From an uncultured Burkholderiales bacterium (GTDB lineage: Bacteria > Pseudomonadota > Gammaproteobacteria > Burkholderiales > Burkholderiaceae_D): DNA of 64,000 bases. Positions 1 through 64,000 of the stretch are shown here, piece by piece. Positions within the stretch are counted from its first letter, which is position 1. Each line of letters starts with the position of its first letter. The stretch is from positions 3,482 to 67,481 of the forward strand of contig CBIHON010000017.1 in NCBI GenBank assembly GCA_966211965.1, in the 5' to 3' direction. Made by a program: the position numbers and the translations under genes. Under the pieces are notes generated by a model. That model saw nothing but the letters and a program-made list of their open reading frames with translations. It had not been told where the DNA came from and did no database searches.

Positions 1-1114
1 TATTCGCGGCGGTGCGATAGGAGCCGACGTCGTGCACATCCATGCCCAGCCAATGGCCGGTGCGATGCATGTAGAACTGGCGGTAGTCGCCCTTAGCGAT
101 CACGTCTTCGAGCGTGCCGACCTTGTTCCGGTCGAGCAGGCCGGTGTCGAGCATGCCTTGCGCCAGCACGCGTACCGCGGCGTCATGGCCGTCGATGAAG
201 CGCTGGCCCGGACGGGTTTCGGCGATCGCGGCGGCTTGCGCGGCCAGCACGATCTCATACAAGGTTTTTTGTGGGCCGGAAAACACGCCGTTGGCGGGAT
301 AGGTGCGGGTGATGTCGGAGGCATAGCTGCCGAGCTCGCAACCGGCATCGATCAAAACCAGGTCGCCGTCGCGCAGCACCGCATTGCCGGCGCGGTAGTG
401 CAGCACGCAGGCGTTGGCGCCGGTGGCGACGATCGAGGTATAGGCCGGGAATTCGGATCCGTTTTTACGGAATTCGTGTAATAGTTCTGCCTCGATCTGA
501 TACTCGGTGAGGCCGGGGCGCGACATTTGCATCGCGCGGCGATGCGCCCCACCCGAGATCTCGGCGGCGCGCCTCATCAGGCTGATTTCCTGCGTGTCCT
601 TGAACAGGCGCATTTCGTCGAGCAGCACGCGCACGTCGTGCACCGCCGACGGTGCGCTGACGCCGGCGCGCGCCTGCATGCGCACGGACTGCATCCAGCT
701 CTGTACCTGCGCATCGAGCTTGGCATCGCTGCCGAGCGCGAAAAAAAGTGCGGGCGCATCGGCCATCAGTTTCGGCATTTCGGTGTCGAGCGCGCTGATC
801 GGGAAGGCGGCATCGAAGCCGAAGGATTCGCGCGCCGCCTCGGGGCCGTAGCGGAAGCCGTCCCAGATTTCGCGCTCCAGGTTTTTTTCGCGACAGAACA
901 GGATGGCCTGCGTAGTCTTGCCGGCGACCAGGACGATCACCGCTTCCGGTTCGGTGAATCCCGACAAATAATAGAAATAGCTGTCGTGGCGGTACGGATA
1001 ATCGGAATCGCTGTTGCGCCTCGCTTCGGGCGCGGTCGGTAGGATTGCAATCCCGCCGCCTTTGGCCTGCATCTGTGCGATCAGGCTGGCGCGGCGGTCG
1101 GCATAGGTTTTCAT
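1..1114 (-). CDS. pepP: Xaa-Pro aminopeptidase (PepP), C-terminally truncated by the window edge
   Basis: Manual minus-strand translation from the ATG at 1114 gives MKTYADRRASLIAQMQ...HRTGHWLGMDVHDVG, an M24B aminopeptidase-P-like sequence with the HxxGHxLG metal-binding motif. No stop occurs before position 1, so it is absent from the ORF track. The start overlaps the murU stop by 4 bp (ATGA). Confidence 0.75.
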   Translation of the reverse strand, partial: MKTYADRRASLIAQMQAKGGGIAILPTAPEARRNSDSDYPYRHDSYFYYLSGFTEPEAVIVLVAGKTTQAILFCREKNLEREIWDGFRYGPEAARESFGFDAAFPISALDTEMPKLMADAPALFFALGSDAKLDAQVQSWMQSVRMQARAGVSAPSAVHDVRVLLDEMRLFKDTQEISLMRRAAEISGGAHRRAMQMSRPGLTEYQIEAELLHEFRKNGSEFPAYTSIVATGANACVLHYRAGNAVLRDGDLVLIDAGCELGSYASDITRTYPANGVFSGPQKTLYEIVLAAQAAAIAETRPGQRFIDGHDAAVRVLAQGMLDTGLLDRNKVGTLEDVIAKGDYRQFYMHRTGHWLGMDVHDVGSYRTAAN

Positions 1115-1830
1115 GGACGGATTCCTTTGATGAGAGGGGCATTCAATTCCGCGAGTTGTTCCGGCGTGCCGACATTGCTCCAGTCGCCCCGATACACTTC
1201 GCCGCCGATCCGGCCGCGCTCCGCGTATTCCCGGATCAGGGGGCCGAGCTTGGCCGATTCGCCGGGCACGATGCGATCGAACATCTCGGGCCGGTACACG
1301 CCGATATTGGCGAAGGTATGCATCGGCTCACCCTGGTTGACCACGGAAAAACTGTTCAGCGCGAAGTCGCCCTTTGGATGGTAGGACGGATTCTTCACCA
1401 GGTAGATCCAGGCAATGTCGCGCTCGTCGCGCGGTATCGGATTGCCCCAGGCATCATGGTCTTCCAGCGTGTTCTTGACCTGCTCGAAATTGAAGTGCGG
1501 TATGTAGATGTCGCCCGACACCACGAGGAACGGCTCTTCTCCCAACAGGTGAAGCGCCTTGGCGATGCCGCCTGCGGTTTCCAGCGCGGTGCCTTCGGGC
1601 GAATAGGCCAGACGCGCGCCGAAGCGGGTGCCGTCGCCCAGCGCGTCTTCGATCATCTGGCCCAGGTGGGCGTGGTTGATCACGATCTCCGTGATGCCGG
1701 CACGCACCAGGTTCAGGATCTGCCAGACGATCAGCGGCCGGCCGCGCACTTTCAAGAGCGGCTTGGGGCAGGTGTCGGTCAGCGGACGCATACGTTCGCC
1801 GCGTCCGGCGGCGAGGATCATGGCTTTCAT
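1111..1830 (-). CDS. murU: N-acetylmuramate alpha-1-phosphate uridylyltransferase (MurU-like sugar nucleotidyltransferase)
   Basis: ORF 1111..1893. The N-terminus MKAMILAAGRGERMRPLT is a classic nucleotidyltransferase G-rich loop. Start chosen at the internal ATG at 1830. It lies immediately downstream of the amgK-like kinase, as in the Pseudomonas amgK-murU pair. Confidence 0.8.
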   Translation of the reverse strand: MKAMILAAGRGERMRPLTDTCPKPLLKVRGRPLIVWQILNLVRAGITEIVINHAHLGQMIEDALGDGTRFGARLAYSPEGTALETAGGIAKALHLLGEEPFLVVSGDIYIPHFNFEQVKNTLEDHDAWGNPIPRDERDIAWIYLVKNPSYHPKGDFALNSFSVVNQGEPMHTFANIGVYRPEMFDRIVPGESAKLGPLIREYAERGRIGGEVYRGDWSNVGTPEQLAELNAPLIKGIRP

Positions 1831-1849
1831 TTTTTCGAAATCATTCTGC

Positions 1850-2887
1850 TTAAAACGTATATCCAACCTGCGGCGCGGTGTTTTCCAATTCATCCAACAG
1901 CCGTACCAGCGGCTTCAAGGCCGTATACCGGTTGGCCGCGTTGCGCGTGTAAGCCATCACCAGCGGCAGGCCTTTCAGGTATGCATCCTTGCCGTCGCGA
2001 TGATACAGCCGCGCGAAAATGCCCAGCACTTTCAGATGGCGCTGCACGCCCATGAATTCAAAGTCGCGGTAGAACGTGTCGATATCCGGATTGACCGGCA
2101 GGCCGGCCCGTTTGGCGCGTTCCCAGTAGCGGATCACCCAGTCCAGCACCAACTCTTCATCCCACTGTATATAGGCGTCGCGCAGCAGCGATACCAGATC
2201 GTAGGTGATCGGGCCGAATACCGCATCCTGGAAATCGAGAATGCCGGGATTGCCCTGAGCCAAAACCATCAGGTTGCGCGAATGATAGTCGCGATGCACA
2301 TACACCTGTGCTTGCGCCAGGTTGTTGGCCAGCAAGGCTTCGAAGACTTTGTTCAAGGTCGCGCTTTGCTGCTCCGATAAAGTCAGGCCCAAATGCTTGC
2401 CGATGTACCAGTCGGGAAACAGCATCAATTCCTTCAACAGCAGCGCGCGGTCGTACTCCGGGAAAATGTCCGGCCGGCTCTGCGCCTGGATCAATACCAG
2501 CGCGTCGATTGCATCCATGTACAGCTTGTGCGCCGTGTCGTGATTGAGCTGATGCAAGTAAGTGGTCGACCCCAGGTCGGATAGCAGCAGGAAGCCGCAT
2601 TCGACGTCCTGCGCAATGACGCGCGGCACCGTGGCGCCGGTTCCGCCGAATACATCTGCCACATGGATGAACGGCCGCACGTCTTCTTGCGGCGGCGGTG
2701 CGTCCATCACGATATAGGTCGACCCGTCCGCACCGTCGATGCGGAAATAACGGCGGAAACTGGCATCCGAAGAGGCCGGTCTAAGCGAGTCGGGCAACAC
2801 GGACGGAGCCGGCAGGCTGTTCAACCATTGTTTTAATTGGGCAAGACGGGAGTCGGGAGATGCATCGAGAGAAGCTTGTAAAGACAT
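1850..2887 (-). CDS. amgK: Aminoglycoside-phosphotransferase-fold anomeric sugar kinase (AmgK-like MurNAc/GlcNAc kinase)
   Basis: ORF 1850..3049. The APH/choline-kinase fold is recognisable (HRDYHSRNLMV catalytic loop, DFQD). The internal ATG at 2887 (MSLQAS...) gives about 346 aa. It is divergent from lptD, as in Pseudomonas. Confidence 0.8.
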   Translation of the reverse strand: MSLQASLDASPDSRLAQLKQWLNSLPAPSVLPDSLRPASSDASFRRYFRIDGADGSTYIVMDAPPPQEDVRPFIHVADVFGGTGATVPRVIAQDVECGFLLLSDLGSTTYLHQLNHDTAHKLYMDAIDALVLIQAQSRPDIFPEYDRALLLKELMLFPDWYIGKHLGLTLSEQQSATLNKVFEALLANNLAQAQVYVHRDYHSRNLMVLAQGNPGILDFQDAVFGPITYDLVSLLRDAYIQWDEELVLDWVIRYWERAKRAGLPVNPDIDTFYRDFEFMGVQRHLKVLGIFARLYHRDGKDAYLKGLPLVMAYTRNAANRYTALKPLVRLLDELENTAPQVGYTF

Positions 2888-3156
2888 GGAACGGCCTGAA
2901 TACGGGTTGGAATAGGATAGGAATGATGCGAAACGAACTCCCGGTTCGGGGGTGGCTGACGGGCATGCTCGGCGTTGTTCCTGCGTTTGTGCGCCAAGCC
3001 GTTCGGAGCCTGGAACGCTTTGCATCGGTATCCCGCCAGCCGGGCCCAAACCAGGCGCTTATTCCGTAATCATTCCTTAGTTCCCATATAATAAGGGATT
3101 CAACTCAAAAAATCGCCTGCCATGGAGTTCGCAACGGTGTACTTTCCCCTCTTTTC

Positions 3157-5379
3157 ATGACCCGGTTTTCTGTATTTCCCCCTTCGCAAGGTTGGTTTGG
3201 CGTATTGACGGCCGTGGTGACCGCCGCGTCGGCGCCGACCGCGGCATTCGCGCAGAGCACGCAGAATCCTGCCAAGCCCGCCAAAGCGGATGAGGCGGAA
3301 GCACCGGCTATCCTGCGGGCGGAACAAATGAAAGGCCGTCCCGACCGCGAAGTCATCCTGGAACGCGAAGTCGAAGTCACGCGCGGCCCGACCGTGGTCA
3401 ATGCCGACAAAGCGACCTACAGCATTGTCGAAGATGAAGTGGACGCGGTCGGCAACGTGCGCATGAAGCGCCTGGGCGACCGCTATACCGGCGATGAGCT
3501 GAAACTGAAAATAGACGTGGGGCGAGGCTTCGTATTACATCCGACCTACCGGCTGGGGCGCAATAACGGCCAGGGCAAGGCGCAACGCATCGATTTCGAA
3601 TCGGAAGAGCGCGCCACCATCACTGACGGCACCTACAGCACTTGCGAAGGCCCGGATCCTGATTGGTACCTGCAAGCCGATACCATCCAGCTCGACCGCG
3701 GCCGCGATGCCGGCAACGCATCGAGCACGGTGGTGTATTTCAAGGGCGTGCCCATCCTCGGCATGCCGGCCTTGTCCTTTCCCTTGTCGGATGCCCGCAA
3801 ATCCGGGTTCCTGCCGCCGAATTACGGCACAACGTCGAATGGCGGGCTCGAAATCGCACTCCCGTATTATTTCAATATCGCCCCCAATCGCGACCTGACC
3901 CTGTATCCGAAACTGATCACCCGGCGCGGTTTGCAACTGGGCGCCAACGGCCGTTATCTGGGCGAAACCTATAGCGGCGAAACCAATGTCGAGATGCTGT
4001 TCAATGACCAGCAGACCAAGACCAATCGCTATGCGATTTCATCCGTGCATAACCAAAGCCTGATGCCTGGGCTTGGCTTGTCATGGAATCTGAACAAGGC
4101 ATCGGACGACGATTACCCGAGCGATTTTTCGCGCTCCATCACCGCCAGTTCGCAGCGCCTGCTGGCGCGCGACCTGCGACTGAATTACGGCATGGGACTC
4201 TGGAATGCCTCCGCCTTGGTGTCGAATTACCAGGTCTTGCAAGACCCCGCCGCGCCGATCACCCGGCCTTACGCACGCCTGCCGCAACTCACTTTGCAAG
4301 GGCAGCGGCTGGATGTGCAAGGTTTCGACTGGAGCTTCGACGCGGAATTGACGCGCTTCTGGCATCCGGATTTGCCGCGCGGCGAACGGTTGGTGCTGAA
4401 CCCCAAAATTTCTTATCCGATCATTCGGCCCGGTTATTTCGTGACGCCGAAATTGTCTTTCGATCTGACCAGGTACAGCCTCAGTTATCCGGCCAATTGG
4501 ATGGCAGCCAATCCGTCGCAGGCCACGCCTTCGGACCTCACCCGCGCCTTGCCGACCTTCTCGATCGACAGCGGTTTGGTATTCGAGCGCGAAGCCCGCT
4601 TTTTCGGCCAAAGCATGACGCAGACCCTGGAACCGCGCTTGTTCTATGTCAGGACGCCGTATCGCGACCAGAGCCAGTTCCCGAATTTCGACAGCGCCGA
4701 AGCCGATCTGAGCTTCGCGCAACTGTTCACTGAAAACCGCTTTATCGGACATGACCGCATCAGCGATGCGAACCAGCTCACTGCGGCGGTGGCTTCGCGT
4801 TTCATCGAACCGTCCGGCGAGGAGCGCATGCGTTTCGCGCTCGGGCAGCGTTTTTATTTCAGCGACCAGCGGGTCAGCCTGAATGCCGGTTCGATCGTTC
4901 CCGACAGCCGTTCCGACCTGTTGCTGGCGGCGTCCGGCAAGCTGAGTTCGACGCTGAGCGTGGACGGCAATATCCAGTTCAGCGAAAGTTCGCGCAGCGT
5001 CTACCGCGCCAACTACGGCGTGCGCTGGCAGCCCGCGCCGAAGCAGGTGCTGAATGTGCAATACCGCCGCGACCGGCTCAACAGCCTTGAGCAGATAGAC
5101 GTGTCCGGCCAATGGCCGATGGCCAAGCGCTGGTATGCAGTCGGGCGGATCAACTACTCGCTGCCGAACAGCCAGGTCGTCGAAGGTTTGCTCGGCATGG
5201 AATACAAGGCGGATTGCTGGGTATTCCGCGTCGTCGCGCAACGCACGCCGACCGCAACGGACAAGGCCACCTCGACCCTGTTCCTGCAACTGGAATTGAA
5301 CGGCTTGACCCGTCTCGGCACCAATCCCCTGGAATCGCTGCGCACCAGTATCCCGGGCTACCAGGTGGTCAACCAATAA
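3157..5379 (+). CDS. lptD: LPS-assembly outer-membrane protein LptD (OstA/Imp)
   Basis: 740-aa ORF with a signal peptide (MTRFSVFPP...AAFAQ), an OstA N-terminal domain and a large C-terminal beta-barrel. It sits upstream of surA-pdxA-rsmA, the canonical order. Confidence 0.9.
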   Translation: MTRFSVFPPSQGWFGVLTAVVTAASAPTAAFAQSTQNPAKPAKADEAEAPAILRAEQMKGRPDREVILEREVEVTRGPTVVNADKATYSIVEDEVDAVGNVRMKRLGDRYTGDELKLKIDVGRGFVLHPTYRLGRNNGQGKAQRIDFESEERATITDGTYSTCEGPDPDWYLQADTIQLDRGRDAGNASSTVVYFKGVPILGMPALSFPLSDARKSGFLPPNYGTTSNGGLEIALPYYFNIAPNRDLTLYPKLITRRGLQLGANGRYLGETYSGETNVEMLFNDQQTKTNRYAISSVHNQSLMPGLGLSWNLNKASDDDYPSDFSRSITASSQRLLARDLRLNYGMGLWNASALVSNYQVLQDPAAPITRPYARLPQLTLQGQRLDVQGFDWSFDAELTRFWHPDLPRGERLVLNPKISYPIIRPGYFVTPKLSFDLTRYSLSYPANWMAANPSQATPSDLTRALPTFSIDSGLVFEREARFFGQSMTQTLEPRLFYVRTPYRDQSQFPNFDSAEADLSFAQLFTENRFIGHDRISDANQLTAAVASRFIEPSGEERMRFALGQRFYFSDQRVSLNAGSIVPDSRSDLLLAASGKLSSTLSVDGNIQFSESSRSVYRANYGVRWQPAPKQVLNVQYRRDRLNSLEQIDVSGQWPMAKRWYAVGRINYSLPNSQVVEGLLGMEYKADCWVFRVVAQRTPTATDKATSTLFLQLELNGLTRLGTNPLESLRTSIPGYQVVNQ

Positions 5380-5400
5380 ACTTTTAATGCTTACCGAACC

Positions 5401-6801
5401 ATGAAGACTTTGCATGCCATGCATCCCGCCAAGACCCCGATTCGTCATCTCACGCTCGCGGCCGTCCTGCTCGGCGTCGCGTGCGCGAGCGCGCCCGCCT
5501 GGGCCCAGTTCAAAACGCCGGACGGCGCCAAGCCCGCTGCCGCAGCGCCGAAGCGGATCCAACTGGCCGACGCCATCGTCGCCGTGGTCAACAACGAAGT
5601 CATTACGCGCGTCGAATTGATGGAGCGCATGCAGATGGTGGAAGCGCGCATGAAAGCGCAGGGCGTCGCGATGCCGCCGCAAGCCGAGTTCCAGAAGCAA
5701 TTGCTCGAACGCCTGATCGTCGATCGCGCCCAGTTGCAACTGGCCAAGGATTTCGGCATCAAGGTCGACGACATCATGCTCGACCGCGCAGTCGGCCGCA
5801 TTGCCGAGCAGAACAAGATGTCGATGCAGGATTTCCGCAACCAGGTCGAACGCGAAGGCATGAGTTTCGCCCGCTTCCGCGAAGAGATCCGCGAAGAGAT
5901 CCTGTTGCAGCGCCTGCGCGAACGCGAAGTCGACAACAAGATCCAGATTTCGGAATCGGAAATCGACAACTACCTCGGCACGGAGTCCGGCGCGCGCCAG
6001 GCGCAGCAGGAATTCAACCTGGCCCAGATCCTGGTGCGGATTCCGGAAAACGCCTCGGCCGAGCAAATCGCCGCGCGCCGCCAGCGCGCCGAAGAAGTGC
6101 TGCGTCAATTGCATAGCGGCGGCGATTTCGCCAAGCTGGCCGTGACCTATTCCGATTCGAACGACGCCTTGAAGGGCGGCGACCTTGGCTGGCGCGACCA
6201 GAACCGTCTGCCCCAGCTTTTCCTCGATGCCGTCGCCAACCTGAAGCCCGGCGAGATCTCGGGAATCGTAAAAAGCGCCAACGGCTTCCATATCGTGAAG
6301 CTGGCCGGCAAGCGCGCCGCCAGCGTGATGAAAGGCGGCACCGCGCCCGCGACCGTGGAGCAGACCCATGCGCGCCATATCCTGATCAAGGTCAATCAAC
6401 TGGTCAGCGCGGCCGATGCCAAGCGCAAACTGACCGAACTGAAACAGCGCCTCGACAACAAGGCGGCAAAATTCGAAGACTTGGCCAAATCGTTTTCCAA
6501 CGACTTATCCGCTTCCAAGGGCGGCGATCTGGGCTGGATTTATCCGGGCGATACCGTGCCGGAATTCGAGGCGGCGATGAAGGCCTTGAAGCCGGGCGAA
6601 GTCAGCGAGCCGGTCGAATCGCCCTTCGGCTATCACCTGATCGAAGTCCTGGAGCGCAAGACCGACGATGTCTCGCAAGAGCGCCAGCGCTTCGCGGCGC
6701 GCCAGGTGATCCGCGAACGCAAGCTGGAGGAGGCAACCCAGGACTGGCTGCGCCAGGTACGCGACCGCGCCTATGTCGAATACCGCAGCGACGAAAAATA
6801 A
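5401..6801 (+). CDS. surA: Periplasmic chaperone / peptidyl-prolyl isomerase SurA
   Basis: 466-aa protein with a signal peptide, an N-terminal chaperone domain and two parvulin PPIase repeats (GGDLGW...FGYHLI). Position is between lptD and pdxA. Confidence 0.9.
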
Positions 6802-6829
6802 TGTTCCGCAATCTTTCCTTTCCGGCGTC

Positions 6830-7861
6830 GTGAGCGCGCGCCCGACTCTCGCCGTCACCTGCGGCGAACCTGCCGGCATCGGCCCCGAGATCGCCCTTAG
6901 AGCGGCTTGGGAATTGCGCGCGCAATTCAATTGCGTGCTGATCGGCGATTCTTCTTTCCTGTCGATCTGCGCCGCGGCGATCGATCCGGCGATCCGGCTG
7001 CTTGCGCTGTCGCTGGAGGCGGTACGCAATAGCGGCTTGCCGGATTTGCCGGCCGACCGGATTGCGGTGGTCGATTGCATGCTGGCGGCGCCGGTGGTGG
7101 CCGGCCGGCTCGATGCGCAAAACGGCCGCTATGTATTGCAGTCGCTGGATATCGCAATCGAAGGTGCGCAGCAAGGCTGGTTCGACGCGATCGTCACCGC
7201 TCCGCTGCAAAAGAGCACCATCAACGATGCCGGCGTACCGTTCACCGGCCATACCGAATACCTTGCTGAAAAGACCGGCACGCCTCAGGTGGTGATGATG
7301 CTGGCCGGCGGTACGCCGCTGCTGCGGGTGGCGTTGGCCACCACCCACCTGCCCTTGAAAGACGTTGCGGCTGCGATCACCTTCGACGGCCTGGCGCGTA
7401 CGCTTGATATTCTGCACGGAGATTTGCAGCGCAAGTTCGGCCTGGCCCGGCCGCGTATCCTGGTCACAGGCTTGAACCCGCATGCGGGCGAGGGCGGTTA
7501 TCTCGGACGAGAAGAAATCGATGTCATCACGCCGGTGCTGCAAGCCGCGCAAGCCAAAGGAATGGCGGTCAACGGCCCGTTTCCGGCCGACACGCTGTTC
7601 CAGCCGAGGCACCTGGAACAAGCCGATTGCGTGCTTGCGATGTACCATGACCAGGGGTTGCCGGTGTTGAAGTTCGCCAGCTTCGGGCATGGCGTCAATA
7701 TCACGCTCGGCTTGCCGATCATACGCACCTCGGTGGACCACGGCACCGCGCTTGATCTGGCGGCACAAGGGTTCGGGCATGCGGACCATGGCAGCATGAT
7801 GGCGGCGATCAAGGTGGCGGCGCAGATGGTTGTGGCGGGCTCCGGTCGGTCAAGCAGTTAA
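6830..7861 (+). CDS. pdxA: 4-hydroxythreonine-4-phosphate dehydrogenase PdxA
   Basis: ORF 6773..7861. It contains [15 protein letters not shown] (compare the E. coli [13 protein letters not shown]) and the HxxEY / GHxDHG metal-site motifs. The GTG at 6830, just after the surA stop, is the likely start; the alternative ATG at 6773 would overlap surA. Confidence 0.85.
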
Positions 7862-8003
7862 ATATATTCGCATAAAAAGCCGCTCCACCTGCCCTGCGAG
7901 GCTGAATCGTTCAGGGGGGCGATCGAAAAAAGCGAGGACCAGTTCCCTCTCCCGCGAGGGGTGAGGGAACTGTCCCCGGCATGTTGGCAATCCAGGCTCT
8001 CAA

Positions 8004-8780
8004 ATGAATCACATTCCCCGTAAACGCTTCGGCCAAAATTTCCTGACCGACCAGGCGGTACTGCACGATATCATCCGTGCCATCGATCCCAAGCCCGGCG
8101 ATACGATGGTCGAAATCGGTCCTGGCCTGGCTGCGATGACGCGCCTGTTGCTGGATTCGCTCAAGCAATTGCATGTGGTCGAACTGGACCGCGACTTGGT
8201 CGCGGGGCTGAAAAAGAGCTTCGATCCGGCGAGGCTGATCGTGCATGCCGGCGATGCCCTGCAATTCGATTTTTCTGAAATTCCAGTACCCCCGGAGCGT
8301 AAGCTGCGCGTGGTCGGCAACCTGCCTTACAACATTTCAAGCCCATTGCTGTTTCGCTTGAGCGAGATCGCGCCGCTGGTGCAGGACCAGCACTTCATGC
8401 TGCAAAAGGAAGTGGTCGAGCGCATGGTGGCCGAGCCGGGCAGCAAGGTATATGGCCGCTTGTCGGTGATGCTGCAATGGCGCTACCACATGGAGTTGAT
8501 GTTCATCGTCCCGCCCACCGCTTTTGATCCGCCGCCCCGCGTCGATTCGGCTATCGTGCGCATGATTCCGCTGGCGCAGCCGCTGGCCTGCGATCAGGCC
8601 AAGCTGGAGCAGGTGGTGTTGAAGGCCTTTTCGCAGCGGCGCAAGGTGATTCGCAACTGCTTGGCCGGCATGTTCACCGAGAATGAGCTGATCGATGCCG
8701 GCGTGAATCCGCAGGACCGGCCGGAGGCGGTGGCATTGAAGCAGTTTGTGGCCTTGGCAAATCGCTTGCCCGGCTTTTGA
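8004..8780 (+). CDS. rsmA: 16S rRNA (adenine1518/1519-N6)-dimethyltransferase RsmA/KsgA
   Basis: 258-aa protein beginning MNHIPRKRFGQNFLTD with VVEIGPGLAAMT and NLPYNISSP motifs, following pdxA. Confidence 0.9.
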   Translation: MNHIPRKRFGQNFLTDQAVLHDIIRAIDPKPGDTMVEIGPGLAAMTRLLLDSLKQLHVVELDRDLVAGLKKSFDPARLIVHAGDALQFDFSEIPVPPERKLRVVGNLPYNISSPLLFRLSEIAPLVQDQHFMLQKEVVERMVAEPGSKVYGRLSVMLQWRYHMELMFIVPPTAFDPPPRVDSAIVRMIPLAQPLACDQAKLEQVVLKAFSQRRKVIRNCLAGMFTENELIDAGVNPQDRPEAVALKQFVALANRLPGF

Positions 8781-8838
8781 TTCTGCTGCCGCTGCGCCTG
8801 TCTTCTTTGGCCTGACGCACACTCCCGGCTTTATCGCC

Positions 8839-9228
8839 TCAAGCCTCTTTGCGCTCGATCAATTCGATCTTGTACCCGTCCGGGTCTTGCACGAACGCGA
8901 TCACGCTCGTGCCGCCTTTCACCGGACCTGCTTCGCGCGTGACGCTGCCGCCCTGGGCCTTGATGGCTGCGCAGGTCTGGTAAGCGTCCTCGACGGCGAT
9001 GGCGATGTGGCCGTAGGCGGTGCCGATATCGTACTGATCGACGCCGTAGTTATAGGTCAATTCGAGTTCCGCATGATCCGGGTTGGTGCCGTAGCCGACG
9101 AAGGCCAGCATATATTTTTGCTCGGGCCGGTCGGTGGTGCGCAGCAGTTTCATGCCGAGCAGCTTGGTATAGAAATCGATCGAGCGCTGCAGGTCGCCGA
9201 CTCGCAGCATGGTATGGAGGATGCGCAT
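8839..9228 (-). CDS. gloA: Lactoylglutathione lyase (glyoxalase I)
   Basis: 129-aa protein [21 protein letters not shown]...GHIAIAV...KIELIE, strongly similar to GloA. Confidence 0.9.
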
Positions 9229-9246
9229 GTTTGTCTCGGTAAAAAA

Positions 9247-10161
9247 TCAGAAAACCGGCAGTGTTTCCGGCGCCTGTTCGCGCAAGGCTTTCTTTGCGGC
9301 CTGGAATTCCGGGAACACCGATTGCACCGTGGCCCAGAACCGGGGACTGTGGTTCATCTCGCGCAGGTGCGAAAGCTCGTGCGCGATCACGTAATCGATC
9401 AAGGGCTGCGAAAAGTGTATCAGCCGCCAGTTCAACCGGATCTTGCCGTCCGCGGTGCAAGAGCCCCACTGTGTCATGGCCGACGACAAAGCGAATGAGC
9501 GATAGCTGACTTCCAATTTTGCCGCGTAGACCGGCAACCGTTCGGCAAAGATCCGGCGTGCTTCCTGTTGCAGCCAGCCTTGCACGCGGTCTTTCAATTG
9601 CTGTTCACCGGCGTCCGGCGGCAGGCCGATGGTCAATTCGCGCGTGAGGCTATCGAAAGCGACGCCGCAATTTTGCGCCGCGACGATGCGCAGCGTGATG
9701 TCGGCGCCGAGATAGGACAGCGTGCCGCCGTCGCGCCATTGCATCTGCGGTTGCAGGCGGCGTGCGGCGCGTTCGCGGCGGTCGACCAGCTTGGCGAAAA
9801 TCCAGCGCTGCTTGCCGCGGATCGCGTTGTCGATTTCGGCCAGCGTCACCCATTTCGGCGCCGTGACGCGCAGTCCCTCGTCATCGATCAGGAAACCGAT
9901 CGAGCGCCGCTTGGAACGTTGCAGGCGGTAATCGAGCACATGCTCGTTGAGCTGGATGCGGCGCATGCCGTGCGGCACCGCAGGCGGCGGCGCAGGCGGC
10001 CGCAATTGCTGCGCATGCGTTGATGCCGGGTGATCGACTTTCGGTAGAGGAGAGGGATCAGGAGAGGGAAAATCAAACGGCAGCGCTAGTTGATTCGGGT
10101 CGGGCGTGGTTTGTCGGAGGAGCTTTTTCAAGAAATTCAGGACAGTCACGATTTTATTCAT
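9247..10161 (-). CDS. YgjP-like M48-family zinc metallohydrolase (DUF45 / UTP pyrophosphatase-like)
   Basis: ORF 9247..10203 with an HEXXH motif (IAHELSHLREMNHSPRFW) and a YgjP-type C-terminus. The start is probably the MNKIVTV ATG at 10161. Confidence 0.75.
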   Translation of the reverse strand: MNKIVTVLNFLKKLLRQTTPDPNQLALPFDFPSPDPSPLPKVDHPASTHAQQLRPPAPPPAVPHGMRRIQLNEHVLDYRLQRSKRRSIGFLIDDEGLRVTAPKWVTLAEIDNAIRGKQRWIFAKLVDRRERAARRLQPQMQWRDGGTLSYLGADITLRIVAAQNCGVAFDSLTRELTIGLPPDAGEQQLKDRVQGWLQQEARRIFAERLPVYAAKLEVSYRSFALSSAMTQWGSCTADGKIRLNWRLIHFSQPLIDYVIAHELSHLREMNHSPRFWATVQSVFPEFQAAKKALREQAPETLPVF

Positions 10162-10213
10162 TGCCGAACCGGAATGCGCTGCGCCGTATGTCGTGCAGCG
10201 CATCTTGGGCCCA

Positions 10214-10945
10214 TTAATATGCGCCAGGTGAAATAACCCGCATTTCAGATTCTATCCAATTTTCCACCTGTTGCATCAACTCGTTTGCAGACAATCCTGC
10301 GGGCGATATCGGTTTGCCAATCGATACCGTAACCAAGCCCGGTTTCTTGATGAAGGAATTCTTCGGCCAGCATTCCCCTGCGTTGTGCGCGATCGGCACC
10401 ACCACGGTATTCGTCTCGATAGCCAGGCGCGTACCGCCGCCTTTGTATTTCCCGCGTTGCCCGACGGGGATGCGCGTGCCTTCCGGGAACATGATGATCC
10501 ACTGGCCGTCGGCCAAGCGTTTCCTGCCCTGGGTCACGACTTGCGCAAAGGCGTCCTTGCCCTTGTTGCGATCGATCGGGATCATGCGCAACAGGCCCAG
10601 CGCCCAGCCGAAAAATGGCACGTAGAGCAATTCCTTTTTGAACACGAAGACCAGCGGACGCGGCATGGTGCAAAGTAAAAAGATTGTTTCCCATGCGGAC
10701 TGGTGCTTGCTCAGCAGGATCACCGGTTCATCGGGAAGATTTTCATATCCTTTGAACCGGTAGCGGATGCCGCACAAGACTTTTGCCAGCCAGACGATGA
10801 AGACGTTCCAGCGCGAGGTGACGTAATAGCGCTGGTTGTAAGGCAGCGGCGCGGCCAGGAAACAGACGCATGCCCAAATCGGCGTGATGACGGCCATGAT
10901 CAGGGCAAACAAAAACGAGCGCAGGAATAAGAGGGGGCGTGACAT
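10214..10945 (-). CDS. plsC: 1-acyl-sn-glycerol-3-phosphate acyltransferase (PlsC family)
   Basis: 243 aa with an N-terminal TM segment, the HX4D acyltransferase motif (SKHQSAWE) and FPEGTR. Confidence 0.8.
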   Translation of the reverse strand: MSRPLLFLRSFLFALIMAVITPIWACVCFLAAPLPYNQRYYVTSRWNVFIVWLAKVLCGIRYRFKGYENLPDEPVILLSKHQSAWETIFLLCTMPRPLVFVFKKELLYVPFFGWALGLLRMIPIDRNKGKDAFAQVVTQGRKRLADGQWIIMFPEGTRIPVGQRGKYKGGGTRLAIETNTVVVPIAHNAGECWPKNSFIKKPGLVTVSIGKPISPAGLSANELMQQVENWIESEMRVISPGAY

Positions 10946-11042
10946 TGAGTCTCCAGAGTGAATACGGCAAAGTGTGCTTTTTAGCAGCCAAGCACCGGCG
11001 GACCGTTACAGTCCGCCAAGTTTGAATGTTGGCGCAAGAGGA

Positions 11043-11603
11043 TTAAGCTGCGGCAGAAACCTCGACCGGTCCCTGCAATAAATGATCCACTACTGCGGAC
11101 AGGTTGGGAAAAACCATGGTTCCTGGCGGCAAGCCACCCTTGTCCAGAGTTTTTTCGCCTTTGCCGGTCAGGACCAGATAAGGATCGCAGCCCACAACGA
11201 AGCCAGCCTGCAGATCGCGCAACGAATCGCCGACTATAGGCACGCCCTTCAAGCCGAGCTCGAAGCGCCGTGCAATTGCATGCATCATGCCGGGCTTCGG
11301 CTTGCGGCAATCGCAACTGTCTGCGGCCGCATGCGGGCAAAAGAAAATCGCGTCGATATCGGCGCCGGCTAATTGCGCCGCGGTGTGCATTTTCTGGTGA
11401 ATCGAATTCAAGACCGGCATGTTGAACAAGCCGCGCGCGATGCCGGACTGGTTGGTCGCGACCACCACGCGATAGCCGGCCTGATTCAGGCGCGCGATGG
11501 CTTCCAGCGAGCCGGGGATGGGGGTCCACTCATCCGGCGATTTGATGAAGTCATCGGAGTCCTGGTTGATGACGCCGTCGCGATCGAGAATAATCAGTTT
11601 CAT
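11043..11603 (-). CDS. gmhB: D-glycero-beta-D-manno-heptose-1,7-bisphosphate 7-phosphatase GmhB
   Basis: 186 aa beginning MKLIILDRDGVIN (HAD DxDGV motif) with the CxHxxxxxCxCRKP zinc-binding loop typical of GmhB. Confidence 0.85.
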   Translation of the reverse strand: MKLIILDRDGVINQDSDDFIKSPDEWTPIPGSLEAIARLNQAGYRVVVATNQSGIARGLFNMPVLNSIHQKMHTAAQLAGADIDAIFFCPHAAADSCDCRKPKPGMMHAIARRFELGLKGVPIVGDSLRDLQAGFVVGCDPYLVLTGKGEKTLDKGGLPPGTMVFPNLSAVVDHLLQGPVEVSAAA

Positions 11604-11806
11604 GCTGAATCTTTACGGAAATGGCTAAGCATTTCCGTCATGTTGCTCCCCTCTCCCGCGAGCGGCAGAGAGGTTGGGAGGTGAAGCGGGGAATTCATGC
11701 GGCATACCGCACGTCCGCTGAACGGATCTGGCTTGCAAGCCGGATCGCGCATTACAAGTGAAGGCGGTCGCTGAAGGCGCATTTGTGTTGGTTCCAACAA
11801 TCCGGG

Positions 11807-13903
11807 TTAAGCCGCCAATTTGGAAATATCCGCGACCCGATTCATCATCCCATGCAAGCTGGATAAAAGTGCAATGCGATTATTGCGCAATTGCGCGTCT
11901 TCGGCCATCACCATCACGTCGTTGAAGAAGGCATCGACGTTATCGCGCAGATGGGCCAGCGCCTTCAGGGTACCGGCGAAATCGCCTTGCGCGAAGGCGG
12001 CATCGACTTGCGGTTTCAATGCGGTCATCGCCGAGTACAGGCCTTGTTCCGCGGTTTCCTTCAGCAAGCCATCCTGCACCGTGCCGGCCGCGCCATCAGT
12101 CTTTTTCAGGATGTTGGTGATGCGCTTGTTGGCGGCGGCGAGCGACTCCGCTTCCGGCAGGGCCGCAAAGGCCTGCACGGCGTTGAGGCGCTCAGTGATG
12201 TTGTCTAGCGTGTCGGGGTTTTGCGCGACGACGGCTTCGACTTCGTTCTGCGCAAAGCCGCGTTCGCGCAGCAGGCCGCGTAAACGGTCGAGCAGGAATG
12301 CCGCTACATCGGCGGATGGGTCCTTGAAGTTGGTGTTGCCGGCAAAGAGTTGCACGGCATCGGTCAGCAAGCTGTTGAGCGACAGCGACAAACGTTTTTC
12401 AATCAGCATGCGCAACACGCCCAATGCATGGCGGCGCAGCGCAAACGGGTCCTTGTCACCGGTCGGTTGCAAACCGATGCCCCAGATCCCCACCAGTGTT
12501 TCCAATTTGTCGGCCAGCGCGACAGCGGTGCCGGTTTGCGTCGCAGGCAAGGCATCGCCCGCGAAGCGCGGCTGATAGTGTTCCGATGCGGCCATCGCCA
12601 CCTCTTCATGTTCGCCGTCATGCCGCGCGTAGTAAGTGCCCATGATGCCTTGCAATTCCGGGAATTCGCCCACCATGTCGGTCAGCAGATCGGTCTTTGC
12701 CAGCAATGCGCCGCGCTCGGCCAGCACGACATCGGCGCCCAATGCGCGTGCGATTTTGCCGGCCAGGGTTTTGACGCGTTCGGTGCGCTGCGCTTGCGTA
12801 CCGAGCTTGTTGTGATACACCACATTGGCCAAGCCGGGCAGGCGATCCGCCAGTTTCTTTTTCTTGTCCTGCTCAAAGAAAAATTTCGCGTCCGACAAGC
12901 GTGGACGCACCACGCGTTCGTTGCCGCCGACGATGTGCTGCGGGTCGCTGGTTTCGAGGTTCGACACGATCAGGAAACGTGAGCGCAGTTTGCCGTGCGC
13001 ATCGGTCAGCGCAAAATATTTCTGGTTGGTTTGCATCGTCAGGATCAGGCACTCCTGCGGCACTGACAAAAACTCCGGCTCGAAATTACAGGCGTATACC
13101 ACCGGCCATTCGACCAGGGCGCTGACTTCATCGAGCAGCGATTCCGGCATCAGGACCTGGTCGACGCCGGCTTGATCGAGCAGGGCGGAGCGGATTTTTT
13201 CCTTGCGTGCGCTGACCCCGGCGATGACCTTGCCTTGCGCTTCGAGCGTCGCCGCATAGCTGTCGGCGTCGGCGATCGCCAATTCGCCTTGCGACAGGAA
13301 GCGGTGGCCGAGCGTGACCCGGCCGGCGGCCAGGCCGAGAATCGCGATCGGCACCACGCTGCTGCCATGCAGGGCGATCAGTTTGTGGACCGGCCGCACG
13401 AATTGAACCGTGGAGCCGTCCGGGCGCTGGTAACTCATGACCTTGGGAATCGGCAGCTTGCCGATGCTGTCTTCCAGCGCGGCTTGCAAGCCGGTATGCA
13501 GTTCGGAACCGGGTGCGATGTAGGTATAGAAAAAGCTGTCGGCCTTGCCGTCGGCGGCACGCTCCAGGTCGCCGAGCGTGATCGCGTCGGCTCGCGTCGC
13601 GCCGGCCAGGGCCGCCAATTTTTTGAGCAGCGGCGCGGTTGGCTGGCCTTCCTTGTCGAGCGCGACCGATACCGGCAACACTTTTTCACGGATCGATTTG
13701 TCAGGCGACGTGGTGCGCACCCTGGTGATCGATACGGCCAGGCGGCGCGGCGTGGCGTAGGCGGTGGCGACCGAATCGGCTTCGAGGAAATCGCGCGATT
13801 TCAAGCCGTTGACGATGCCGGCGGCGAAGGCCTCGCCCAGTTTTGCGAGGGCTTTCGGCGGAAGTTCTTCGGTGAGGAGTTCGACTAATAATGTTTGATT
13901 CAT
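11807..13903 (-). CDS. glyS: Glycine--tRNA ligase beta subunit
   Basis: 698-aa protein [19 protein letters not shown]..., co-linear with GlyS and directly downstream of glyQ. Confidence 0.9.
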
Positions 13904-14034
13904 GGGTAACCTACGTTTTTCCTGATCTCTCCCTCCCTTTCAAGGGGAGGGCCGGGGAGGGGATGGGTTTCGGCTGCTTATTTCGGCGGCTTATCGAGGC
14001 CGCGGGTGGACACGAAAACGTGTCTGCCCTACGA

Positions 14035-14946
14035 TCACGCAGCTTTGCGCGGATCGCCACACATCGGGAAACCCAGCTTCTCGCGCGAGTCGTAATAAGC
14101 CTGCGCGACCGCGCGCGACAAATTGCGAATCCGTCCGATATACGCCGCGCGCTCGGTCACCGAAATCGCACCGCGCGCATCCAGCAGGTTGAAGGTATGC
14201 GCGGCTTTCAGGATCATCTCGTATGCCGGCAGGGCCAGCGGAATTTCCATCAGGCGCTTGGCTTCGGATTCGTAACTGCCGAACAGCGAGAACAGGAATT
14301 CGGTGTTCGAGTATTCGAAGTTGTAGGTCGATTGCTCGACTTCGTTTTGATGGAATACGTCGCCATAGGTCAGGCGCTTTTTGACGCCGTGTTCTTCCCA
14401 TTCGGTCCACACCAGGTCGTACACGTTTTCAACGCCTTGCAGGTACATCGCCAGACGCTCGATGCCGTAGGTGATTTCGCCGAGCACCGGTTTGCAGTCG
14501 AGACCGCCGACCTGCTGGAAGTAGGTGAATTGCGTTACTTCCATGCCGTTCAGCCAGACTTCCCAACCCAGGCCCCAGGCGCCCAGCGTCGGGTTTTCCC
14601 AATCGTCCTCGACGAAGCGCACATCGTTTTGCTTGAGGTTCAAGCCCAACGCTTCGAGCGAGCCGAGATACAGGTCGAGGATATTTTCCGGTGCCGGCTT
14701 CAGCACCACTTGATATTGGTAGTAGTGCTGCATGCGGTTCGGGTTTTCGCCGTAGCGGCCGTCTTTGGGGCGACGCGACGGCTGCACATAGGCGGCGCGC
14801 CATGGCTCGGGGCCGATTGCGCGCAGGAAGGTCGCGGTGTGCGAGGTGCCGGCGCCGACTTCCATATCGTAAGGCTGGAGCAACGCGCAGCCTTGCTCGT
14901 CCCAGTATTTTTGCAGCGTGAGGATGACTTGTTGAAATGTGAGCAT
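14035..14946 (-). CDS. glyQ: Glycine--tRNA ligase alpha subunit
   Basis: 303-aa protein [34 protein letters not shown]..., a highly conserved GlyQ sequence. Confidence 0.9.
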
Positions 14947-14994
14947 CTTGGTTTTGTCTGGTTGCCGTGGAAAGACGGGGCTAAACCTTTGATT

Positions 14995-16563
14995 TTAGCG
15001 GTTTTTGCCAGTGATATGCGAGTTCGCGTGATCGCGCCGGTATCTTCTGCTGAAAAACCAGGCTGCCAGCAGCATCAAGGTCGTCAATAGCAGCATCAGC
15101 CTGTTCCCCGCCAGGATATACGGCGTGACCCCGCCATAGCCTTGCACCGAGGCGTTCAGTATGCCGCGCGTGAACGGCGCCAGTTGCGCGACGACGTCCC
15201 CCTTCGGACCGATCACCGCGGTGGCGCCGGTGTTGGTTGCGCGCAGCATGGGCCGGCCCGTTTCCAGCGCGCGCATTTGCGAAATCTGCAAATGCTGCGG
15301 CAAGGCGATCGAGTCGCCGAACCAGGCGATGTTGGAGATATTCAGCAGCAGCGTCGCTTGCGGCGCGCCGCCAGAATAGCCGGCGGCCAACTGGGCCGCT
15401 ATTTCTTCGCCGAACAAGTCTTCATAGCAGATATTTGGCAACACCCATTGGCCCTTGACCTGAAACGGTGCCTGCAACAGTTTGCCGCCGGTCTGGTCGC
15501 CCAGCGGGATCTTCATCATGTCGACAAACCAGCGAAAGCCCCAGGGAATGAATTCACCAAAGGGCACCAGGTGATGCTTGTCGTAGCGGTAGAGCGGCGC
15601 ACCGGCTGTCGGCGGCAATCCGATCAAGCTGTTCGAATAACGGCGCGGGCCATCCCTGACCAGGATGCCGAGCGTGACATAACTGCCGGTCTGCCGGGCG
15701 AATGCCGATAGCCGTTCTGGATAATCGGGCGGCAATTGATTGAGCAGCAAGGGAAGCGAGGTTTCCGGTGTGGCGATCAAATCGGCCGGCGCCGCCACGA
15801 TCGACTCGTAATACATGAGCAGGGCGTTGCTGATGTGCTCGCTCTCGAACTTGAGGTCTTGCGGCACGTTGCCCTGGACCAGGCGTACTGCAATCGGCTT
15901 GCCGCTCGGCATGGTCCAGTCTATCGTTTTCAAGCCGAAACCGGCTCCGAAAATCAGGAGCGCCAATCCGGCGGCGAAGCCGGCCGCGCGATTTTTCGAA
16001 GGCAACAGGAGCAGGCAGCCGGCGATCAACGCGGCCAGCCAGCCTATGCCGTATACGCCGATGAGCGGCGCAAAACCGGCCAGCGGACTAAGGTTGTGCG
16101 CGTAGCCGGAAACCACCCACGGGAAACCGGTCAGCACCCAGCCGCGCAGCCATTCCGACAGCGCCCACACGGCGGGAAACACCAGCAGCAACAGCCATGT
16201 TCTTGGCATCGGCCAGCGCTGTTTCAACCAAGTGCCGGCCGCCATGCCGATTGCGCTGAACGCCCCCAGCAGCAGACCGAGCAGCGCGACCACGAGCGCT
16301 GCCATCCAGGCCGGCATGCCGCCATAGGTGTGCATGCTGATGTAGAGCCAATGGACGCCGCATACCGACCAGCCATAGCCGTAGGCATAGCCGAGCAGCG
16401 CGCTGCGCTTGATGGAGGATTCGCGCAGCACCAGGCAAAATACCAGCGCCAGGGTCGCGATTTGCAGCGGCCAGAAATTGAAGGGCGCGAACGCCAGCAC
16501 ATTGAGCGCGCCCGCCAGCAAGGCGATCGGCAGAGCAGGGATACGGGAAAGCCGGTTATTCAC
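14995..16563 (-). CDS. lnt: Apolipoprotein N-acyltransferase
   Basis: 522 aa with N-terminal multi-TM segments plus a C-terminal nitrilase/CN-hydrolase domain. It follows corC, as in E. coli ybeX-lnt. Confidence 0.9.
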   Translation of the reverse strand: MNNRLSRIPALPIALLAGALNVLAFAPFNFWPLQIATLALVFCLVLRESSIKRSALLGYAYGYGWSVCGVHWLYISMHTYGGMPAWMAALVVALLGLLLGAFSAIGMAAGTWLKQRWPMPRTWLLLLVFPAVWALSEWLRGWVLTGFPWVVSGYAHNLSPLAGFAPLIGVYGIGWLAALIAGCLLLLPSKNRAAGFAAGLALLIFGAGFGLKTIDWTMPSGKPIAVRLVQGNVPQDLKFESEHISNALLMYYESIVAAPADLIATPETSLPLLLNQLPPDYPERLSAFARQTGSYVTLGILVRDGPRRYSNSLIGLPPTAGAPLYRYDKHHLVPFGEFIPWGFRWFVDMMKIPLGDQTGGKLLQAPFQVKGQWVLPNICYEDLFGEEIAAQLAAGYSGGAPQATLLLNISNIAWFGDSIALPQHLQISQMRALETGRPMLRATNTGATAVIGPKGDVVAQLAPFTRGILNASVQGYGGVTPYILAGNRLMLLLTTLMLLAAWFFSRRYRRDHANSHITGKNR

Positions 16564-16609
16564 GCGGACGGGTTCTTTGTTCGATTGGAGGGGAAACGGT
16601 GGATTCGCA

Positions 16610-16678
16610 GGATGGGTGGAGCGCAGCGTAACCCATCTTTTACGGCTGATGATGGGTTACGCTGCGCTCCACCCATCC
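16610..16678. repeat. Perfect 28-bp-stem inverted repeat (13-nt loop) in the corC-lnt intergenic region
   Basis: Arm 1 is GGATGGGTGGAGCGCAGCGTAACCCATC (16610-16637), the loop is ttttacggctgat, and the exact reverse complement lies at 16651-16678. Confidence 0.8.
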
Positions 16679-16687
16679 TGCTGCGGC

Positions 16688-17569
16688 TCAAGAAGCTTCA
16701 TCCGCCGGCATTTCCGGCAGCTTCTCAACCAGCAGCACATGCACTTGGCGCGCATCGGCGCGCAGCACTTCGAAACGCAGCCCTTCGATCTCGATCGTGT
16801 CGCCCTTGCGCGGTACGCGTCCCAGGTGATTGGCGACCAGGCCGCCGATGGTGTCGACGTCTTCGTCGGAAAATTCGGTCTTCAAGGCTTCGTTGAATTG
16901 CTCGATCTCGGTCAGCGCCTTGATGCGCCAGCGCGGTCCGTACATACCGGAATCGACAGCCAGGATGTTGTCTTCCTCCTCATCGAAGTCGTATTCGTCC
17001 TCGATGTCGCCGACGATTTGTTCCAGCACGTCCTCGATCGTGATCAGCCCGGCGACGCCGCCGTATTCGTCGACCACGATGGCCATGTGATTGCGATTGG
17101 CTCGAAAGTCGCGCAGCAGGACGTTGAGACGTTTCGATTCGGGAATGAAGACTGCCGGGCGCAGCATGTCGCGCACGTCGAAGGAATCTTCCGCATAGTA
17201 GCGCAGCAGATCCTTGGCCAGCAAAATGCCGACCACCTTGTCGCGCTCGCCTTCGACCACGGGAAAGCGCGAGTGCGCGGTCTTCAGGACCATCGGCAGC
17301 CAGGCTTCGATCGGTTTGGCGATATCGATCATGTCCATTTGGGAGCGCGGGATCATGATGTCGCGCGCGGAAAGGTCGGCGACCTGGAACACGCCTTCGA
17401 TCATCGACAGCGCATCGGCGTCGATCAGGTTGCGTTCATGTGCGTCCTGCAGGATTTCAAGCAGTTCGACGCGATTCTCGGGTTCAGGGGAAATCAGTGC
17501 GGTCAGGCGTTCAAACAATGACCGGTGGGGTTTGGCGTCAGATTTGACGCCACTAGAGTGCTCTTGCAT
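16688..17569 (-). CDS. corC: CorC/HlyC-family Mg2+/Co2+ transport protein (YbeX)
   Basis: ORF 16688..17611 with a CBS pair followed by a CorC_HlyC C-terminal domain. The likely start is MQEHSS at 17569. Confidence 0.85.
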   Translation of the reverse strand: MQEHSSGVKSDAKPHRSLFERLTALISPEPENRVELLEILQDAHERNLIDADALSMIEGVFQVADLSARDIMIPRSQMDMIDIAKPIEAWLPMVLKTAHSRFPVVEGERDKVVGILLAKDLLRYYAEDSFDVRDMLRPAVFIPESKRLNVLLRDFRANRNHMAIVVDEYGGVAGLITIEDVLEQIVGDIEDEYDFDEEEDNILAVDSGMYGPRWRIKALTEIEQFNEALKTEFSDEDVDTIGGLVANHLGRVPRKGDTIEIEGLRFEVLRADARQVHVLLVEKLPEMPADEAS

Positions 17570-17633
17570 ATTGGGTAATAACCCGTTGTTTCGATGGGCT
17601 ATAGCATACACGAAAAGGGTTTTCGGGCCGGCT

Positions 17634-18095
17634 TTAGCGTGTGCGATAGGGGTTCTCTATCCCAAGCCCGGCCAGGATCTCGGCTTCGATCCCTTCCATC
17701 TCGTTCGCTTCTTCCTCGGTTTCATGGTCATAGCCTTGCGCATGCAAAACGCCGTGCACCACCAAGTGTGCGGCATGGGCGGTCAGCGGCTTGTTCTGTT
17801 CTTCCGCTTCGCGCTGCAACACGTCGGTACATAAGATAATGTCGGCTTGCGTGGCTGCAGCGTCCTGATCTTCGGTATAGGCGAAGGTCAGCACGTTGGT
17901 TGCATAGTCCTTGCCCCGATAATCGCGGTTCAGCGCACGGCCTTCTTCGGCATCGACGAAGCGGATCGCCAGTTCCGCCGGCGCGAACAATGCCGCCTGC
18001 ACCCAGCGCCGCAATTGCTGGCGCGTGAGCAAGTCTTTCAGGCGCGGGTCGGGATATTGCACCGACAACGAAAGTTTATTTTTTGCCGGCATTTT
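17634..18095 (-). CDS. ybeY: rRNA maturation endoribonuclease YbeY
   Basis: ORF 17634..18233 containing the HxxxHxxGYDH zinc motif ([20 protein letters not shown]). The internal ATG at 18095 (MPAKNK...) gives about 154 aa. Confidence 0.85.
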
Positions 18096-19113
18096 TCGTC
18101 GGGGCGGGTCGGTTCGATTGGGCTTCCGCGTAGGCATCGACGATGCGGGCCACCAGCGGATGGCGCACCACGTCAACGCTGGTGAAATGGGTGAAGGCGA
18201 TGCCGCGCACGTTCTGCAGGATTTTGACCGCATCGACCAGGCCGCTCTTCTGGTCGCGCTGCAAATCGATCTGGGTCATGTCGCCGGTCACCACCGCCTT
18301 GCTGCCGAAGCCGATACGGGTCAGAAACATCTTCATCTGCTCGGGCGTGGTGTTCTGCGCTTCGTCGAGAATCACAAAAGCATGGTTCAGCGTGCGGCCG
18401 CGCATATAAGCCAGCGGCGCGATTTCGATCGCCTGTTTCTCAAACATCTTTTGCGTGCGGTCGAAGCCCAGCAGGTCGTACAGCGCGTCGTACAAGGGCC
18501 GTAAATACGGATCGACCTTCTGCGCCAGGTCGCCGGGCAAGAAACCGAGACGCTCGCCTGCTTCCACCGCCGGGCGGGTCAGCACGATACGCTTGATCGC
18601 ATCGCGTTCCAGCGCATCGACCGCGCAGGCTACCGCGAGGTAAGTCTTGCCGGTGCCGGCCGGGCCGACGCCGAAGGTCACATCGTGTTCCAGAATCGCC
18701 TTGATGTATTGCGCTTGATGCGGAGTGCGGCCGCGCAGGTCGTTGCGGCGGGTTTTCAGGACCGGGCTCTCGTCAATCGGCTCCTCGTCCGCGGCTTTCT
18801 TCCCCGGAGCGTGCGCCGGGTCCGGGAGTTCATGCTGCGGCATGCCGGCACGCTGTTCGACCAGCGCCAGCTGGATGTCTTCGATCGACACCACTTTCGC
18901 CGCGCGTGCATAGAACTGTTCGAGAATCTCGACCGCACGTGCGGCGTTGCTGCCGCTGACGATGAATTTTTCACCGCGCCGGAATATCGTCACGTCGAGT
19001 GCGGCGGAGATCTGCCGCAGGTTTTCATCCATCGGTCCGCATAGATTGGCCAGGCGCGTATTGTCCAGCGGTTGCGGGATGAAATGCAGGGGTTGGACGG
19101 CTTTATTTTTCAC
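18076..19113 (-). CDS. ybeZ: PhoH-like ATPase YbeZ
   Basis: 345 aa with Walker A GPAGTGKT and an N-terminus that aligns with E. coli YbeZ (LCGPxDxN). The apparent GTG start at 19113 overlaps the miaB stop codon by 1 nt. Confidence 0.85.
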
Positions 19114-20453
19114 TATTGTTTCACCACGATTTCACCGCGCAGCGAATAGGCATACGAATGCACGATCGTCACGTCGATCATCTGCCCGATCAGGCGCGCC
19201 GCATTCGGCCCGCCGTCGAAATTCACCACGCGGTTGTTTTCGCTGCGGCCCTGCAATTCGTTCGGATCTTTTTTGGATGGCCCTTCGACCAGGATGCGCT
19301 GCACCGTGCCGACCATTTCTTCACTGTAGCGCTTGGTGTTTTCATTGATCACCGCTTGCAGCCGTTGCAGGCGTTTCAGCTTGACTTCGTATGGCGTGTC
19401 GTCCGCCAGGTTGGCCGCCGGCGTGCCGGGGCGCGGGCTGAAAACGAAGCTGAAGCTGTTGTCGTAACCGATGTCGTCGATCAGCTTCATCATTGCTTCG
19501 AAATCGGCATCGGTCTCGCCGGGAAAGCCGACGATGAAATCCGAAGAGATCGCGATGTTGGGCCGCACTTCGCGCAGGCGGCGGATGATCGATTTGTACT
19601 CGAGAGAGGTGTAGCCGCGCTTCATCGCCGTCAGGATTTTGTCCGAGCCATGCTGCGCCGGCAGGTAGAGATGGTCGACCAGCTTCGGCACCTTGGCATA
19701 GGTATCGATCAGGCGCTGGGTGAATTCCTTGGGATGGCTGGTGACGTAGCGGATGCGTTCGATGTTGTCGAATGCGGCGATGTATTCGATCAGCAGCGAA
19801 AAATCGGCGATCTCGCCGTCCGCCATTTCGCCGCGATATGCATTCACGTTCTGGCCCAGCAGCGTGATTTCTCTCACGCCTTGCTCGGCCAGGCCGGCGA
19901 CTTCGGCCAGCACGTCATCGAAACGGCGCGAGACTTCTTCGCCTCGAGTGTAAGGCACCACGCAATAGCTGCAATACTTGCTGCATCCTTCCATGATCGA
20001 GACGAAGGCGGTCGGACCGTCGACCTTGGCCGGCGGCAGGTGGTCGAATTTTTCGATTTCCGGGAAACTGATGTCGACCTGCGAACGGCCCGTGTCGCGC
20101 CTTTGCTTTAGCAGATCCGGCAGGCGGTGCAGGGTTTGCGGGCCGAATACCACGTCGACATAGGGGGCGCGCTTGACGATCGCTTCGCCTTCCTGGGAGG
20201 CGACGCAGCCGCCGACGCCGATCACCAGGTCGGGCTTGGTCAGTTTCAATTCGCGCAGGCGGCCGAGGTCGGAAAACACTTTTTCCTGCGCCTTCTCACG
20301 CACCGAGCAAGTGTTGAGCAGGATGACGTCGGCATCTTCCGGCGTGTCGGTCTTGACCAGGCCGTCGGACAGGTTGAGCACGTCGGCCATCTTGTCCGAG
20401 TCATACTCGTTCATCTGGCAGCCGAAGGTTTTGATGAATACTTTTTTCTGCAT
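19113..20453 (-). CDS. miaB: tRNA-2-methylthio-N6-dimethylallyladenosine synthase MiaB (radical SAM)
   Basis: ORF 19113..20576 with [19 protein letters not shown], the radical-SAM CxxxCxxC cluster (CSKYCSYC) and a TRAM C-terminus. The likely start is the ATG at 20453. Confidence 0.9.
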
Positions 20454-20457
20454 GGTC

Positions 20458-20790
20458 TTAATCGCGCAAGTCGTTTCTGCCGGGATAGCGGCTGGCTTCT
20501 TCACCGGTGAGCATCCAGACCCGGTCGATTTCACCCTGCGCGTTTTCGGTGTAGAGTACGGCGAAGCCTTCGCCACGCAATGACATTGGGGTTTCGATCA
20601 GGTTGTCCTGGTTGCGGATTTGCGCGCCGGGCGACAAGGCGCGCGTCCTGCCGTCGATCACAATCGCCGGATAAATCGCCGGTGACATCGTTCCGCGCTT
20701 GGCAATGGGCGGAAACGGACGATCGAAAGCCAGCGCGGGAAGCGTGCAGGCAATCAATGCAAAATACAGCAGGAAACGTCGAGTCCACAT
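20458..20790 (-). CDS. Small exported protein of unknown function, co-transcribed upstream of miaB
   Basis: ORF 20458..20865. The internal start [21 protein letters not shown] is a signal peptide. There are 4 bp between its stop and the miaB start. No family was recognised. Confidence 0.4.
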
Positions 20791-21077
20791 ATTTACACTC
20801 CGTTTCGAAATACAAGAAAAATGGCGAACATCAGAGGGGATGAAGAGCCAGAGCAGGAAATCCATGATTTCCGTGCTGCTCAGAAAATTATACGAATCAA
20901 CAGCTTATGCCAATTGTCGAGATGGCGGGACTTGTCTGATGAATCACGCAAAGGTGTCGGCAGTATACCTGCAAATGGCCTGGATCTGCACTATTGCAAA
21001 AGATGCTGCCGGTCGGCGCGGAAGTGTGGGGCCCCGCCAGTTATTGAGAATTGGTGTGTGACGGCATGGCGCTCGAA

Positions 21078-21120
21078 TAAAAATGGAAGGCATCTCCAAT
21101 GCTTTCCATTTTTATTTTTG
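21078..21120. terminator. Bidirectional intrinsic terminator
   Basis: Stem AAAATGGAAGG / CTTTCCATTTT with a 12-nt loop, flanked by an A-run upstream and TTTATTTTT downstream. It lies about 130 bp past the stop of the 21254..21742 minus-strand gene. Confidence 0.6.
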
Positions 21121-21253
21121 ATAAATCAACAATTGGAATCTCGAGTGGCGGCGAAAACTCTCTTCGCGTCCTTTGTGTTCCTTGAATCGTTTATTGCCAG
21201 ACTTATATCAACGTGCGGTAAGACCCTGAGCAGATTCTAAGGCTCTGGGTGTT

Positions 21254-21742
21254 TTACTTAAAGAATTCCCTGTTGCGCCCCGAGCCCGAGTCTTTGATCT
21301 TGTTTGCCTTGACCAGGGCGTTAAGGCTGAAAGTCATGCGTTGCGCCAGCTTCTTGACCTGGGTCTCGTTTGGCGTAAAGCCTAATTTGTCGATCGCCGC
21401 TTGTAAAATTGCGGAGCTGTGCTGCGGTTGATCGGTGATCAGATTCGGCCAATAGTCGCCGCCGGTAAACGGCAGGTCGTCGCCGTCCTGCACCTTGTCT
21501 ACGCCATTTGCGACGGCGAGCTTGGCTTTTCTGCCGCGTTTGCCGCGCACCTTGGCTTGCTTTCCTTGCTTCTTGGTTTTTGCCTCTTGCGCAGGTGCCG
21601 GCTCTGTTTTGCCTACGCTGCCCAGTTCCGCCAGAGCTTGCTCCAGCGCTTTTACTCGCGACACGTAATAAGCCATTCCATCTTTGGCGTGCGCGATCTC
21701 GGCCTCTATGGCCTGTATTGCAGTTTTAAGGTTTTCTGACAT
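21254..21742 (-). CDS. Small basic coiled-coil protein with a lysine-rich linker; possibly nucleoid-associated or a xenogeneic silencer (function unknown)
   Basis: 162-aa ORF in a locally AT-rich island. It has an N-terminal heptad-like helix (AIQAIEAEIAHAKDGMAYYVSRVKALEQALAEL), a K/R-rich linker (AKTKKQGKQAKVRGKRGRKAKLA) and a C-terminal globular part. A terminator lies downstream. No confident homologue was recognised. Confidence 0.5.
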   Translation of the reverse strand: MSENLKTAIQAIEAEIAHAKDGMAYYVSRVKALEQALAELGSVGKTEPAPAQEAKTKKQGKQAKVRGKRGRKAKLAVANGVDKVQDGDDLPFTGGDYWPNLITDQPQHSSAILQAAIDKLGFTPNETQVKKLAQRMTFSLNALVKANKIKDSGSGRNREFFK

Positions 21743-22001
21743 GGTATGCCTCCTTTTTATGATGGCCTGACTAAAGAATTAATATTAATACTTCAATGTG
21801 AAAGTGAGCTTGACAAGTCCTAAATATAACAGTTCATGCTATGCCGTGAAACATTTGTTCTCTCTCGGAGCGCTCCAAGAGTCTGTCTCGATTGTTATTC
21901 ATAGCAGCGATGCCTGATATGCGATATGTGAATTATCAATATATTCCTCTTTGTAGCATAATAAATTCGTCTCCTCTATTCTCATCCTAGAAAATAGATT
22001 C

Positions 22002-22030
22002 AAGCCCGCTTTTACCAGCGGGCTTTTTTT
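22002..22030 (+). terminator. Rho-independent terminator on the plus strand
   Basis: AAGCCCGCT-tttacc-AGCGGGCTT followed by TTTTTTT. No plus-strand CDS ends upstream of it, which suggests a small RNA or leader transcript terminates here. Confidence 0.6.
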
Positions 22031-22328
22031 CTGCAAAAGCTGCGTGCATCTAATGAGGCAATGATGTAATATTCGCCCTCGCAAAAAATTTTCAATATCC
22101 CGTCGAGCGCTTCGTCGCGGCCAATGCGCTCATGCGCTCCAAGCCATAGGAAAAGCCTCCAGGGCATCGCCACCTGATGTGCGGTAATGCATAGGCGGCG
22201 TTAATTACCTAGTACATGAAAGTAAGCAAGTTGACCTGTCTCTAATCAGAGGGGGAAGAGTTTGTTCGCAATGTTCGCAATAGGCCGCGAACAAACTCGG
22301 ATCCGCTTTTTTACCCGGAGGAGGGCTA

Positions 22329-24821
<2,493 letters not shown>

Positions 24822-24870
24822 GAAGCGGTAGCGGCGTTATGTCGCGTTCCGTATAGGCGCGTTGTGGTCT

Positions 24871-24912
24871 TGGATGGCTGAGGGGAGTTCCCCTCAGCCA
24901 TTTGTTTTTTTG
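24871..24912 (+). terminator. Intrinsic terminator downstream of rpoD, shared with the convergent giant gene
   Basis: ATGGCTGAGGGGA-gtt-TCCCCTCAGCCAT followed by TTGTTTTTTT. Confidence 0.7.
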
Positions 24913-24926
24913 CATGGAGGGACTAT

Positions 24927-27900
24927 CTATTTATGCTTGTCCCCATCCTTGGCGGAAGCCGGCGCGGCAGGCGTCTTCGCTCTCGACACTCGCAAGTGCA
25001 TCAGGCGCTGTTCCAGCTCCTTCACGTTCGCCGACATCTCCCGCACGCTGTCCCAGATGCTGTGGTCCAGCCGCATCTTGTGATTCATCGCACTGATCAT
25101 CGGCAATAGCGTCTGTTCATAGCTATCGGCGAGGCGTGCGATCGCGGTCTGCAGCAATTCTTGCTCCGGCAGATTGACCTGCACATCCGGCGTCAGGCGT
25201 CGGCCGAGAGCGGCAATCTGCTGGCTGATATCCGAGAGCAGATTGGCCACCTTGGTCGCGCCATCGGCATCCGCGCCGCCCTGCTTGCGCAGCCGCACGA
25301 AATCCTGCACCAGTGCCTGCCAGCGGGCTTGCTCCCCGGCGTCCGGCCGGCCCAGCAGATGCGCCAGCTTCAGCAGGTTTTCCTCGGCACCGGTCGTCAG
25401 GGTTTGCGCTTCGCCGCGATAATGGTCGCGCAACAGATCATCCAATTCCTCATCGCGCATGATGGCCGAGACCTTTGGCGTCAGCTTGCTCATGTTGCGG
25501 TAACTGCCCTGCAATTTGAACGGCGGCTCGGTGCGGTAGACATCGTCTTGCGCGGCCGACGCGATATAGGCAAGGTTCACCTCCAGCAGCGCATCGCGCA
25601 CCTTGAACAGGCGTTGCAATACCGCGCAGATTTCGCTTATCTCCTGCTGGCTGTAGGCGTGCTTCAATTCGGTGGCGGGAATCGGCTCGCCCTGCGCCAT
25701 GCGGATCAGGCGATGCACGTCTTGCGGCTCGCGCGCCGCCAGCGGTTGCAAGACCGGATGCGAGACCAGCGCGTTTTCGATATACGACATGGCGAACACT
25801 TCCTCGCGTCCGCTCAGCACGTCGCCCAGGTTGTAGATGTCGGCGCGGTTGGCCAGCATGTCGGGAATCTTGAACATGTCGCCCGACTCGGTATAAGGGT
25901 TGCCGGCCATGACGATCGCGAAGCGCTTGCCGCGCAGATCGTAGGTCCGGCTTTCTCCGCGCCAGACGCCTTCGATGCGCCGCGTGCCGTCGGCCAGCGC
26001 GATGAACTTTTGCAGGAACTCGGGATGCGTATGCTGGATATCGTCCAGGTAGAGCATCACGTTGTTGCCCATCGCCAGACCCAGATTGAGCTTCTCCAGC
26101 TCGGTGCGCGCCGCGCTGTTGGCGGCTTGCGCCGGGTCGAGCGATGTCACGTCGTGACCCAGCACCGGGCAATTGATGCGCACGAAAATCATGCCGAGGC
26201 GGTCGCCCAGGTATTCCATCAGCGTGGTCTTGCCGTATCCCGGCGGCGAGATCAAGAGCAGCATGCCCATCGAATCGGTGCGGCGTTGGTCGCCCGCCGC
26301 GCCGATCTGCTTGGCCAGGTTGTCGCCGACCATCGGCAGATAGACTTCATCGATCAGCTTGTTGCGCACGAAGCTCGACAGCGGCTTGGCCTGAAATTGT
26401 TCCAGCCGCAGGCGCGCTTTTTCTTCCTGTATCAACGTCTGGCGCAATTGCTGCAGTTGCTGCCAGGCCGGTACGGTCACTTGCGTGTGGTGCCGCAGCC
26501 GGCGCATGAAGTCGTTCAGTTGCAGGTTGAGGCCTTGATTGTTCAGCAGCGCGTGTTCGCCCAATAAGCCGGTTATCTGCCCCTGCAGTTCAGCCGCCTG
26601 AATCCGGCGCGGCAGTTGACATAACAGAGCCGCGGCAGTTTCCGGCAGCAGGGTCAAATCCTGCTGCTGTTGTCCGATATAGCCATGCAGCCATTCAGTT
26701 GCGAGTTGCCAGCGTTCGCGCCAGCTTAGGGTTTCGTCCTGCCAGGGTAGTGCGATGCCGTGACGGCTCAGGTGCTGTTGCAGTCCTTGCGCCAGATCCG
26801 AGGCCGCACGGCTCAAGACCCATTCATGCGCCTGGGCGCGGTTTGCGCTGCCGGCTTGGGTGCCGAGTTCTGCCAACAGATACGCTGCGCTTTGCTCCAG
26901 GAGCATCGCCGGCGATTCAGTCACGGTATCCAGCCAGCTTTCGATCGCCAGTTGCTGCTGTGTCAGGAATTTTTGCAGCGCTTGGTGGAGTTGGGCCAGG
27001 ATTTGCTGCCATAGGCGGTCACTGCCAAATTGGCGGCGCATCAGTTCGGCTTGCTCGGCCTGGTGCTTGAGCGTTTGTGCGGACACCTGCAGGCTGGGCG
27101 TTGCACTCAGGTGCTGCCAGTACAGTAGCGCGACTGCGCGTGCCAGAGGGCTGTAACGCAACAAGCCGGCATTTTCATACAACGGCACCAATTGCCGCAG
27201 GATGCAGGCGGCGTCGTGGTCGTGTATCCCTTTCTGATAACCCTCGTGATAACGCGGGGCGGCAAAGCGCCGCACACGTTCATCCAATTGCTGCTTATCG
27301 GACTGGCGCACCGCGTCGAGCAAGGCGGCCCAATTCCAGTCATCGGCTTCCGCTTGCGCGGTCAGCATGATTTTGTAAGCCAGGTATTCGGCGCGATAGA
27401 CCCGCGGACTTTCGGCCAGGTTTTCCTGTCCCCAGTATGGCTTCAAGATTTCCAGGCGCGGCTCTTCCACCGGCGAAAAATAATCGGTACCGGTCAGGTG
27501 ATAGGCCAGCTGCTCCTGGCGCGATACGATGGTCAGGTCGAGCGCTTGCTGGTTGACCGTGAAGGCGTGGCGGCCGAGACGTATCGTGTTGCCGCTTACC
27601 AGTTCGTTGCGGTCGCGCAGCGCGCGCTGGCCCTGGTCGCGCAGATTCTTGAGCTGGCCTGCCAGGTCGTCGGCAGCGACACTATTGCCGAGCTTGCGCA
27701 ATTCTTCGATGCTGGCCTTGAGCTTGTTGAGCAGCGCGTCCGATGCGAAATAGGCTTCGAGCTGGGCCGCTTCAGTCAATTGCGTCAGGCGCTTCGGTAC
27801 CCCGGCCAATATCCGGCGCGACGCATCCATGATGGCCTGCACCCGGCGCGCACGGGCATCGAGCAAGGCCTGCTTGCGGCTTTCCATTGCTTCGTACACC

Positions 27901-30215
27901 GATTCACGCTTGTGGGCGATTTCGGCCAGATAGTCTTCCTGCTCGGCGAAGCGGCCCTCCAGATCTTCCATCTGCGCCAGCAGGCGGGTCAGCAATTCAT
28001 CGCAGCGCTCCGGCGTTTCCGCCTGTTCCAGCGCGCTTTCGACGGATTGCCCGAACAGTTGGAACTGTGCCGCGAATTCGGCCGCCGACTCGCCTTGCGA
28101 CAATTGCTTGCGGCGCTGGCGTGCTTCGGCGCGCAGCTTGTTGACTTCGGCATAGATGCCGGAAATGGTGTTGAGGATGCGGGTGCGCAAGGTGGTGTCG
28201 CCGACCGCCAGCGTGCCGAGCAATTCGGTTAGTCCATCCAGGTTGTGCGCGCTGCGGTCCAGTGCTTCATGCAGCGGCGCCAATTCCGCTGTCGAGTGCA
28301 GATTGGGCAGTTGCGCGCGTTGCCTGTTCAGATCCGCATTGATTTTGGCGAAAGCATCATCCTGCGCGAGAAATTGTACGGTGCGCTCGGCGACGCGGCT
28401 TTCCTCGGTGCCGAGTTCCGCATCCAGCCCGTCCAGGCGCGCCACGTCCATGTAGCGCTGTTCCTTCAAGCTGGCCAGCCGTCCGCGTGCAAGGCGGAGC
28501 TGGTCCAGCGCTTCGATGAAGTCGGTCGGCGATTGCCACAGTCGGCTGGCGGTTTCGGTCAGCAATTGGCGCTGCGCCTGTTCGGTCTGCTGCAGCGTAC
28601 GTTGCGCTTCGCGCTGGACCGCCGCCATCTTATCGAATTCGTCCAGCGTTGCGCTCGCCACCTCGATCATGCCGCGCACTTCAGCGCCGGCCTGCTGCGC
28701 TTCCTCGGCTCCCAGCCAGTAGTAGGCATCGGCCACGCGGCGGCATTGCTTGATCAGGGTTTCATAGACGAAGCGGGTCGGTAGCTGGTCCCGGCTTGCT
28801 TCGCCCTGTTCACGCACCAGTTTCGCGATCGAATACAACTCGGACAAACCGCGCACCAATTCGCGATTGCCGATCTTGCCGAAAAAAGTCTGGCGCGGCG
28901 CTTGCTGCGCTGCATGCTCATCGCTCAGGAAAGGGGTTTGCCACAGCTGCATCGCGTGGTTGCGTGTCGGTTCGTCGTTCTCGGCGGTAAACAGCAGCAT
29001 GCGGCCATCGTCGAAGCGGGCGTAACCGTGCGCCACCAGCGGCTGTTCCAGCGTCTTGTTGATCAGGTTGTAAGTCAACAGCACGTACACGCCGTGCTCG
29101 ACGCCGTAGAATACATACAGCACGTCTTCGCCGTTCGGGGCCAGCACCCGGCGCTTGAATTGGAGGCCGGCCGGCAGGTCGGCAAACAGCTTGTATTCGC
29201 CGCTTTGCAGGATATAACCATCGGGGAAAACGATGCCGTGGTCTTCCGGCAATTGCACGCAAGAGGCGCCGATCGCATCGACCCGCGTCACCTGCCGTGT
29301 GCGGCGATTGAAGACCAAGTGACGCACCTGGGTTTCCCGATAAGGTTTGATGCGCAGCAGAATCAGTTCTCCTACTGCGGCATAGGCGATGTCTGCATCG
29401 TTCAACGATTGATTGCGATCCTCCACCGGCTCGCTATAGATGCCGAGACCGGTTTCGGTATTGTTCTCGATTTTGACGGTCAGGTCGCCGCCGATGGTTT
29501 CGACGAACAGGGTGTCGAGCACGTTGATATGCGGATGCTTGCCGAGCACATGCTGCTCGCGCGTGGTCGGCGTCCATTCGAAGTCATGCGCCGGCGGCAG
29601 GGCGATATCGCGTTCGCCGCGATTATCGATATAGCTGACTTCGCCGCTGTCCTTGAGCTGCCAGCGGAACACCCGCACATCGCTGATGCGTTCGCCGATT
29701 TTGAAGGCGGCCAGAAGCTTGCCTTGATGCACGCGCAACTGCACCAGCTGCGCGTTGCGATAATAGTTGTAGAGTTCCTTGAATTCGGCGACGAAACGCG
29801 TATCGTCCAAAAAGGTCTGTTCCAGCTTGAGCGCTTCAAGCTCGGCTTGCTCGCCGTCCTGGCGCAAGCGATACAAGCCGAACACGTCCGCGACCCTGGT
29901 TTCCTGACGCAAGCCGATGAAGACGTTGTAGCCGAACACCAGCACATCGCCGACCAGTACCAGGTCGCGTGCGACGCAATTGTTTTCGGTACGGGCACGG
30001 GTGCGGGCGCGCAACACCATGTCTTCGCGACCGAACTCGGCCAGCCGCGCCTTATTCAGGATGCCGGCCTTTTCCAGCAGCGTCTTGCCTTGCGCGCTCA
30101 AGCGCTTGCGCAGCAGATCGAAACTGCTGGAATGGGCCACTGCTTGCGCGACTTTGTTGTCGCCGGCGTCCGGGTTTTCGGCTTGGCGGGCGTCTTCGGT
30201 TTGGGCGTCGCTCAT
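24927..30215 (-). CDS. Giant (~1760 aa) uncharacterised protein with a beta-rich N-terminal domain, a long helical/coiled-coil central region and a single C-terminal AAA+ ATPase domain
   Basis: ORF 24927..30284. The likely start is the ATG at 30215 (MSDAQTED), 5 bp after the zf-TFIIB stop. Walker A is ISPPGYGKTTLMEY, Walker B VMLYLDDIQ and sensor-1 FAIVMAGNPY, all near residues 1270-1400. The central region is Q/A/E/L-rich (residues ~500-1000). No other P-loop was found. Confidence 0.8.
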   Translation of the reverse strand: MSDAQTEDARQAENPDAGDNKVAQAVAHSSSFDLLRKRLSAQGKTLLEKAGILNKARLAEFGREDMVLRARTRARTENNCVARDLVLVGDVLVFGYNVFIGLRQETRVADVFGLYRLRQDGEQAELEALKLEQTFLDDTRFVAEFKELYNYYRNAQLVQLRVHQGKLLAAFKIGERISDVRVFRWQLKDSGEVSYIDNRGERDIALPPAHDFEWTPTTREQHVLGKHPHINVLDTLFVETIGGDLTVKIENNTETGLGIYSEPVEDRNQSLNDADIAYAAVGELILLRIKPYRETQVRHLVFNRRTRQVTRVDAIGASCVQLPEDHGIVFPDGYILQSGEYKLFADLPAGLQFKRRVLAPNGEDVLYVFYGVEHGVYVLLTYNLINKTLEQPLVAHGYARFDDGRMLLFTAENDEPTRNHAMQLWQTPFLSDEHAAQQAPRQTFFGKIGNRELVRGLSELYSIAKLVREQGEASRDQLPTRFVYETLIKQCRRVADAYYWLGAEEAQQAGAEVRGMIEVASATLDEFDKMAAVQREAQRTLQQTEQAQRQLLTETASRLWQSPTDFIEALDQLRLARGRLASLKEQRYMDVARLDGLDAELGTEESRVAERTVQFLAQDDAFAKINADLNRQRAQLPNLHSTAELAPLHEALDRSAHNLDGLTELLGTLAVGDTTLRTRILNTISGIYAEVNKLRAEARQRRKQLSQGESAAEFAAQFQLFGQSVESALEQAETPERCDELLTRLLAQMEDLEGRFAEQEDYLAEIAHKRESVYEAMESRKQALLDARARRVQAIMDASRRILAGVPKRLTQLTEAAQLEAYFASDALLNKLKASIEELRKLGNSVAADDLAGQLKNLRDQGQRALRDRNELVSGNTIRLGRHAFTVNQQALDLTIVSRQEQLAYHLTGTDYFSPVEEPRLEILKPYWGQENLAESPRVYRAEYLAYKIMLTAQAEADDWNWAALLDAVRQSDKQQLDERVRRFAAPRYHEGYQKGIHDHDAACILRQLVPLYENAGLLRYSPLARAVALLYWQHLSATPSLQVSAQTLKHQAEQAELMRRQFGSDRLWQQILAQLHQALQKFLTQQQLAIESWLDTVTESPAMLLEQSAAYLLAELGTQAGSANRAQAHEWVLSRAASDLAQGLQQHLSRHGIALPWQDETLSWRERWQLATEWLHGYIGQQQQDLTLLPETAAALLCQLPRRIQAAELQGQITGLLGEHALLNNQGLNLQLNDFMRRLRHHTQVTVPAWQQLQQLRQTLIQEEKARLRLEQFQAKPLSSFVRNKLIDEVYLPMVGDNLAKQIGAAGDQRRTDSMGMLLLISPPGYGKTTLMEYLGDRLGMIFVRINCPVLGHDVTSLDPAQAANSAARTELEKLNLGLAMGNNVMLYLDDIQHTHPEFLQKFIALADGTRRIEGVWRGESRTYDLRGKRFAIVMAGNPYTESGDMFKIPDMLANRADIYNLGDVLSGREEVFAMSYIENALVSHPVLQPLAAREPQDVHRLIRMAQGEPIPATELKHAYSQQEISEICAVLQRLFKVRDALLEVNLAYIASAAQDDVYRTEPPFKLQGSYRNMSKLTPKVSAIMRDEELDDLLRDHYRGEAQTLTTGAEENLLKLAHLLGRPDAGEQARWQALVQDFVRLRKQGGADADGATKVANLLSDISQQIAALGRRLTPDVQVNLPEQELLQTAIARLADSYEQTLLPMISAMNHKMRLDHSIWDSVREMSANVKELEQRLMHLRVSRAKTPAAPASAKDGDKHK

Positions 30216-30220
30216 TGGTT

Positions 30221-30754
30221 TCAGTCTGCCTTGGCGTTCAGGAAGGCGATCATTTCGGCGCTGTTCGGTTGCGACTGCAGCCACGTGCGCAGGTGCACCA
30301 GCTCATCGTAGGCGGCGTCGCCGAAACGCGCGCGGTGGGCTTTTTCCATCCGTTCGCGCGAGGCCGCTTCCTGCAGGTCGCGCTGCCAGCGCTCCGACAC
30401 GATGGCATCCAACTGATCATGCAAACCCAGCGCAAGCAAGGCTTCCCACTCGCCGCGATCGAGCCAGACGCCATGCGCCGCTGCGCTGAAATCGAGCCGC
30501 AGCGGGATCACGTTGCAGACCTTCACGCGCGCCATCAGGCGCTTGGTCTTCGGACACATGCGGGCGGCATCGTCGACTACTTCGATTTCACCGGCATACT
30601 CCAGCGCCGCGATTTCCGGCATGGTCTTGCGCCAGGTCCGGTATGCATCCAGATCGACCCAGACGCCGCTGCAATCGTTGCAGCGCTCGACCGGCAATCC
30701 GGCTTCGAGCTTGACCGCAGCGAAGTTTTTATTACCGCAGGCTGGACACAACAT
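30221..30754 (-). CDS. Tandem zf-TFIIB-type zinc-ribbon protein
   Basis: ORF 30221..30805. The internal start MLCPACGNKNF...CNDCSGVWVDLDAY gives repeat 1 (CPxCG...CxxCxGVWxDxxE). Repeat 2 is degenerate (CPKTKRLM...HGVWLDRGEWEAL), followed by a helical tail. Confidence 0.65.
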   Translation of the reverse strand: MLCPACGNKNFAAVKLEAGLPVERCNDCSGVWVDLDAYRTWRKTMPEIAALEYAGEIEVVDDAARMCPKTKRLMARVKVCNVIPLRLDFSAAAHGVWLDRGEWEALLALGLHDQLDAIVSERWQRDLQEAASRERMEKAHRARFGDAAYDELVHLRTWLQSQPNSAEMIAFLNAKAD

Positions 30755-30795
30755 GTTTGCTCTCTTTCTTGGATTTCGTGGATGGCTTTTTTTAT

Positions 30796-30889
30796 GGGCG
30801 GACACGGCTTGATCGTGCTCGCGTGCAAGCTTCGATCAGGGCGCATGTTTTTAAGGTCACGCATGGGCACGATCAAGCCGTGCCCGCCC
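30796..30889. repeat. Intra-operon inverted repeat (23-bp arms, one mismatch, ~48-nt spacer) between the flotillin and zinc-ribbon genes
   Basis: GGGCGGACACGGCTTGATCGTGC (30796-30818) pairs with GCACGATCAAGCCGTGCCCGCCC (30867-30889). Confidence 0.6.
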
Positions 30890-30902
30890 TGCGTCCTTGC
30901 AA

Positions 30903-33098
30903 TTAATTAGGATTCTTCGGCGTCTCGAACCCCGGCTTGAAGCTCGCCAGCAATCCGTGCAGCGCGCTCTGCTGCTGCGCCGTTCCTTCGCGTGCCACCT
31001 TTGCCAACAGCGCCGCCACGGTCAGATTCTGCAACTCGCCCGAAGACCCGCCCAGCGCCCCGATCATGCCGCGGATATCGTTCACCATGTCGCGCTCGCC
31101 GCTCAAATGGTCCTTCAGGCCGATTTGCAAGGTCTTGCTCTTGTCGATCGTCGCATCGATTCCTTTGCCAAGCGAAAGGGCATTGACGAAGCGCTCGAAA
31201 TAATCGCCTTCGCCGCCGACGATATCGATCTTGGCATTTTGCAGGGCTTTGCCCAGCACTTCGGCCTGGTCCTTGGCGATATGGGTTTGCGCATCGATGC
31301 CCTTGATGATCTGCTGGTTGCCCATCTCCAGCTGCATACGGAATTCCTCGTGCGCGCGGGTGTCGGCACTCATCGCCGACATCGCTTCGAACTTCTGCGC
31401 CAAGCCCTTCGATTCGGCTTCGTAACGCGCCTGGATCACATGCGCTTCGGCATCGCCGTGCGTGGCCGTGGCGTTGGCGTCGGCTGCCTTGACCGCAGCC
31501 GCTGCCAGTCCCATCTGCTCGGTTCCCTGTGCTTCGGCCTGCATGTGCAGGCGCAGCGCTTCGGCCTCGGCCGCGCCTTGCTTGGCGGTGGCTTCAGCGC
31601 CGGCGATGCGCACTTGCGCTTCGGCCATGCCCAGTTGTTCCTTGCCTTTGGCTTCGGCTTCCATTTGCATGCGCGTCGATTCCGCCTGCGCCGCGCCCTG
31701 TTTCAGGATCGCTTCGGATGCGGCGATCTTCACCTTCGCATCGGCCATGCCTGGGGCGGCAAGTTCCGCTTCACGGCCTTCGGCTTCGCGCTTTTTCGCT
31801 TCGGCGGCTTTTTCCGCGACTTTCAGGCGTGCTTCGGCCAGCGTCAGTTCCTGGGCGGATTTGTGCTTGGCTGAGCGCTCTTCCGCTTCGGCGGCCTTGA
31901 CGGTCAACACCATTTTTTCTTCAGCGGCGGCTTCGGCGGTGATCACCACGGATTTTTTCTGACGGTCGGCTTCGGCCACCACGCGCACTTCCTTGATTGC
32001 TTCTTCCTGCTCCGCCACCGTGCGTTCGACCACGATGCGCTCGCGGATCACGTCGGCGATCGCTTTTTTCTGGACTTCGATTGCTCTTTCCTTGTCGATG
32101 TTCTGCAGCGCGACTTCCTTCTCGCGATCGACGATTTCCAACTGCCGGGCACGCGTCACGCGTTCTTCCTCGATCGCCACCGCGCGCTTGCGGTTGTTTT
32201 CCGCCACTTCTTTTTCGCGCGTGGTGTTTTCCTGTTGCACCATCACCAGCTGCTCGGCCTGCAAGCGGGCCAGTTCGGCTTTGGCGTGTTCTTCCGCTTG
32301 CACTCTTTGCGTCTCGGCTTGTTCGCGTGCACGCACCGAACTCACTTCACGGCTCTGGCGCGACTCCGCATCGGCTTGCTGGCGCTCCAGCTCCAGGATC
32401 GCTTCCCGCGTTTCCACGTTCTTTTTCTTGATGCGCATTTCTTCATCGCGCTTCAGTTCATTGGTGCGGATGTTCTCAATCGCGGTCAGTTCGGTGATTT
32501 TCTTGATGCCCTGGGCGTCGAGAATATTGTGGCCGTCGAGCTTGTCCAGCGGCGTCTGCTCGATGTAATCGATCGCCGCGTCTTCCAGCACGTAGCCCGA
32601 CAAGTCGTCGCCGATCTGGCGGATGATATTGTCGCGGAAGCGGTCGCGCGCCTGGTACAGTTCGACGAAATCCATCGATTTGCCGACGGTTTTCAGCGCC
32701 TCTGCAAACTTGGCGGAGAACAGGCTTTCCAGTGTTTCCTGGTTCGACGCGCGTTCGCAGCCGACCGCCTGCGCTACCTTCAGCACGTCTTCCGTAGTCT
32801 TGTTCACACGCAGGAAGAAGGTGACCTTGATGTCGGCCCGGATATTGTCCTGGCAGATCAGTCCGTCCTTGCCGAGACGGGCGATCTCGATGGTCTTGAG
32901 CGAGATTTCCATCAGTTCCATCTTGTGGATGATGGGATAGACCATGCCGCCGGTGAAAGTGACGTCGGGGTCGGCGCGCAGGGTGTTGATGATCATCGCG
33001 TGTCCTTGTTCCACCTTGTGGTAGAACTTGGCAAACATCGCCAATGCGCCCAATAGCATAACGGTGCCAATGCCGATTGCGATCAACATGATGTCCAT
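30903..33098 (-). CDS. Flotillin / SPFH (band-7) family protein, YqiK-like, with an extended Ala/Glu/Lys-rich repeat region
   Basis: 731 aa with an N-terminal TM segment, an SPFH domain (LKTIEIARLG...IRADIKVTFFLRV) and a long EA-rich coiled coil carrying about 37-aa tandem repeats (AKQGAAEAE...). Confidence 0.85.
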   Translation of the reverse strand: MDIMLIAIGIGTVMLLGALAMFAKFYHKVEQGHAMIINTLRADPDVTFTGGMVYPIIHKMELMEISLKTIEIARLGKDGLICQDNIRADIKVTFFLRVNKTTEDVLKVAQAVGCERASNQETLESLFSAKFAEALKTVGKSMDFVELYQARDRFRDNIIRQIGDDLSGYVLEDAAIDYIEQTPLDKLDGHNILDAQGIKKITELTAIENIRTNELKRDEEMRIKKKNVETREAILELERQQADAESRQSREVSSVRAREQAETQRVQAEEHAKAELARLQAEQLVMVQQENTTREKEVAENNRKRAVAIEEERVTRARQLEIVDREKEVALQNIDKERAIEVQKKAIADVIRERIVVERTVAEQEEAIKEVRVVAEADRQKKSVVITAEAAAEEKMVLTVKAAEAEERSAKHKSAQELTLAEARLKVAEKAAEAKKREAEGREAELAAPGMADAKVKIAASEAILKQGAAQAESTRMQMEAEAKGKEQLGMAEAQVRIAGAEATAKQGAAEAEALRLHMQAEAQGTEQMGLAAAAVKAADANATATHGDAEAHVIQARYEAESKGLAQKFEAMSAMSADTRAHEEFRMQLEMGNQQIIKGIDAQTHIAKDQAEVLGKALQNAKIDIVGGEGDYFERFVNALSLGKGIDATIDKSKTLQIGLKDHLSGERDMVNDIRGMIGALGGSSGELQNLTVAALLAKVAREGTAQQQSALHGLLASFKPGFETPKNPN
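31500..31760. repeat. Intragenic tandem DNA repeats (~110-bp period) encoding the flotillin EA-rich repeats
   Basis: Reiterated gcttcggcc...gcgcttcggc...gcgccgcgcc blocks correspond to the repeated MAEAQVRIAGAEATAKQGAAEAE peptide units. Confidence 0.5.
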
Positions 33099-33131
33099 GG
33101 ATTTCCTTGTCTGTCTTGATGTAAAGGCGTG

Positions 33132-33806
33132 TTAGAGAGCGGGAGGTAGAGCTTGCACTTCGTACTGCTGGCTGGTCTCGTCATAGCTCAGAATGACGGC
33201 CAGGGAATTTTTTGTAAGGGTGTTCGGCGTTCTGGCCCAGACCCGGATGTTCAAACCGGCGCCGCGGTCTTCCACTTCGGCGCGGCCGAATTTTTCATCG
33301 ACGGTTTGCGTGACGATCTTGCAGCGCAAGCCGACCAGGCTGCTGTTGTTGCGCGCATGATGTTTGACGAACAAACCGCGCATCGGCCTGATCAATAGCG
33401 CGGACAGCGGAATCGAGAGCGCGCCGGAGGCCAGCAACGCGCCGGTGCCGAACAGCATTTGCAGCGAGGTCGTGGGGACATAGGCGAGGAAATATTCATG
33501 CAGCAGGGCGGTTGCCAGCCAGGTAAAAAATACCAGCAAACTGGCGACGATCGAAAACGGCACGCCGCCCAAACCCATCGCGACCAGATAGCCGGCCAGC
33601 GTATGGACGTCGGTCCCATCGTGATGCACCTCCACATGATGATGATGCCCGGCATCCCAATGCCAGCCATCGCCGCCGTCGATTTCAAGGTTGTCGCCGA
33701 GATCGACCAGGCCGACAATCGACAACAGCCAGTAAATCAACAGGATGCCGAGCAAGACGCTCGGGACTACCGTGGGGAAACTGCTCAGAATCTGCCATGT
33801 GGACAT
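33132..33806 (-). CDS. NfeD/YqiJ-like inner-membrane protein with a C-terminal OB-fold, partner of the flotillin
   Basis: 224 aa with an N-terminal TM, an unusual His-rich stretch (WHWDAGHHHHVEVHHDG), further TM helices and a C-terminal soluble beta domain (VGLRCKIVTQTVDEKFGRAEV). It sits immediately upstream of the flotillin, as in E. coli yqiJ-yqiK. Confidence 0.7.
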   Translation of the reverse strand: MSTWQILSSFPTVVPSVLLGILLIYWLLSIVGLVDLGDNLEIDGGDGWHWDAGHHHHVEVHHDGTDVHTLAGYLVAMGLGGVPFSIVASLLVFFTWLATALLHEYFLAYVPTTSLQMLFGTGALLASGALSIPLSALLIRPMRGLFVKHHARNNSSLVGLRCKIVTQTVDEKFGRAEVEDRGAGLNIRVWARTPNTLTKNSLAVILSYDETSQQYEVQALPPAL

Positions 33807-33858
33807 CTATTTATTCCTCGCCATATTTTGTTTTGTGGTCGTTCGCTGGCGGCTTTTT

Positions 33859-34209
33859 TTACTTATTGTGCGGCGCTTGTTTCTTTGCAAAGTCTATCAG
33901 TTTCTTGTGTAAAGCTTCCTTGATTCCCCGTTTGTCTTCGGCATCAATGCCGAAACGCTCCGCCAGCAGCGCATAATCAGCATCGCTCAGGCTCACCGTC
34001 AAGCGCGGCCGTACCGGCTTGCTGGTGCAAGGCAAACCGAGAATCTTGCGGATCTGGTCCGAGGGCGAGATTTGGTTTTCGAACGCAGCATAACGTACTG
34101 CATCGATCACCTGCTTCTCGACGTCGAAGGCAACCTGTATAGCGCGCAAGGCGGCGTCTGAGCTGGACCATCGGGATGAACTGCGCACCATGGATTCTGT
34201 CTTTCTCAA
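33859..34209 (-). CDS. Small hypothetical protein, translationally coupled to the PspA-like gene
   Basis: 116-aa ORF whose start overlaps the PspA-like stop (ATGA at 34206-34209). No family was recognised. Confidence 0.45.
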   Translation of the reverse strand: MRKTESMVRSSSRWSSSDAALRAIQVAFDVEKQVIDAVRYAAFENQISPSDQIRKILGLPCTSKPVRPRLTVSLSDADYALLAERFGIDAEDKRGIKEALHKKLIDFAKKQAPHNK

Positions 34210-34922
34210 CTCGCGCTTTTTTCATCGGGCGCTGCATGCAGGCGTGCTTGCAGCCGCGCCATCACATCGGCCTTGCGGTTCACGTTTTCGCCGATGCCGG
34301 CGGCGGCCAGCTTGTTTTCGAGCGCCTTGTTGCCGAACTCGCCATCCAGCACTTCGGCCGCCTGCATGCGGTCCGCCATATCCTGATGGCGCTGCTTGAT
34401 GCGCTCCAGCGATTCCTTGGCGCTCATCAATTTGGATCCGCTCGCGCCCATGCTTTGCGAAATCGTCGCGGTCGCCTTGTACACGCTCTCGGTGGTCTTG
34501 GCCATGGTCAGTTGCCGTTCATGTTCGCGCAGGGTGGCCTCGGCATTGCGGATCAATTCTTTCAAGCGCAGGATGTGCGCCGTGAATTCGGCGCGCGCCG
34601 CCGTCTGTTCGGCAAGCGCGGTTTCCAGATCGGCCACCTTGGCCGCGACTTCCTCGGCCAAGGCGGTCTGGTTCTTTTGCAGGGCTTGCATGGCCATGTC
34701 TTCGAATCTGCGTATTTCCGCCTGCAAGCGTTCGATCTCGCGGCCGGCCTGCATTTCCTTCGCCATGACCGCGGTCAAGTCTTGCTTGGCGTTGGCCACA
34801 TGGGCCTTGGCTTCGACGATTTCCTGCTCGTAGATGCCGGCGGCATTGCTATCGACTACGCTCTGGCCGATCTCGCGCAGGTTACCGCGCAACATCGTCA
34901 AAATTTTGGAAAAGACAGCCAT
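34206..34922 (-). CDS. PspA/IM30 (Vipp1, ESCRT-III-like) family protein, YjfJ-like
   Basis: 238 aa beginning MAVFSKILTMLRGNLREIG..., with a fully helical, heptad-rich PspA_IM30-type sequence. Confidence 0.8.
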   Translation of the reverse strand: MAVFSKILTMLRGNLREIGQSVVDSNAAGIYEQEIVEAKAHVANAKQDLTAVMAKEMQAGREIERLQAEIRRFEDMAMQALQKNQTALAEEVAAKVADLETALAEQTAARAEFTAHILRLKELIRNAEATLREHERQLTMAKTTESVYKATATISQSMGASGSKLMSAKESLERIKQRHQDMADRMQAAEVLDGEFGNKALENKLAAAGIGENVNRKADVMARLQARLHAAPDEKSAS

Positions 34923-34932
34923 GATGCTCTCC

Positions 34933-35361
34933 TTATTTCAGAAATTCAGTGAACACTTCCAAGGCTTCGATGGCATTGTCGGCTACCATCGCCACATCGG
35001 TCGCGATATCTTCGACCCGCGAATCGTGGGCCAGCGAGCCATAAATCACATAGTGCCGGCCAATGCGGCCGAAGTCGGAAAGAGGAATGGAAATATTCAA
35101 GTCGATCATCGCCTCCAGCATCTCGGCACGGCGTTCCGGTTTGATTTCATCTTCGGTCCAGAGATAGCAGATGCAGAGGACCTGCGTCGGCGAGATCGTC
35201 ACGAATACCGGCAGTTCTTCCTGGCCTTCGATACTGATGCGCATCACGGGGACGCCGCCCGGTTCGGTCGCGGGCAGCAGGCTGCTGCTGACGCCGATCG
35301 ATCCCAGGCGCTGGGACAACGCTGTTTCAATCCCAAGCAATTGGCGCATTGTTTCTTCCAT
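34933..35361 (-). CDS. First gene of the operon; possible YjfI-like (DUF2170) protein
   Basis: ORF 34933..35421. The internal ATG at 35361 is preceded by the perfect RBS AAGGAGGAACC-ATG. Family assignment is tentative and rests on adjacency to the YjfJ-like PspA homologue. Confidence 0.5.
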   Translation of the reverse strand: MEETMRQLLGIETALSQRLGSIGVSSSLLPATEPGGVPVMRISIEGQEELPVFVTISPTQVLCICYLWTEDEIKPERRAEMLEAMIDLNISIPLSDFGRIGRHYVIYGSLAHDSRVEDIATDVAMVADNAIEALEVFTEFLK

Positions 35362-35416
35362 GGTTCCTCCTTGCGTGGCGCTGCTGGTTTTTGTATTCGT
35401 TGAGGTAGTCGGCGAA

Positions 35417-35457
35417 GACATATTATGTCAAAGTATAAGTGTCCGACATAAAATGTC
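35417..35457. promoter_or_regulatory. Promoter of the seven-gene operon with two 13-bp operator palindromes (GACATATTATGTC and GACATAAAATGTC)
   Basis: Read on the minus strand the sequence is TTGACA-N16-TATACT. The -35 element lies inside palindrome 2 (35445-35457) and palindrome 1 (35417-35429) covers the predicted transcription start. The palindromes are about 28 bp apart centre to centre. Confidence 0.55.
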
Positions 35458-35630
35458 AAGGTGTTGAAAAAGTGCAATTCATGCCTTGTTGCGGCAATCA
35501 AATAAAAATGATCTGGTTCAAAGCATGAGATTTTTTGGATTCCCCGTTTTATCATCACACGCTTCTTTCCATTTCCCATCGAATGCGGCAGTGCGCCGAC
35601 ATCATCCTTGTCATCAATTGAAAGCCGCGG

Positions 35631-36074
35631 ATGCGCCTGTGGTCAATCCATCCCAAATATCTGGACCCGACGGGCTTGGTCGCCTTGTGGCGTGAGAGTC
35701 TCCTGGCGCAGAAGGTCTTGCTTGGCCAGACCAGGGGATATAAGTTCCATCCTCAATTGCAGAGGTTTCATGCATGCCCCGACCCTGTTCTGACGATCGG
35801 CTGCTACCTGAATGAAATATTGAAAGAGGCGGATCGGCGCGGCTACCGGTTTGACAGGTCGAAAGTCGTACGCTCCGGGGCCTGCGGGAAATTGAAAGTC
35901 CACAGAGGACAGGTCGATTATGAGTGGGAATTGATACTCGGAAGGTTGGAGCGCAGGGCGCCAAACGTGTATGCCATGCATAAAATGCTTGTCAGTCCCA
36001 GGCCGCATCCGTTGTTTCAAATCGTGCCTGGCGGAATTGAAGACTGGGAGCGCATTCAAGCGCGATACGCTTGA
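35631..36074 (+). CDS. Pyrimidine-dimer DNA glycosylase family protein (Pyr_excise-like)
   Basis: 147 aa beginning MRLWSIHPKYLDPTGLVALWRE, the hallmark N-terminus of this family. Confidence 0.8.
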   Translation: MRLWSIHPKYLDPTGLVALWRESLLAQKVLLGQTRGYKFHPQLQRFHACPDPVLTIGCYLNEILKEADRRGYRFDRSKVVRSGACGKLKVHRGQVDYEWELILGRLERRAPNVYAMHKMLVSPRPHPLFQIVPGGIEDWERIQARYA

Positions 36075-36107
36075 GGTTGATGGCGGCTCGGCATTTTGGG
36101 CGACCGG

Positions 36108-36302
36108 TTATTTTTTCGACGGCTGTTGCGCCACCTGCGCTCGAATGCTCTCAAGTTCGGCATCGCAAGCCAATTCAATTTCCTGATCGCCTTTTACCAA
36201 GGCGAATACCTGGATCGCATGGATCAGGTTGCTTTTGTAATGCAATTCCTTGACGGTGTCGTAGCCGAGGGCGTCAAGTACAAGTTGGAGCCGTGCATGC
36301 AT
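36108..36302 (-). CDS. Possible small hypothetical protein (64 aa)
   Basis: ORF in a locally lower-GC intergenic stretch with no recognisable family; it could be spurious. Confidence 0.25.
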   Translation of the reverse strand: MHARLQLVLDALGYDTVKELHYKSNLIHAIQVFALVKGDQEIELACDAELESIRAQVAQQPSKK

Positions 36303-36455
36303 GGTCAGGGCCTTTCCGGCGCAGTCTTGGCTTGGAGGCAGGCCTGGATTTTCGGTTCCGGCTTCCAGCAGCTTCCAAATACGCTCATGTTTTCCGTTGT
36401 CTCGGGTGGATTGACGTTGCCTTGCAAGGATAGCAGAGCCGGAAACGGCGGCTCG

Positions 36456-37160
36456 TCAGCTTCGTCCTGTCACAGGGATTGCCGCACCGTGAATCGCACG
36501 CGCACCGTCGGACGCGAGGAAGACCAGCACGTCGGCCAAAGCTTCGGGCGCGACCCAACGGCTGGCATCGGCATTCGGCATGGCCGCGCGATTTTCCGGA
36601 GTGTCGATGATGCTCGGCAAGACGCAGTTGACATTGATGTTGTTGTCGCGCAGCTCGGCCGCCATGGCTTCGGTCAGGCGAATCACGGCGTCCTTTGCCG
36701 CACAGTAGGCGCCCATCCTGGCAACGCCTTTTTGCGCCGAGTTGGCGCCAATATTGATGATCTTGCCGCCGCCGGCTTCGAGCATGGCGGGCACTACCGC
36801 GCGCACTGCATGAAGCATGCTGCGCGCATTGATGTCGAACAGAAAGTTCCAATCCTGATCGGCAGTTTCATGTACCGGCGAACCCATGCGGAAACCGCCG
36901 GCGAGGTTGCATAGCACGTCGATCTTGCCGATGCGTTCGCCTGCTGTTTTGACGACGGCGCGGACTTGTTCTTGATCGAGCAGATTGGCCGGCGCGAACA
37001 GGCGTTGTGCATTTTCGGCGCCGAAGGCTTTTTCCAGGCTTTCCAAATGGAGGTCGACAAGCACGAGCCTGGCGCCGCGCGCTGCGAATGCTGCGGACAC
37101 GGCCCGGCCAAGATTGCCGCTGGCGCCTGTCACCATGACGGTCTGGTTGTTGAAATTCAT
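36456..37160 (-). CDS. Short-chain dehydrogenase/reductase (SDR) family oxidoreductase
   Basis: ORF 36456..37247. The internal start is MNFNNQTVMVTGASGNLG (TGxxxGxG Rossmann), with NLAG and the YxxxK catalytic motif (MGAYCAAK). Confidence 0.8.
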   Translation of the reverse strand: MNFNNQTVMVTGASGNLGRAVSAAFAARGARLVLVDLHLESLEKAFGAENAQRLFAPANLLDQEQVRAVVKTAGERIGKIDVLCNLAGGFRMGSPVHETADQDWNFLFDINARSMLHAVRAVVPAMLEAGGGKIINIGANSAQKGVARMGAYCAAKDAVIRLTEAMAAELRDNNINVNCVLPSIIDTPENRAAMPNADASRWVAPEALADVLVFLASDGARAIHGAAIPVTGRS

Positions 37161-37200
37161 GGGATATCCTTGTTGATTGAAGGTTACTGGAATGATCGTA

Positions 37201-37503
37201 TCAATTGGCGGCAAACCGTGCGAAGCAGGCGTCCACGTAACGCGCAAGATCGATGTCGCGCTGCGTCAGGCCGTTTGCGTCGTGCGTGGTCAGCGTGATG
37301 GCGACCTTGTTGTAGACGTTCGACCATTCCGGATGATGGTTGCATTTTTCCGCGGCCAGCGCTATCTGCGTCATGAAGGAAAATGCCTGGGCAAAATCGG
37401 CGAAGACAAACTCGCGGCTGATCGCATTGCGCTGCGCGTCATGGCGCCAGGCCGCCAGCGTGGCCAGGAGGGTTGCGGCAAGTTCGGGTTCAAGTTTTTT
37501 CAT
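37201..37503 (-). CDS. phhB: Pterin-4a-carbinolamine dehydratase
   Basis: 100 aa containing the conserved (E/D)-x-HHP signature ([20 protein letters not shown]). Confidence 0.85.
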
Positions 37504-37512
37504 TTGGTGTCC

Positions 37513-38703
37513 TCATAGTACTTTGGCGATGGCGTCTGCGGCGGGCGCAATCGTTTCCTGCGTCAGCGCCGCCAGGCAAATACGGCCGGAGCCGACCAGG
37601 TAGACCGCAAATTCTTCGCGCAGGATGCGGACTTGCTCGGGACTCAGGCCGGTAAAACTGAACATGCCTTTTTGCGTGATGAGGTAGTCGAAGTTCCGCC
37701 CCGGCTTTTTCTCGCATAGCGCTGCATGCAGGCCTTCCCGCATCGCTTTTATCCGGCCGCGCATGGCAGTCAATTCATCGGTCCAAGCCGTGCGCAATGC
37801 AGGGCTGCCGAGCACGGACGACACGATGCGCCCGCCGTGGGTAGCCGGGCTCGAATAATTGCGCCGGATCGTCGACTTCAATTGTCCCAGTACCGTATCC
37901 GCCTGGCATGCGTCCGGGCACACCACGCTCAATGATCCACAGCGCTCGCCGTACAGGGAAAAATTCTTCGAAAAGGAACTGGCGACCAGGAAGCAGAGGC
38001 CTTCCGCTGCGAAGTGGCGCATTGCAAATGCATCTTCCTCGATGCCGTCGCCGAATCCCTGGTAGGCAATGTCGAAGAAGGGGATTAATTTTTGCTTGCG
38101 GATGAGTGTCGCGAGTTCGCGCCATTGTTGTTCGCTGAGGTCGGCGCCGGTCGGATTATGGCAGCATGCATGCAGCAAGACGATATCGCCTTCGGGAATC
38201 GCCTGGAACGCGGCCAGCATCGCCGCAAAGTCCACGTGCCGGGTTTCCGCGCAATAGTAGGGATAGCTGTTGACCGTAAACCCGGCGCCGGAAAAAATTG
38301 CCCGATGATTGTCCCAACTGGGATCGCTGATCCAGATCCGGGCATTGCCGAACCAGGTTTTCAAGAAATCGGCGCCGACCCGCAATGCGCCGGAACCGCC
38401 TATGGTCTGCACAGTGGCGATGCGTTGTGCGGCGACTGCATCGTGTTCTTCACCGAACACCAGATGCTGGACCTCCTTCCGGTACGCAGGCGCACCTTCC
38501 ATCGGCAAGTAAGGACGGGCACCGGGCGACTCGAGCAGGGCCGCTTCGGCTGTGAGGACGGAGCGCAGCATCGGAAGTTGCCCCGCAGCGTCGAGATAGA
38601 CGCCGATGCTCAGGTTGACTTTCCCGGCGCGTGCATCGTTTTTGAAATCTTCGTTCAGCGTGAGAATTGGATCGCCGGGGTAGGCGTCGATGTGTTGGAA
38701 CAT
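37513..38703 (-). CDS. tyrB: Aromatic-amino-acid / aspartate aminotransferase (TyrB/AspC class I)
   Basis: ORF 37513..38904. The internal start is MFQHIDAYPGDPIL (compare the E. coli MFENITAAPADPIL). The PLP lysine lies in SFSKNFSLYGERCG. The product is about 397 aa. Confidence 0.85.
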   Translation of the reverse strand: MFQHIDAYPGDPILTLNEDFKNDARAGKVNLSIGVYLDAAGQLPMLRSVLTAEAALLESPGARPYLPMEGAPAYRKEVQHLVFGEEHDAVAAQRIATVQTIGGSGALRVGADFLKTWFGNARIWISDPSWDNHRAIFSGAGFTVNSYPYYCAETRHVDFAAMLAAFQAIPEGDIVLLHACCHNPTGADLSEQQWRELATLIRKQKLIPFFDIAYQGFGDGIEEDAFAMRHFAAEGLCFLVASSFSKNFSLYGERCGSLSVVCPDACQADTVLGQLKSTIRRNYSSPATHGGRIVSSVLGSPALRTAWTDELTAMRGRIKAMREGLHAALCEKKPGRNFDYLITQKGMFSFTGLSPEQVRILREEFAVYLVGSGRICLAALTQETIAPAADAIAKVL

Positions 38704-38868
38704 GGCAGTCCTTGTTTGTTGAAAAATCCGCCGGATGCTGCACGGCAGGTGCAAAGGGCACTTGGTAAAGTTTAGCGCGAGCGATGCGCAATTTGTGAGC
38801 GTTTTGCATGCATGTTTTGTTAATATGCGCACAAAATGTGCATGACTTTCTGATGGGGGGAGAAAAAT

Positions 38869-39387
38869 ATGTCCGCTATTACCGTTGACCGATTCGATTT
38901 GCAATTACTTGCGGCGCTGCAGCGTGATGGACATGTAACGAATAGTGCGCTCGGCGACAAAATTCATCTGTCGACCTCGCAGGTAAGCCGGCGTGTGCAA
39001 CGTTTGGAGGAAGCGGGCGTCATCGATCACTATGCTGCCATCCTGGAGCCGGCCGCGGTCGGCCTGGATGTCATCGCCTTTACCCAGGTAAGCCTGGATC
39101 GCCAGGGCGCGACGTCGAGCGACAAGTTCGAACGCGAGGTCGAGAAACTACCCGAGGTGCTGGAGTGCTTCGCACTGGCGGGCGAAGCCGACTACATGCT
39201 GCGCATCGTCGCGCCCGACCTGGCATCCCTGTCGGAATTCATGGCAAAGCAATTGCTGCGGATACCGGGTGTCACCAACGTCAAGTCCAATGTCACGCTG
39301 CGCAAAGTCAAGGCGACGCATGTGCTGCCGCTGGACCATGTCATGCGCGAGACAGAGAGCAAGAAGCGCATTCTTTTCTCGCAATAG
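38869..39387 (+). CDS. Lrp/AsnC-family transcriptional regulator
   Basis: 172 aa with an N-terminal HTH (LDRFDLQLLAALQRDGHVTNSALGDKIHLSTSQVSRRVQRLEEAGVI) and a RAM domain. It is divergent from tyrB-phhB, and CACAAAATGTG-type palindromes are present in the shared intergenic region. Confidence 0.85.
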   Translation: MSAITVDRFDLQLLAALQRDGHVTNSALGDKIHLSTSQVSRRVQRLEEAGVIDHYAAILEPAAVGLDVIAFTQVSLDRQGATSSDKFEREVEKLPEVLECFALAGEADYMLRIVAPDLASLSEFMAKQLLRIPGVTNVKSNVTLRKVKATHVLPLDHVMRETESKKRILFSQ

Positions 39388-39445
39388 GACGCAATAGGAT
39401 TTTGACGCGCGTCCAAGACTTGCGGCATGACCGTACAATGCTTGC

Positions 39446-39504
39446 CTAGAGCCTGTTATGAACTCAAGCAGAGGTCCCCTGCTTGAGTTCATAACAGGCT
39501 CTAG
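39446..39504. repeat. Perfect 26-bp-stem inverted repeat (8-nt loop) between the Lrp regulator and amn
   Basis: CTAGAGCCTGTTATGAACTCAAGCAG-aggtcccc-CTGCTTGAGTTCATAACAGGCTCTAG. No T-run follows the stem. Confidence 0.8.
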
Positions 39505-39551
39505 ACGCGGCCGCGACGGTCCTCGCGCCAACGAACTACAGGAGCCGTACT

Positions 39552-41057
39552 TTGTTCACCCCTCAATTCATCGCACCTGCCCGCTTCGACGATCCTGCCG
39601 CCGCGCTCGAACAGGTGCGCGCCATTTATGATCTCAGCATCGGGCATCTGCGCGAATCCCTGCAGCGTTTCGTCAACGGGGAAAATCCCGAAGCGCATGT
39701 GCGCGCCTGCTATCCCTTCGTGCGGGTGCATACCGATACCGTGGCGCGCGCCGATTCGCGCTTGTCCTATGGTTTTGTGGCCGGCCCGGGCACCTTCGAA
39801 ACCACGCTGACGCGGCCCGACCTGTTTTCGAATTACTACCTCGAACAGTTTCGCCTGCTGCTGAAGAATCATGGCCGCAACCAACAGGTGCAGTTGGAGG
39901 TCGGCACCAGCGCGCAGCCTATTCCTGTGCATTTCTCGTTTGCCGAACACGATCATATCGAGGGTAGCATGAGTGCCCAGCGGCGCTTGGCCATGCGCGA
40001 CTTGTTCGACTTGCCTGACCTGGCCGCGATGGACGACGGCATCGCCAACGGCACCAAGGAAATCCCGCCTGGCGAAGCACAGCCGCTATCGCTGTTTACC
40101 GCGCCGCGGGTCGATTATTCGTTGCAGCGGCTGCGCCATTACACCGGTACCGCGCCGGAACATTTCCAGAATTTCGTGCTGTTTACCAACTACCAGTTCT
40201 ACATCGACGAGTTCGTGCGGCTCGGGCATGAAATCATGCAGCGCCCGGCTGACCCGCAGGGCGAGGATGCCTATATCGCATTTGTCGAGCCGGGCAACCT
40301 CCTCACGCGGCGTGCCGGTCATGCCGCGCAGCCGGGCGATGCGCTGGGCGCTGCGCTGCCGCGCATGCCGCAGATGCCGGCCTATCACCTGGTGCGCGCC
40401 GACGGCAGCGGCATCACGATGGTCAACATCGGGGTCGGGCCGGCCAACGCCAAAACCATTACCGACCACATCGCCGTGCTGCGGCCGCATGCATGGCTGA
40501 TGCTCGGCCATTGCGCCGGCCTGCGCAACACCCAGCAGTTGGGCGACTATGTGCTGGCGCACGGCTATGTGCGCGAAGATCATGTACTGGATGAAGACTT
40601 GCCGCTGTGGGTGCCGATTCCGCCCCTGGCCGAGGTGCAGTTGGCGATTGAAGCGGCGGTGGCCGAAGTGACCCAGCTCACCGGCTTCGAATTGAAGCGC
40701 GTGATGCGCACCGGAACCGTGGCGAGCACCGATAACCGCAACTGGGAACTGCTGCCGCAACGCACGCCCGAGCGCCGCTTCAGCCAGAGCCGCGCCATTG
40801 CTCTGGACATGGAAAGCGCGACCATCGCAGCCAACGGCTTCCGTTTCCGGGTGCCGTACGGGACCTTGCTATGCGTCAGCGACAAGCCGCTGCACGGCGA
40901 GATCAAGCTGCCCGGGATGGCGAATCACTTCTATCGCGAGCGCGTCGACCAGCATCTGCGCATCGGCATACGCGCCTTGGAATTGCTGCGGCGGCAGGGC
41001 GTGGACAAGCTGCACAGCCGCAAGCTGCGCAGCTTTGCCGAGGTGGCATTTCAATAG
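39552..41057 (+). CDS. amn: AMP nucleosidase
   Basis: 501 aa with an N-terminal AMP-nucleosidase domain and a PNP/UDP phosphorylase-fold catalytic domain (GITMVNIGVGPANAKTITDH). Length and organisation match Amn. Confidence 0.85.
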   Translation: MFTPQFIAPARFDDPAAALEQVRAIYDLSIGHLRESLQRFVNGENPEAHVRACYPFVRVHTDTVARADSRLSYGFVAGPGTFETTLTRPDLFSNYYLEQFRLLLKNHGRNQQVQLEVGTSAQPIPVHFSFAEHDHIEGSMSAQRRLAMRDLFDLPDLAAMDDGIANGTKEIPPGEAQPLSLFTAPRVDYSLQRLRHYTGTAPEHFQNFVLFTNYQFYIDEFVRLGHEIMQRPADPQGEDAYIAFVEPGNLLTRRAGHAAQPGDALGAALPRMPQMPAYHLVRADGSGITMVNIGVGPANAKTITDHIAVLRPHAWLMLGHCAGLRNTQQLGDYVLAHGYVREDHVLDEDLPLWVPIPPLAEVQLAIEAAVAEVTQLTGFELKRVMRTGTVASTDNRNWELLPQRTPERRFSQSRAIALDMESATIAANGFRFRVPYGTLLCVSDKPLHGEIKLPGMANHFYRERVDQHLRIGIRALELLRRQGVDKLHSRKLRSFAEVAFQ

Positions 41058-41059
41058 TC

Positions 41060-41971
41060 TCAGGAAGACAAGGGGATGTTTTTTTGCCCGGCAAACAATT
41101 CGGCGATCCATTCGACGAACACCCGCACCTTGGCCGACAAGTGGCGGTTTTGCGGGTACACCACATGCAGAGGAAAGGAGTCGGTTTGCCAATCGCTCAA
41201 CAGCAATTCAAGCTGGCCGGATTTGAAGTAATCCGTCAGCGCGAAGGTCGGTAGCTGCACGATTCCCAGGCCCGACAGGGCTGCGGTCAAATAGGCGTCG
41301 GAATTGTTCACCGCGATCGGGCCGTTCAGGGCGAGTTGGATACGTTCGCCATCTTTGCTGAAATCCCAGTCGAAAATCCTGCCGGTCTTCGAGGAAAAGT
41401 AATTCACGCATCGATGCCCGGTCAATTCGCGCGGATGCGCCGGGCGGCCGTAGCGTTCCAGGTAGGATGGGGCGGCGCAGGTGACGAAACCGATGATGCC
41501 GACGCGCCGCCCGATCAGGGTGGAGTCGGCCAACTCGCCGCCGCGCACGGCGCAATCGACGCCTTCCTCGATCAGTTCCACCGGCCGGTCGCCGCAGCCG
41601 ACATCGAGCCGGATGTCGGGATACTTTTGAAAAAAATCGCTTAATGCCGGAATGATGATCTGCACCAGGCCGGTTGGTATATCGATGCGCAGCCGTCCGC
41701 TGGGACTGGCCTTGGTAAGCGACAGCGATTCTTCGGTGTCCTTCACATCGGCCAGGATGCGCAGGCAACGCTCATAGTAAGCCGCGCCATCGGCCGTTAC
41801 GCTTACCTGGCGCGTGGTGCGGTTCAATAGCTTGACGCTGAGCGCCGATTCCAGGTTGCGGATCAACGTGGAAACCGTCGCTTTCGGCATTTGCAGGCTT
41901 TCCGCCGCCTTGGTAAAGCCGCCGGAGTCGACCACTTGCACAAACACCTCCATCGCCTGCAATTTGTCCAT
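41060..41971 (-). CDS. LysR-family transcriptional regulator
   Basis: ORF 41060..42055. The internal start is MDKLQAMEVFVQVVDSGGFTKAAESLQMPKATVSTLIRNLE (LysR HTH) followed by a substrate-binding domain. Confidence 0.85.
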   Translation of the reverse strand: MDKLQAMEVFVQVVDSGGFTKAAESLQMPKATVSTLIRNLESALSVKLLNRTTRQVSVTADGAAYYERCLRILADVKDTEESLSLTKASPSGRLRIDIPTGLVQIIIPALSDFFQKYPDIRLDVGCGDRPVELIEEGVDCAVRGGELADSTLIGRRVGIIGFVTCAAPSYLERYGRPAHPRELTGHRCVNYFSSKTGRIFDWDFSKDGERIQLALNGPIAVNNSDAYLTAALSGLGIVQLPTFALTDYFKSGQLELLLSDWQTDSFPLHVVYPQNRHLSAKVRVFVEWIAELFAGQKNIPLSS

Positions 41972-41995
41972 GATTTGAAAAAATAAAAAAGAAGT

Positions 41996-42019
41996 CTCCT
42001 GACAGAACGTTGTCAGGAG
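41996..42019. promoter_or_regulatory. Inverted repeat CTCCTGACA-N6-TGTCAGGAG upstream of the LysR gene (candidate LysR-type operator)
   Basis: A perfect 9-bp-arm palindrome 25 bp upstream of the lysR start, in the divergent intergenic region. Confidence 0.4.
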
Positions 42020-42266
42020 GGTGGCGGCATGATGCGCAACAGGCAAGCGTTTCAATAAGCCGGAATAACTTTGCCATCGGCGGAGCAGGCCGGCGTCAGC
42101 AGCTTCGGTGTTCCAATGGAATGCCTCCTTTGTTTGTGTAGCGTGCTACACAGCGTCAAAGTGGTTGATTGTTCAAATATTTGAACAGTCAATTCCTGTT
42201 TGAGTGATTTATTCAATTATAGAAGAAAGATACAGTTCGCTCATTGGCTGTAAAAAGATCGGACCT

Positions 42267-42443
42267 GTCATGAAATATCGAAATGAAATTGGCGTTTTGT
42301 TTACCGTTGCCTTGATGCTGTACTCGTTGGCGCATGCAGGCGCCAATGAATTACTTTCCTACGGCGGACAGGCTCTGGGTGCCGAAGCCAGCGGTTTCGA
42401 TGCGTTGGCGTTCCAGATCTTCGGCGACTCGGCAGGCAAATGA
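42267..42443 (+). CDS. Possible small secreted peptide (58 aa)
   Basis: MKYRNEIGVLFTVALMLYSLAHA is signal-peptide-like. Its stop overlaps the next gene's start (ATGA). The RBS is weak. Confidence 0.3.
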   Translation, partial: VMKYRNEIGVLFTVALMLYSLAHAGANELLSYGGQALGAEASGFDALAFQIFGDSAGK

Positions 42444-43276
42444 GCGAGGCGGCAAATCCAGGCGTGGTGGCGGTACATGAACTCGCGGTGCAAGGCGCGC
42501 ACGGCACGCTGCCTGCGCGGTTGTATTGCTTGGCCACGGCGTGTGCATCGCGAGCGTCCGGCTTGATCGTATTCTTCCATCAAGGCAGCTTCGTTGCCGG
42601 CAATCTGGACGAAGTCGATGGATTCATGCGCGCGCTGGTGGAGCGGACCGGGCATCGCGTGCTGTCCTCCAGCTACACACTGGCCGGCGAACAGCCTTTT
42701 CCGGCAGCTGCCGAGGATGCACATGCGGTGCTGCTGTGGGCGGCGAAACAGCGCCGCAAGATTGGCTGGGACGGCACACAGATGATCGTCGCCGGCCTGG
42801 AGGCTGGCGGCAATCTGGCGGCGGTTGCCAGCCTGATGGCGCGCGACCGGGGCGGACCGGCCATTGCAGGGCAAATTTTGCTGATGCCGATGCTCGATCC
42901 CGGCCTGACCAGTTGCTCGATGCGCTCGCTGCCCCAGGATCGCGGTGTGGCCGGTGTGGCCGACGCCTGTGCCGCCGGTTATCGCGGCTATCTGCAAAAT
43001 GCGTCGGACCGCATCCATCCGTATGCATCGCCGTTGCAATCGAGCCGGCTCAGGCATCTGCCGTCCGCGCTGATCCTGTCGGCCGAAGACGACCCCTTGC
43101 GCGACGAGGCCGAGCAATACGCCGCCAAGCTGGATGCCTGCGGCGTCAAGACCCGGCTGCGACGCCTGCCGCCGATGCCTCTGCAGAAGCCGGACGCACG
43201 TTGCGAGTGTGCCTGCAGAGGCATGGTCCTGGACGAGATTACGGCCTTCATCGGCACACTGGCTATGCAAGTTTAG
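42440..43276 (+). CDS. Alpha/beta-hydrolase-fold (Abhydrolase_3/HSL-family) homologue with a degenerate catalytic site (probable pseudoenzyme)
   Basis: 278 aa. The oxyanion HGGG is replaced by HQGS. The nucleophile elbow GDSAGG is replaced by GLEAGG (Asp to Leu, Ser to Glu). No HGF-type catalytic His is present near the C-terminus, although the DPLRDE region is retained. Confidence 0.7.
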   Translation: MSEAANPGVVAVHELAVQGAHGTLPARLYCLATACASRASGLIVFFHQGSFVAGNLDEVDGFMRALVERTGHRVLSSSYTLAGEQPFPAAAEDAHAVLLWAAKQRRKIGWDGTQMIVAGLEAGGNLAAVASLMARDRGGPAIAGQILLMPMLDPGLTSCSMRSLPQDRGVAGVADACAAGYRGYLQNASDRIHPYASPLQSSRLRHLPSALILSAEDDPLRDEAEQYAAKLDACGVKTRLRRLPPMPLQKPDARCECACRGMVLDEITAFIGTLAMQV

Positions 43277-43342
43277 TAAAGCACGACGGCGTCCGGCACT
43301 TGTCCGGCGTCCCATTCAATCCACTTTGAAGACGAGAACAAC

Positions 43343-44575
43343 ATGAAAAAAATCTTGAAATCAGCCACCGTCACGCGCGCCTTGCCGGCCGCACTGAGCG
43401 TCCTGGCCGCCGCCGTGCTGGCCGCCTGCGGCAATCCCGCCGCGCAGGAAGTTGCACAGCCCCCGGCTGGCGGACCGCCGATCACCGCGGCGGCTGTGCT
43501 GGAGAAATCGATCGCCGAAACCCAGGAGTTTTCCGGCCGTCTGGAAGCCGTCGAGCGCGTCGAAATCCGGCCGCGCGTGGCCGGCTTCATCACCTCGGTC
43601 AATTTCAAGTCGGGCGCCGAAGTCAAAAAGGGAGAGGTCCTGTTCGTCATCGATCCGCGTCCTTATCAAGCTGAAGCCAGCCGCGCCGAAGCGGCGGCGT
43701 TGTCGGCGCGCGCCAAGGCCGATCACGCCAAGCTTGAACTTGCCCGGGCCGAAAAGCTGGTGGCCGAAAAAGCCATCCCGCAACGCGAACTCGATGAGAA
43801 AGCCGCCAACCTGAAGGAACTCGACGCTACCGCCCGCGCCGCGCAAGCGTCTGCGGAAGCGGCTGCGCTGAACCTGAGTTTCACCCAGGTGCGCTCGCCC
43901 ATCAACGGCCGCGTCAGCAAGGCCGAAGTCACCTTGGGCAACCTGGTCGACGGCAATGCGCTGCTGACCTCGGTGGTGTCGGACGATGCGATCTACGCCA
44001 GTTTCAACGGCGACGAGGATACCTATCTGCGCCTGCATGCATCGCGCAAAGGCAAGCCGGTGGCGGTGCGTATCGGCCTGGCCAATGAAACCGGCTATCC
44101 GCACGAAGGCAAGCTCGAATTCATCGACAACCGGGTCGATCCCGCGACCGGCAGCGTGCGCATGCGGGCCGTCTTCAACAACGCCGATGACGCTTTGGCG
44201 CCGGGCTTGTTCGCCCGGGTTCAAGTCGGCGGCGGCGGGGTCACCAGCAAAGCGGTAATGGTGGCCGAGCGTGCCATCGGCACCGACCAAAACCGCAAGT
44301 TCGTGTTCGTTGTCAATGCGGAAAACAAGGCCGAGTATCGCCCGGTCACGCTCGGTCCGATCGTCGACGGGTTGCGGGTGGTGCAGAGCGGCCTCAAGCC
44401 GGGCGAGAAAATCGTGGTCAACGGCCTGCAACGGGTGCGCCCGGGCGCGCCGGTGACGGCGCAATTGGTGGCGATGGACGCCGATCCCGCGGCGGCCAAG
44501 GAAGGACCGGGTAAGGCCGCTGCCAAGTCCGAGACCAAGTCCGGCGGTAAACCGGACGCGCCGGCCGCGTCCTGA
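43343..44575 (+). CDS. RND efflux membrane-fusion (periplasmic adaptor) protein
   Basis: 410 aa with a lipoprotein signal (LAAAVLAACG), a HlyD/AcrA-like coiled-coil hairpin and beta-barrel domains. Confidence 0.9.
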   Translation: MKKILKSATVTRALPAALSVLAAAVLAACGNPAAQEVAQPPAGGPPITAAAVLEKSIAETQEFSGRLEAVERVEIRPRVAGFITSVNFKSGAEVKKGEVLFVIDPRPYQAEASRAEAAALSARAKADHAKLELARAEKLVAEKAIPQRELDEKAANLKELDATARAAQASAEAAALNLSFTQVRSPINGRVSKAEVTLGNLVDGNALLTSVVSDDAIYASFNGDEDTYLRLHASRKGKPVAVRIGLANETGYPHEGKLEFIDNRVDPATGSVRMRAVFNNADDALAPGLFARVQVGGGGVTSKAVMVAERAIGTDQNRKFVFVVNAENKAEYRPVTLGPIVDGLRVVQSGLKPGEKIVVNGLQRVRPGAPVTAQLVAMDADPAAAKEGPGKAAAKSETKSGGKPDAPAAS

Positions 44576-44611
44576 TAAATCACCTCAGGCACTGCTTGCC
44601 AAGCTGACGAG

Positions 44612-44676
44612 GAGGGACGCAGCATGCGCCGTGCGCACGAATGCGTCGTCATTCATGCTGCGTCCCTCTTTTTTGG
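44612..44676 (+). terminator. Intrinsic-terminator-like hairpin plus T7 run between the MFP and RND pump genes (intra-operon attenuator)
   Basis: GAGGGACGCAGCATG, a 27-nt structured loop, CATGCTGCGTCCCTC, then TTTTTTT. Confidence 0.55.
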
Positions 44677-44736
44677 CAGGCCGTGTTCTTCTCCATCATG
44701 GACGTGCGTAACATCAGTTGACTAACGAGAACCCAT

Positions 44737-47700
44737 ATGAACTTTTCCCGATTTTTTATCGACCGCCCCATTTTTGCGGCGGTCCTCTCGATCCTGATAT
44801 TCGTGGCCGGCCTTATCGCCATCTTCAAGCTGCCGATCTCGGAATATCCCGACGTGGTGCCGCCCTCGGTGGTGGTGCGCGCGCAGTATCCGGGCGCCAA
44901 TCCGAAAGTGATTTCGGAAACCGTCGCCGCACCGCTGGAAGAACAGATCAACGGCGTCGAGAACATGCTGTACATGTCCTCGCAGGCGACTTCCGACGGT
45001 TCGCTGGCGCTGACCGTCACCTTCAAGGTCGGCACCAATGTCGAGCAAGCCGAGTCGCAAGTGCAGAACCGCGTGCAGCGCGCCTTGCCGCGTTTGCCGG
45101 AAGAAGTGCGGCAGATCGGCGTCACTACCGTCAAGAGTTCGCCCAACCTGACTTTGGTGGTGCACTTGTCTTCGCCCAATGGACGCTATGACGACGTCTA
45201 CCTGCGCAATTACGCGGTGCTGAACATCAAGGACCAGCTCTCGCGCATTCCCGGCATGGGCGAAACCCTGTTGTTCGGCGCCGGCGATTATGCAATGCGC
45301 GTTTGGCTCGATCCGCAAAAGGTCGCGGCGCGCGGCCTGACCGCGTCCGACGTCGTGACCGCGATCCGCGAGCAGAATGTCCAGGTTGCGGCCGGCGTGG
45401 TCGGCGCCGCGCCTTCCAAGGATGCCGAGTTCCAGCTGACGGTCAACACCCAAGGGCGCCTGCAAAGCGAAGCCGAGTTCGGCGCGATCATCGTGCGCAC
45501 CGGCGCCGACGGCGCGGTGACCTTGTTGAAGGACGTGGCCCGCATCGAACTCGGGTCCACCGGCTATGCGCTGCGCTCGCTGCTCAACAACAAATCGGCG
45601 GCGGCGATTGCGATCTTCGAAGCGCCGCATGCCAATGCGCTGCAATTGTCGGCCGATGTGCGCGCCAAGATGGAAGAGCTGAAAAAGGATTTCCCGGAAG
45701 GCGTCGACTACAGCGTCGTGTATGACCCGACGCAGTTCGTGCGCGAATCCATCCGCGCCGTGATCCACACGCTGCTGGAGGCGGTCGCACTGGTGGTGCT
45801 GGTGGTGATCGTCTTCCTGCAAACCTGGCGCGCCTCGATCATTCCGCTGGTGGCGGTGCCGGTTTCCATCATCGGGACTTTCGCCGTGCTGCTGGGCTTT
45901 GGCTTTTCGATCAATACGCTGTCGCTGTTCGGGCTGGTGCTCGCGATCGGCATCGTGGTCGACGACGCGATCGTGGTGGTGGAAAACGTCGAGCGCAACA
46001 TCCAGGCCGGTTTGAACCCGCGTGACGCCACGGTGCAGGCGATGAAGGAAGTCAGCGGCCCGATCATCGCGATTGCGCTGGTGCTGTGCGCGGTATTCGT
46101 TCCGATCGCTTTCGTGTCGGGCTTGTCGGGCCAGTTCTATCGCCAGTTCGCGCTGACCATCGCGATCTCGACCGTGATTTCCGCCTTTAATTCGCTGACC
46201 TTGTCGCCGGCCCTGGCGGCCGCTTTGCTCAAGCCGCACGACGCGCCGAAGGATGCTTTGACGCGCGGCATGGACAAGATCTTCGGCCGCTTCTTCAACT
46301 GGTTCAATCGCGTCTTCGGCCGCGCTTCGCATGGCTATGAAAGCGGGGTGAAAGGCGTGCTGGGGCGCAAGACCATTGCGCTCACGGTATATGCATTGCT
46401 GGCGGTGGCTGCGCTGTTCGTGTTCAAGTCGGTGCCGAGCGGCTTCGTGCCGGGACAGGACAAGCAATACCTGGTCGGCTTCGCGCAATTGCCGGATGCT
46501 GCTTCGCTGGAACGCACCGATGCGGTGATTCGCCGCATGTCGGATATTGCGCAGTCGATCCCGGGCGTGCAGGACTCGGTGGCGTTTCCCGGGCTGTCGA
46601 TCAACGGCTTTACCAATGCGCCGAATTCCGGCATCGTGTTTTACACGCTCAAACCGTTCTCGGAGCGCACCTCGCCGCAGCAATCCGGCGCGGCGATTGC
46701 GCAGCAGATCAACCAGAAACTGGGCGCGATCCAGGATGCCTTCATCATGGTATTCCCGCCGCCGCCGGTGAATGGACTCGGGACGATCGGCGGCTTCAAG
46801 ATGATGCTGGAGGACCGCGGCAACGTGGGCTACGACGAAATGTACAAGGCGGTGCAGGCGCTGCAGATGAAAGCTTGGCAAACGCCGCAACTGGCCGGGG
46901 TATTTTCGAGCTACCAGATCAACGTGCCGCAATTGTTCGCCGACGTTGATCGCACCAAGGCCAAGCAGATGGACGTGCCGCTGGCGGCGATTTACCAGAC
47001 GCTGCAGATCAACCTGGGCTCGCTGTATGTGAACGATTTCAACCAGTTCGGACGCACTTACCAGGTCAAGGTGCAGGCCGACGCGCCGTTCCGTTCGCAT
47101 GCGCAGGATATCGCGCAACTGAAGGTGCGCAGCAACAAGGGCGAGATGGTTCCGCTGTCGTCGCTGATGCGGGTCAAGGACAGCTATGGCCCGGACCGCG
47201 TGCAGCGCTATAACGCCTACCTGTCGGCCGACGTCAACGGCGGCCCGGCGCCCGGCGTATCGAGCGGGCAGGCCCAGGCCGCGATGGAAAAAATCGCCAA
47301 GGAAGTCCTGCCCAAAGGCGTGAGCTACGAGTGGACCGAGCTGACCTACCAGGAAATCCTGGCCGGCAATACGATGGTGTTCGTGTTCCCGCTGTGCGTG
47401 CTGCTGGTGTTCCTGGTGCTGGCCGCGCAGTATGAAAGCTGGACCCTGCCGCTGGCGGTGATCCTGATCGTGCCGACCTCGATTCTCTGCGCGCTGATCG
47501 GCGTGAAATTGACGCATGGCGACAACAACATCTTCACCCAGATTGCGCTCTTCGTGCTGGTGGGACTGGCGTCGAAGAATGCGATCCTGATCGTCGAATT
47601 TGCGCGCGAGCTGGAAGACCACGGCCGCAGCGTGGTGCAGGCCGCCTTGGAAGCTTGCCGCCTGCGGTTGCGGCCGATCCTGATGACCTCGATCGCGTTC

Positions 47701-47916
47701 ATCATGGGGGTGGTGCCGCTGGTGTTTTCTACCGGCGCCGGCGCCGAAATGCGGCACGCGATGGGCGTCGCGGTGTTCTCTGGGATGCTGGGCGTGACCT
47801 TCTTCGGATTGTTCCTGACGCCGGTGTTCTATGTGCTGCTGCGCACGCTGGCCAAGCGGCTGGAAGGGCGCAAGCAGGCAACGGCTGGCGCCATCCCTTT
47901 AACCACACAGGATTGA
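44737..47916 (+). CDS. RND multidrug efflux transporter permease (AcrB/MexB family)
   Basis: 1059 aa beginning MNFSRFFIDRPIFAAVLSILI, with the canonical 12-TM AcrB architecture. Confidence 0.9.
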   Translation: MNFSRFFIDRPIFAAVLSILIFVAGLIAIFKLPISEYPDVVPPSVVVRAQYPGANPKVISETVAAPLEEQINGVENMLYMSSQATSDGSLALTVTFKVGTNVEQAESQVQNRVQRALPRLPEEVRQIGVTTVKSSPNLTLVVHLSSPNGRYDDVYLRNYAVLNIKDQLSRIPGMGETLLFGAGDYAMRVWLDPQKVAARGLTASDVVTAIREQNVQVAAGVVGAAPSKDAEFQLTVNTQGRLQSEAEFGAIIVRTGADGAVTLLKDVARIELGSTGYALRSLLNNKSAAAIAIFEAPHANALQLSADVRAKMEELKKDFPEGVDYSVVYDPTQFVRESIRAVIHTLLEAVALVVLVVIVFLQTWRASIIPLVAVPVSIIGTFAVLLGFGFSINTLSLFGLVLAIGIVVDDAIVVVENVERNIQAGLNPRDATVQAMKEVSGPIIAIALVLCAVFVPIAFVSGLSGQFYRQFALTIAISTVISAFNSLTLSPALAAALLKPHDAPKDALTRGMDKIFGRFFNWFNRVFGRASHGYESGVKGVLGRKTIALTVYALLAVAALFVFKSVPSGFVPGQDKQYLVGFAQLPDAASLERTDAVIRRMSDIAQSIPGVQDSVAFPGLSINGFTNAPNSGIVFYTLKPFSERTSPQQSGAAIAQQINQKLGAIQDAFIMVFPPPPVNGLGTIGGFKMMLEDRGNVGYDEMYKAVQALQMKAWQTPQLAGVFSSYQINVPQLFADVDRTKAKQMDVPLAAIYQTLQINLGSLYVNDFNQFGRTYQVKVQADAPFRSHAQDIAQLKVRSNKGEMVPLSSLMRVKDSYGPDRVQRYNAYLSADVNGGPAPGVSSGQAQAAMEKIAKEVLPKGVSYEWTELTYQEILAGNTMVFVFPLCVLLVFLVLAAQYESWTLPLAVILIVPTSILCALIGVKLTHGDNNIFTQIALFVLVGLASKNAILIVEFARELEDHGRSVVQAALEACRLRLRPILMTSIAFIMGVVPLVFSTGAGAEMRHAMGVAVFSGMLGVTFFGLFLTPVFYVLLRTLAKRLEGRKQATAGAIPLTTQD

Positions 47917-47924
47917 GACACGAC

Positions 47925-49382
47925 ATGAAAAACAAACTCTCCTTATCAGGCGTGCAGTTCAAACCTGCGCTGACGGCACTCTTGGCCGCGCTGGTGCTGG
48001 CAGGCTGCGCCACCGCGCCTGAATTGCAGACGCCGAAGATCGATGTGCCGGCGGCCTACAAGGAAGCCGATGCTCAAGCGGCGCGCTGGAAGCCTGCGCA
48101 ACCGGCCGAAGCGCAGCCGCGCGGCGAATGGTGGAAAGCCTTCGACGACGCTGCCTTGAACCGTTTGATCGACGAGGCGGCCTCCGCCAATGCCAACCTC
48201 GCGGCGGCAGCGGCGCGCGTCAAGCAGGCGCGTGCTCTGGCCGGTATCACCGAGGCCGATCGCGTGCCATCCGTCAACGCGCAATTCGGCCCGCAACGTG
48301 CACGGGTATCCGATGTCTCGCTCGGTTTGCCGCAAGGCACGGCAATTGCGCCCGCCACCGCATGGCAGGCCAAACTCAGCGCCAGTTACGAGGTGGATTT
48401 GTTCGGCCGCGTGGCCGGCAGCGTCAATGCCGCGCGAGCCGATGCCGCTGCCAGCGAAGCCTTGTACCGCTCGGTGCTGCTGGCCTTGCAAGCCGACGTC
48501 GCACAGACGTATTTCCGCTTGCGCGGCGCCGACGCCGAACAGGCGTTGCTGGACGAAACGGTACGCTTGCGCGAGGAAAACGTGCGCATCAACCAGCGTC
48601 GCTACGACCTCGGCGACCTGGGAGAACTTGAACTGGAACGCGCCAAGACCGAGTTGGCGACCACGCGCACCGAAGCCCTTGGCGTGCAGCGCCAGCGTGC
48701 GCAGTTGGAGCATGCGCTGGCGGTCTTGCTGGGCAAACCGGCTCCGGCTTTCAACGCGGCTCCTGCACCGCTGTTGCCGGCAATGACGCTGCCCGGCATT
48801 CCTGCCGGGCTGCCTTCATCCTTGTTGGAGCGCCGGCCCGACATCGCCGCGGCGCAACGCGCAATGGCTGCGTCCAATGCGCGTATCGGCGTCGCCAAGT
48901 CCGCAATGTTCCCCTCGCTCAGTTTGACTGCCGCCGGCGGCTTCGAATCGGAGAGCCTGTCCGATCTGTTCAACTGGAGCAGCCGCAGCTGGCTGCTGGG
49001 CGCCTTGCTGGCGATGCCGATCATCGACGGCGGCCGCAACCGGGCCAATATCGCACGCAGCGAAGCGGTGCTGGAAGAGTCGGTTGCGAATTACCGGCAA
49101 AGCGTGCTTGCCGCATTTGCCGAGGTCGAAGACAATCTGGCCGGCTTACGCATTCTCGGCGGTCAAGCCAAGGCAACCAACGATGCGCTGGCCGCCGCGC
49201 GCCGTGCCGCCGACCTGGCACGCAAGCTCTATCAGGCCGGTTCGGCGGGTTATCTCGAAGTGCTTGATGCGCAGCGCAATTTACTGGCGATCGAGCGTAG
49301 CGAGGTGCAGCTGCGAGCTAGCCGGGCCACCACGACGGTGGCGCTGATCCGTTCGCTCGGGGGCGGCTGGCAAAGCGAATAA
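47925..49382 (+). CDS. RND efflux outer-membrane factor lipoprotein (NodT/OprM family)
   Basis: ORF 47655..49382. The internal start is MKNKLSLSGVQFKPALTALLAALVLAGC (lipobox), followed by TolC-like repeats. Confidence 0.9.
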   Translation: MKNKLSLSGVQFKPALTALLAALVLAGCATAPELQTPKIDVPAAYKEADAQAARWKPAQPAEAQPRGEWWKAFDDAALNRLIDEAASANANLAAAAARVKQARALAGITEADRVPSVNAQFGPQRARVSDVSLGLPQGTAIAPATAWQAKLSASYEVDLFGRVAGSVNAARADAAASEALYRSVLLALQADVAQTYFRLRGADAEQALLDETVRLREENVRINQRRYDLGDLGELELERAKTELATTRTEALGVQRQRAQLEHALAVLLGKPAPAFNAAPAPLLPAMTLPGIPAGLPSSLLERRPDIAAAQRAMAASNARIGVAKSAMFPSLSLTAAGGFESESLSDLFNWSSRSWLLGALLAMPIIDGGRNRANIARSEAVLEESVANYRQSVLAAFAEVEDNLAGLRILGGQAKATNDALAAARRAADLARKLYQAGSAGYLEVLDAQRNLLAIERSEVQLRASRATTTVALIRSLGGGWQSE

Positions 49383-49651
49383 TAGGAGGGAGGGCGGCCG
49401 ATTTTCTTGCCGATGGTGTCGCCGCCGGACACCCTTGGCAGCCGCCAAGGCGGCTCTGAAGCCGGTTAAGTGTTGTTTGAAAGCAAATATAAGCTTGGCG
49501 TTGCGCCATTTTTGTGAATTAGGCAATAAATTGGTGGTAGGATAGCTTTTCAGCGCAAACAATCCTGTTCAGCATCGTTTCCGCATCGCCGTACGGCCTT
49601 GCGTGTTTTGCAGCTGACATCAATTGAAGTGCAATCATAAAAGAGGAGATA

Positions 49652-49960
49652 ATGATGAGCGCCAATAATTTGTCGGACGATCCCGCCTACGACCCTAATC
49701 ATTTGCTGGATGTCCTGATTGAAAAACTCCATTTGAAGAATGACGCCGCGCTGTCGCGCATGCTGGAGGTAGCGCCGCCGGTGATCAGTAAGATCCGCCA
49801 CCGCCGCCTGCCGGTGGGCGCCTCCATGTTGATCCGGATGCATGAGGAGAGCGGCTTGAGTGTGCGTGAATTGCGTGTCCTGATGGGCGATCGGCGCGAT
49901 AAATTCCGCATCAGCCCGGAGCAGTTCAAACCCAAAACGCCGCCCGCCGAGCAATCCTGA
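49652..49960 (+). CDS. Small HTH DNA-binding protein (102 aa), possibly prophage-derived
   Basis: Strong RBS AAAGAGGAGATA before the ATG. LSRMLEVAPPVISKIRH resembles a helix-turn-helix. Confidence 0.5.
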   Translation: MMSANNLSDDPAYDPNHLLDVLIEKLHLKNDAALSRMLEVAPPVISKIRHRRLPVGASMLIRMHEESGLSVRELRVLMGDRRDKFRISPEQFKPKTPPAEQS

Positions 49961-49998
49961 TATTGAGCTGGAAGCAGCTTGCCGGCGCGGCAGGCAGC

Positions 49999-50151
49999 TT
50001 ATCCGGTTCGACCATCCCGCGCGATGGCCGCCAGTTCCCAGCCGAGCCTGCGGCGGATTTCTTGCATTGACGGGGGAACCCGGTGTTCGGCTTGGCGCTG
50101 TGCCATGTAGTGCCGGATTCGCTCTTTGGTCGGTTGCTTGATGTTGTCCAT
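49999..50151 (-). CDS. Candidate 50-aa winged-helix protein resembling the LexA N-terminal DNA-binding domain
   Basis: Manual translation gives MDNIKQPTKERIRHYMAQRQAEHRVPPSMQEIRRRLGWELAAIARDGRTG. A GGAG lies 7 nt upstream of the ATG. It falls below the 60-aa cutoff of the ORF track. Confidence 0.3.
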   Translation of the reverse strand: MDNIKQPTKERIRHYMAQRQAEHRVPPSMQEIRRRLGWELAAIARDGRTG

Positions 50152-50341
50152 TGCTCATCTCCTGATAAGAGGAAGCGTCATGATTCGCGGATCGCGAAAG
50201 GACCCGCCACAGAATTGAGTAGCGCCAGGAAGGGCGGCGGTTCAATTGCTTGGCGGTTTGTGATTTCCTTCGGTCGAGGAAAGGGATGAATCGGCTACCG
50301 CGCGTTCTTGCGCAGGAACGCCGATCGGTGCCCCAGCGGCG

Positions 50342-50884
50342 CTATTTCACCTGTTGCTTTTCGAGCTTGCGGGCCAGTGTGCGGCGATGCATTCCCAGGC
50401 GGCGGGCGGTTTCCGAAATATTGAAACCGGTTTCCGCCAGGGTTTGATGGATGCGCTCCCATTCGAGCGTTTTGATGGATGTCGAGCGGTTGGTCAGCTC
50501 GACTTCGCTGGTGCCGGCGACATGGCCGAAGGCCGCTTCGATATCGTCGGTATTCGATGGTTTGGCCAGATACTGGCAAGCTCCCAGCTTGATGGCTTCG
50601 ACCGCCGTGTTGATGCTTGCGAATCCGGTCAGCACCACGATCAGCATCTTCGGAGAATGCTTGTGCAGCGCCTGCACGCAAGCCAGGCCGGAGGTGTTGC
50701 CGTCCAGTTTCAGGTCGACGACGGCGTGGGTGGGGGTATGCTGCTGCAGCAGGCCGAGCACATCGTCCAGGCTGGAGCCGACCAGCACGGCATAGTTGCG
50801 CCGCTCGAACGAGCGCGCGAGCGTACGTGCGAATGCGGCGTCGTCTTCCACTATCAGAAGCAGGCGGTCAGATGGCATCGTCAT
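50342..50884 (-). CDS. Response regulator with Fis-type C-terminal HTH (RegA/PrrA/ActR/RoxR family)
   Basis: ORF 50342..51097. The internal start MTMPSDRLLLIVEDD is preceded by GAGGAGG. A receiver domain is followed by ETGFNISETARRLGMHRRTLARKLEK. Confidence 0.85.
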   Translation of the reverse strand: MTMPSDRLLLIVEDDAAFARTLARSFERRNYAVLVGSSLDDVLGLLQQHTPTHAVVDLKLDGNTSGLACVQALHKHSPKMLIVVLTGFASINTAVEAIKLGACQYLAKPSNTDDIEAAFGHVAGTSEVELTNRSTSIKTLEWERIHQTLAETGFNISETARRLGMHRRTLARKLEKQQVK

Positions 50885-52214
50885 TTTCCTCCTCAAGCGC
50901 GATTGCGGCGAGCGGCAAGGCAAGTTCGACGACCGCGCCGCCTTCCGGGCGGTTGCGTGCCGCAGCAGTGCCGCCCAAGGTGCGCACGACGTTGACGACC
51001 AGGAACAATCCCAGCCCGCCGCCCGGCCGCCCCTTGCTGGATTGGTAGGGCTTGCCGAAGTTAGCCAGCATTGCCGACATGAAACCAGGCCCGGCATCGG
51101 TCACCACCAGCCGCAGTGTATCCGCCTCGCGCATTGCCTCTAGCTTAACCCATTGCGGCGATGCTTCAAGTGCGTTGTCGAGCAGATTGAAAATCGTCTG
51201 CTTGAGTGCGGAGTCGAACACCACGGGAAGATCTTGATGGATGTGGTCCTCATAGCGGAATTCGTTGACCGGCCGGCTCCCGGACCATTCCTCGGCAAGT
51301 TTTCCCAAAAAAGCGCGGATGGTGGTTTTTGCAGAGAATTCGCCGCGCGTCTCGCCTGCCGAGAGCAGGATTCCGGTAACGATGCTCTTGCAACGCTGCA
51401 ATTGGGTCTGCATCTCTGCGATTTCTTCCTGCATCACCGAATTGTTTGCGAATTCCGGCATGCGCCGCCAGTCGCCTAGAATCACGGCCATCGTTGCCAT
51501 CGGGGTGCCGAGTTCATGCGCGGCGCCCGAGGCCAGCAGCCCCATTCGCACGATATGTTCTTCTTCGGCGGCGCGCTGGCGCAAGTCGGCCAGTTGCGCA
51601 TCGCCGGCCCGCAGGTTGCGCGTAATGCTCGTGATGAGGAAGACCAGCAAACCTGCGTTGAGCAGGAAGCAGATCAACATGCCCTGGACATACAGGGTGG
51701 GGAAGCTGTCGCGATATTCGGCCAGCAGTTGCAGCGGTTTTGAAAACAGGGACAATCCTGCGAGGCAGGTGCTGGTAATGGCGACGATCGTCCAGGTTGC
51801 CCACACGTCAAGCAGTACGGCGGAAAGGATTACCTGCAGCAGATAAAGAAACGCAAACGGATTGGTTGTGCCGCCGCTGAAATATAACTGGGCTGTCAGG
51901 CTGGCGACATCGACCAGCAACGCAAGAAACATTTCGCGGTTGGTGACAATCGGATTCTCGTGCCAGCGCAAATGGCTGCCGATGTTGAACGCAATCAAGC
52001 ATGCCAGCACGGCGATCATCTGCGGCAACGGCAGATGAATGCCGAGGCCGAGGGAAACCACGGCAATCGTCGTGATCTGGCCGGCGACCGCGATCCAGCG
52101 CAACCGGATCAGGTACAGCATGTTCTTGTGTCCGGCCGTATAGCCGATGTTCAAGGCAAGGGATTGCCCCTTCATGCCGTTCTGCTGATCAATGGTTTCC
52201 GTGTCGATCGCCAT
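50868..52214 (-). CDS. Membrane sensor histidine kinase (RegB/PrrB/RoxS family)
   Basis: ORF 50868..52307. The internal start MAIDTETID leads into six TM helices, an H-box (GAAHELGTPMATM) and a HATPase_c domain (GGGLGLFLV). It overlaps the RR start by 17 bp. Confidence 0.85.
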   Translation of the reverse strand: MAIDTETIDQQNGMKGQSLALNIGYTAGHKNMLYLIRLRWIAVAGQITTIAVVSLGLGIHLPLPQMIAVLACLIAFNIGSHLRWHENPIVTNREMFLALLVDVASLTAQLYFSGGTTNPFAFLYLLQVILSAVLLDVWATWTIVAITSTCLAGLSLFSKPLQLLAEYRDSFPTLYVQGMLICFLLNAGLLVFLITSITRNLRAGDAQLADLRQRAAEEEHIVRMGLLASGAAHELGTPMATMAVILGDWRRMPEFANNSVMQEEIAEMQTQLQRCKSIVTGILLSAGETRGEFSAKTTIRAFLGKLAEEWSGSRPVNEFRYEDHIHQDLPVVFDSALKQTIFNLLDNALEASPQWVKLEAMREADTLRLVVTDAGPGFMSAMLANFGKPYQSSKGRPGGGLGLFLVVNVVRTLGGTAAARNRPEGGAVVELALPLAAIALEEENDDAI

Positions 52215-53064
52215 GTGCGCTGTTCCGGTGGCTGCTTTCCGATTTGGCGGCAATGGCAGTACGCGAACGCATACGCTTTTCTTCGCGCGCGGCCCAGAAA
52301 GCCGCACCGGCCACCATCAATGCGAGAGCATACCAAGTCAATGCATAGGCGAGGTGATTATTGTGAAACGAGATGACGGTCTGCCCTCCGATCGGCCGGC
52401 CGGGAACCGGGGGCGTTGACGCCGGTTCTTCCGCGGCATCGGCATCCACGAAATACGGCGCAACCTGCGACAGACCGCGTGCCGCTGCGATTGCCTGGAC
52501 ATCGCGCGAGTACCAGCGATTGCCGGCGGGATCGTTGTGGTGCAGAAAGGCGCCGCCAGGTTCGGTCATCCGCACCAAGCCGGTCACGGTCGTTGCATGA
52601 CCGGACCCATCGGGCGGTTTTCCAAGAGCAGCCGGCAGGTCTGCCACCGGAACGAAGCCGCGATTGATCAGCACCACGCTGCCGTCGTCGTCGCGCAACG
52701 GGGTCAACAGCCAGTAGCCGAAACCCAGCGCGGTGGTGGCCTGAACCGGCGTGGTTCGATCGTAGAGGAAGGTTCCGGAGGCGCGCACATGCCGGTATTC
52801 GTCCGTGGCCGCACGAACCTGCGGCCATTGCGCAGGAGCGGGTGCCGGCACAGGCGCCGCATGGACGCGGTGCTCCACGCGGTCGATCAACTCCAGCTTT
52901 TGTTGCAAACGAAAAAGCTGCCAGGTTCCGAGCGCGGCAAATGCGGCAAATGCCAGCATGGCGCACACGGCCAGCACAATCAGTGTGGCGCGTGAGCGGG
53001 GGCGGGTTTCTACATCAGACGAAGCCGAAGACGACGGCGCCTGCGGCCGGTCATGGCATGTCAT
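52189..53064 (-). CDS. SURF1-family cytochrome oxidase assembly protein
   Basis: Two TM helices flank a periplasmic domain (LTPLRDDDGSVVLINRGFVP). It lies immediately downstream of cyoD. The start is uncertain because the ORF overlaps cyoD by 14 bp. Confidence 0.7.
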   Translation of the reverse strand: MTCHDRPQAPSSSASSDVETRPRSRATLIVLAVCAMLAFAAFAALGTWQLFRLQQKLELIDRVEHRVHAAPVPAPAPAQWPQVRAATDEYRHVRASGTFLYDRTTPVQATTALGFGYWLLTPLRDDDGSVVLINRGFVPVADLPAALGKPPDGSGHATTVTGLVRMTEPGGAFLHHNDPAGNRWYSRDVQAIAAARGLSQVAPYFVDADAAEEPASTPPVPGRPIGGQTVISFHNNHLAYALTWYALALMVAGAAFWAAREEKRMRSRTAIAAKSESSHRNSAHGDRHGNH

Positions 53065-53470
53065 GTATCTGTTGCGAGGTGCCTGGCATCGGGGCCGGCA
53101 TCATGTTGTGATTCAGATGGTACATCACCCAGATCGAGCCGCTCAGTACGATGACGACCAGCACCACAGTGAAAATCAGCGCCAGCATCGACCAGCCTCC
53201 CTCAGAACGCGTGTTCATGTGCAGGAAGTAGACCATGTGCACGACGATCTGTACCGCGGCAAATATCAGGAGGACGAAGGCGGTAACGCTCGGCTTGACG
53301 AACACATTGTCCATCACCATCCAGAACGGAATCGCAGTCAGGATCACCGACAGGATGAAGCCGATCGCATAGCTTTTCAGGCTGCCGTGATCGGCATGAT
53401 CATCGTGGGCGTGATGGCCATGGTCGCCATGGCTGTCGTGATGCCCGGAGTGGTTGTGATGCTCGCTCAT
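53051..53470 (-). CDS. cyoD: Cytochrome o ubiquinol oxidase subunit IV
   Basis: ORF 53051..53551. The internal start [11 protein letters not shown]... leads into three TM helices (YAIGFILSVILTAIPFWMVM matches E. coli CyoD). The N-terminus is unusually His-rich. Confidence 0.85.
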   Translation of the reverse strand: MSEHHNHSGHHDSHGDHGHHAHDDHADHGSLKSYAIGFILSVILTAIPFWMVMDNVFVKPSVTAFVLLIFAAVQIVVHMVYFLHMNTRSEGGWSMLALIFTVVLVVIVLSGSIWVMYHLNHNMMPAPMPGTSQQIHDMP

Positions 53471-54107
53471 GGCAAGACTCCCATCAAATAAACAAAGGTG
53501 AACACGCCGATCCAGATAACGTCCAGAAAGTGCCAGAACATCGACAGGCACATCAGGCGGCGGCGGTTTTCCGGAATCAGGCCGTGGCGATTCAACTGAA
53601 ACAGCAAGGTCACGAGCCAGATAATGCCAAAACTCACGTGCAGGCCGTGCGTGCCGACCAGGGCAAAAAACGACGTCAGGAAGCCGCTGCGTTGCGGACC
53701 TGCGCCTTCATGGATCAGATGCGCGAATTCGGTTAATTCCAGGCCGACGAAGGCCAGGCCGAACAGCCCTGTGATGGCCAGCCATACCATTGTCGTGCCG
53801 AGTTTGGCGCGCTGCGAGGCCAGCATTGCGAAGCCATAGGTGATCGATGACAGCAGCAGGAATGCCGTGTTCACTGCAACTGTCGGCAATTCGAACAGTT
53901 CGACGCCCGAAGGGCCGCCTGCATAACTGCGGCCAAGAACTGCATAGGCGATGAACAGGCAGGCGAAGATCAGGCAGTCGCTCATCAGGTAGATCCAGAA
54001 TCCGAGCAAGGTGCCGTTTTCCGGATGGTGCTCACGCACGTGGAAGGGCATATGTGCGTCGGCATTCATGGCGCGAGCGGAATCGATAGCAATCTCAGAC
54101 ATGGGCA
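53467..54107 (-). CDS. cyoC: Cytochrome o ubiquinol oxidase subunit III
   Basis: Contains [24 protein letters not shown] (compare the E. coli [24 protein letters not shown]). Start is at MPMSE (54107) or MSE (54101). Confidence 0.85.
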
Positions 54108-56104
54108 TGGCCCTCCAGCATGCGAGTGCGAGCATTTTCCGTACGAACGACGTCGTTCGCCGGGATGTAATAGTCGCGTTTGTAGTTGAACGTATGGATG
54201 ATGGCGGCCGCGACGGTTGCGACGAAAGCCAGGCTTGCCACCAGCCACATTTGCCAGATCAAGGCGAAACCGACTACGCCAGAGAGGGCGGCAATCACGA
54301 AGCCTGCCGCGGTATTCTTCGGCATGTGGATTGCGATGAAGCCTTCCTTCGGACGTGTGTAGTTGCGTTGTTTCATGTCGGTCCAGGTGTCATTGTCATA
54401 GACGCGTGGGGTGAAGGCAAAGTTGTAGTCCGGCGGCGGGGACGACGTCGACCATTCCAGCGTGCGGCCGTTCCATGGGTCGCCGCTCACGTCGCGCAGC
54501 GCGTCGCGGCGCCTGTAGCTGACGTAGAACTGCACGAGCATGGAACCGATGCCGCAGGCAATCAGCACCGCGCCGAGCGCGGCGATCTGGAACCAGATCT
54601 GCAGCGACGGGTCGTCGAAGTGGCTCATGCGGCGCGTCACACCCATCAGGCCAAGCACATACAACGGCATGAAGGCGAAGTAGAAACCGACGACCCAGAA
54701 CCAGAACGAGCACTTGCCCCAGAATACGTCGAGCTTGTAGCCGAAGGCCTTCGGGAACCAGTAATTGATCGCTGCGAAGACGCCGAACACCACGCCGCCG
54801 ATGATCACGTTATGGAAATGCGCGATCAGGAACAGGCTGTTGTGCAGCACGAAGTCGGCCGGCGGGACCGCCAGCAGCACGCCCGTCATGCCGCCGATGA
54901 CGAAGGTCACCATGAAGGCGACGGTCCACAGCATCGGCAGTTCGTAGCGGATGCGGCCGCGATACATCGTGAACAGCCAATTGAAGATCTTCGCGCCGGT
55001 CGGGATCGAGATGATCATCGTCGTGATGCCGAAGAACGAGTTGACGCTGGCGCCGGAACCCATCGTGAAGAAGTGGTGCAGCCAGACCAGGTACGAAAGA
55101 ATCGTGATGACCACGGTCGCATACACCATCGAGGTGTAGCCGAACAGGCGCTTGCCGGAGAACGTGGACACGATTTCAGAGAATACGCCGAATACCGGCA
55201 GTACCAGGATATAGACTTCGGGATGGCCCCAGATCCAGATCAGGTTCACGTACAGCATCGCGTTGCCGCCCATGTCGCTCGTGAAGAAGTGCGTACCGAG
55301 CATGCGGTCCATCGATAGCATCGCCAGCACGGCGGTCAGCACTGGGAAGCTGACCACGATCAACACGTTGGTGCACAGCGAGGTCCAGGTGAACACCGGC
55401 ATCTTCATCATGGTCATGCCGGGCGCGCGCATCTTGACGATGGTCGCGATCAGGTTGACGCCGGATAGCAGCGTGCCGACCCCGGCAATCTGCAGTGACC
55501 AGATGTAGTAGTCCACCCCGACATCCGGACTGCCCATAATGCCCGACAGCGGGGGATAGGCCAGCCAGCCGGTGCGCGCGTATTCGCCGACGAACAGCGA
55601 AACCATCGTGAGTCCCGCGCCGAACGTCGTCATCCAGAAGCTGAAGTTGTTCAGGAAGGGGAAGGCGACGTCGCGTGCGCCGATCTGTAACGGCACGACG
55701 TAGTTCATGAGGCCCGTCACGAACGGCATCGCGACGAAGAAAATCATGATCACGCCATGCGCCGTGAAGATCTGGTCGTAATGGTGCGGCGGCAGGAAGC
55801 CAGCCTGATCGCCGAATGCAAGCGCCTGTTGGGTGCGCATCATCAACGCGTCGGCAAAGCCGCGCAACAGCATTACCAGTCCCAGCACCATGTACATGAT
55901 GCCGATTTTCTTGTGGTCGATGCTGGTGATCCAGTCGCGCCACAGCGGTCCCCACAGGCGAAAGCGCGTCAATCCGGCGAGGAGGGCGGCGCCGCCTATG
56001 GCAACCATGATAAAGGTGCCGATCAGGATGGGCTCGTGATAGGGAATCGCGTCCCAGCTCAGACGGCCGAAGATCAGCTTCGTCAGTTCGGTTTGGTCTT
56101 GCAT
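54095..56104 (-). CDS. cyoB: Cytochrome o ubiquinol oxidase subunit I (heme-copper oxidase)
   Basis: 669 aa with conserved haem/CuB histidine ligands and WFFGHPEVY-type motifs ([14 protein letters not shown]). Confidence 0.9.
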
Positions 56105-56106
56105 GG

Positions 56107-57114
56107 TCAGTTATTGCGGAAAGTGGAGGTGGATTTGTTTGCCGGGATGTCGGAGGCAGCGGTCGTGCACATGCGCTCCGTCATCTCCTTGCTCAGGATG
56201 GCGTTGCGGGTGCGGTTGGCATCGGCAGACATGGTCTGGCTCATGCATGTGGTGCCTGGGGCAACGCAGCGATTGACGATGGCATCGTAGAGATTCTCGG
56301 CGACCTTCGCATAGCGATGCACGGGCTCGCGCTCGGTGGGTTTTTCCAGAGCAAGGTAATCGGCGCGGTTCAACGTGCCGCCGCCGGCTTTCATCTTTTG
56401 CACCCAGCCGTCGAATTCCGTGGCGGTCACGCCGTAGTACTTGAATCGCATATTGGAAAAGCCGGCGCCGCTATAGTTTGCGGAAAAGCCTTCGTACTGT
56501 CCGGGTTTGTTGAGAACGGCGTTGAGCGTGGTATCCATGCCCGGCATGGCGTAGATCTGGCCTGCCAATGCGGGAACATAAAAGGAATTCATCGCCGTCG
56601 AGGCCGTGATCTTGAAGCGGATTGGCACGTCTACCGGCGTGACCAGTTCGTTGACCGTCGCGATTCCCTGTTCGGGATAGATGAACAGCCATTTCCAGTC
56701 CAATGCCACGACCTGTACCAGCAAGGGCTTCGTCGCCGGCGGAACGGGACGGGTGGCGTCGATACGCTGCAGAGGGCGGTATGGATCGAGCAAATGGGTG
56801 TTGATCCAGGTCAGCAGGCCCAGGGCGATGATGATCAAGAGCGGCGCGCCCCAGATCACCAGTTCAAGCTGGGTCGAGTGATCCCAATCGGGGGCATACG
56901 TGGCCTTGGTGTTGCCTTTCCGGTAACGCCAGGCGAACAGCAAGGTGAGCGCAATAACCGGAACGATGATGAGCAGCATCAGCAAGGTCGACACGAAGAC
57001 CAGATGTGCCTGTTGTGTGGCGACGTCACCGGAGGGGTTCATCACCACGGTATTGCAGCCTGCCAGAAAAACAAGAAATAGCGGGAGAAGTCTGCGGTGG
57101 ATTAGCAAAAGCAT
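56107..57114 (-). CDS. cyoA: Cytochrome o ubiquinol oxidase subunit II (lipoprotein)
   Basis: 335 aa with a lipobox (LVFLAGCN), two TM helices and a cupredoxin-fold periplasmic domain lacking the CuA Cys ligands, as expected for a quinol oxidase. Confidence 0.9.
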
Positions 57115-57348
57115 GAGTGAAAGTCAATAGCTTATATCAAGGATTGTCAACTTTACCCACTTTGCATGCTTTTTGCGATTGGACATATTGTCCTACCTGT
57201 GTGCAGAATACGGGAACAGGACGTACTTTACGCAAAATCGCTCCAGCAACCTTGCGCCCTCTTGTCGTACGTTCGCACACCTTGCCCGGAGCGGTTTTGC
57301 GTGTCAGTCTTGTGGAAAAGACTTGCAGGACCTTGTCAACAACAAGAG

Positions 57349-58705
57349 GAGACGCAACATGTCGAACGCGCATATCGACGCAACACATCTTTCCGCAGGA
57401 TTTTCCTCGGGCCGGAATGGAGACACCCGGCACGCAGATGCGGATCACTCACGGATTGCGCCCGGCGAAATTGCCATTGGCGTGATCATCGGGCGCGCCT
57501 CGGAATACTTCGACTTCTTCGTGTATGCGATCGCGTCGGTGCTGGTATTCCCGTCCGTCTTCTTTCCGTTTGAGCAAAAGCTGGAAGGCACCTTGTACGC
57601 CTTCCTGATTTTTTCTTTTGCTTTTATTGCCAGACCATTCGGCACCGTCCTGTTCATGGCCATCCAGCGATATTTCGGCCGGGAAACCAAATTGATGGCG
57701 GCAATGTTTTTGCTCGGGATATCGACCGCAGGCATCGCATTCCTGCCGACCTACGGCCGCCTTGGCTTCGGCGCGATCGTGCTGCTTTCGCTGCTGCGTA
57801 TCGGCCAAGGCATCGCGCTAGGCGGTTCCTGGGATGGCTTGCCGTCGCTGTTGGCGTTGAATGCGCCGCAGAACAAGCGCGGATGGTATGCCATGCTCGG
57901 GCAGCTGGGGGCGCCGACCGGATTTATCGTGGCGGCCGGATTGTTTTCGTATCTGCTGTCCAATCTGTCTTCGGCCGATTTCCTGGATTGGGGCTGGCGT
58001 TACCCCTTCTATGTCGCGTTCGCGATCAATGTCGTGGCGCTGTTCGCGCGTTTGCGCCTCGTATCGACCAATGAGTACGCGCGCTTGCTGGAAGAGCGCG
58101 AGCTGCAGCCGACCGAGATCACGGTGATGGTCCGCTCGCAAGGGCGCAACGTGCTGATCGGTGCGTTGGCGGCGCTGGCAAGCTATGCCCTGTTTCATGT
58201 TGTCACCGTGTTCCCGCTGTCATGGATTACCTTGTATTCGCAACGGTCGATCAGCGACTTCCTGGATATACAGATCATCGGCGCGGCGATTGCGGCGGGC
58301 GGTATCGTGGCTTCGGGATTGATCGCCGACAGGCTGGGCCGGCGCACCACGCTGGGTACCCTGGCGGCCCTCATTGCGGTATTCAGCGGTTTCGTGCCGC
58401 TGTTGATGGACGGCGGCGATCTGGGACAGACGATTTTCATCCTGCTGGGCTTCGCTCTGCTCGGGCTGTCCTACGGACAAGCAGCCGGCGCAGTCACCGC
58501 GAATTTCCAGGCCCGGTTCCGCTACACCGGCGCTGCGCTGACATCCGATCTCGCCTGGCTGGTCGGCGCCGGCTTCGCTCCTCTGGTTGCGCTTGGCTTG
58601 GCTGCGAATTTCGGTTTGGCTTATGTGAGTCTTTACCTCTTGTCGGGCGCCGCCGGTTCGCTTGCTGCGCTCAGTCTCAATCGAGCGCTGGAAATCAGGG
58701 ACTGA
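57349..58705 (+). CDS. MFS transporter, metabolite:H+ symporter (MHS) family
   Basis: ORF 57173..58705. The ATG at 57349 is preceded by AAGAGGAG. The architecture is 12-TM with the MHS-type motif GRASEYFDFFVY and GRETKLMAAMFLLG. Confidence 0.8.
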
Positions 58706-58924
58706 TAGGCTGTGAACGCCAGGCTCAGGGACTCACACGGGGCCGCTTGGCGTGATGTGGAAAATAAATGCGCGGGAGCCGCCGGGGATGGTGTGGCGGT
58801 ATGCACATCTGATCCGGAGTAGCTTGCAATACATGCTCGCGCCTTGGGTGCTCCGGCTTACGCCATAAATACAGTGCAAGACAGAAATAGAAAGGGGCTA
58901 CATTGCTGTAGCCCCTCGATATTT

Positions 58925-59001
58925 TGGTGGTGATAGGTGGACTTGAACCACCGACCCCAGCATTATGAGTGCTGTGCTCTAACCAGCTGAGCTATATCAC
59001 C
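58925..59001 (-). tRNA. tRNA-Met (anticodon CAT), elongator type
   Basis: Reverse complement GGTGATATAGCTCAGCTGGTTAGAGCACAGCACTCATAATGCTGGGGTCGGTGGTTCAAGTCCACCTATCACCACCA. It has a 7-bp acceptor stem, D-loop AGCTCAGCTGGTTAGAGC, anticodon loop CTCATAA and T-arm GGTTCAAGTCC; CCA is encoded. The sequence is close to E. coli metT. A hairpin plus T-rich tract lies downstream at about 58890-58925. Confidence 0.85.
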
Positions 59002-59182
59002 AAATAGCCCAAAATTATGGCGTTTTTGCCGGTGCCTGTCAAGAAGGAAGTGATTCAATTCCCTGTTTTTCTGCAGCCGAGGCATCCCAAAAACTGACCA
59101 GAGATCCAAAACTTGTCATTTTGTGCCGAAATTCGATCCTACTCCAGTTAGCTTGCGAAAAGCCATCCAAGCAAGCACAGTT

Positions 59183-60127
59183 TTATCTGCGCGCGGCACG
59201 CACCTGCCGCAAGGCTTCGGCCGCAGCATGATCGCCGGCACAATCGACGACGATCCGTTCCGGCATCGAGCGCAGCCAAGTCAATTGCCGTTTCGCCAAT
59301 TGCCGGGTCGCGGCGATGCCTTTTTCACGCAATGCCTGGCGATCGTAGGCGCCGTCGAGGAATTCCCATGCCTGGCGATAGCCGACGCAGCGCATCGACG
59401 GCAAGCCAAGGTGCAGGTCACCGCGCGCGCGCAGCGCCGCCACTTCCTCGATCAGGCCGCCGCCCGGTGCCTCCAGCATCGCGTCGAAGCGGGCCGCGAT
59501 GCGCGCATGCAGCACGCTGCGATCTGAGGGTTCCAGCGCCAGGGGCAATATGTCGAAGGGCAGTTCCGGTTTGGGGGTCTTGGCCAGCAATTGCGACATT
59601 GGCTGGCCGCTCAATTCGATGATTTCCAGCGCGCGCTGGATGCGTTGTGCATCGTTCGGTTTCAGGCGTGCGGCGGTCTCAGGATCGAGTTGGGCGAGTT
59701 TGGCATGCATGGCCGGCAAGCCGAGTGCCGCTGCTTCGGCGTCGAGCCGTGCGCGCAATGCCGGATCGGCTGCGGGCAGGACATCGAGCCCGTCTTTCAA
59801 TGCCTTGAAGTACAGCATCGTACCGCCGACCAGCAAGGGAAGTCTGCCGCGCGCCGCGATTTCGCCGACCAGGCGCAGCGTGTCTTCGCGGAATTGCATC
59901 GCGGAATAGGCTTCGCGCGGATCGATAATGTCGATCAAGTGATGCGGTACCTCGGCGCGTTCCCGCAGCGAAGGTTTGGCGCTGCCGATATCCATGCCGC
60001 GATACACCAGCGCGGAATCGACAGAGATGATCTCGGCGGGAATCTCGCGCGCGATTTCGAGCGCGGCAGCGGTCTTGCCGGACGCGGTCGGCCCCATGAT
60101 CGCGACGGCCAGTGTCTTGCGGCTCAT
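59183..60127 (-). CDS. miaA: tRNA dimethylallyltransferase
   Basis: ORF 59183..60577 with a spurious N-terminal extension. The true start is [19 protein letters not shown] (P-loop) at 60127. Confidence 0.9.
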
Positions 60128-61338
60128 GCTGGCTTCGGTGCTGCATAAGGGAGGACGCGTACCGCGCCGAATATCAGGATCCCGAGCGTACAAGAGATCA
60201 GCGCTAGCGGATACAGCGTGCCGTTGACGGTCGCGCCCACCACGCTGCCGACCAGCAGCGCCACCAGCATGTAGAGCGCGCCCATCAGGCCGGCGGCGGT
60301 GCCGGCCTGCTGCTGAAACGGCGAGACCGAGCCCGATTGGGCGATCGGGAAATTGATGCCGTGTCCGCACATGGTCAGGAACATCGCGATCGACACCAGC
60401 GACCAGTGCCCGGCGCCGGCCGTCACCGCGCAGAGGAACAGCAGACCTGCCGCCAGCGAGACCGCACTGCCGACGCGAAAGGTACGGGCAGCGCCGCGCC
60501 TGGGCAGCATGCGGCGGCAAAGAATCGTGCCCCACATATAACCCGACACGCCGAACGCGAAGCAATAGCCGAACCATTCGGTCGGTACCTGCAGGATGCG
60601 GATCAACACGAAGGATGAGCCGGAGATGAATGAGAAAATCGAACCGTAGGACAGGGCGCCGGGTAAAGCATGCGCCCAGAATTCACGCGAGCCGAGTACC
60701 AGACGGTAATTGCCAAGCAATCCCGACAAATCGGTGGCGCGCGGATTTTTGTGGACATTGGTTTCCGGCAGCAGTAGGAAAGTGATCGCCAGCAGGCAGG
60801 CCGAAAAAATCCCGAGCGCGGCGAACGCGGCACGCCAGCCGAAAGCGACTTGCAGGTAAGAGCCGAGTATCGGGCCGAAGATCGGCGCCAGCGAGAACCA
60901 GGTGCTGGCCCTGGCGATGACCCGCACGCCGTCCTGCTGCGCATAGGCGTCGCGCACGATGGCGCGCGCCACGATCACGGCTGAGCAACAGCCCAGTGCC
61001 TGCAGAAAGCGTGCTGCGATCAACAGGGCGATCGACTGCGCCAGTCCGCACAAGGCCGATGCGATCACATACAGCGCGAGGCCGTACAGTAAAACCGGAC
61101 GTCGTCCGAAGCGGTCCGACAACGGGCCGACGATCAGTTGCGCGCAACCGAAACCGGTAACGAACAGCGACAGCGTGAGCTGCACCGTCGAGGTCGACAC
61201 GCCGAATCCGCTCGCCAGACTCGGCAGCGACGCCAGGTAGAGGTCGGTCGACAAGGGCTGCATCATCAGGTACGCGGTGATCAGGATCAGCAGCGGGGCG
61301 TGGGCGTATGCGGGAAGTGGACTGATGCTTGAGCTCAT
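60124..61338 (-). CDS. MFS transporter (Bcr/CflA-like drug-efflux subfamily)
   Basis: 404 aa with 12 TM helices and motif A ([14 protein letters not shown]). Its stop overlaps the miaA start (ATGA). Confidence 0.8.
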
Positions 61339-61420
61339 TGATATTTGTTGTAAATATTCTGATTCCGGTTACGGCATGTCGCCCGCACAGCAGCGCACGC
61401 TACGAATGGGCATTTGCCGG

Positions 61421-63238
61421 CTACTGTCCACGCATGAATAACTTGTCCAAATCCCCCAAGGCCATTTGCACCCAGGTCGGCCGTCCGTGGTTGCATTGAT
61501 CCGCGCGCTCGGTCGCTTCCATCTGCCGCAGCAGCGCGTTCATCTCCGGCACGGTCAGCGCGCGGTTCGCGCGCACCGCGGTATGGCAAGCCAGCGTGCC
61601 GAGCAATTCATTGCGCCGTTCCAGCAGCACGCGCGAGCCGCCGAACTCCCGCACGTCGCGCAACACATCGCGCGCCAGCGTCTGCGCATCGGCATTCTTG
61701 AGCAGCGCGGGAACTGCGCGTACCGCCAGCGTGGTCGGCGACAGTACCGCGATGTCGAAGCCGAGCGATTGCAGGATGTCCTGGTTTTCTTCGGCCGTGC
61801 CGACCTCGACCGCATCGGCATAAAACGTCATCGGAATCAGCAGCGGCTGTACCTGCATTGCATCGGCATCGAGTGCGTTCTTCAGTTGCTCGTACAGGAT
61901 GCGTTCGTGCGCGGCGTGCATGTCTACCAACACCAAACCCTTGCTGTTCTGCGCCAGCACATAGATGCCGTGCAGTTGCGCCAGCGCGAAGCCGAGCGGG
62001 AACTCGTCCGCCGGCAGCGGCTGTGCCGAAGCTTGCGTTGACGGTTGAAACGCCGGTGCGGGTATTTCGCGTGCGGCGCCGTCGGCAAACAGCGCGCCGT
62101 AGTTGGCCACGCTCTGTCCGACACCCGGCGCGGCTGAAAACTGCGCGCCAAAAGAAGATTGCTGCTGTTCCCTGATCCATGGCATCGGCGCATTCGGCTT
62201 GACCGGCGCCGGGGCCGGCGCAGTGCCGAAGGCAGTGGCGGAAGTCTGCGCGAGCGCCCGGCTCACCGCATGGAAGACGAATTGGTGCACCGCCCGGCTG
62301 TCGCGAAAACGCACTTCGATCTTGGACGGGTGAACATTGACGTCGACCAGCGCCGGGTCGAGATCGAGGCTCAAGACGTAAGACGGATAACGGTCGCCAT
62401 GCAGCACATCCTGGTAGGCCGCGCGCACCGCATGGGTCAGCAGCTTGTCGCGCACGAAGCGGCCGTTGACGTAAAAATATTGGGCATCGGCGCGCGCCTT
62501 GGATGCCGTCGGCAAGCCGACATACCCATGCAGGCGCAAGGGCCCGGCCGCTTCTTCCAGCGCCAGCCGCGCTTCGGCGAATTCGCCGCCGAGAATATGC
62601 GCGCTGCGCTTGGCGACTTCGCTCACATTCCAGTGGTCGACCGTCTTGCCGTTATGCGATAGCGAGAAGGCGACGTCCGGACGCGACAAGGCGATGCGGC
62701 GCACGACCTCGGCGCAATGACCGAATTCGGTTTGTTCGGACTTCAGGAACTTGCGCCGCGCCGGCGTGTTGAAATACAAATCCTGCACATCGACGGTCGT
62801 GCCCGGCGCGCCGGAAGAGGGCGTGACTGCGCCCGATGAGCCGCTGATTTCCCAGGCATGGGCGGCATCGGCAGTACGTGAAGTCAGCGTCAGTAGCGCC
62901 ACCGATGCGATCGATGCCAGCGCTTCGCCGCGGAAGCCGAGCGTCGCGACGTTTTCCAGATCGGTCAGCGAGGCGATCTTGGAAGTGGCGTGCCGTGCCA
63001 GCGCCAACGGCAACTGCTCGGCTGCGATGCCGCGTCCATTGTCGGTGATCGCGATGCGTTTGACGCCGCCTTGCTCCAGTCGCACAGTGATGTTGGTCGC
63101 ACCCGCATCGAGCGCATTTTCGAGCAATTCCTTGACGACGGCGGAGGGCCGTTCGACCACTTCACCCGCGGCGATTTGCGAAATTAACTGGTCGGGCAGG
63201 GGCTGGATCGGGCGTGCGGGAAGGTGAGGGGCGTTCAT
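61421..63238 (-). CDS. mutL: DNA mismatch repair protein MutL
   Basis: ORF 61421..63616. The true start MNAPHLPARPIQPLPDQLISQIAAGEVVERPSAVVKELLENALDAGAT (GHKL ATPase) is at 63238. The C-terminal dimerisation domain is present. Confidence 0.9.
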   Translation of the reverse strand: MNAPHLPARPIQPLPDQLISQIAAGEVVERPSAVVKELLENALDAGATNITVRLEQGGVKRIAITDNGRGIAAEQLPLALARHATSKIASLTDLENVATLGFRGEALASIASVALLTLTSRTADAAHAWEISGSSGAVTPSSGAPGTTVDVQDLYFNTPARRKFLKSEQTEFGHCAEVVRRIALSRPDVAFSLSHNGKTVDHWNVSEVAKRSAHILGGEFAEARLALEEAAGPLRLHGYVGLPTASKARADAQYFYVNGRFVRDKLLTHAVRAAYQDVLHGDRYPSYVLSLDLDPALVDVNVHPSKIEVRFRDSRAVHQFVFHAVSRALAQTSATAFGTAPAPAPVKPNAPMPWIREQQQSSFGAQFSAAPGVGQSVANYGALFADGAAREIPAPAFQPSTQASAQPLPADEFPLGFALAQLHGIYVLAQNSKGLVLVDMHAAHERILYEQLKNALDADAMQVQPLLIPMTFYADAVEVGTAEENQDILQSLGFDIAVLSPTTLAVRAVPALLKNADAQTLARDVLRDVREFGGSRVLLERRNELLGTLACHTAVRANRALTVPEMNALLRQMEATERADQCNHGRPTWVQMALGDLDKLFMRGQ

Positions 63239-63359
63239 TATGAGATTATAGCGCTGGGCCAATGCTGCCCGCCCACTGCCGCTTGGCCGGACACCCCGGC
63301 GCCTGCTATTTATTGGCCGGACTGGTAGTGTATGATTCCCGCCGCAACCAAGGAGAATT

Positions 63360-64000
63360 ATGGATTTCATGCAATTTCTCGAGATGATTTTGCACGTCGA
63401 CAAGACGCTTGGCATTCTCATCGAGCAATATGGCACGCTGGTATACATCGTGCTGTTCGCAATTGTTTTTTGCGAAACCGGACTGGTGGTATTTCCCTTC
63501 TTGCCAGGAGACACCTTGCTCTTCATCGGCGGCGCATTTTGTGCGACCGGCGCGATGAATATCTGGCTCTTGATGGGGCTGCTGGTCGCCGCAGCCGTCA
63601 GCGGCAATACCGTCAACTACTGGATCGGCAACGCAATCGGCCATAAGGTATTTACTCACGACTACAAATGGCTGGACAAGGCGGCGCTGCAAAAGACGCA
63701 TGCCTTCTATGAAAAGCACGGCGGCAAGACCATCGTGCTGTCGCGTTTCGTGCCGATTGTGCGGACCTTTGCCCCTTTCGTCGCCGGCGTATCGGAAATG
63801 ACGCACGTCAACTTTCAGATCTTCAACGTTGCCGGGGCCCTGTTGTGGGTCGTGGGGCTGGTGGCGGGCGGGTACTTCTTCGGCAATATTCCGATCATTC
63901 GCGATCACCTGAACACGATCGTCCTGCTGGGCGTCGGCGCGGCGGTCATTCCGCTTGCGCTCGGCGGCTTGTGGAAGTTTTACCGGAAGATGGCGCGCAA
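63360..64000 (+). CDS. DedA-family inner-membrane protein (YqjA/YghB-like), truncated by the window end
   Basis: AAGGAGAA RBS then the ATG at 63360. The sequence is MDFMQFLEMILHVDK...FLPGDTLLF...GNTVNYWIG, and the reading frame stays open to the edge. Confidence 0.8.
   Translation, partial: MDFMQFLEMILHVDKTLGILIEQYGTLVYIVLFAIVFCETGLVVFPFLPGDTLLFIGGAFCATGAMNIWLLMGLLVAAAVSGNTVNYWIGNAIGHKVFTHDYKWLDKAALQKTHAFYEKHGGKTIVLSRFVPIVRTFAPFVAGVSEMTHVNFQIFNVAGALLWVVGLVAGGYFFGNIPIIRDHLNTIVLLGVGAAVIPLALGGLWKFYRKMAR

Follow-up and report, generated by a model that had tools for sequence, protein, structure and literature searches.

A bac-type operon of Burkholderiales with a flotillin-linked giant AAA+ protein and a probable operator-binding regulator

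The biofilm-associated cluster bacABCDEF of Pseudomonas aeruginosa (PA3732-PA3727 / PA14_16140-16200) forms a single transcript by RT-PCR, and levels of the other Bac proteins rise 6- to 13-fold when bacA is deleted (PMC10948618). Its reported phenotypes concern biofilm, swarming and virulence. The locus described here shares the order of this cluster, with BacA as a DUF2170 chaperone, BacB as a PspA-like protein, BacC as a short NfeD protein, BacD as an SPFH/flotillin protein (PaFlo3) and BacE as the putative giant DUF3686-AAA+ protein. We infer the last identity from the published bacD-bacE junction primers, which encode EGDFFN, as at the C-terminal end of flotillin, and a peptide resembling TENNCIA, found at residue ~69 of the giant.

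The wider operon class was described by Ravi et al. 2024 (mSystems, PMC11237479), who proposed ESCRT-III/Vps4-like membrane dynamics for it and also noted abbreviated flotillin-YqiJ-ATPase operons. A sequence-only reading had taken the present locus for a candidate undescribed system. It belongs instead to this published class, of which bacABCDEF is the Pseudomonas member, and all five defining components of the class are present.

Organisation of the locus

The locus lies in a 64-kb window, the whole stretch of DNA that was analysed; Janthinobacterium and Massilia are the nearest named relatives. It comprises seven ORFs, all on the minus strand within 24927-35421 and in the order originally proposed:

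34933..35361, minus strand: yjfI/bacA-like gene; DUF2170, CesT/Tir-type chaperone fold, short form of 142 aa (Pfam DUF2170 1e-24)
34206..34922, minus strand: PspA/IM30 gene; ESCRT-III superfamily, YjfJ subfamily, 238 aa (Pfam PspA_IM30 4e-33)
33859..34191, minus strand: small conserved gene, 110 aa; RHH-like by weak profile matches, its presence tracking a palindrome
33132..33806, minus strand: YqiJ-like short NfeD membrane protein, 224 aa (hhalign to YqiJ)
30903..33098, minus strand: YqiK-like flotillin (SPFH), 731 aa (hhalign to YqiK)
30221..30754, minus strand: soluble zinc-ribbon protein, 177 aa (Pfam Zn_ribbon_TFIIB 2e-12)
24927..30215, minus strand: giant ATPase, 1762 aa, start ATG at 30215; DUF3686, DUF7902 and AAA domain

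The protein names given earlier proved right by Pfam, hhalign and BLASTP matches, and the Pfam profile searches recovered the DUF2170, PspA_IM30, DUF3686 and Zn_ribbon_TFIIB identities. The spacing requires correction. With homology-supported starts, the intergenic gaps from yjfI to the giant gene are 10, 14, 52, 33, 148 and 5 nt; two of these exceed the claimed range of 0-35 bp, and none of the reported ATGA overlaps occurs.

By alignment, yjfI most likely starts at 35361, with a GGAGG Shine-Dalgarno sequence, and not at 35421. Its product matches BacA in PDB 8q8o (6e-5) and E. coli YjfI (E 7e-8), is without a ~60-aa N-terminal module, and scores 41.6 bits on the NCBIfam BacA equivalog model NF050185, below the cutoff of 300. 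The first gene of seven Pseudomonas-group loci (Pseudomonas, Phytopseudomonas, Aquipseudomonas), which have the order yjfI-pspA-nfeD-flot-giant, passes this cutoff with 303-350 bits. The PspA protein aligns with E. coli YjfJ over its full length at 27% identity (E 2e-16).

Because the PDB gave no match when searched with profiles of the flotillin and NfeD families, the identity of both proteins was established by hhalign of family profiles to E. coli YqiJ (probability 90.5, E 1.4e-6) and YqiK (probability 99.9, E 5.6e-33). The two window proteins have no Pfam match of their own, and Band_7 is matched in 5/30 flotillin family members. The NfeD-like protein contains several hydrophobic segments, while the flotillin has a transmembrane helix at residues 3-21 followed by a long Ala/Glu-rich coiled coil. 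Bac-type traits of the locus include this succession of a short NfeD (YqiJ/YuaF-type) and a TM-SPFH-coiled-coil flotillin, a DUF2170/CesT-like gene placed directly upstream of a YjfJ-type pspA with a 10-nt gap, and, downstream of the flotillin, a giant AAA+ protein with an N-terminal DUF3686 and a coiled coil.

The zinc-ribbon protein has one TFIIB-type ribbon that is intact and another that is degenerate, followed by a helical C-terminal part. Its annotation as a double zf-TFIIB protein holds for the Zn_ribbon_TFIIB match but not for the second ribbon, where the alignment shows that three of the four Cys are gone in this lineage. Among the surveyed loci, a zinc-ribbon gene between the flotillin and ATPase genes is confined to Burkholderiales. 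The 148-nt spacer preceding it contains one of two RNA-level features of the locus:

30796..30889, minus strand: intercistronic RNA hairpin, 23-bp stem, in the flotillin-to-zinc-ribbon spacer; U-tract absent
24871..24904, no strand assigned: hairpin, 15-bp stem, between the convergent giant gene and rpoD; terminator-like, T-run on the plus strand

The spacer hairpin is very stable (MFE -62.3 kcal/mol, z -6.5) and could split the transcript or act in attenuation. Its arms are unique in the window, and a dispersed repeat element was rejected. The second hairpin is the likely end of both the giant-gene and rpoD transcripts. The scan for promoters and terminators returned one strong predicted promoter and one terminal hairpin.

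The locus is flanked by rpoD and housekeeping genes. A pyrimidine-dimer glycosylase gene lies upstream in divergent orientation.

Promoter, candidate operators and the small gene

The region upstream of yjfI contains three overlapping or closely spaced elements:

35432..35459, minus strand: sigma-70-type promoter TTGACA-N16-TATACT, 11/12 consensus matches
35445..35457, no strand assigned: candidate operator 1, a GACAT-N3-ATGTC palindrome that overlaps the -35 hexamer
35417..35429, no strand assigned: candidate operator 2, a second GACAT-N3-ATGTC palindrome, located where transcription would be expected to start, right after the -10 hexamer

The promoter is the top promoter-like site in 24500-36200, and its predicted sequence is unchanged across five otherwise diverged Oxalobacteraceae upstream regions, in which the promoter-operator block is the sole invariant stretch. 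Sigma-54 control was considered and rejected: the sole GG/GC candidate upstream of yjfI is spaced 8, not 10, no canonical sigma-54 promoter was found at the locus, and no related locus has a convincing TGGCAC-N5-TTGC site.

The palindrome occurs twice in the 64-kb window, both times at the promoter, against an expectation of 0.07. Across 1.74 Mb of loci, 26/27 copies lie directly upstream of yjfI, and the position is conserved in related loci. Its distribution follows that of the small gene: the exact palindrome is present in 15/16 loci with the gene and in 0/24 yjfI-pspA loci without it (Fisher p 4e-10), a correlation among phylogenetically related loci that span Beta- and Gammaproteobacteria. 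The sixteenth small-gene locus has a variant site in place of the exact palindrome. Where the small gene is missing, BacA bears a MazE-like, putatively DNA-binding N-terminal module, and the loci have another palindrome, TTACATGTAA, with 34/36 copies at the bacA start.

The small-protein family, with 184 representatives, gives weak matches to five RHH Pfam families (RHH_1, RHH_5, RHH_9, RHH_10 and FitA-like), in different members and within the N-terminal half at residues ~14-58. For RHH_1 the score is 19.8 bits, below the threshold of 20.5. From these sub-threshold matches, the small ORF appears to encode a ribbon-helix-helix-like protein. The AF2 monomer (pLDDT 74.5) contains helices and an unpaired extended segment, the beta-ribbon being absent, and a Foldseek search with this model found no significant match. 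Longer proteins of 225-582 aa bear the small-protein domain at their C-terminus; Pfam gave no match in eight scanned proteins of this kind and two other long hits. A fission or fusion origin of both regulators was rejected, with hhalign of the BacA N-terminal extension against the small protein giving a probability of 0.1.

Because the small ORF appears RHH-like and its presence matches that of the palindrome, the operon encodes a probable transcription factor, and the small protein is the probable operator-binding autoregulator or repressor of its own operon. This amends the earlier view of regulation at the locus. The absence of an enhancer-binding protein stands, there being no Sigma54_activat match, whereas the absence of any transcription factor does not.

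The giant ATPase and its partners

The giant protein, previously described as an AAA+ protein of ~1760 aa, has 1762 residues and a matched AAA domain. DUF3686 covers residues 46-499 (Pfam 8e-199), a region that is a beta-propeller according to Ravi et al. (PMC11237479). DUF7902 lies at 620-704 in a helical/coiled-coil region, a single AAA+ module (AAA_5/AAA) at ~1290-1480 carries Walker A GYGKTT and Walker B LYLDD, and the C-terminus is helical. An Asp occupies the place of the usual AAA+ catalytic Glu in Walker B, from which ATP hydrolysis may be slow or regulatory. The protein has no transmembrane helix, no detected protease domain and no homology to FtsH beyond the AAA+ fold.

Genomic context was surveyed in the closest 80 of at least 567 related genomes or species with the system. 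The block recurs in dozens of genomes and is not a chance arrangement. In these closest 80, the giant occurs with flotillin in 75/75 loci, each time placed downstream of it, with NfeD in 70/71 and with YjfI and PspA in 40/67. These counts indicate that the ATPase is primarily a partner of flotillin and NfeD, with PspA as an add-on. The NfeD-flotillin-giant trio occurs alone in Actinobacteria, Myxococcota, Xenorhabdus and Stenotrophomonas.

We regard it as reasonably probable that the locus is a Burkholderiales (type A) bac-type envelope-stress operon that is self-repressed and has a flotillin/NfeD/ATPase core, with PspA accessory. The broader earlier description of a membrane-associated, stress-type PspA/flotillin/NfeD/AAA+ operon is supported. 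The single strong sigma-70 promoter would start transcription, with its -35 hexamer and start site each under a GACAT-N3-ATGTC operator, and the small RHH-like protein would bind both operators and repress the operon until an envelope signal relieves it. The YqiJ-like NfeD and YqiK-like flotillin would assemble into a scaffold or cage at the inner membrane, on its cytoplasmic side. As obligate partner in the trio, the giant ATPase would use ATP to assemble, remodel or clear this scaffold or its clients, and the zinc-ribbon protein may be an adaptor linking the two. PspA and the CesT-like YjfI would then be an accessory module for ESCRT-III-type membrane sealing at the flotillin platform, comparable to B. 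subtilis, in which the SPFH protein is needed to bring PspA to the membrane (PMC8581546).

An alternative is that the giant is a functional Vps4 analogue whose dedicated substrate is the co-encoded PspA polymer, which it would disassemble or remodel. PspA and the ATPase do share an operon here and in 40/67 related loci, the same suggestion was made by Ravi et al. 2024 (PMC11237479), and a 2025 review describes a Vps4-like partner of bacterial PspA as not known, so the role is vacant. However, 27/67 loci in the survey have the ATPase with flotillin/NfeD and no PspA within 10 kb, no surveyed locus has the ATPase without flotillin, yjfI-pspA-small is a separate divergent unit in Marinobacter and Cellvibrionaceae, and E. 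coli yjfIJ is without any such ATPase. Pfam detected no MIT or Vps4_C domain in the giant, and the fold predicted for its ATPase domain is that of AAA+ proteins in general, with nothing specific to Vps4. We therefore consider the Vps4 analogy, as a dedicated PspA relationship, unlikely.

Anti-phage or abortive-infection defence with membrane-remodelling effectors is very improbable. The phage-shock response led to the discovery of PspA, defence systems often include large STAND/AAA+ proteins that have beta-propeller sensors, and some related loci (L038, L039) carry mobile or toxin-antitoxin-like insertions between the flotillin and ATPase genes. Against this, PADLOC returned only coiled-coil-level matches to PspA (BrxC/JetC/LmuB, E > 1e-4), which amount to noise, the setting is one of rpoD and housekeeping genes, and the reported P. 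aeruginosa phenotypes are of a different kind. The system is also vertically widespread, with its order conserved across at least 567 species, whereas defence islands are patchy.

A DNA repair ATPase, placed in the operon incidentally or for membrane-tethered DNA transactions, is barely credible. In its favour are the Pfam text for DUF3686 ("ATPase involved in DNA repair"), the NCBI homologue name "DNA repair ATPase", weak Walker-A-level matches to RuvB and the divergent glycosylase gene. Against it, the names are database labels and not marks of a well-characterised enzyme, the literature searched makes no mention of DUF3686, PF12458 or DUF7902, the RuvB matches span only ~45-70 residues near the P-loop (E 0.01-0.05), the glycosylase gene has a counterpart in 0/80 related loci, and the invariant neighbours are membrane proteins. 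The DNA-repair identity, for which the labels were the sole support, was rejected.

Beyond the bac-type envelope-stress operon itself, a wider proposal can be put forward tentatively, and we hold it to be doubtful. The trio may be a phylum-spanning, ATP-driven machine that builds or takes apart flotillin cages and that, in proteobacteria where YjfI-PspA has been added, also works on ESCRT-III-type polymers. Its expression would be set by two interchangeable, unreported repressor/operator pairs: either GACAT-N3-ATGTC with a tandem RHH-like protein that stands alone, or TTACATGTAA with a MazE-like BacA N-domain. If so, the trio would supply the energy-consuming remodelling of membrane scaffolds so far missing in bacteria, and the P. 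aeruginosa BacA structure and annotation, as published, would lack the DNA-binding domain of the protein. The tracking of the ATPase with flotillin/NfeD, and not with PspA, redirects the remodeller question to flotillin-cage dynamics. To our knowledge, BacA and BacB are the only bac-type components studied so far, and no purification of the giant ATPase has been reported. The two regulator/operator pairs provide testable handles for inducing the system and could offer a mechanism for derepression of the bac operon on BacA loss in P. aeruginosa.

Comparison with known systems

The classical Psp system (PspF-PspABC) is not matched, as the window has no Pfam match to Sigma54_activat, PspB or PspC. 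ESCRT-III/Vps4 is similar in pairing the gene of an AAA+ ATPase with that of an ESCRT-III-superfamily protein. In contrast to Vps4, the giant is ~4x larger, has DUF3686 and a coiled coil where Vps4 has its MIT domain, has neither a sequence nor a fold specific to Vps4, and is linked to flotillin rather than PspA.

B. subtilis pspA-ydjGHI likewise encodes PspA together with an SPFH protein and a protein that has two zinc ribbons; an AAA+ ATPase, NfeD and a DUF2170 chaperone are absent there, YdjG is membrane-anchored, and control is by sigma-W. In E. coli, YjfI, YjfJ, YqiJ and YqiK of yjfIJ(KLMC) and yqiJK are all homologous to window proteins. The pairs lie 1.2 Mb apart; yjfIJ runs into polyamine-related genes, and the giant ATPase is absent. 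HflK/C-FtsH and other SPFH-cage and AAA+ pairs also couple an SPFH-family scaffold genetically to an AAA+ machine, and such pairs come nearest to the invariant trio, as an analogy only.

For the giant-ATPase class, the main text of Ravi et al. mentions no RHH-like gene, zinc-ribbon gene or operators; the one class with RHH proteins there is that of spermidine synthase, and zinc ribbons are reported for YdjG/YdjL of B. subtilis (PMC11237479). The small RHH-like gene, its match with GACAT-N3-ATGTC and the alternative BacA module with TTACATGTAA appear to be new here. The bac operon and the window alike are without PspF, PspB and PspC. The window differs from bac in its short YjfI, far below the equivalog cutoff, in having no PLD/HKD-like BacF, in its candidate operator (GACAT-N3-ATGTC, against TTACATGTAA on the bac side) and in its sigma-70-type promoter, where a sigma-54 site had been proposed for bacA. 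The bac-type order is interrupted in this locus by two lineage-restricted insertions, the small RHH-like gene after pspA and the zinc-ribbon gene before the ATPase gene.

Gene content and surroundings of the operon

The operon consists of seven ORFs in a row on the minus strand (24927-35421). ORF calls and profile searches agree on a real seven-gene operon and bear out the gene names assigned by a sequence-only reading. In operon order, the genes are:

minus strand, homologue-supported start codon at 35361: YjfI-like ORF; Pfam DUF2170, E 1e-24
minus strand: PspA ORF; Pfam PspA_IM30, E 4e-33
minus strand: small ORF, 110 aa; no Pfam match
minus strand: membrane protein (nfeD), 224 aa; no Pfam match, YqiJ by profile-profile comparison
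minus strand: flotillin (flot), 731 aa; no Pfam match, YqiK by profile-profile comparison
30221-30754, minus strand: zinc-ribbon protein; Pfam Zn_ribbon_TFIIB, E 2e-12
minus strand: giant ATPase, 1762 aa; DUF3686, E 8e-199 (46-499), DUF7902 (620-704), one AAA module (1319-1442)

The 224-aa and 731-aa families were compared, profile against profile, with E. coli K-12 proteins. The flotillin family aligns to YqiK over 409 columns at 30% identity (probability 99.9, E 5.6e-33), and the membrane protein family matches YqiJ (probability 90.5, E 1.4e-6); only 5/30 flotillin-family members reach Pfam Band_7. E. coli YjfJ aligns end to end with the window PspA (27% identity, E 2e-16). The first gene's product matches E. 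coli YjfI (E 7e-8) and the crystal structure of P. aeruginosa BacA (PDB 8q8o, E 6e-5). The expected 0-35-bp gaps or ATGA-type overlaps did not hold, as homologue-supported starts give gaps of 10, 14, 52, 33, 148 and 5 nt and no ATGA overlap. Of the double zf-TFIIB, the first ribbon is intact; the second keeps a single cysteine out of four in the window and other Oxalobacteraceae, but is complete in Comamonadaceae/Sphaerotilaceae homologues.

The flotillin and zinc-ribbon genes are separated by an unusually long spacer of 148 nt. It contains an RNA hairpin with a 23-bp stem at 30796-30889 (minus strand; -62.3 kcal/mol, z -6.5), which no U-tract follows. Spacers after the flotillin gene often fold strongly in related loci. 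This hairpin may reduce ATPase expression relative to the upstream scaffold, and might set the scaffold:ATPase ratio through attenuation or through RNA processing or stability.

The operon site is not an island. It is flanked by a convergent rpoD on one side and a divergent glycosylase gene on the other, the latter showing no conserved adjacency to the operon among related loci. rpoD (22329-24821, plus strand) runs toward the giant gene, and a hairpin with a 15-bp stem and a T-run on the plus strand lies between the two (24871-24904). As listed, rpoD encodes 830 aa from a GTG; because region 1.1 begins only at residue 220, this start codon is probably over-extended.

Partners of the giant ATPase

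A giant-protein alignment was used to scan one genome per species; relatives are encoded in at least 567 species. The best 80 of these loci were fetched and examined, with ORFs classed by iterated HMM searches seeded with the window proteins. Among these best 80, a flotillin gene lies immediately 5' of the ATPase region in 75/75 loci with enough upstream sequence and NfeD is present in 70/71, while the YjfI-PspA dyad accompanies them in only 40/67. By this measure, the giant ATPase is above all a partner of flotillin/NfeD. The complete seven-gene form occurs in eight of the best 80 loci, from Oxalobacteraceae and Comamonadaceae/Sphaerotilaceae. The trio nfeD-flot-giant stands alone in Actinobacteria, Myxococcota, Xenorhabdus, Stenotrophomonas, Pseudoalteromonas and others. 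In Marinobacter and one Cellvibrionaceae genome, yjfI-pspA-small forms a divergent unit opposite nfeD-flot-giant. Among the best 80 loci, a zinc-ribbon gene between the flotillin and ATPase genes is confined to Burkholderiales.

Other ORFs also occur in the flotillin-ATPase interval. A conserved ORF of about 80 aa (MSEPRDYLEMSFRSIQCFANDGRLD...) occupies the position of the Burkholderiales zinc-ribbon gene in some Pseudomonas-group and Lysobacter loci (L021 9638-9925, L023 9598-9837, L030 9584-9826, L052 9567-9827). In locus L038 (6564-9956) several unrelated ORFs are inserted; two of them, small and close to the start of the ATPase gene, may, judged by eye, be a nucleotidyltransferase/HEPN-type pair. 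Locus L039 (7932-9965) carries a pair of near-identical ORFs, each about 310 aa long.

No TM helix was detected in the giant ATPase, and a sequence search of solved structures returned only P-loop-level matches (RuvB, Rix7, midasin, Rpt3 and p97). Its Walker A motif is canonical (GYGKTT); the Walker B motif, LYLDD, is invariant in 15 aligned homologues and places an Asp at the usual catalytic Glu position. A DNA-repair reading was rejected: ‘DNA repair ATPase’ is a database label that no paper in the library searched backs, and the glycosylase neighbour is not conserved. PADLOC returned no finding for the operon. A Vps4-like ATPase dedicated to PspA, as the sequence-only reading proposed, is possible but not favoured, since the ATPase tracks flotillin/NfeD rather than PspA.

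Under the preferred flotillin/NfeD partnership, these two proteins would form a membrane scaffold, and the giant ATPase would remodel this scaffold or its clients, possibly with the zinc-ribbon protein as adaptor. PspA, chaperoned by YjfI, might be recruited to seal the membrane, a step modelled on B. subtilis, where the SPFH protein YdjI recruits PspA (PMC8581546). Transcription would be sigma-70-dependent and self-repressed, with induction by an envelope signal.

Putative regulators and promoter palindromes

The small gene follows pspA in every locus but one (Methylomonas). The small protein has 15 locus-encoded homologues (32-78% identity), and its family counts 214 clusters in the 90% database; at 50% identity, 1.84 billion proteins yielded 184 representatives. 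Different members give sub-threshold matches to five ribbon-helix-helix (RHH) Pfam families over the same N-terminal region (best RHH_1, 19.8 bits; cutoff 20.5), and the C-terminal half holds a second beta-alpha-alpha pattern. An AF2 monomer model of moderate confidence forms no ribbon, and a fold search with it gave nothing significant. In about 30 representatives of 400-580 aa (P0330, P0337, P0356 and others), the small-protein domain is the C-terminus, preceded by a conserved N-terminal domain of about 200 aa without a Pfam match and a long Pro/Ala/Glu/Lys-rich linker.

The region's best sigma-70-like site, TTGACA-N16-TATACT, lies 5' of yjfI. GACAT-N3-ATGTC, a 13-bp palindrome, overlies the -35 hexamer of this site and recurs just past the -10 hexamer; the whole 64 kb holds just these two copies (expected 0.07). 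This promoter-operator block is the sole invariant stretch upstream of yjfI in five Oxalobacteraceae loci. Related loci totalling 1.74 Mb hold 27 copies of the palindrome, spread over 16 loci; 26 of these copies are immediately 5' of yjfI. The palindrome is found in 15/16 loci with the small gene versus 0/24 yjfI-pspA loci without it (Fisher p 4e-10); the sixteenth has a symmetric variant in the same place. The operon had been read as containing no transcription factor; the RHH matches and the gene-palindrome co-occurrence instead point to the small ORF as a putative RHH-like regulator.

The Pseudoalteromonas locus L056 has nfeD-flot-giant only, with yjfI, pspA and the small gene absent within 10 kb. 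It nevertheless keeps TTGACATAATATGTC (6817-6833) about 300 nt 5' of nfeD, which hints at trans control by a regulator whose gene lies elsewhere.

In the 24 yjfI-pspA loci that lack the small gene, BacA is longer (called at 204-276 aa; NCBIfam model 206 aa) and has a highly conserved N-terminus (KSSAHYQRLFRQRLREQGLVKKEVWILPE...). This N-terminal module of about 45 aa, conserved across loci L017-L079 of this type (e.g. L018 5560-5730, L028, L074), gives weak recurrent matches to the MazE-like antitoxin family PF11455 (6/7 sequences, best E 9e-4). Directly 5' of bacA, these promoters carry the palindrome T(T/C)ACATGT(A/G)A, usually in two copies flanking a TTGAC -35 element. In the 1.74 Mb, 34/36 copies lie at the bacA start, in 19/24 loci without the small gene; small-gene loci and the window have none. 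The two putative DNA-binding modules are mutually exclusive among loci, and homology between them was not detectable. The crystallised P. aeruginosa BacA chain has 146 residues (elsewhere ‘139 amino-acids’), and it probably lacks the MazE-like module. A sigma-54 site was proposed for P. aeruginosa bacA, in contrast to the TTGAC -35 element seen in these loci.

Relation to the bac operon and related systems

The system had been put forward as possibly undescribed, yet its operon class was set out explicitly by Ravi et al. 2024 (PMC11237479), who also mentioned abbreviated flotillin-YqiJ-ATPase operons and drew the ESCRT-III/Vps4 analogy. In P. aeruginosa, PA3729-PA3732 were named the biofilm-associated cluster by Macé et al. 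2008 (PMC2587700). For the same bacterium, RT-PCR by Wallart et al. 2024 (PMC10948618) established bacA to bacF as a single six-gene operon; they also solved the CesT-like structure of BacA and found BacB-BacF increased 6- to 13-fold upon BacA loss. The putative BacA N-module/palindrome pair fits this negative effect on bac expression. A 2026 study identified BacC as a short NfeD and BacD as the SPFH protein PaFlo3. The operon is a member of a known, functionally unsolved class.

The small ORF with its promoter and palindromes appears to be the new part, as a lineage-specific putative RHH-like regulator with predicted operators. The complementary pair of BacA N-domain and predicted operator is also new, as is the zinc-ribbon gene of Burkholderiales.

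The order yjfI-pspA-nfeD-flot-giant is found in seven loci from Pseudomonas and from Phytopseudomonas and Aquipseudomonas, genera split off from it; the first genes score 303-350 bits, which clears the NCBIfam BacA equivalog cutoff. Translation of the published bacD/bacE junction primers gives EGDFFN, which the flotillins of these loci carry at their C-terminus, and a TENNCIA-like peptide, a conserved motif near residue 69 of the giant ATPase, which identifies the giant ATPase as BacE. A 229-aa gene (putative PLD/HKD, its identity assumed from Ravi et al.) lies 3' of the giant gene in Pseudomonas-group loci (L018 15185-15874, L027 15432-16121, L030 15751-16440). It is probably bacF: its products begin MDF..LD, and DFDGLD is the peptide specified by a junction primer from the literature. 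On this basis, the window carries a bacABCDE-like operon with two inserted genes and without bacF.

Follow-up and report, generated by a model that had tools for sequence, protein, structure and literature searches.

Within the window, the 64,000-nucleotide stretch of DNA that we analysed, a minus-strand gene encodes a cytoplasmic protein of the DUF3686/DUF7902/AAA+ family, in which a beta-propeller is followed by a helical bundle, a helical linker and a single AAA+ module. Its gene neighbourhood shows that the partners of this ATPase are a YqiJ-like membrane protein and a YqiK-like flotillin, joined at about half of the loci by PspA and YjfI. We see about an even chance that the ATPase is a flotillin/NfeD-coupled AAA+ remodeller serving the PspA envelope-stress module. 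The product name 'DNA repair ATPase' that the family carries in databases is probably wrong.

The gene is no chance ORF: one database entry (P0001) is 100% identical to its product, one database search returned 4080 homologs at E<=1e-3, and cluster representatives gave 1280 matches at this same threshold, 408 of them at E<=1e-30. A GTG at 30284 is the alternative upstream start of the mechanical ORF; we took the ATG at 30215 because the sequence following the GTG is shared with the 3' end of the upstream gene, which terminates 5 nt ahead of that ATG. The original prediction, made from the sequence alone, was right that the ORF is real, although its length is 1762 aa and not the 1760 aa first counted. 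It had also seen no TM segment, and this holds for what is a soluble protein: the sole hydrophobic window in a hydropathy scan (aa 84-102, KD 1.75) is a propeller strand in the model and was rejected as a TM segment.

We read blade number, lid position and helical-region fold from the secondary-structure strings of two models, Model 1 for the N-terminal part and Model 2 (pLDDT 91.2) for the AAA+-containing part. Model 1 (pLDDT 90.8) contains 27 strand elements in the propeller region, which would make up about seven four-stranded blades, and the family alignment has many nearly invariant residues there. The beta-rich N-terminus noted earlier at residues ~80-500 is thus borne out, with bounds refined to aa 67-426. 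A Foldseek search of the PDB with the N-terminal model, proposed as a check, returned beta-propeller proteins (WD40, Kelch, prolyl oligopeptidase, the clathrin terminal domain and IFT-A propellers) and also a few helical or dynein-type chains, at ~10% identity. The Q/A/E/L/R-rich region that follows (aa 444-869) is all-helical as expected, but its description as a coiled coil is not established, since in the model (pTM 0.71) its helices come together in a bundle. The linker opens with a small five-strand beta unit (~aa 877-915) and is mostly helical thereafter in Model 2; it takes in the leucine-rich region (~aa 940-1270), correctly called helical, and the conservation profile of the protein reaches its lowest values here, at aa 1040-1210. 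The idea that aa 870-1285 contain a second, degenerate AAA domain found no support and was rejected.

The P-loop is single, as first noticed, with one copy in 1762 aa, and in 72 of 73 full-length family representatives PGYGKT likewise occurs just once, between about residues 1140 and 1510 and mostly at 1230-1350. The spacing of 70-110 residues given for Walker B and sensor 1 was roughly right: D1391/D1392 lie ~62 and N1439 lies 110 residues past K1329. Both the Pfam AAA_5 match (E=2.5e-6, 28 bits against a cut-off of 22) and a structure search with the AAA+ core, whose top matches are dynein, midasin, CbbQ and NorQ, agree with the single C-terminal AAA+ of AAA_5/MoxR/dynein type that had been proposed. 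The module belongs to the pre-sensor-1 hairpin group and is nearest in structure to dynein, midasin and MoxR. Conservation extends to every residue of the nucleotide site, with K1329, D1391, D1392, N1439, R1457 and R1573 corresponding to invariant columns K469, D531, D532, N579, R597 and R713 (alignment A2); in the sequence, sensor 1 and R1573 are 134 residues apart. Walker B has an invariant DD instead of DE in the family alignment, which could make hydrolysis slow and switch-like rather than that of a motor; DnaA is a slow ATPase with a DD Walker B. Between beta2 and alpha2 the family alignments show the consensus NGPALGH.VTSLDPA and no aromatic motif of pore loop 1, and by its secondary-structure string Model 2 forms only a short helix and coil in this stretch (aa 1349-1366). 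The absence of the motif makes Clp- or Vps4-style polypeptide threading doubtful. The last 100 residues of the ATPase have pLDDT values of 34-79 in Model 2.

Table 1. Features of the ATPase, its operon and the flanking expression signals (positions in the window).
Feature	Residues (aa)	Position	Strand	Basis or remark
DUF3686/DUF7902/AAA+ protein gene	1762 aa	24927..30215, stop codon included	-	ORF, translation, Pfam; start ATG 30215, stop 24927-24929
N-terminal helical pair	15-61	30033..30173	-	Model 1 helices H15-27, H30-61; precedes propeller
Beta-propeller	67-426	28938..30017	-	Model 1; core of Pfam DUF3686
All-helical bundle	444-869	27609..28886	-	Model 1 helices H450-869, pLDDT mostly 80-97
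Pfam DUF7902 within helical bundle	620-704	28104-28358	-	82 bits
Linker domain	870-1285	26361..27608	-	Model 2 secondary structure, conservation profile
AAA+ alpha/beta core	1286-1465	25821..26360	-	
Walker A SPPGYGKTT	1323-1331, K1329	26223-26249	-	
Walker B VMLYLDD	1386-1392	26040-26060	-	
Pre-sensor-1 beta-hairpin	1413-1426			
Sensor 1, in AIVMAGNPY	N1439	25899-25901	-	
Box VII IPDMLANRAD	R1457	25845-25847	-	
Helical insertion and lid domain	1466-1645	25281..25820	-	Model 2 helices
LQGSYRNM motif, putative sensor-2 arginine	R1573	25497-25499	-	Invariant G/S/Y/R columns
Variable C-terminal long helix and disordered Lys/Pro/Ala tail	1646-1762	24930..25280	-	Low conservation
Zn-ribbon protein	177 aa	30221..30754	-	Pfam Zn_ribbon_TFIIB E=2e-12; stop 5 nt before ATPase start
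YqiK-like SPFH flotillin	731 aa	30903..33098	-	hhalign vs E. coli YqiK, prob 99.9, E=1.5e-33
YqiJ-like multi-TM protein	224 aa	33132..33806	-	hhalign vs E. coli YqiJ, prob 91.8, E=7e-7
Small conserved protein	116 aa	33859..34209	-	~60% identical homologs at the same position in loci L001 and L003
PspA/IM30 (ESCRT-III superfamily)	238 aa	34206..34922	-	Pfam PspA_IM30 E=4e-33
YjfI/DUF2170		34933..35421	-	Pfam DUF2170 E=1e-24
15-bp-stem hairpin		24871..24904	.	Terminator scan, called on + strand (rpoD)
Promoter-like TTGACA-16-TATACT		35459-35432	-	Promoter scan, 11/12 matches
Two exact palindromes GACAT-N3-ATGTC		35445-35457, 35417-35429	-	Overlap promoter-like site

The original prediction could not place this architecture in a known family, and here it has to be corrected. 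Against Pfam DUF3686 the ATPase scores 661 bits (cut-off 25, E=8e-199) over profile positions 2-448 of 448, and against DUF7902 it scores 82 bits (cut-off 26, E=2.8e-23); its homologs bear the NCBI product name 'DNA repair ATPase', and architecture and operon both appear in PMC11237479. It is an ordinary member of a widespread, catalogued bacterial family, found by our scan in at least 589 of 185,579 species-representative genomes; members occur in Pseudomonas fluorescens SBW25 (on pQBR103), Stenotrophomonas maltophilia, Proteus, Providencia and Variovorax, and, with identical Pfam architecture, in Flavobacteriia and other Bacteroidota. Because DUF3686 is a named but uncharacterised family, and its 'DNA repair' label found no support, these Pfam and NCBI matches give the protein a name and do not tie it to a characterised family of established function. 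Our searches of the literature and the PDB found no experiment on, or solved structure of, a family member, and PDB sequence searches, run with the full-length protein and with the AAA+ region, yielded P-loop-level matches only (RuvB, ClpE).

That the protein is a genuine DNA repair ATPase is hardly credible. What speaks for it is the name alone, in the Pfam description of DUF3686 and in the NCBI product names, together with a weak similarity to RuvB that is limited to the P-loop. RuvB models, however, reach 15-17 bits against cut-offs of 282-299; domain-model searches gave no DNA-binding, nuclease or SMC/ABC-type feature and no SbcC match; and repair genes stood in the operon at none of the 87 loci inspected, the conserved neighbours being all membrane or stress proteins and not nuclease or DNA-binding partners. 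A literature search for DUF3686 / PF12458 gave no paper tying the family to DNA repair; searches combining 'DNA repair ATPase' with flotillin found nothing, and YqiK with AAA+ nothing relevant. The name is widespread and should not be propagated.

The ATPase gene is the last of seven in an operon that encodes, in order, YjfI/DUF2170, PspA, a small protein, the YqiJ-like protein, the YqiK-like flotillin, a Zn-ribbon protein and the ATPase. Pfam gave no match for the flotillin (731 aa) or the YqiJ-like protein (224 aa) even at E=5, and only the hhalign comparisons with YqiK and YqiJ of E. coli identified them. The flotillin has one N-terminal TM segment (residues 1-26) and a weak match to human flotillin-1 in the PDB; its family profile had no match among PDB sequences. 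Five overlapping TM-like windows in a hydropathy scan give the YqiJ-like protein ~3-4 segments.

To place this arrangement in context, we analysed 80 loci, the most query-similar of at least 589 confirmed matches, of which 67 have a complete upstream flank; chosen in this way, they bias the locus percentages towards Proteobacteria. A flotillin gene lies directly upstream of the ATPase in all 67 complete loci and a YqiJ-like gene is present in 65, with PspA in 39, DUF2170 in 36 and a PLDc_2 gene following or accompanying the ATPase in 22. The Zn-ribbon gene is accessory and lineage-limited, being present in 15 of the 67 and downstream of the ATPase in some. The YqiJ-like/flotillin/ATPase triad is kept in members only 26-30% identical, and megaplasmid pQBR103 carries it with PspA and YjfI; among the distant members, PspA is ~6 kb downstream of the triad at one locus (L086) and absent at two others (L087 and L088). 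A link to flotillin and PspA, already suspected from the sequence, fits this conserved neighbourhood, which shows a functional link but does not single out the substrate protein.

The idea is not new. In a computational study, Ravi et al. (mSystems 2024, PMC11237479) had described both architecture and operon, as a 'beta-propeller + coiled-coil + AAA+ ATPase' of CesT/Tir-PspA-YqiJ/YuaF-flotillin operons, with the same domain order, the same gene order (CesT/Tir-like, PspA, YqiJ/YuaF, Band-7/flotillin, ATPase; YjfI/DUF2170 is the CesT/Tir-like protein) and an occasional PLD/HKD gene, as at the loci related to ours. From architecture, context and taxonomy we infer that their ATPase, a Dokdonia protein, belongs to the DUF3686 family. 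There is no essential difference between the two operons; the present locus adds a Zn-ribbon gene between flotillin and ATPase, and a small predicted regulator together with the palindrome upstream.

The AAA+ module shares with MoxR proteins (CbbQ, NorQ, RavA) and dynein/midasin AAA_5 domains the pre-sensor-1 hairpin, the extra helices before sensor 2 and the Pfam AAA_5 match, and remodelling of partner complexes rather than degradation is a likely mode of action in common with the MoxR type. MoxR proteins are stand-alone, of about 300-350 aa, with a VWA partner in the operon, whereas the 1762-aa ATPase is ~six times larger, has ~1285 residues before its AAA+ core, is encoded with no operon protein that matches a VWA family, and differs in its DD Walker B; the Model 2 secondary structure predicts no helix-2 beta-hairpin. 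HflK/C-FtsH, in which an SPFH cage surrounds an AAA+ machine, is a conceptual precedent for genetic and functional coupling between an SPFH membrane scaffold and an AAA+ ATPase. FtsH itself is an AAA+ protease of the classical clade and is anchored in the membrane; our ATPase, in contrast, has no TM anchor and no M41 or other peptidase match and falls in another AAA+ clade.

An ATP-driven scaffold remodeller is the most likely reading because the flotillin gene is always adjacent and PspA often present. In the mechanism that we propose, the ATPase would assemble into a ring through its AAA+ module, with inter-subunit active sites implied by the conserved trans-acting arginine R1457, and its highly conserved propeller and helical platform would dock onto the cytoplasmic flotillin/YqiJ assembly. 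ATP would be spent on remodelling this scaffold, whether by assembling, opening or dismantling it or by extracting clients, and under envelope stress PspA would join as a membrane-repair partner. Counting against the remodeller model, the flotillins of E. coli and B. subtilis function without such an ATPase. Chaperone-like or ESCRT-like membrane roles have been proposed for the CesT/Tir-PspA-YqiJ/YuaF-flotillin operon (PMC11237479), and in B. subtilis an SPFH protein tethers PspA to the membrane, as cited in a passage of PMC10936438.

The real substrate could instead be the PspA polymer, disassembled or recycled by the ATPase as an analogue of Vps4, with flotillin and the YqiJ-like protein merely a membrane platform. 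Like Vps4/CdvC with ESCRT-III, the AAA+ gene adjoins ESCRT-III-superfamily PspA here and at about half of the loci (39/67); YjfI shares the operon too, and both are on pQBR103. The ESCRT-III/Vps4 parallel is drawn in PMC11237479, and a Vps4-like ATPase appears absent in bacteria according to a 2025 review, so that the niche would be open. We nevertheless judge this unlikely: PspA is missing from 28 of the 67 complete loci and flotillin from none (counted at the loci; further PspA genes may lie elsewhere in those genomes), PspA is not adjacent to the triad in the distant loci, the gene association holds without PspA, and the ATPase is no classical-clade AAA and has neither a MIT domain nor an aromatic pore loop.

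The missing pore loop and the invariant DD also favour an ATP-regulated, coat-like adaptor, in which propeller and helices would form a lattice on the flotillin microdomain and the DD AAA+ would act as an assembly switch, not a motor. The top Foldseek matches of the N-terminal 870 aa do include proteins with a propeller and a helical solenoid (IFT-A, clathrin heavy chain, nucleoporins), but with coat-protein TM-scores of 0.1-0.17 and ~10% identity the likeness is a generic propeller resemblance, and the invariant arginine finger, sensor 1 and sensor 2 argue for real hydrolysis, which leaves this reading quite unlikely. We regard as very improbable a conflict or anti-phage system in which the ATPase would sense infection or membrane damage and the PLD-family (HKD) protein of some loci would act as its effector. 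Defence systems often include large ATPases with sensor domains, PLDc_2 accompanies the ATPase at 22 of 67 loci and a few ATPase copies are on megaplasmids. PADLOC, however, has no match for the ATPase (best E=0.058, P-loop only), the operon under study lacks the PLD gene and sits amid housekeeping genes (rpoD on one side, SDR/aminotransferase on the other), no phage copy was found, only 13 of 72,556 plasmid records, mostly chromids, have the gene, and the invariant partners are membrane scaffold proteins.

The DUF3686 family is a concrete candidate for disassembling or reorganising bacterial flotillin cages and PspA/ESCRT-III polymers, and the species named above that carry the gene are tractable. 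Possibly, if speculatively, the family is the missing scaffold remodeller, an independent counterpart of Vps4 derived from a dynein/MoxR core, whose propeller and helices would grip SPFH cages and thereby control PspA/ESCRT-III in membrane repair.

The operon layout, with tightly spaced genes, a promoter-like site and a terminator found in scans, is consistent with expression of the ATPase as the last gene of the seven. The sigma-70-like promoter carries the two palindromes, which are the predicted operator for the operon's own 116-aa protein. This protein belongs to no Pfam family; it appears ribbon-helix-helix-like, as read by us from its residues rather than by a tool, and is the predicted regulator of its operon. 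GACAT-N3-ATGTC has no exact copies in the window other than these two, is kept upstream of DUF2170 in related loci and co-occurs with the 116-aa protein (21/23 versus 0/64 loci). A sigma-54/PspF-type promoter was rejected on a by-eye reading, the sole GG/GC pair upstream of the operon (AGGCATGAATTGCA) being mis-spaced. The true start of YjfI/DUF2170 is probably ATG 35361 (M21); alignments of its homologs begin at residues 17-25. At the far end of the operon, rpoD is convergent with the ATPase gene, and we assume that the hairpin between them also serves the operon's minus-strand transcript.

The giant ATPase belongs to a widespread and already catalogued protein family, as an ordinary member and not something categorically new; its function we can only infer. 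The original prediction could not place its architecture in a known family, whereas Pfam assigns DUF3686 (aa 46-499, E=8e-199), DUF7902 (aa 620-704, E=2.8e-23) and AAA_5 (aa 1319-1442, 28 bits versus a cut-off of 22). No meaningful match came from the NCBIfam or PADLOC models. A word-indexed search returned 4,080 homologues, one of them 100% identical and the closest named ones from Janthinobacterium and Massilia, which assigns the window to an Oxalobacteraceae bacterium. When aa 1-1200 were searched exhaustively with HMMER against 1.84 billion cluster representatives, 1,280 clusters matched at E<=1e-3, and 408 of them reached E<=1e-30. With each species represented by one genome, a scan found the gene in at least 589 genomes, with Beta- and Gammaproteobacteria, Myxococcota and Zetaproteobacteria among those listed; a further search starting from a member of 26% identity brought in Bacteroidota, one Lachnospiraceae MAG and Actinomycetota, all with identical Pfam architecture. 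We found it in 13 of 72,556 plasmid records, chiefly megaplasmids or chromids, and a phage search found no phage copies. Ankyrin repeats are fused to one distant family member (P0283) and ankyrin-repeat genes lie all around one related locus (L086), which suggests variants tied to a host or eukaryote-like proteins.

The original description proved accurate, apart from a length two residues short (1760 versus 1762 aa) and a 'coiled coil' that stays unproven. A longer open reading frame from GTG 30284 is also readable; this start is unlikely to be used because the upstream gene stops 5 nt before ATG 30215. As predicted, there is a single P-loop (SPPGYGKTT, residues 1323-1331), accompanied by Walker B (VMLYLDD, 1386-1392) and sensor 1 (AIVMAGNPY, including N1439), all checked against the window coordinates; exactly one PGYGKT is present in 72 of 73 full-length representatives, mostly at about residues 1230-1350. 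The predicted lack of a transmembrane segment also holds, since the structural model shows the sole hydrophobic stretch (residues 84-102) as a beta-strand.

We modelled the protein in two AlphaFold2 predictions, each from a 75-sequence alignment and both confident. Model 1 (aa 1-870; pLDDT 90.8, pTM 0.71) opens with two helices over residues 15-61, followed by 27 strand elements over residues 67-426, which in the DSSP string are consistent with seven four-stranded blades, and a wholly helical stretch (aa 444-869) whose longest helices span 58 residues. The beta-rich N-terminus foreseen from sequence was thus confirmed, and the Foldseek search suggested with it returned mostly generic beta-propellers from the PDB at ~10% identity and low TM-score (WD40, Kelch, prolyl oligopeptidase, clathrin terminal domain, IFT-A and Elp1), indicating that DUF3686 is a divergent propeller to which no solved structure is closely related. 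Many residues of the domain are nearly invariant, such as HDF.W, H.HPH, ENNT and LPE.HGIIFPGGY, and these point to a binding partner that is specific and conserved.

Model 2 (aa 861-1762; pLDDT 91.2, pTM 0.81) starts with a small beta unit and a linker made up mostly of helices; conservation across the whole protein is lowest at residues 1040-1210. The AAA+ core then runs beta1, P-loop, beta2, loop, alpha2, beta3 (Walker B), a pre-sensor-1 beta-hairpin (1413-1426), beta4 (sensor 1), alpha4 with IPDMLANRAD, and beta5. Structural matches to this core favour the proposed AAA_5/MoxR/dynein-like label, by a small margin over the Clp D2 group. After the core come about 100 helical residues and then an invariant LQGSYRNM motif whose R1573 is a putative sensor-2 arginine. 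K1329, D1391, D1392, N1439, R1457 and R1573 are invariant family-wide, Walker B being an invariant DD rather than DE, and the intact nucleotide site looks catalytically competent. Conservation of the trans-arginine implies an oligomer.

Between 35421 and 24927 every gene lies on the minus strand, with tight spacing. Neither the 224-aa nor the 731-aa product matched Pfam; profile alignment relates them to E. coli YqiJ and the flotillin YqiK.

Features of the ATPase operon and other sites in the window
Feature	Position	Strand	Basis or detail
YjfI/DUF2170	34933-35421	-	Pfam
PspA/IM30	34206-34922	-	Pfam
Conserved 116-aa protein, between PspA and YqiJ-like genes	33859-34209	-	no Pfam family
224-aa multi-TM protein (YqiJ-like)	33132-33806	-	hhalign to E. 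coli YqiJ, prob 91.8, E=7e-7
731-aa single-TM protein (flotillin)	30903-33098	-	hhalign to E. coli YqiK, prob 99.9, E=1.5e-33
Zn-ribbon protein	30221-30754	-	Pfam
ATPase	24927-30215	-	ATG 30215, stop 24927-24929; 1762 aa, from translation
Strong sigma-70-like site	35459-35432		TTGACA-16-TATACT, ahead of operon
Palindrome GACAT-N3-ATGTC	35417-35429; 35445-35457		two exact copies
23-nt inverted repeat	30796-30818 / 30867-30889		96% complementary, 48-nt spacer
Hairpin	24871-24904		15-bp stem, between operon and convergent rpoD
rpoD	22329-24821	+	830 aa
Betaproteobacteria toxic small RNA (RF02278)	21968-22031	+	Rfam, 52.5 bits versus gathering score 50
tRNA-Met (CAT)	58925-59001	-	

We compared the operon proteins with 84 related loci by tblastn, counting the 67 with a complete upstream flank; this sample, the best 80 of at least 589 matches, is biased towards those nearest the query. 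A flotillin homologue was present at all 67 and a YqiJ-like gene at 65, and even 26-30% identical members have a ~210-aa gene and then a ~650-aa gene, Band_7-positive in one case, directly upstream. The invariant unit is therefore the triad of YqiJ-like, flotillin and ATPase genes. PspA (39/67) and DUF2170 (36/67) form a frequent, not obligatory, add-on; the 116-aa protein occurs at 20 loci. The accessory Zn-ribbon gene (15 of 67, so absent from most) changes place between lineages: in Burkholderiales it lies between flotillin and ATPase, but several Gammaproteobacteria carry it downstream of the ATPase (variation seen with loci L024, L031, L033, L049 and L074).

Both architecture and operon context are already in the literature, from computation: Ravi et al. 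(mSystems 2024, PMC11237479) described a four-element operon including CesT/Tir (YjfI-like)-PspA and a YqiJ/YuaF protein, sometimes with a PLD/HKD hydrolase, and more widespread shortened flotillin-YqiJ(-ATPase) operons, in agreement with our locus and its relatives in every respect. On the Pseudomonas fluorescens SBW25 megaplasmid pQBR103 (locus L089; NC_009444.1 85395-104596), the triad is joined directly behind a PspA-YjfKLMC-type cluster (PspA, rhomboid, DUF2491, DUF350, DUF1190 and a glutathionylspermidine-synthase-like gene), uniting two PspA operon classes treated apart in that study. A literature search for DUF3686 or PF12458 found no paper naming either, and we found no experimental study or solved structure of any family member.

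HflK/C-FtsH, an SPFH cage cooperating with an AAA+ machine, offers a precedent for linking flotillin and ATPase. We consider it about an even chance that the AAA+ module mediates oligomerisation, that the propeller and helical platform dock the protein onto the cytoplasmic flotillin assembly, and that ATP is spent on remodelling that assembly, with PspA participating in a stress context. In B. subtilis the SPFH protein YdjI tethers PspA to the membrane, according to work cited in PMC10936438. That the ATPase is instead a Vps4-like disassemblase of PspA seems unlikely. Aromatic residues are lacking in the conserved beta2-alpha2 loop (NGPALGH.VTSLDPA), an argument against the threading of substrates in the manner of Clp or Vps4.

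A nucleotide-switched scaffold is slightly less probable again, and a conflict system with PLD, whose PLD/HKD-family gene occurs at 22 of the 67 loci, is improbable. Least credible is a DNA repair ATPase, the usual NCBI name of the homologues, echoed by the Pfam description of DUF3686 ('ATPase involved in DNA repair'): RuvB models scored 15-17 bits where the cut-offs are near 290, the protein has no SMC, ABC or nuclease features, and every locus inspected was devoid of repair genes. The name is probably misleading. A 2025 review noted that a Vps4-like ATPase appears missing in bacteria; this family is a concrete, testable candidate for an ATP-driven remodeller of bacterial flotillin or PspA scaffolds.

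Expression of the operon probably involves the 116-aa protein, which from its sequence looks like two ribbon-helix-helix-like units and has ~60% identical homologues encoded at the equivalent place in loci of Moraxellaceae and Variovorax. The palindrome copies overlap the -35 box and start region of the promoter and the 64-kb window has no other exact ones. In a comparison of 87 related loci, the palindrome was found in 21 of 23 encoding the 116-aa protein (L001, L003-L008, L010, L012, L013, L015-L018; L020, L023, L028, L042, L044, L063 and L078) versus 0 of 64 without it (Fisher p=3e-18, uncorrected for phylogeny), always upstream of the DUF2170 gene, even with that module divergent or remote. 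The palindrome probably serves the 116-aa protein as its operator. The annotated-style DUF2170 start (ATG 35421) falls inside palindrome and promoter; the real start is probably M21 (ATG 35361), because homologue alignments begin at residues 17-25.

The 23-nt inverted repeat fills the 148-nt gap between the flotillin and Zn-ribbon genes. We rejected it as a standard terminator, as on the coding (minus) strand an A-run rather than a T-run follows; it may be an RNA element, or a mark of where the Zn-ribbon gene was inserted. In the convergent rpoD ORF, sigma-70 region 1.1 begins only at residue 220, so either the N-terminal extension is long or the true start lies further on. The RF02278 match lies ~300 nt upstream of this ORF, and the tRNA-Met gene is the sole tRNA gene within the window.
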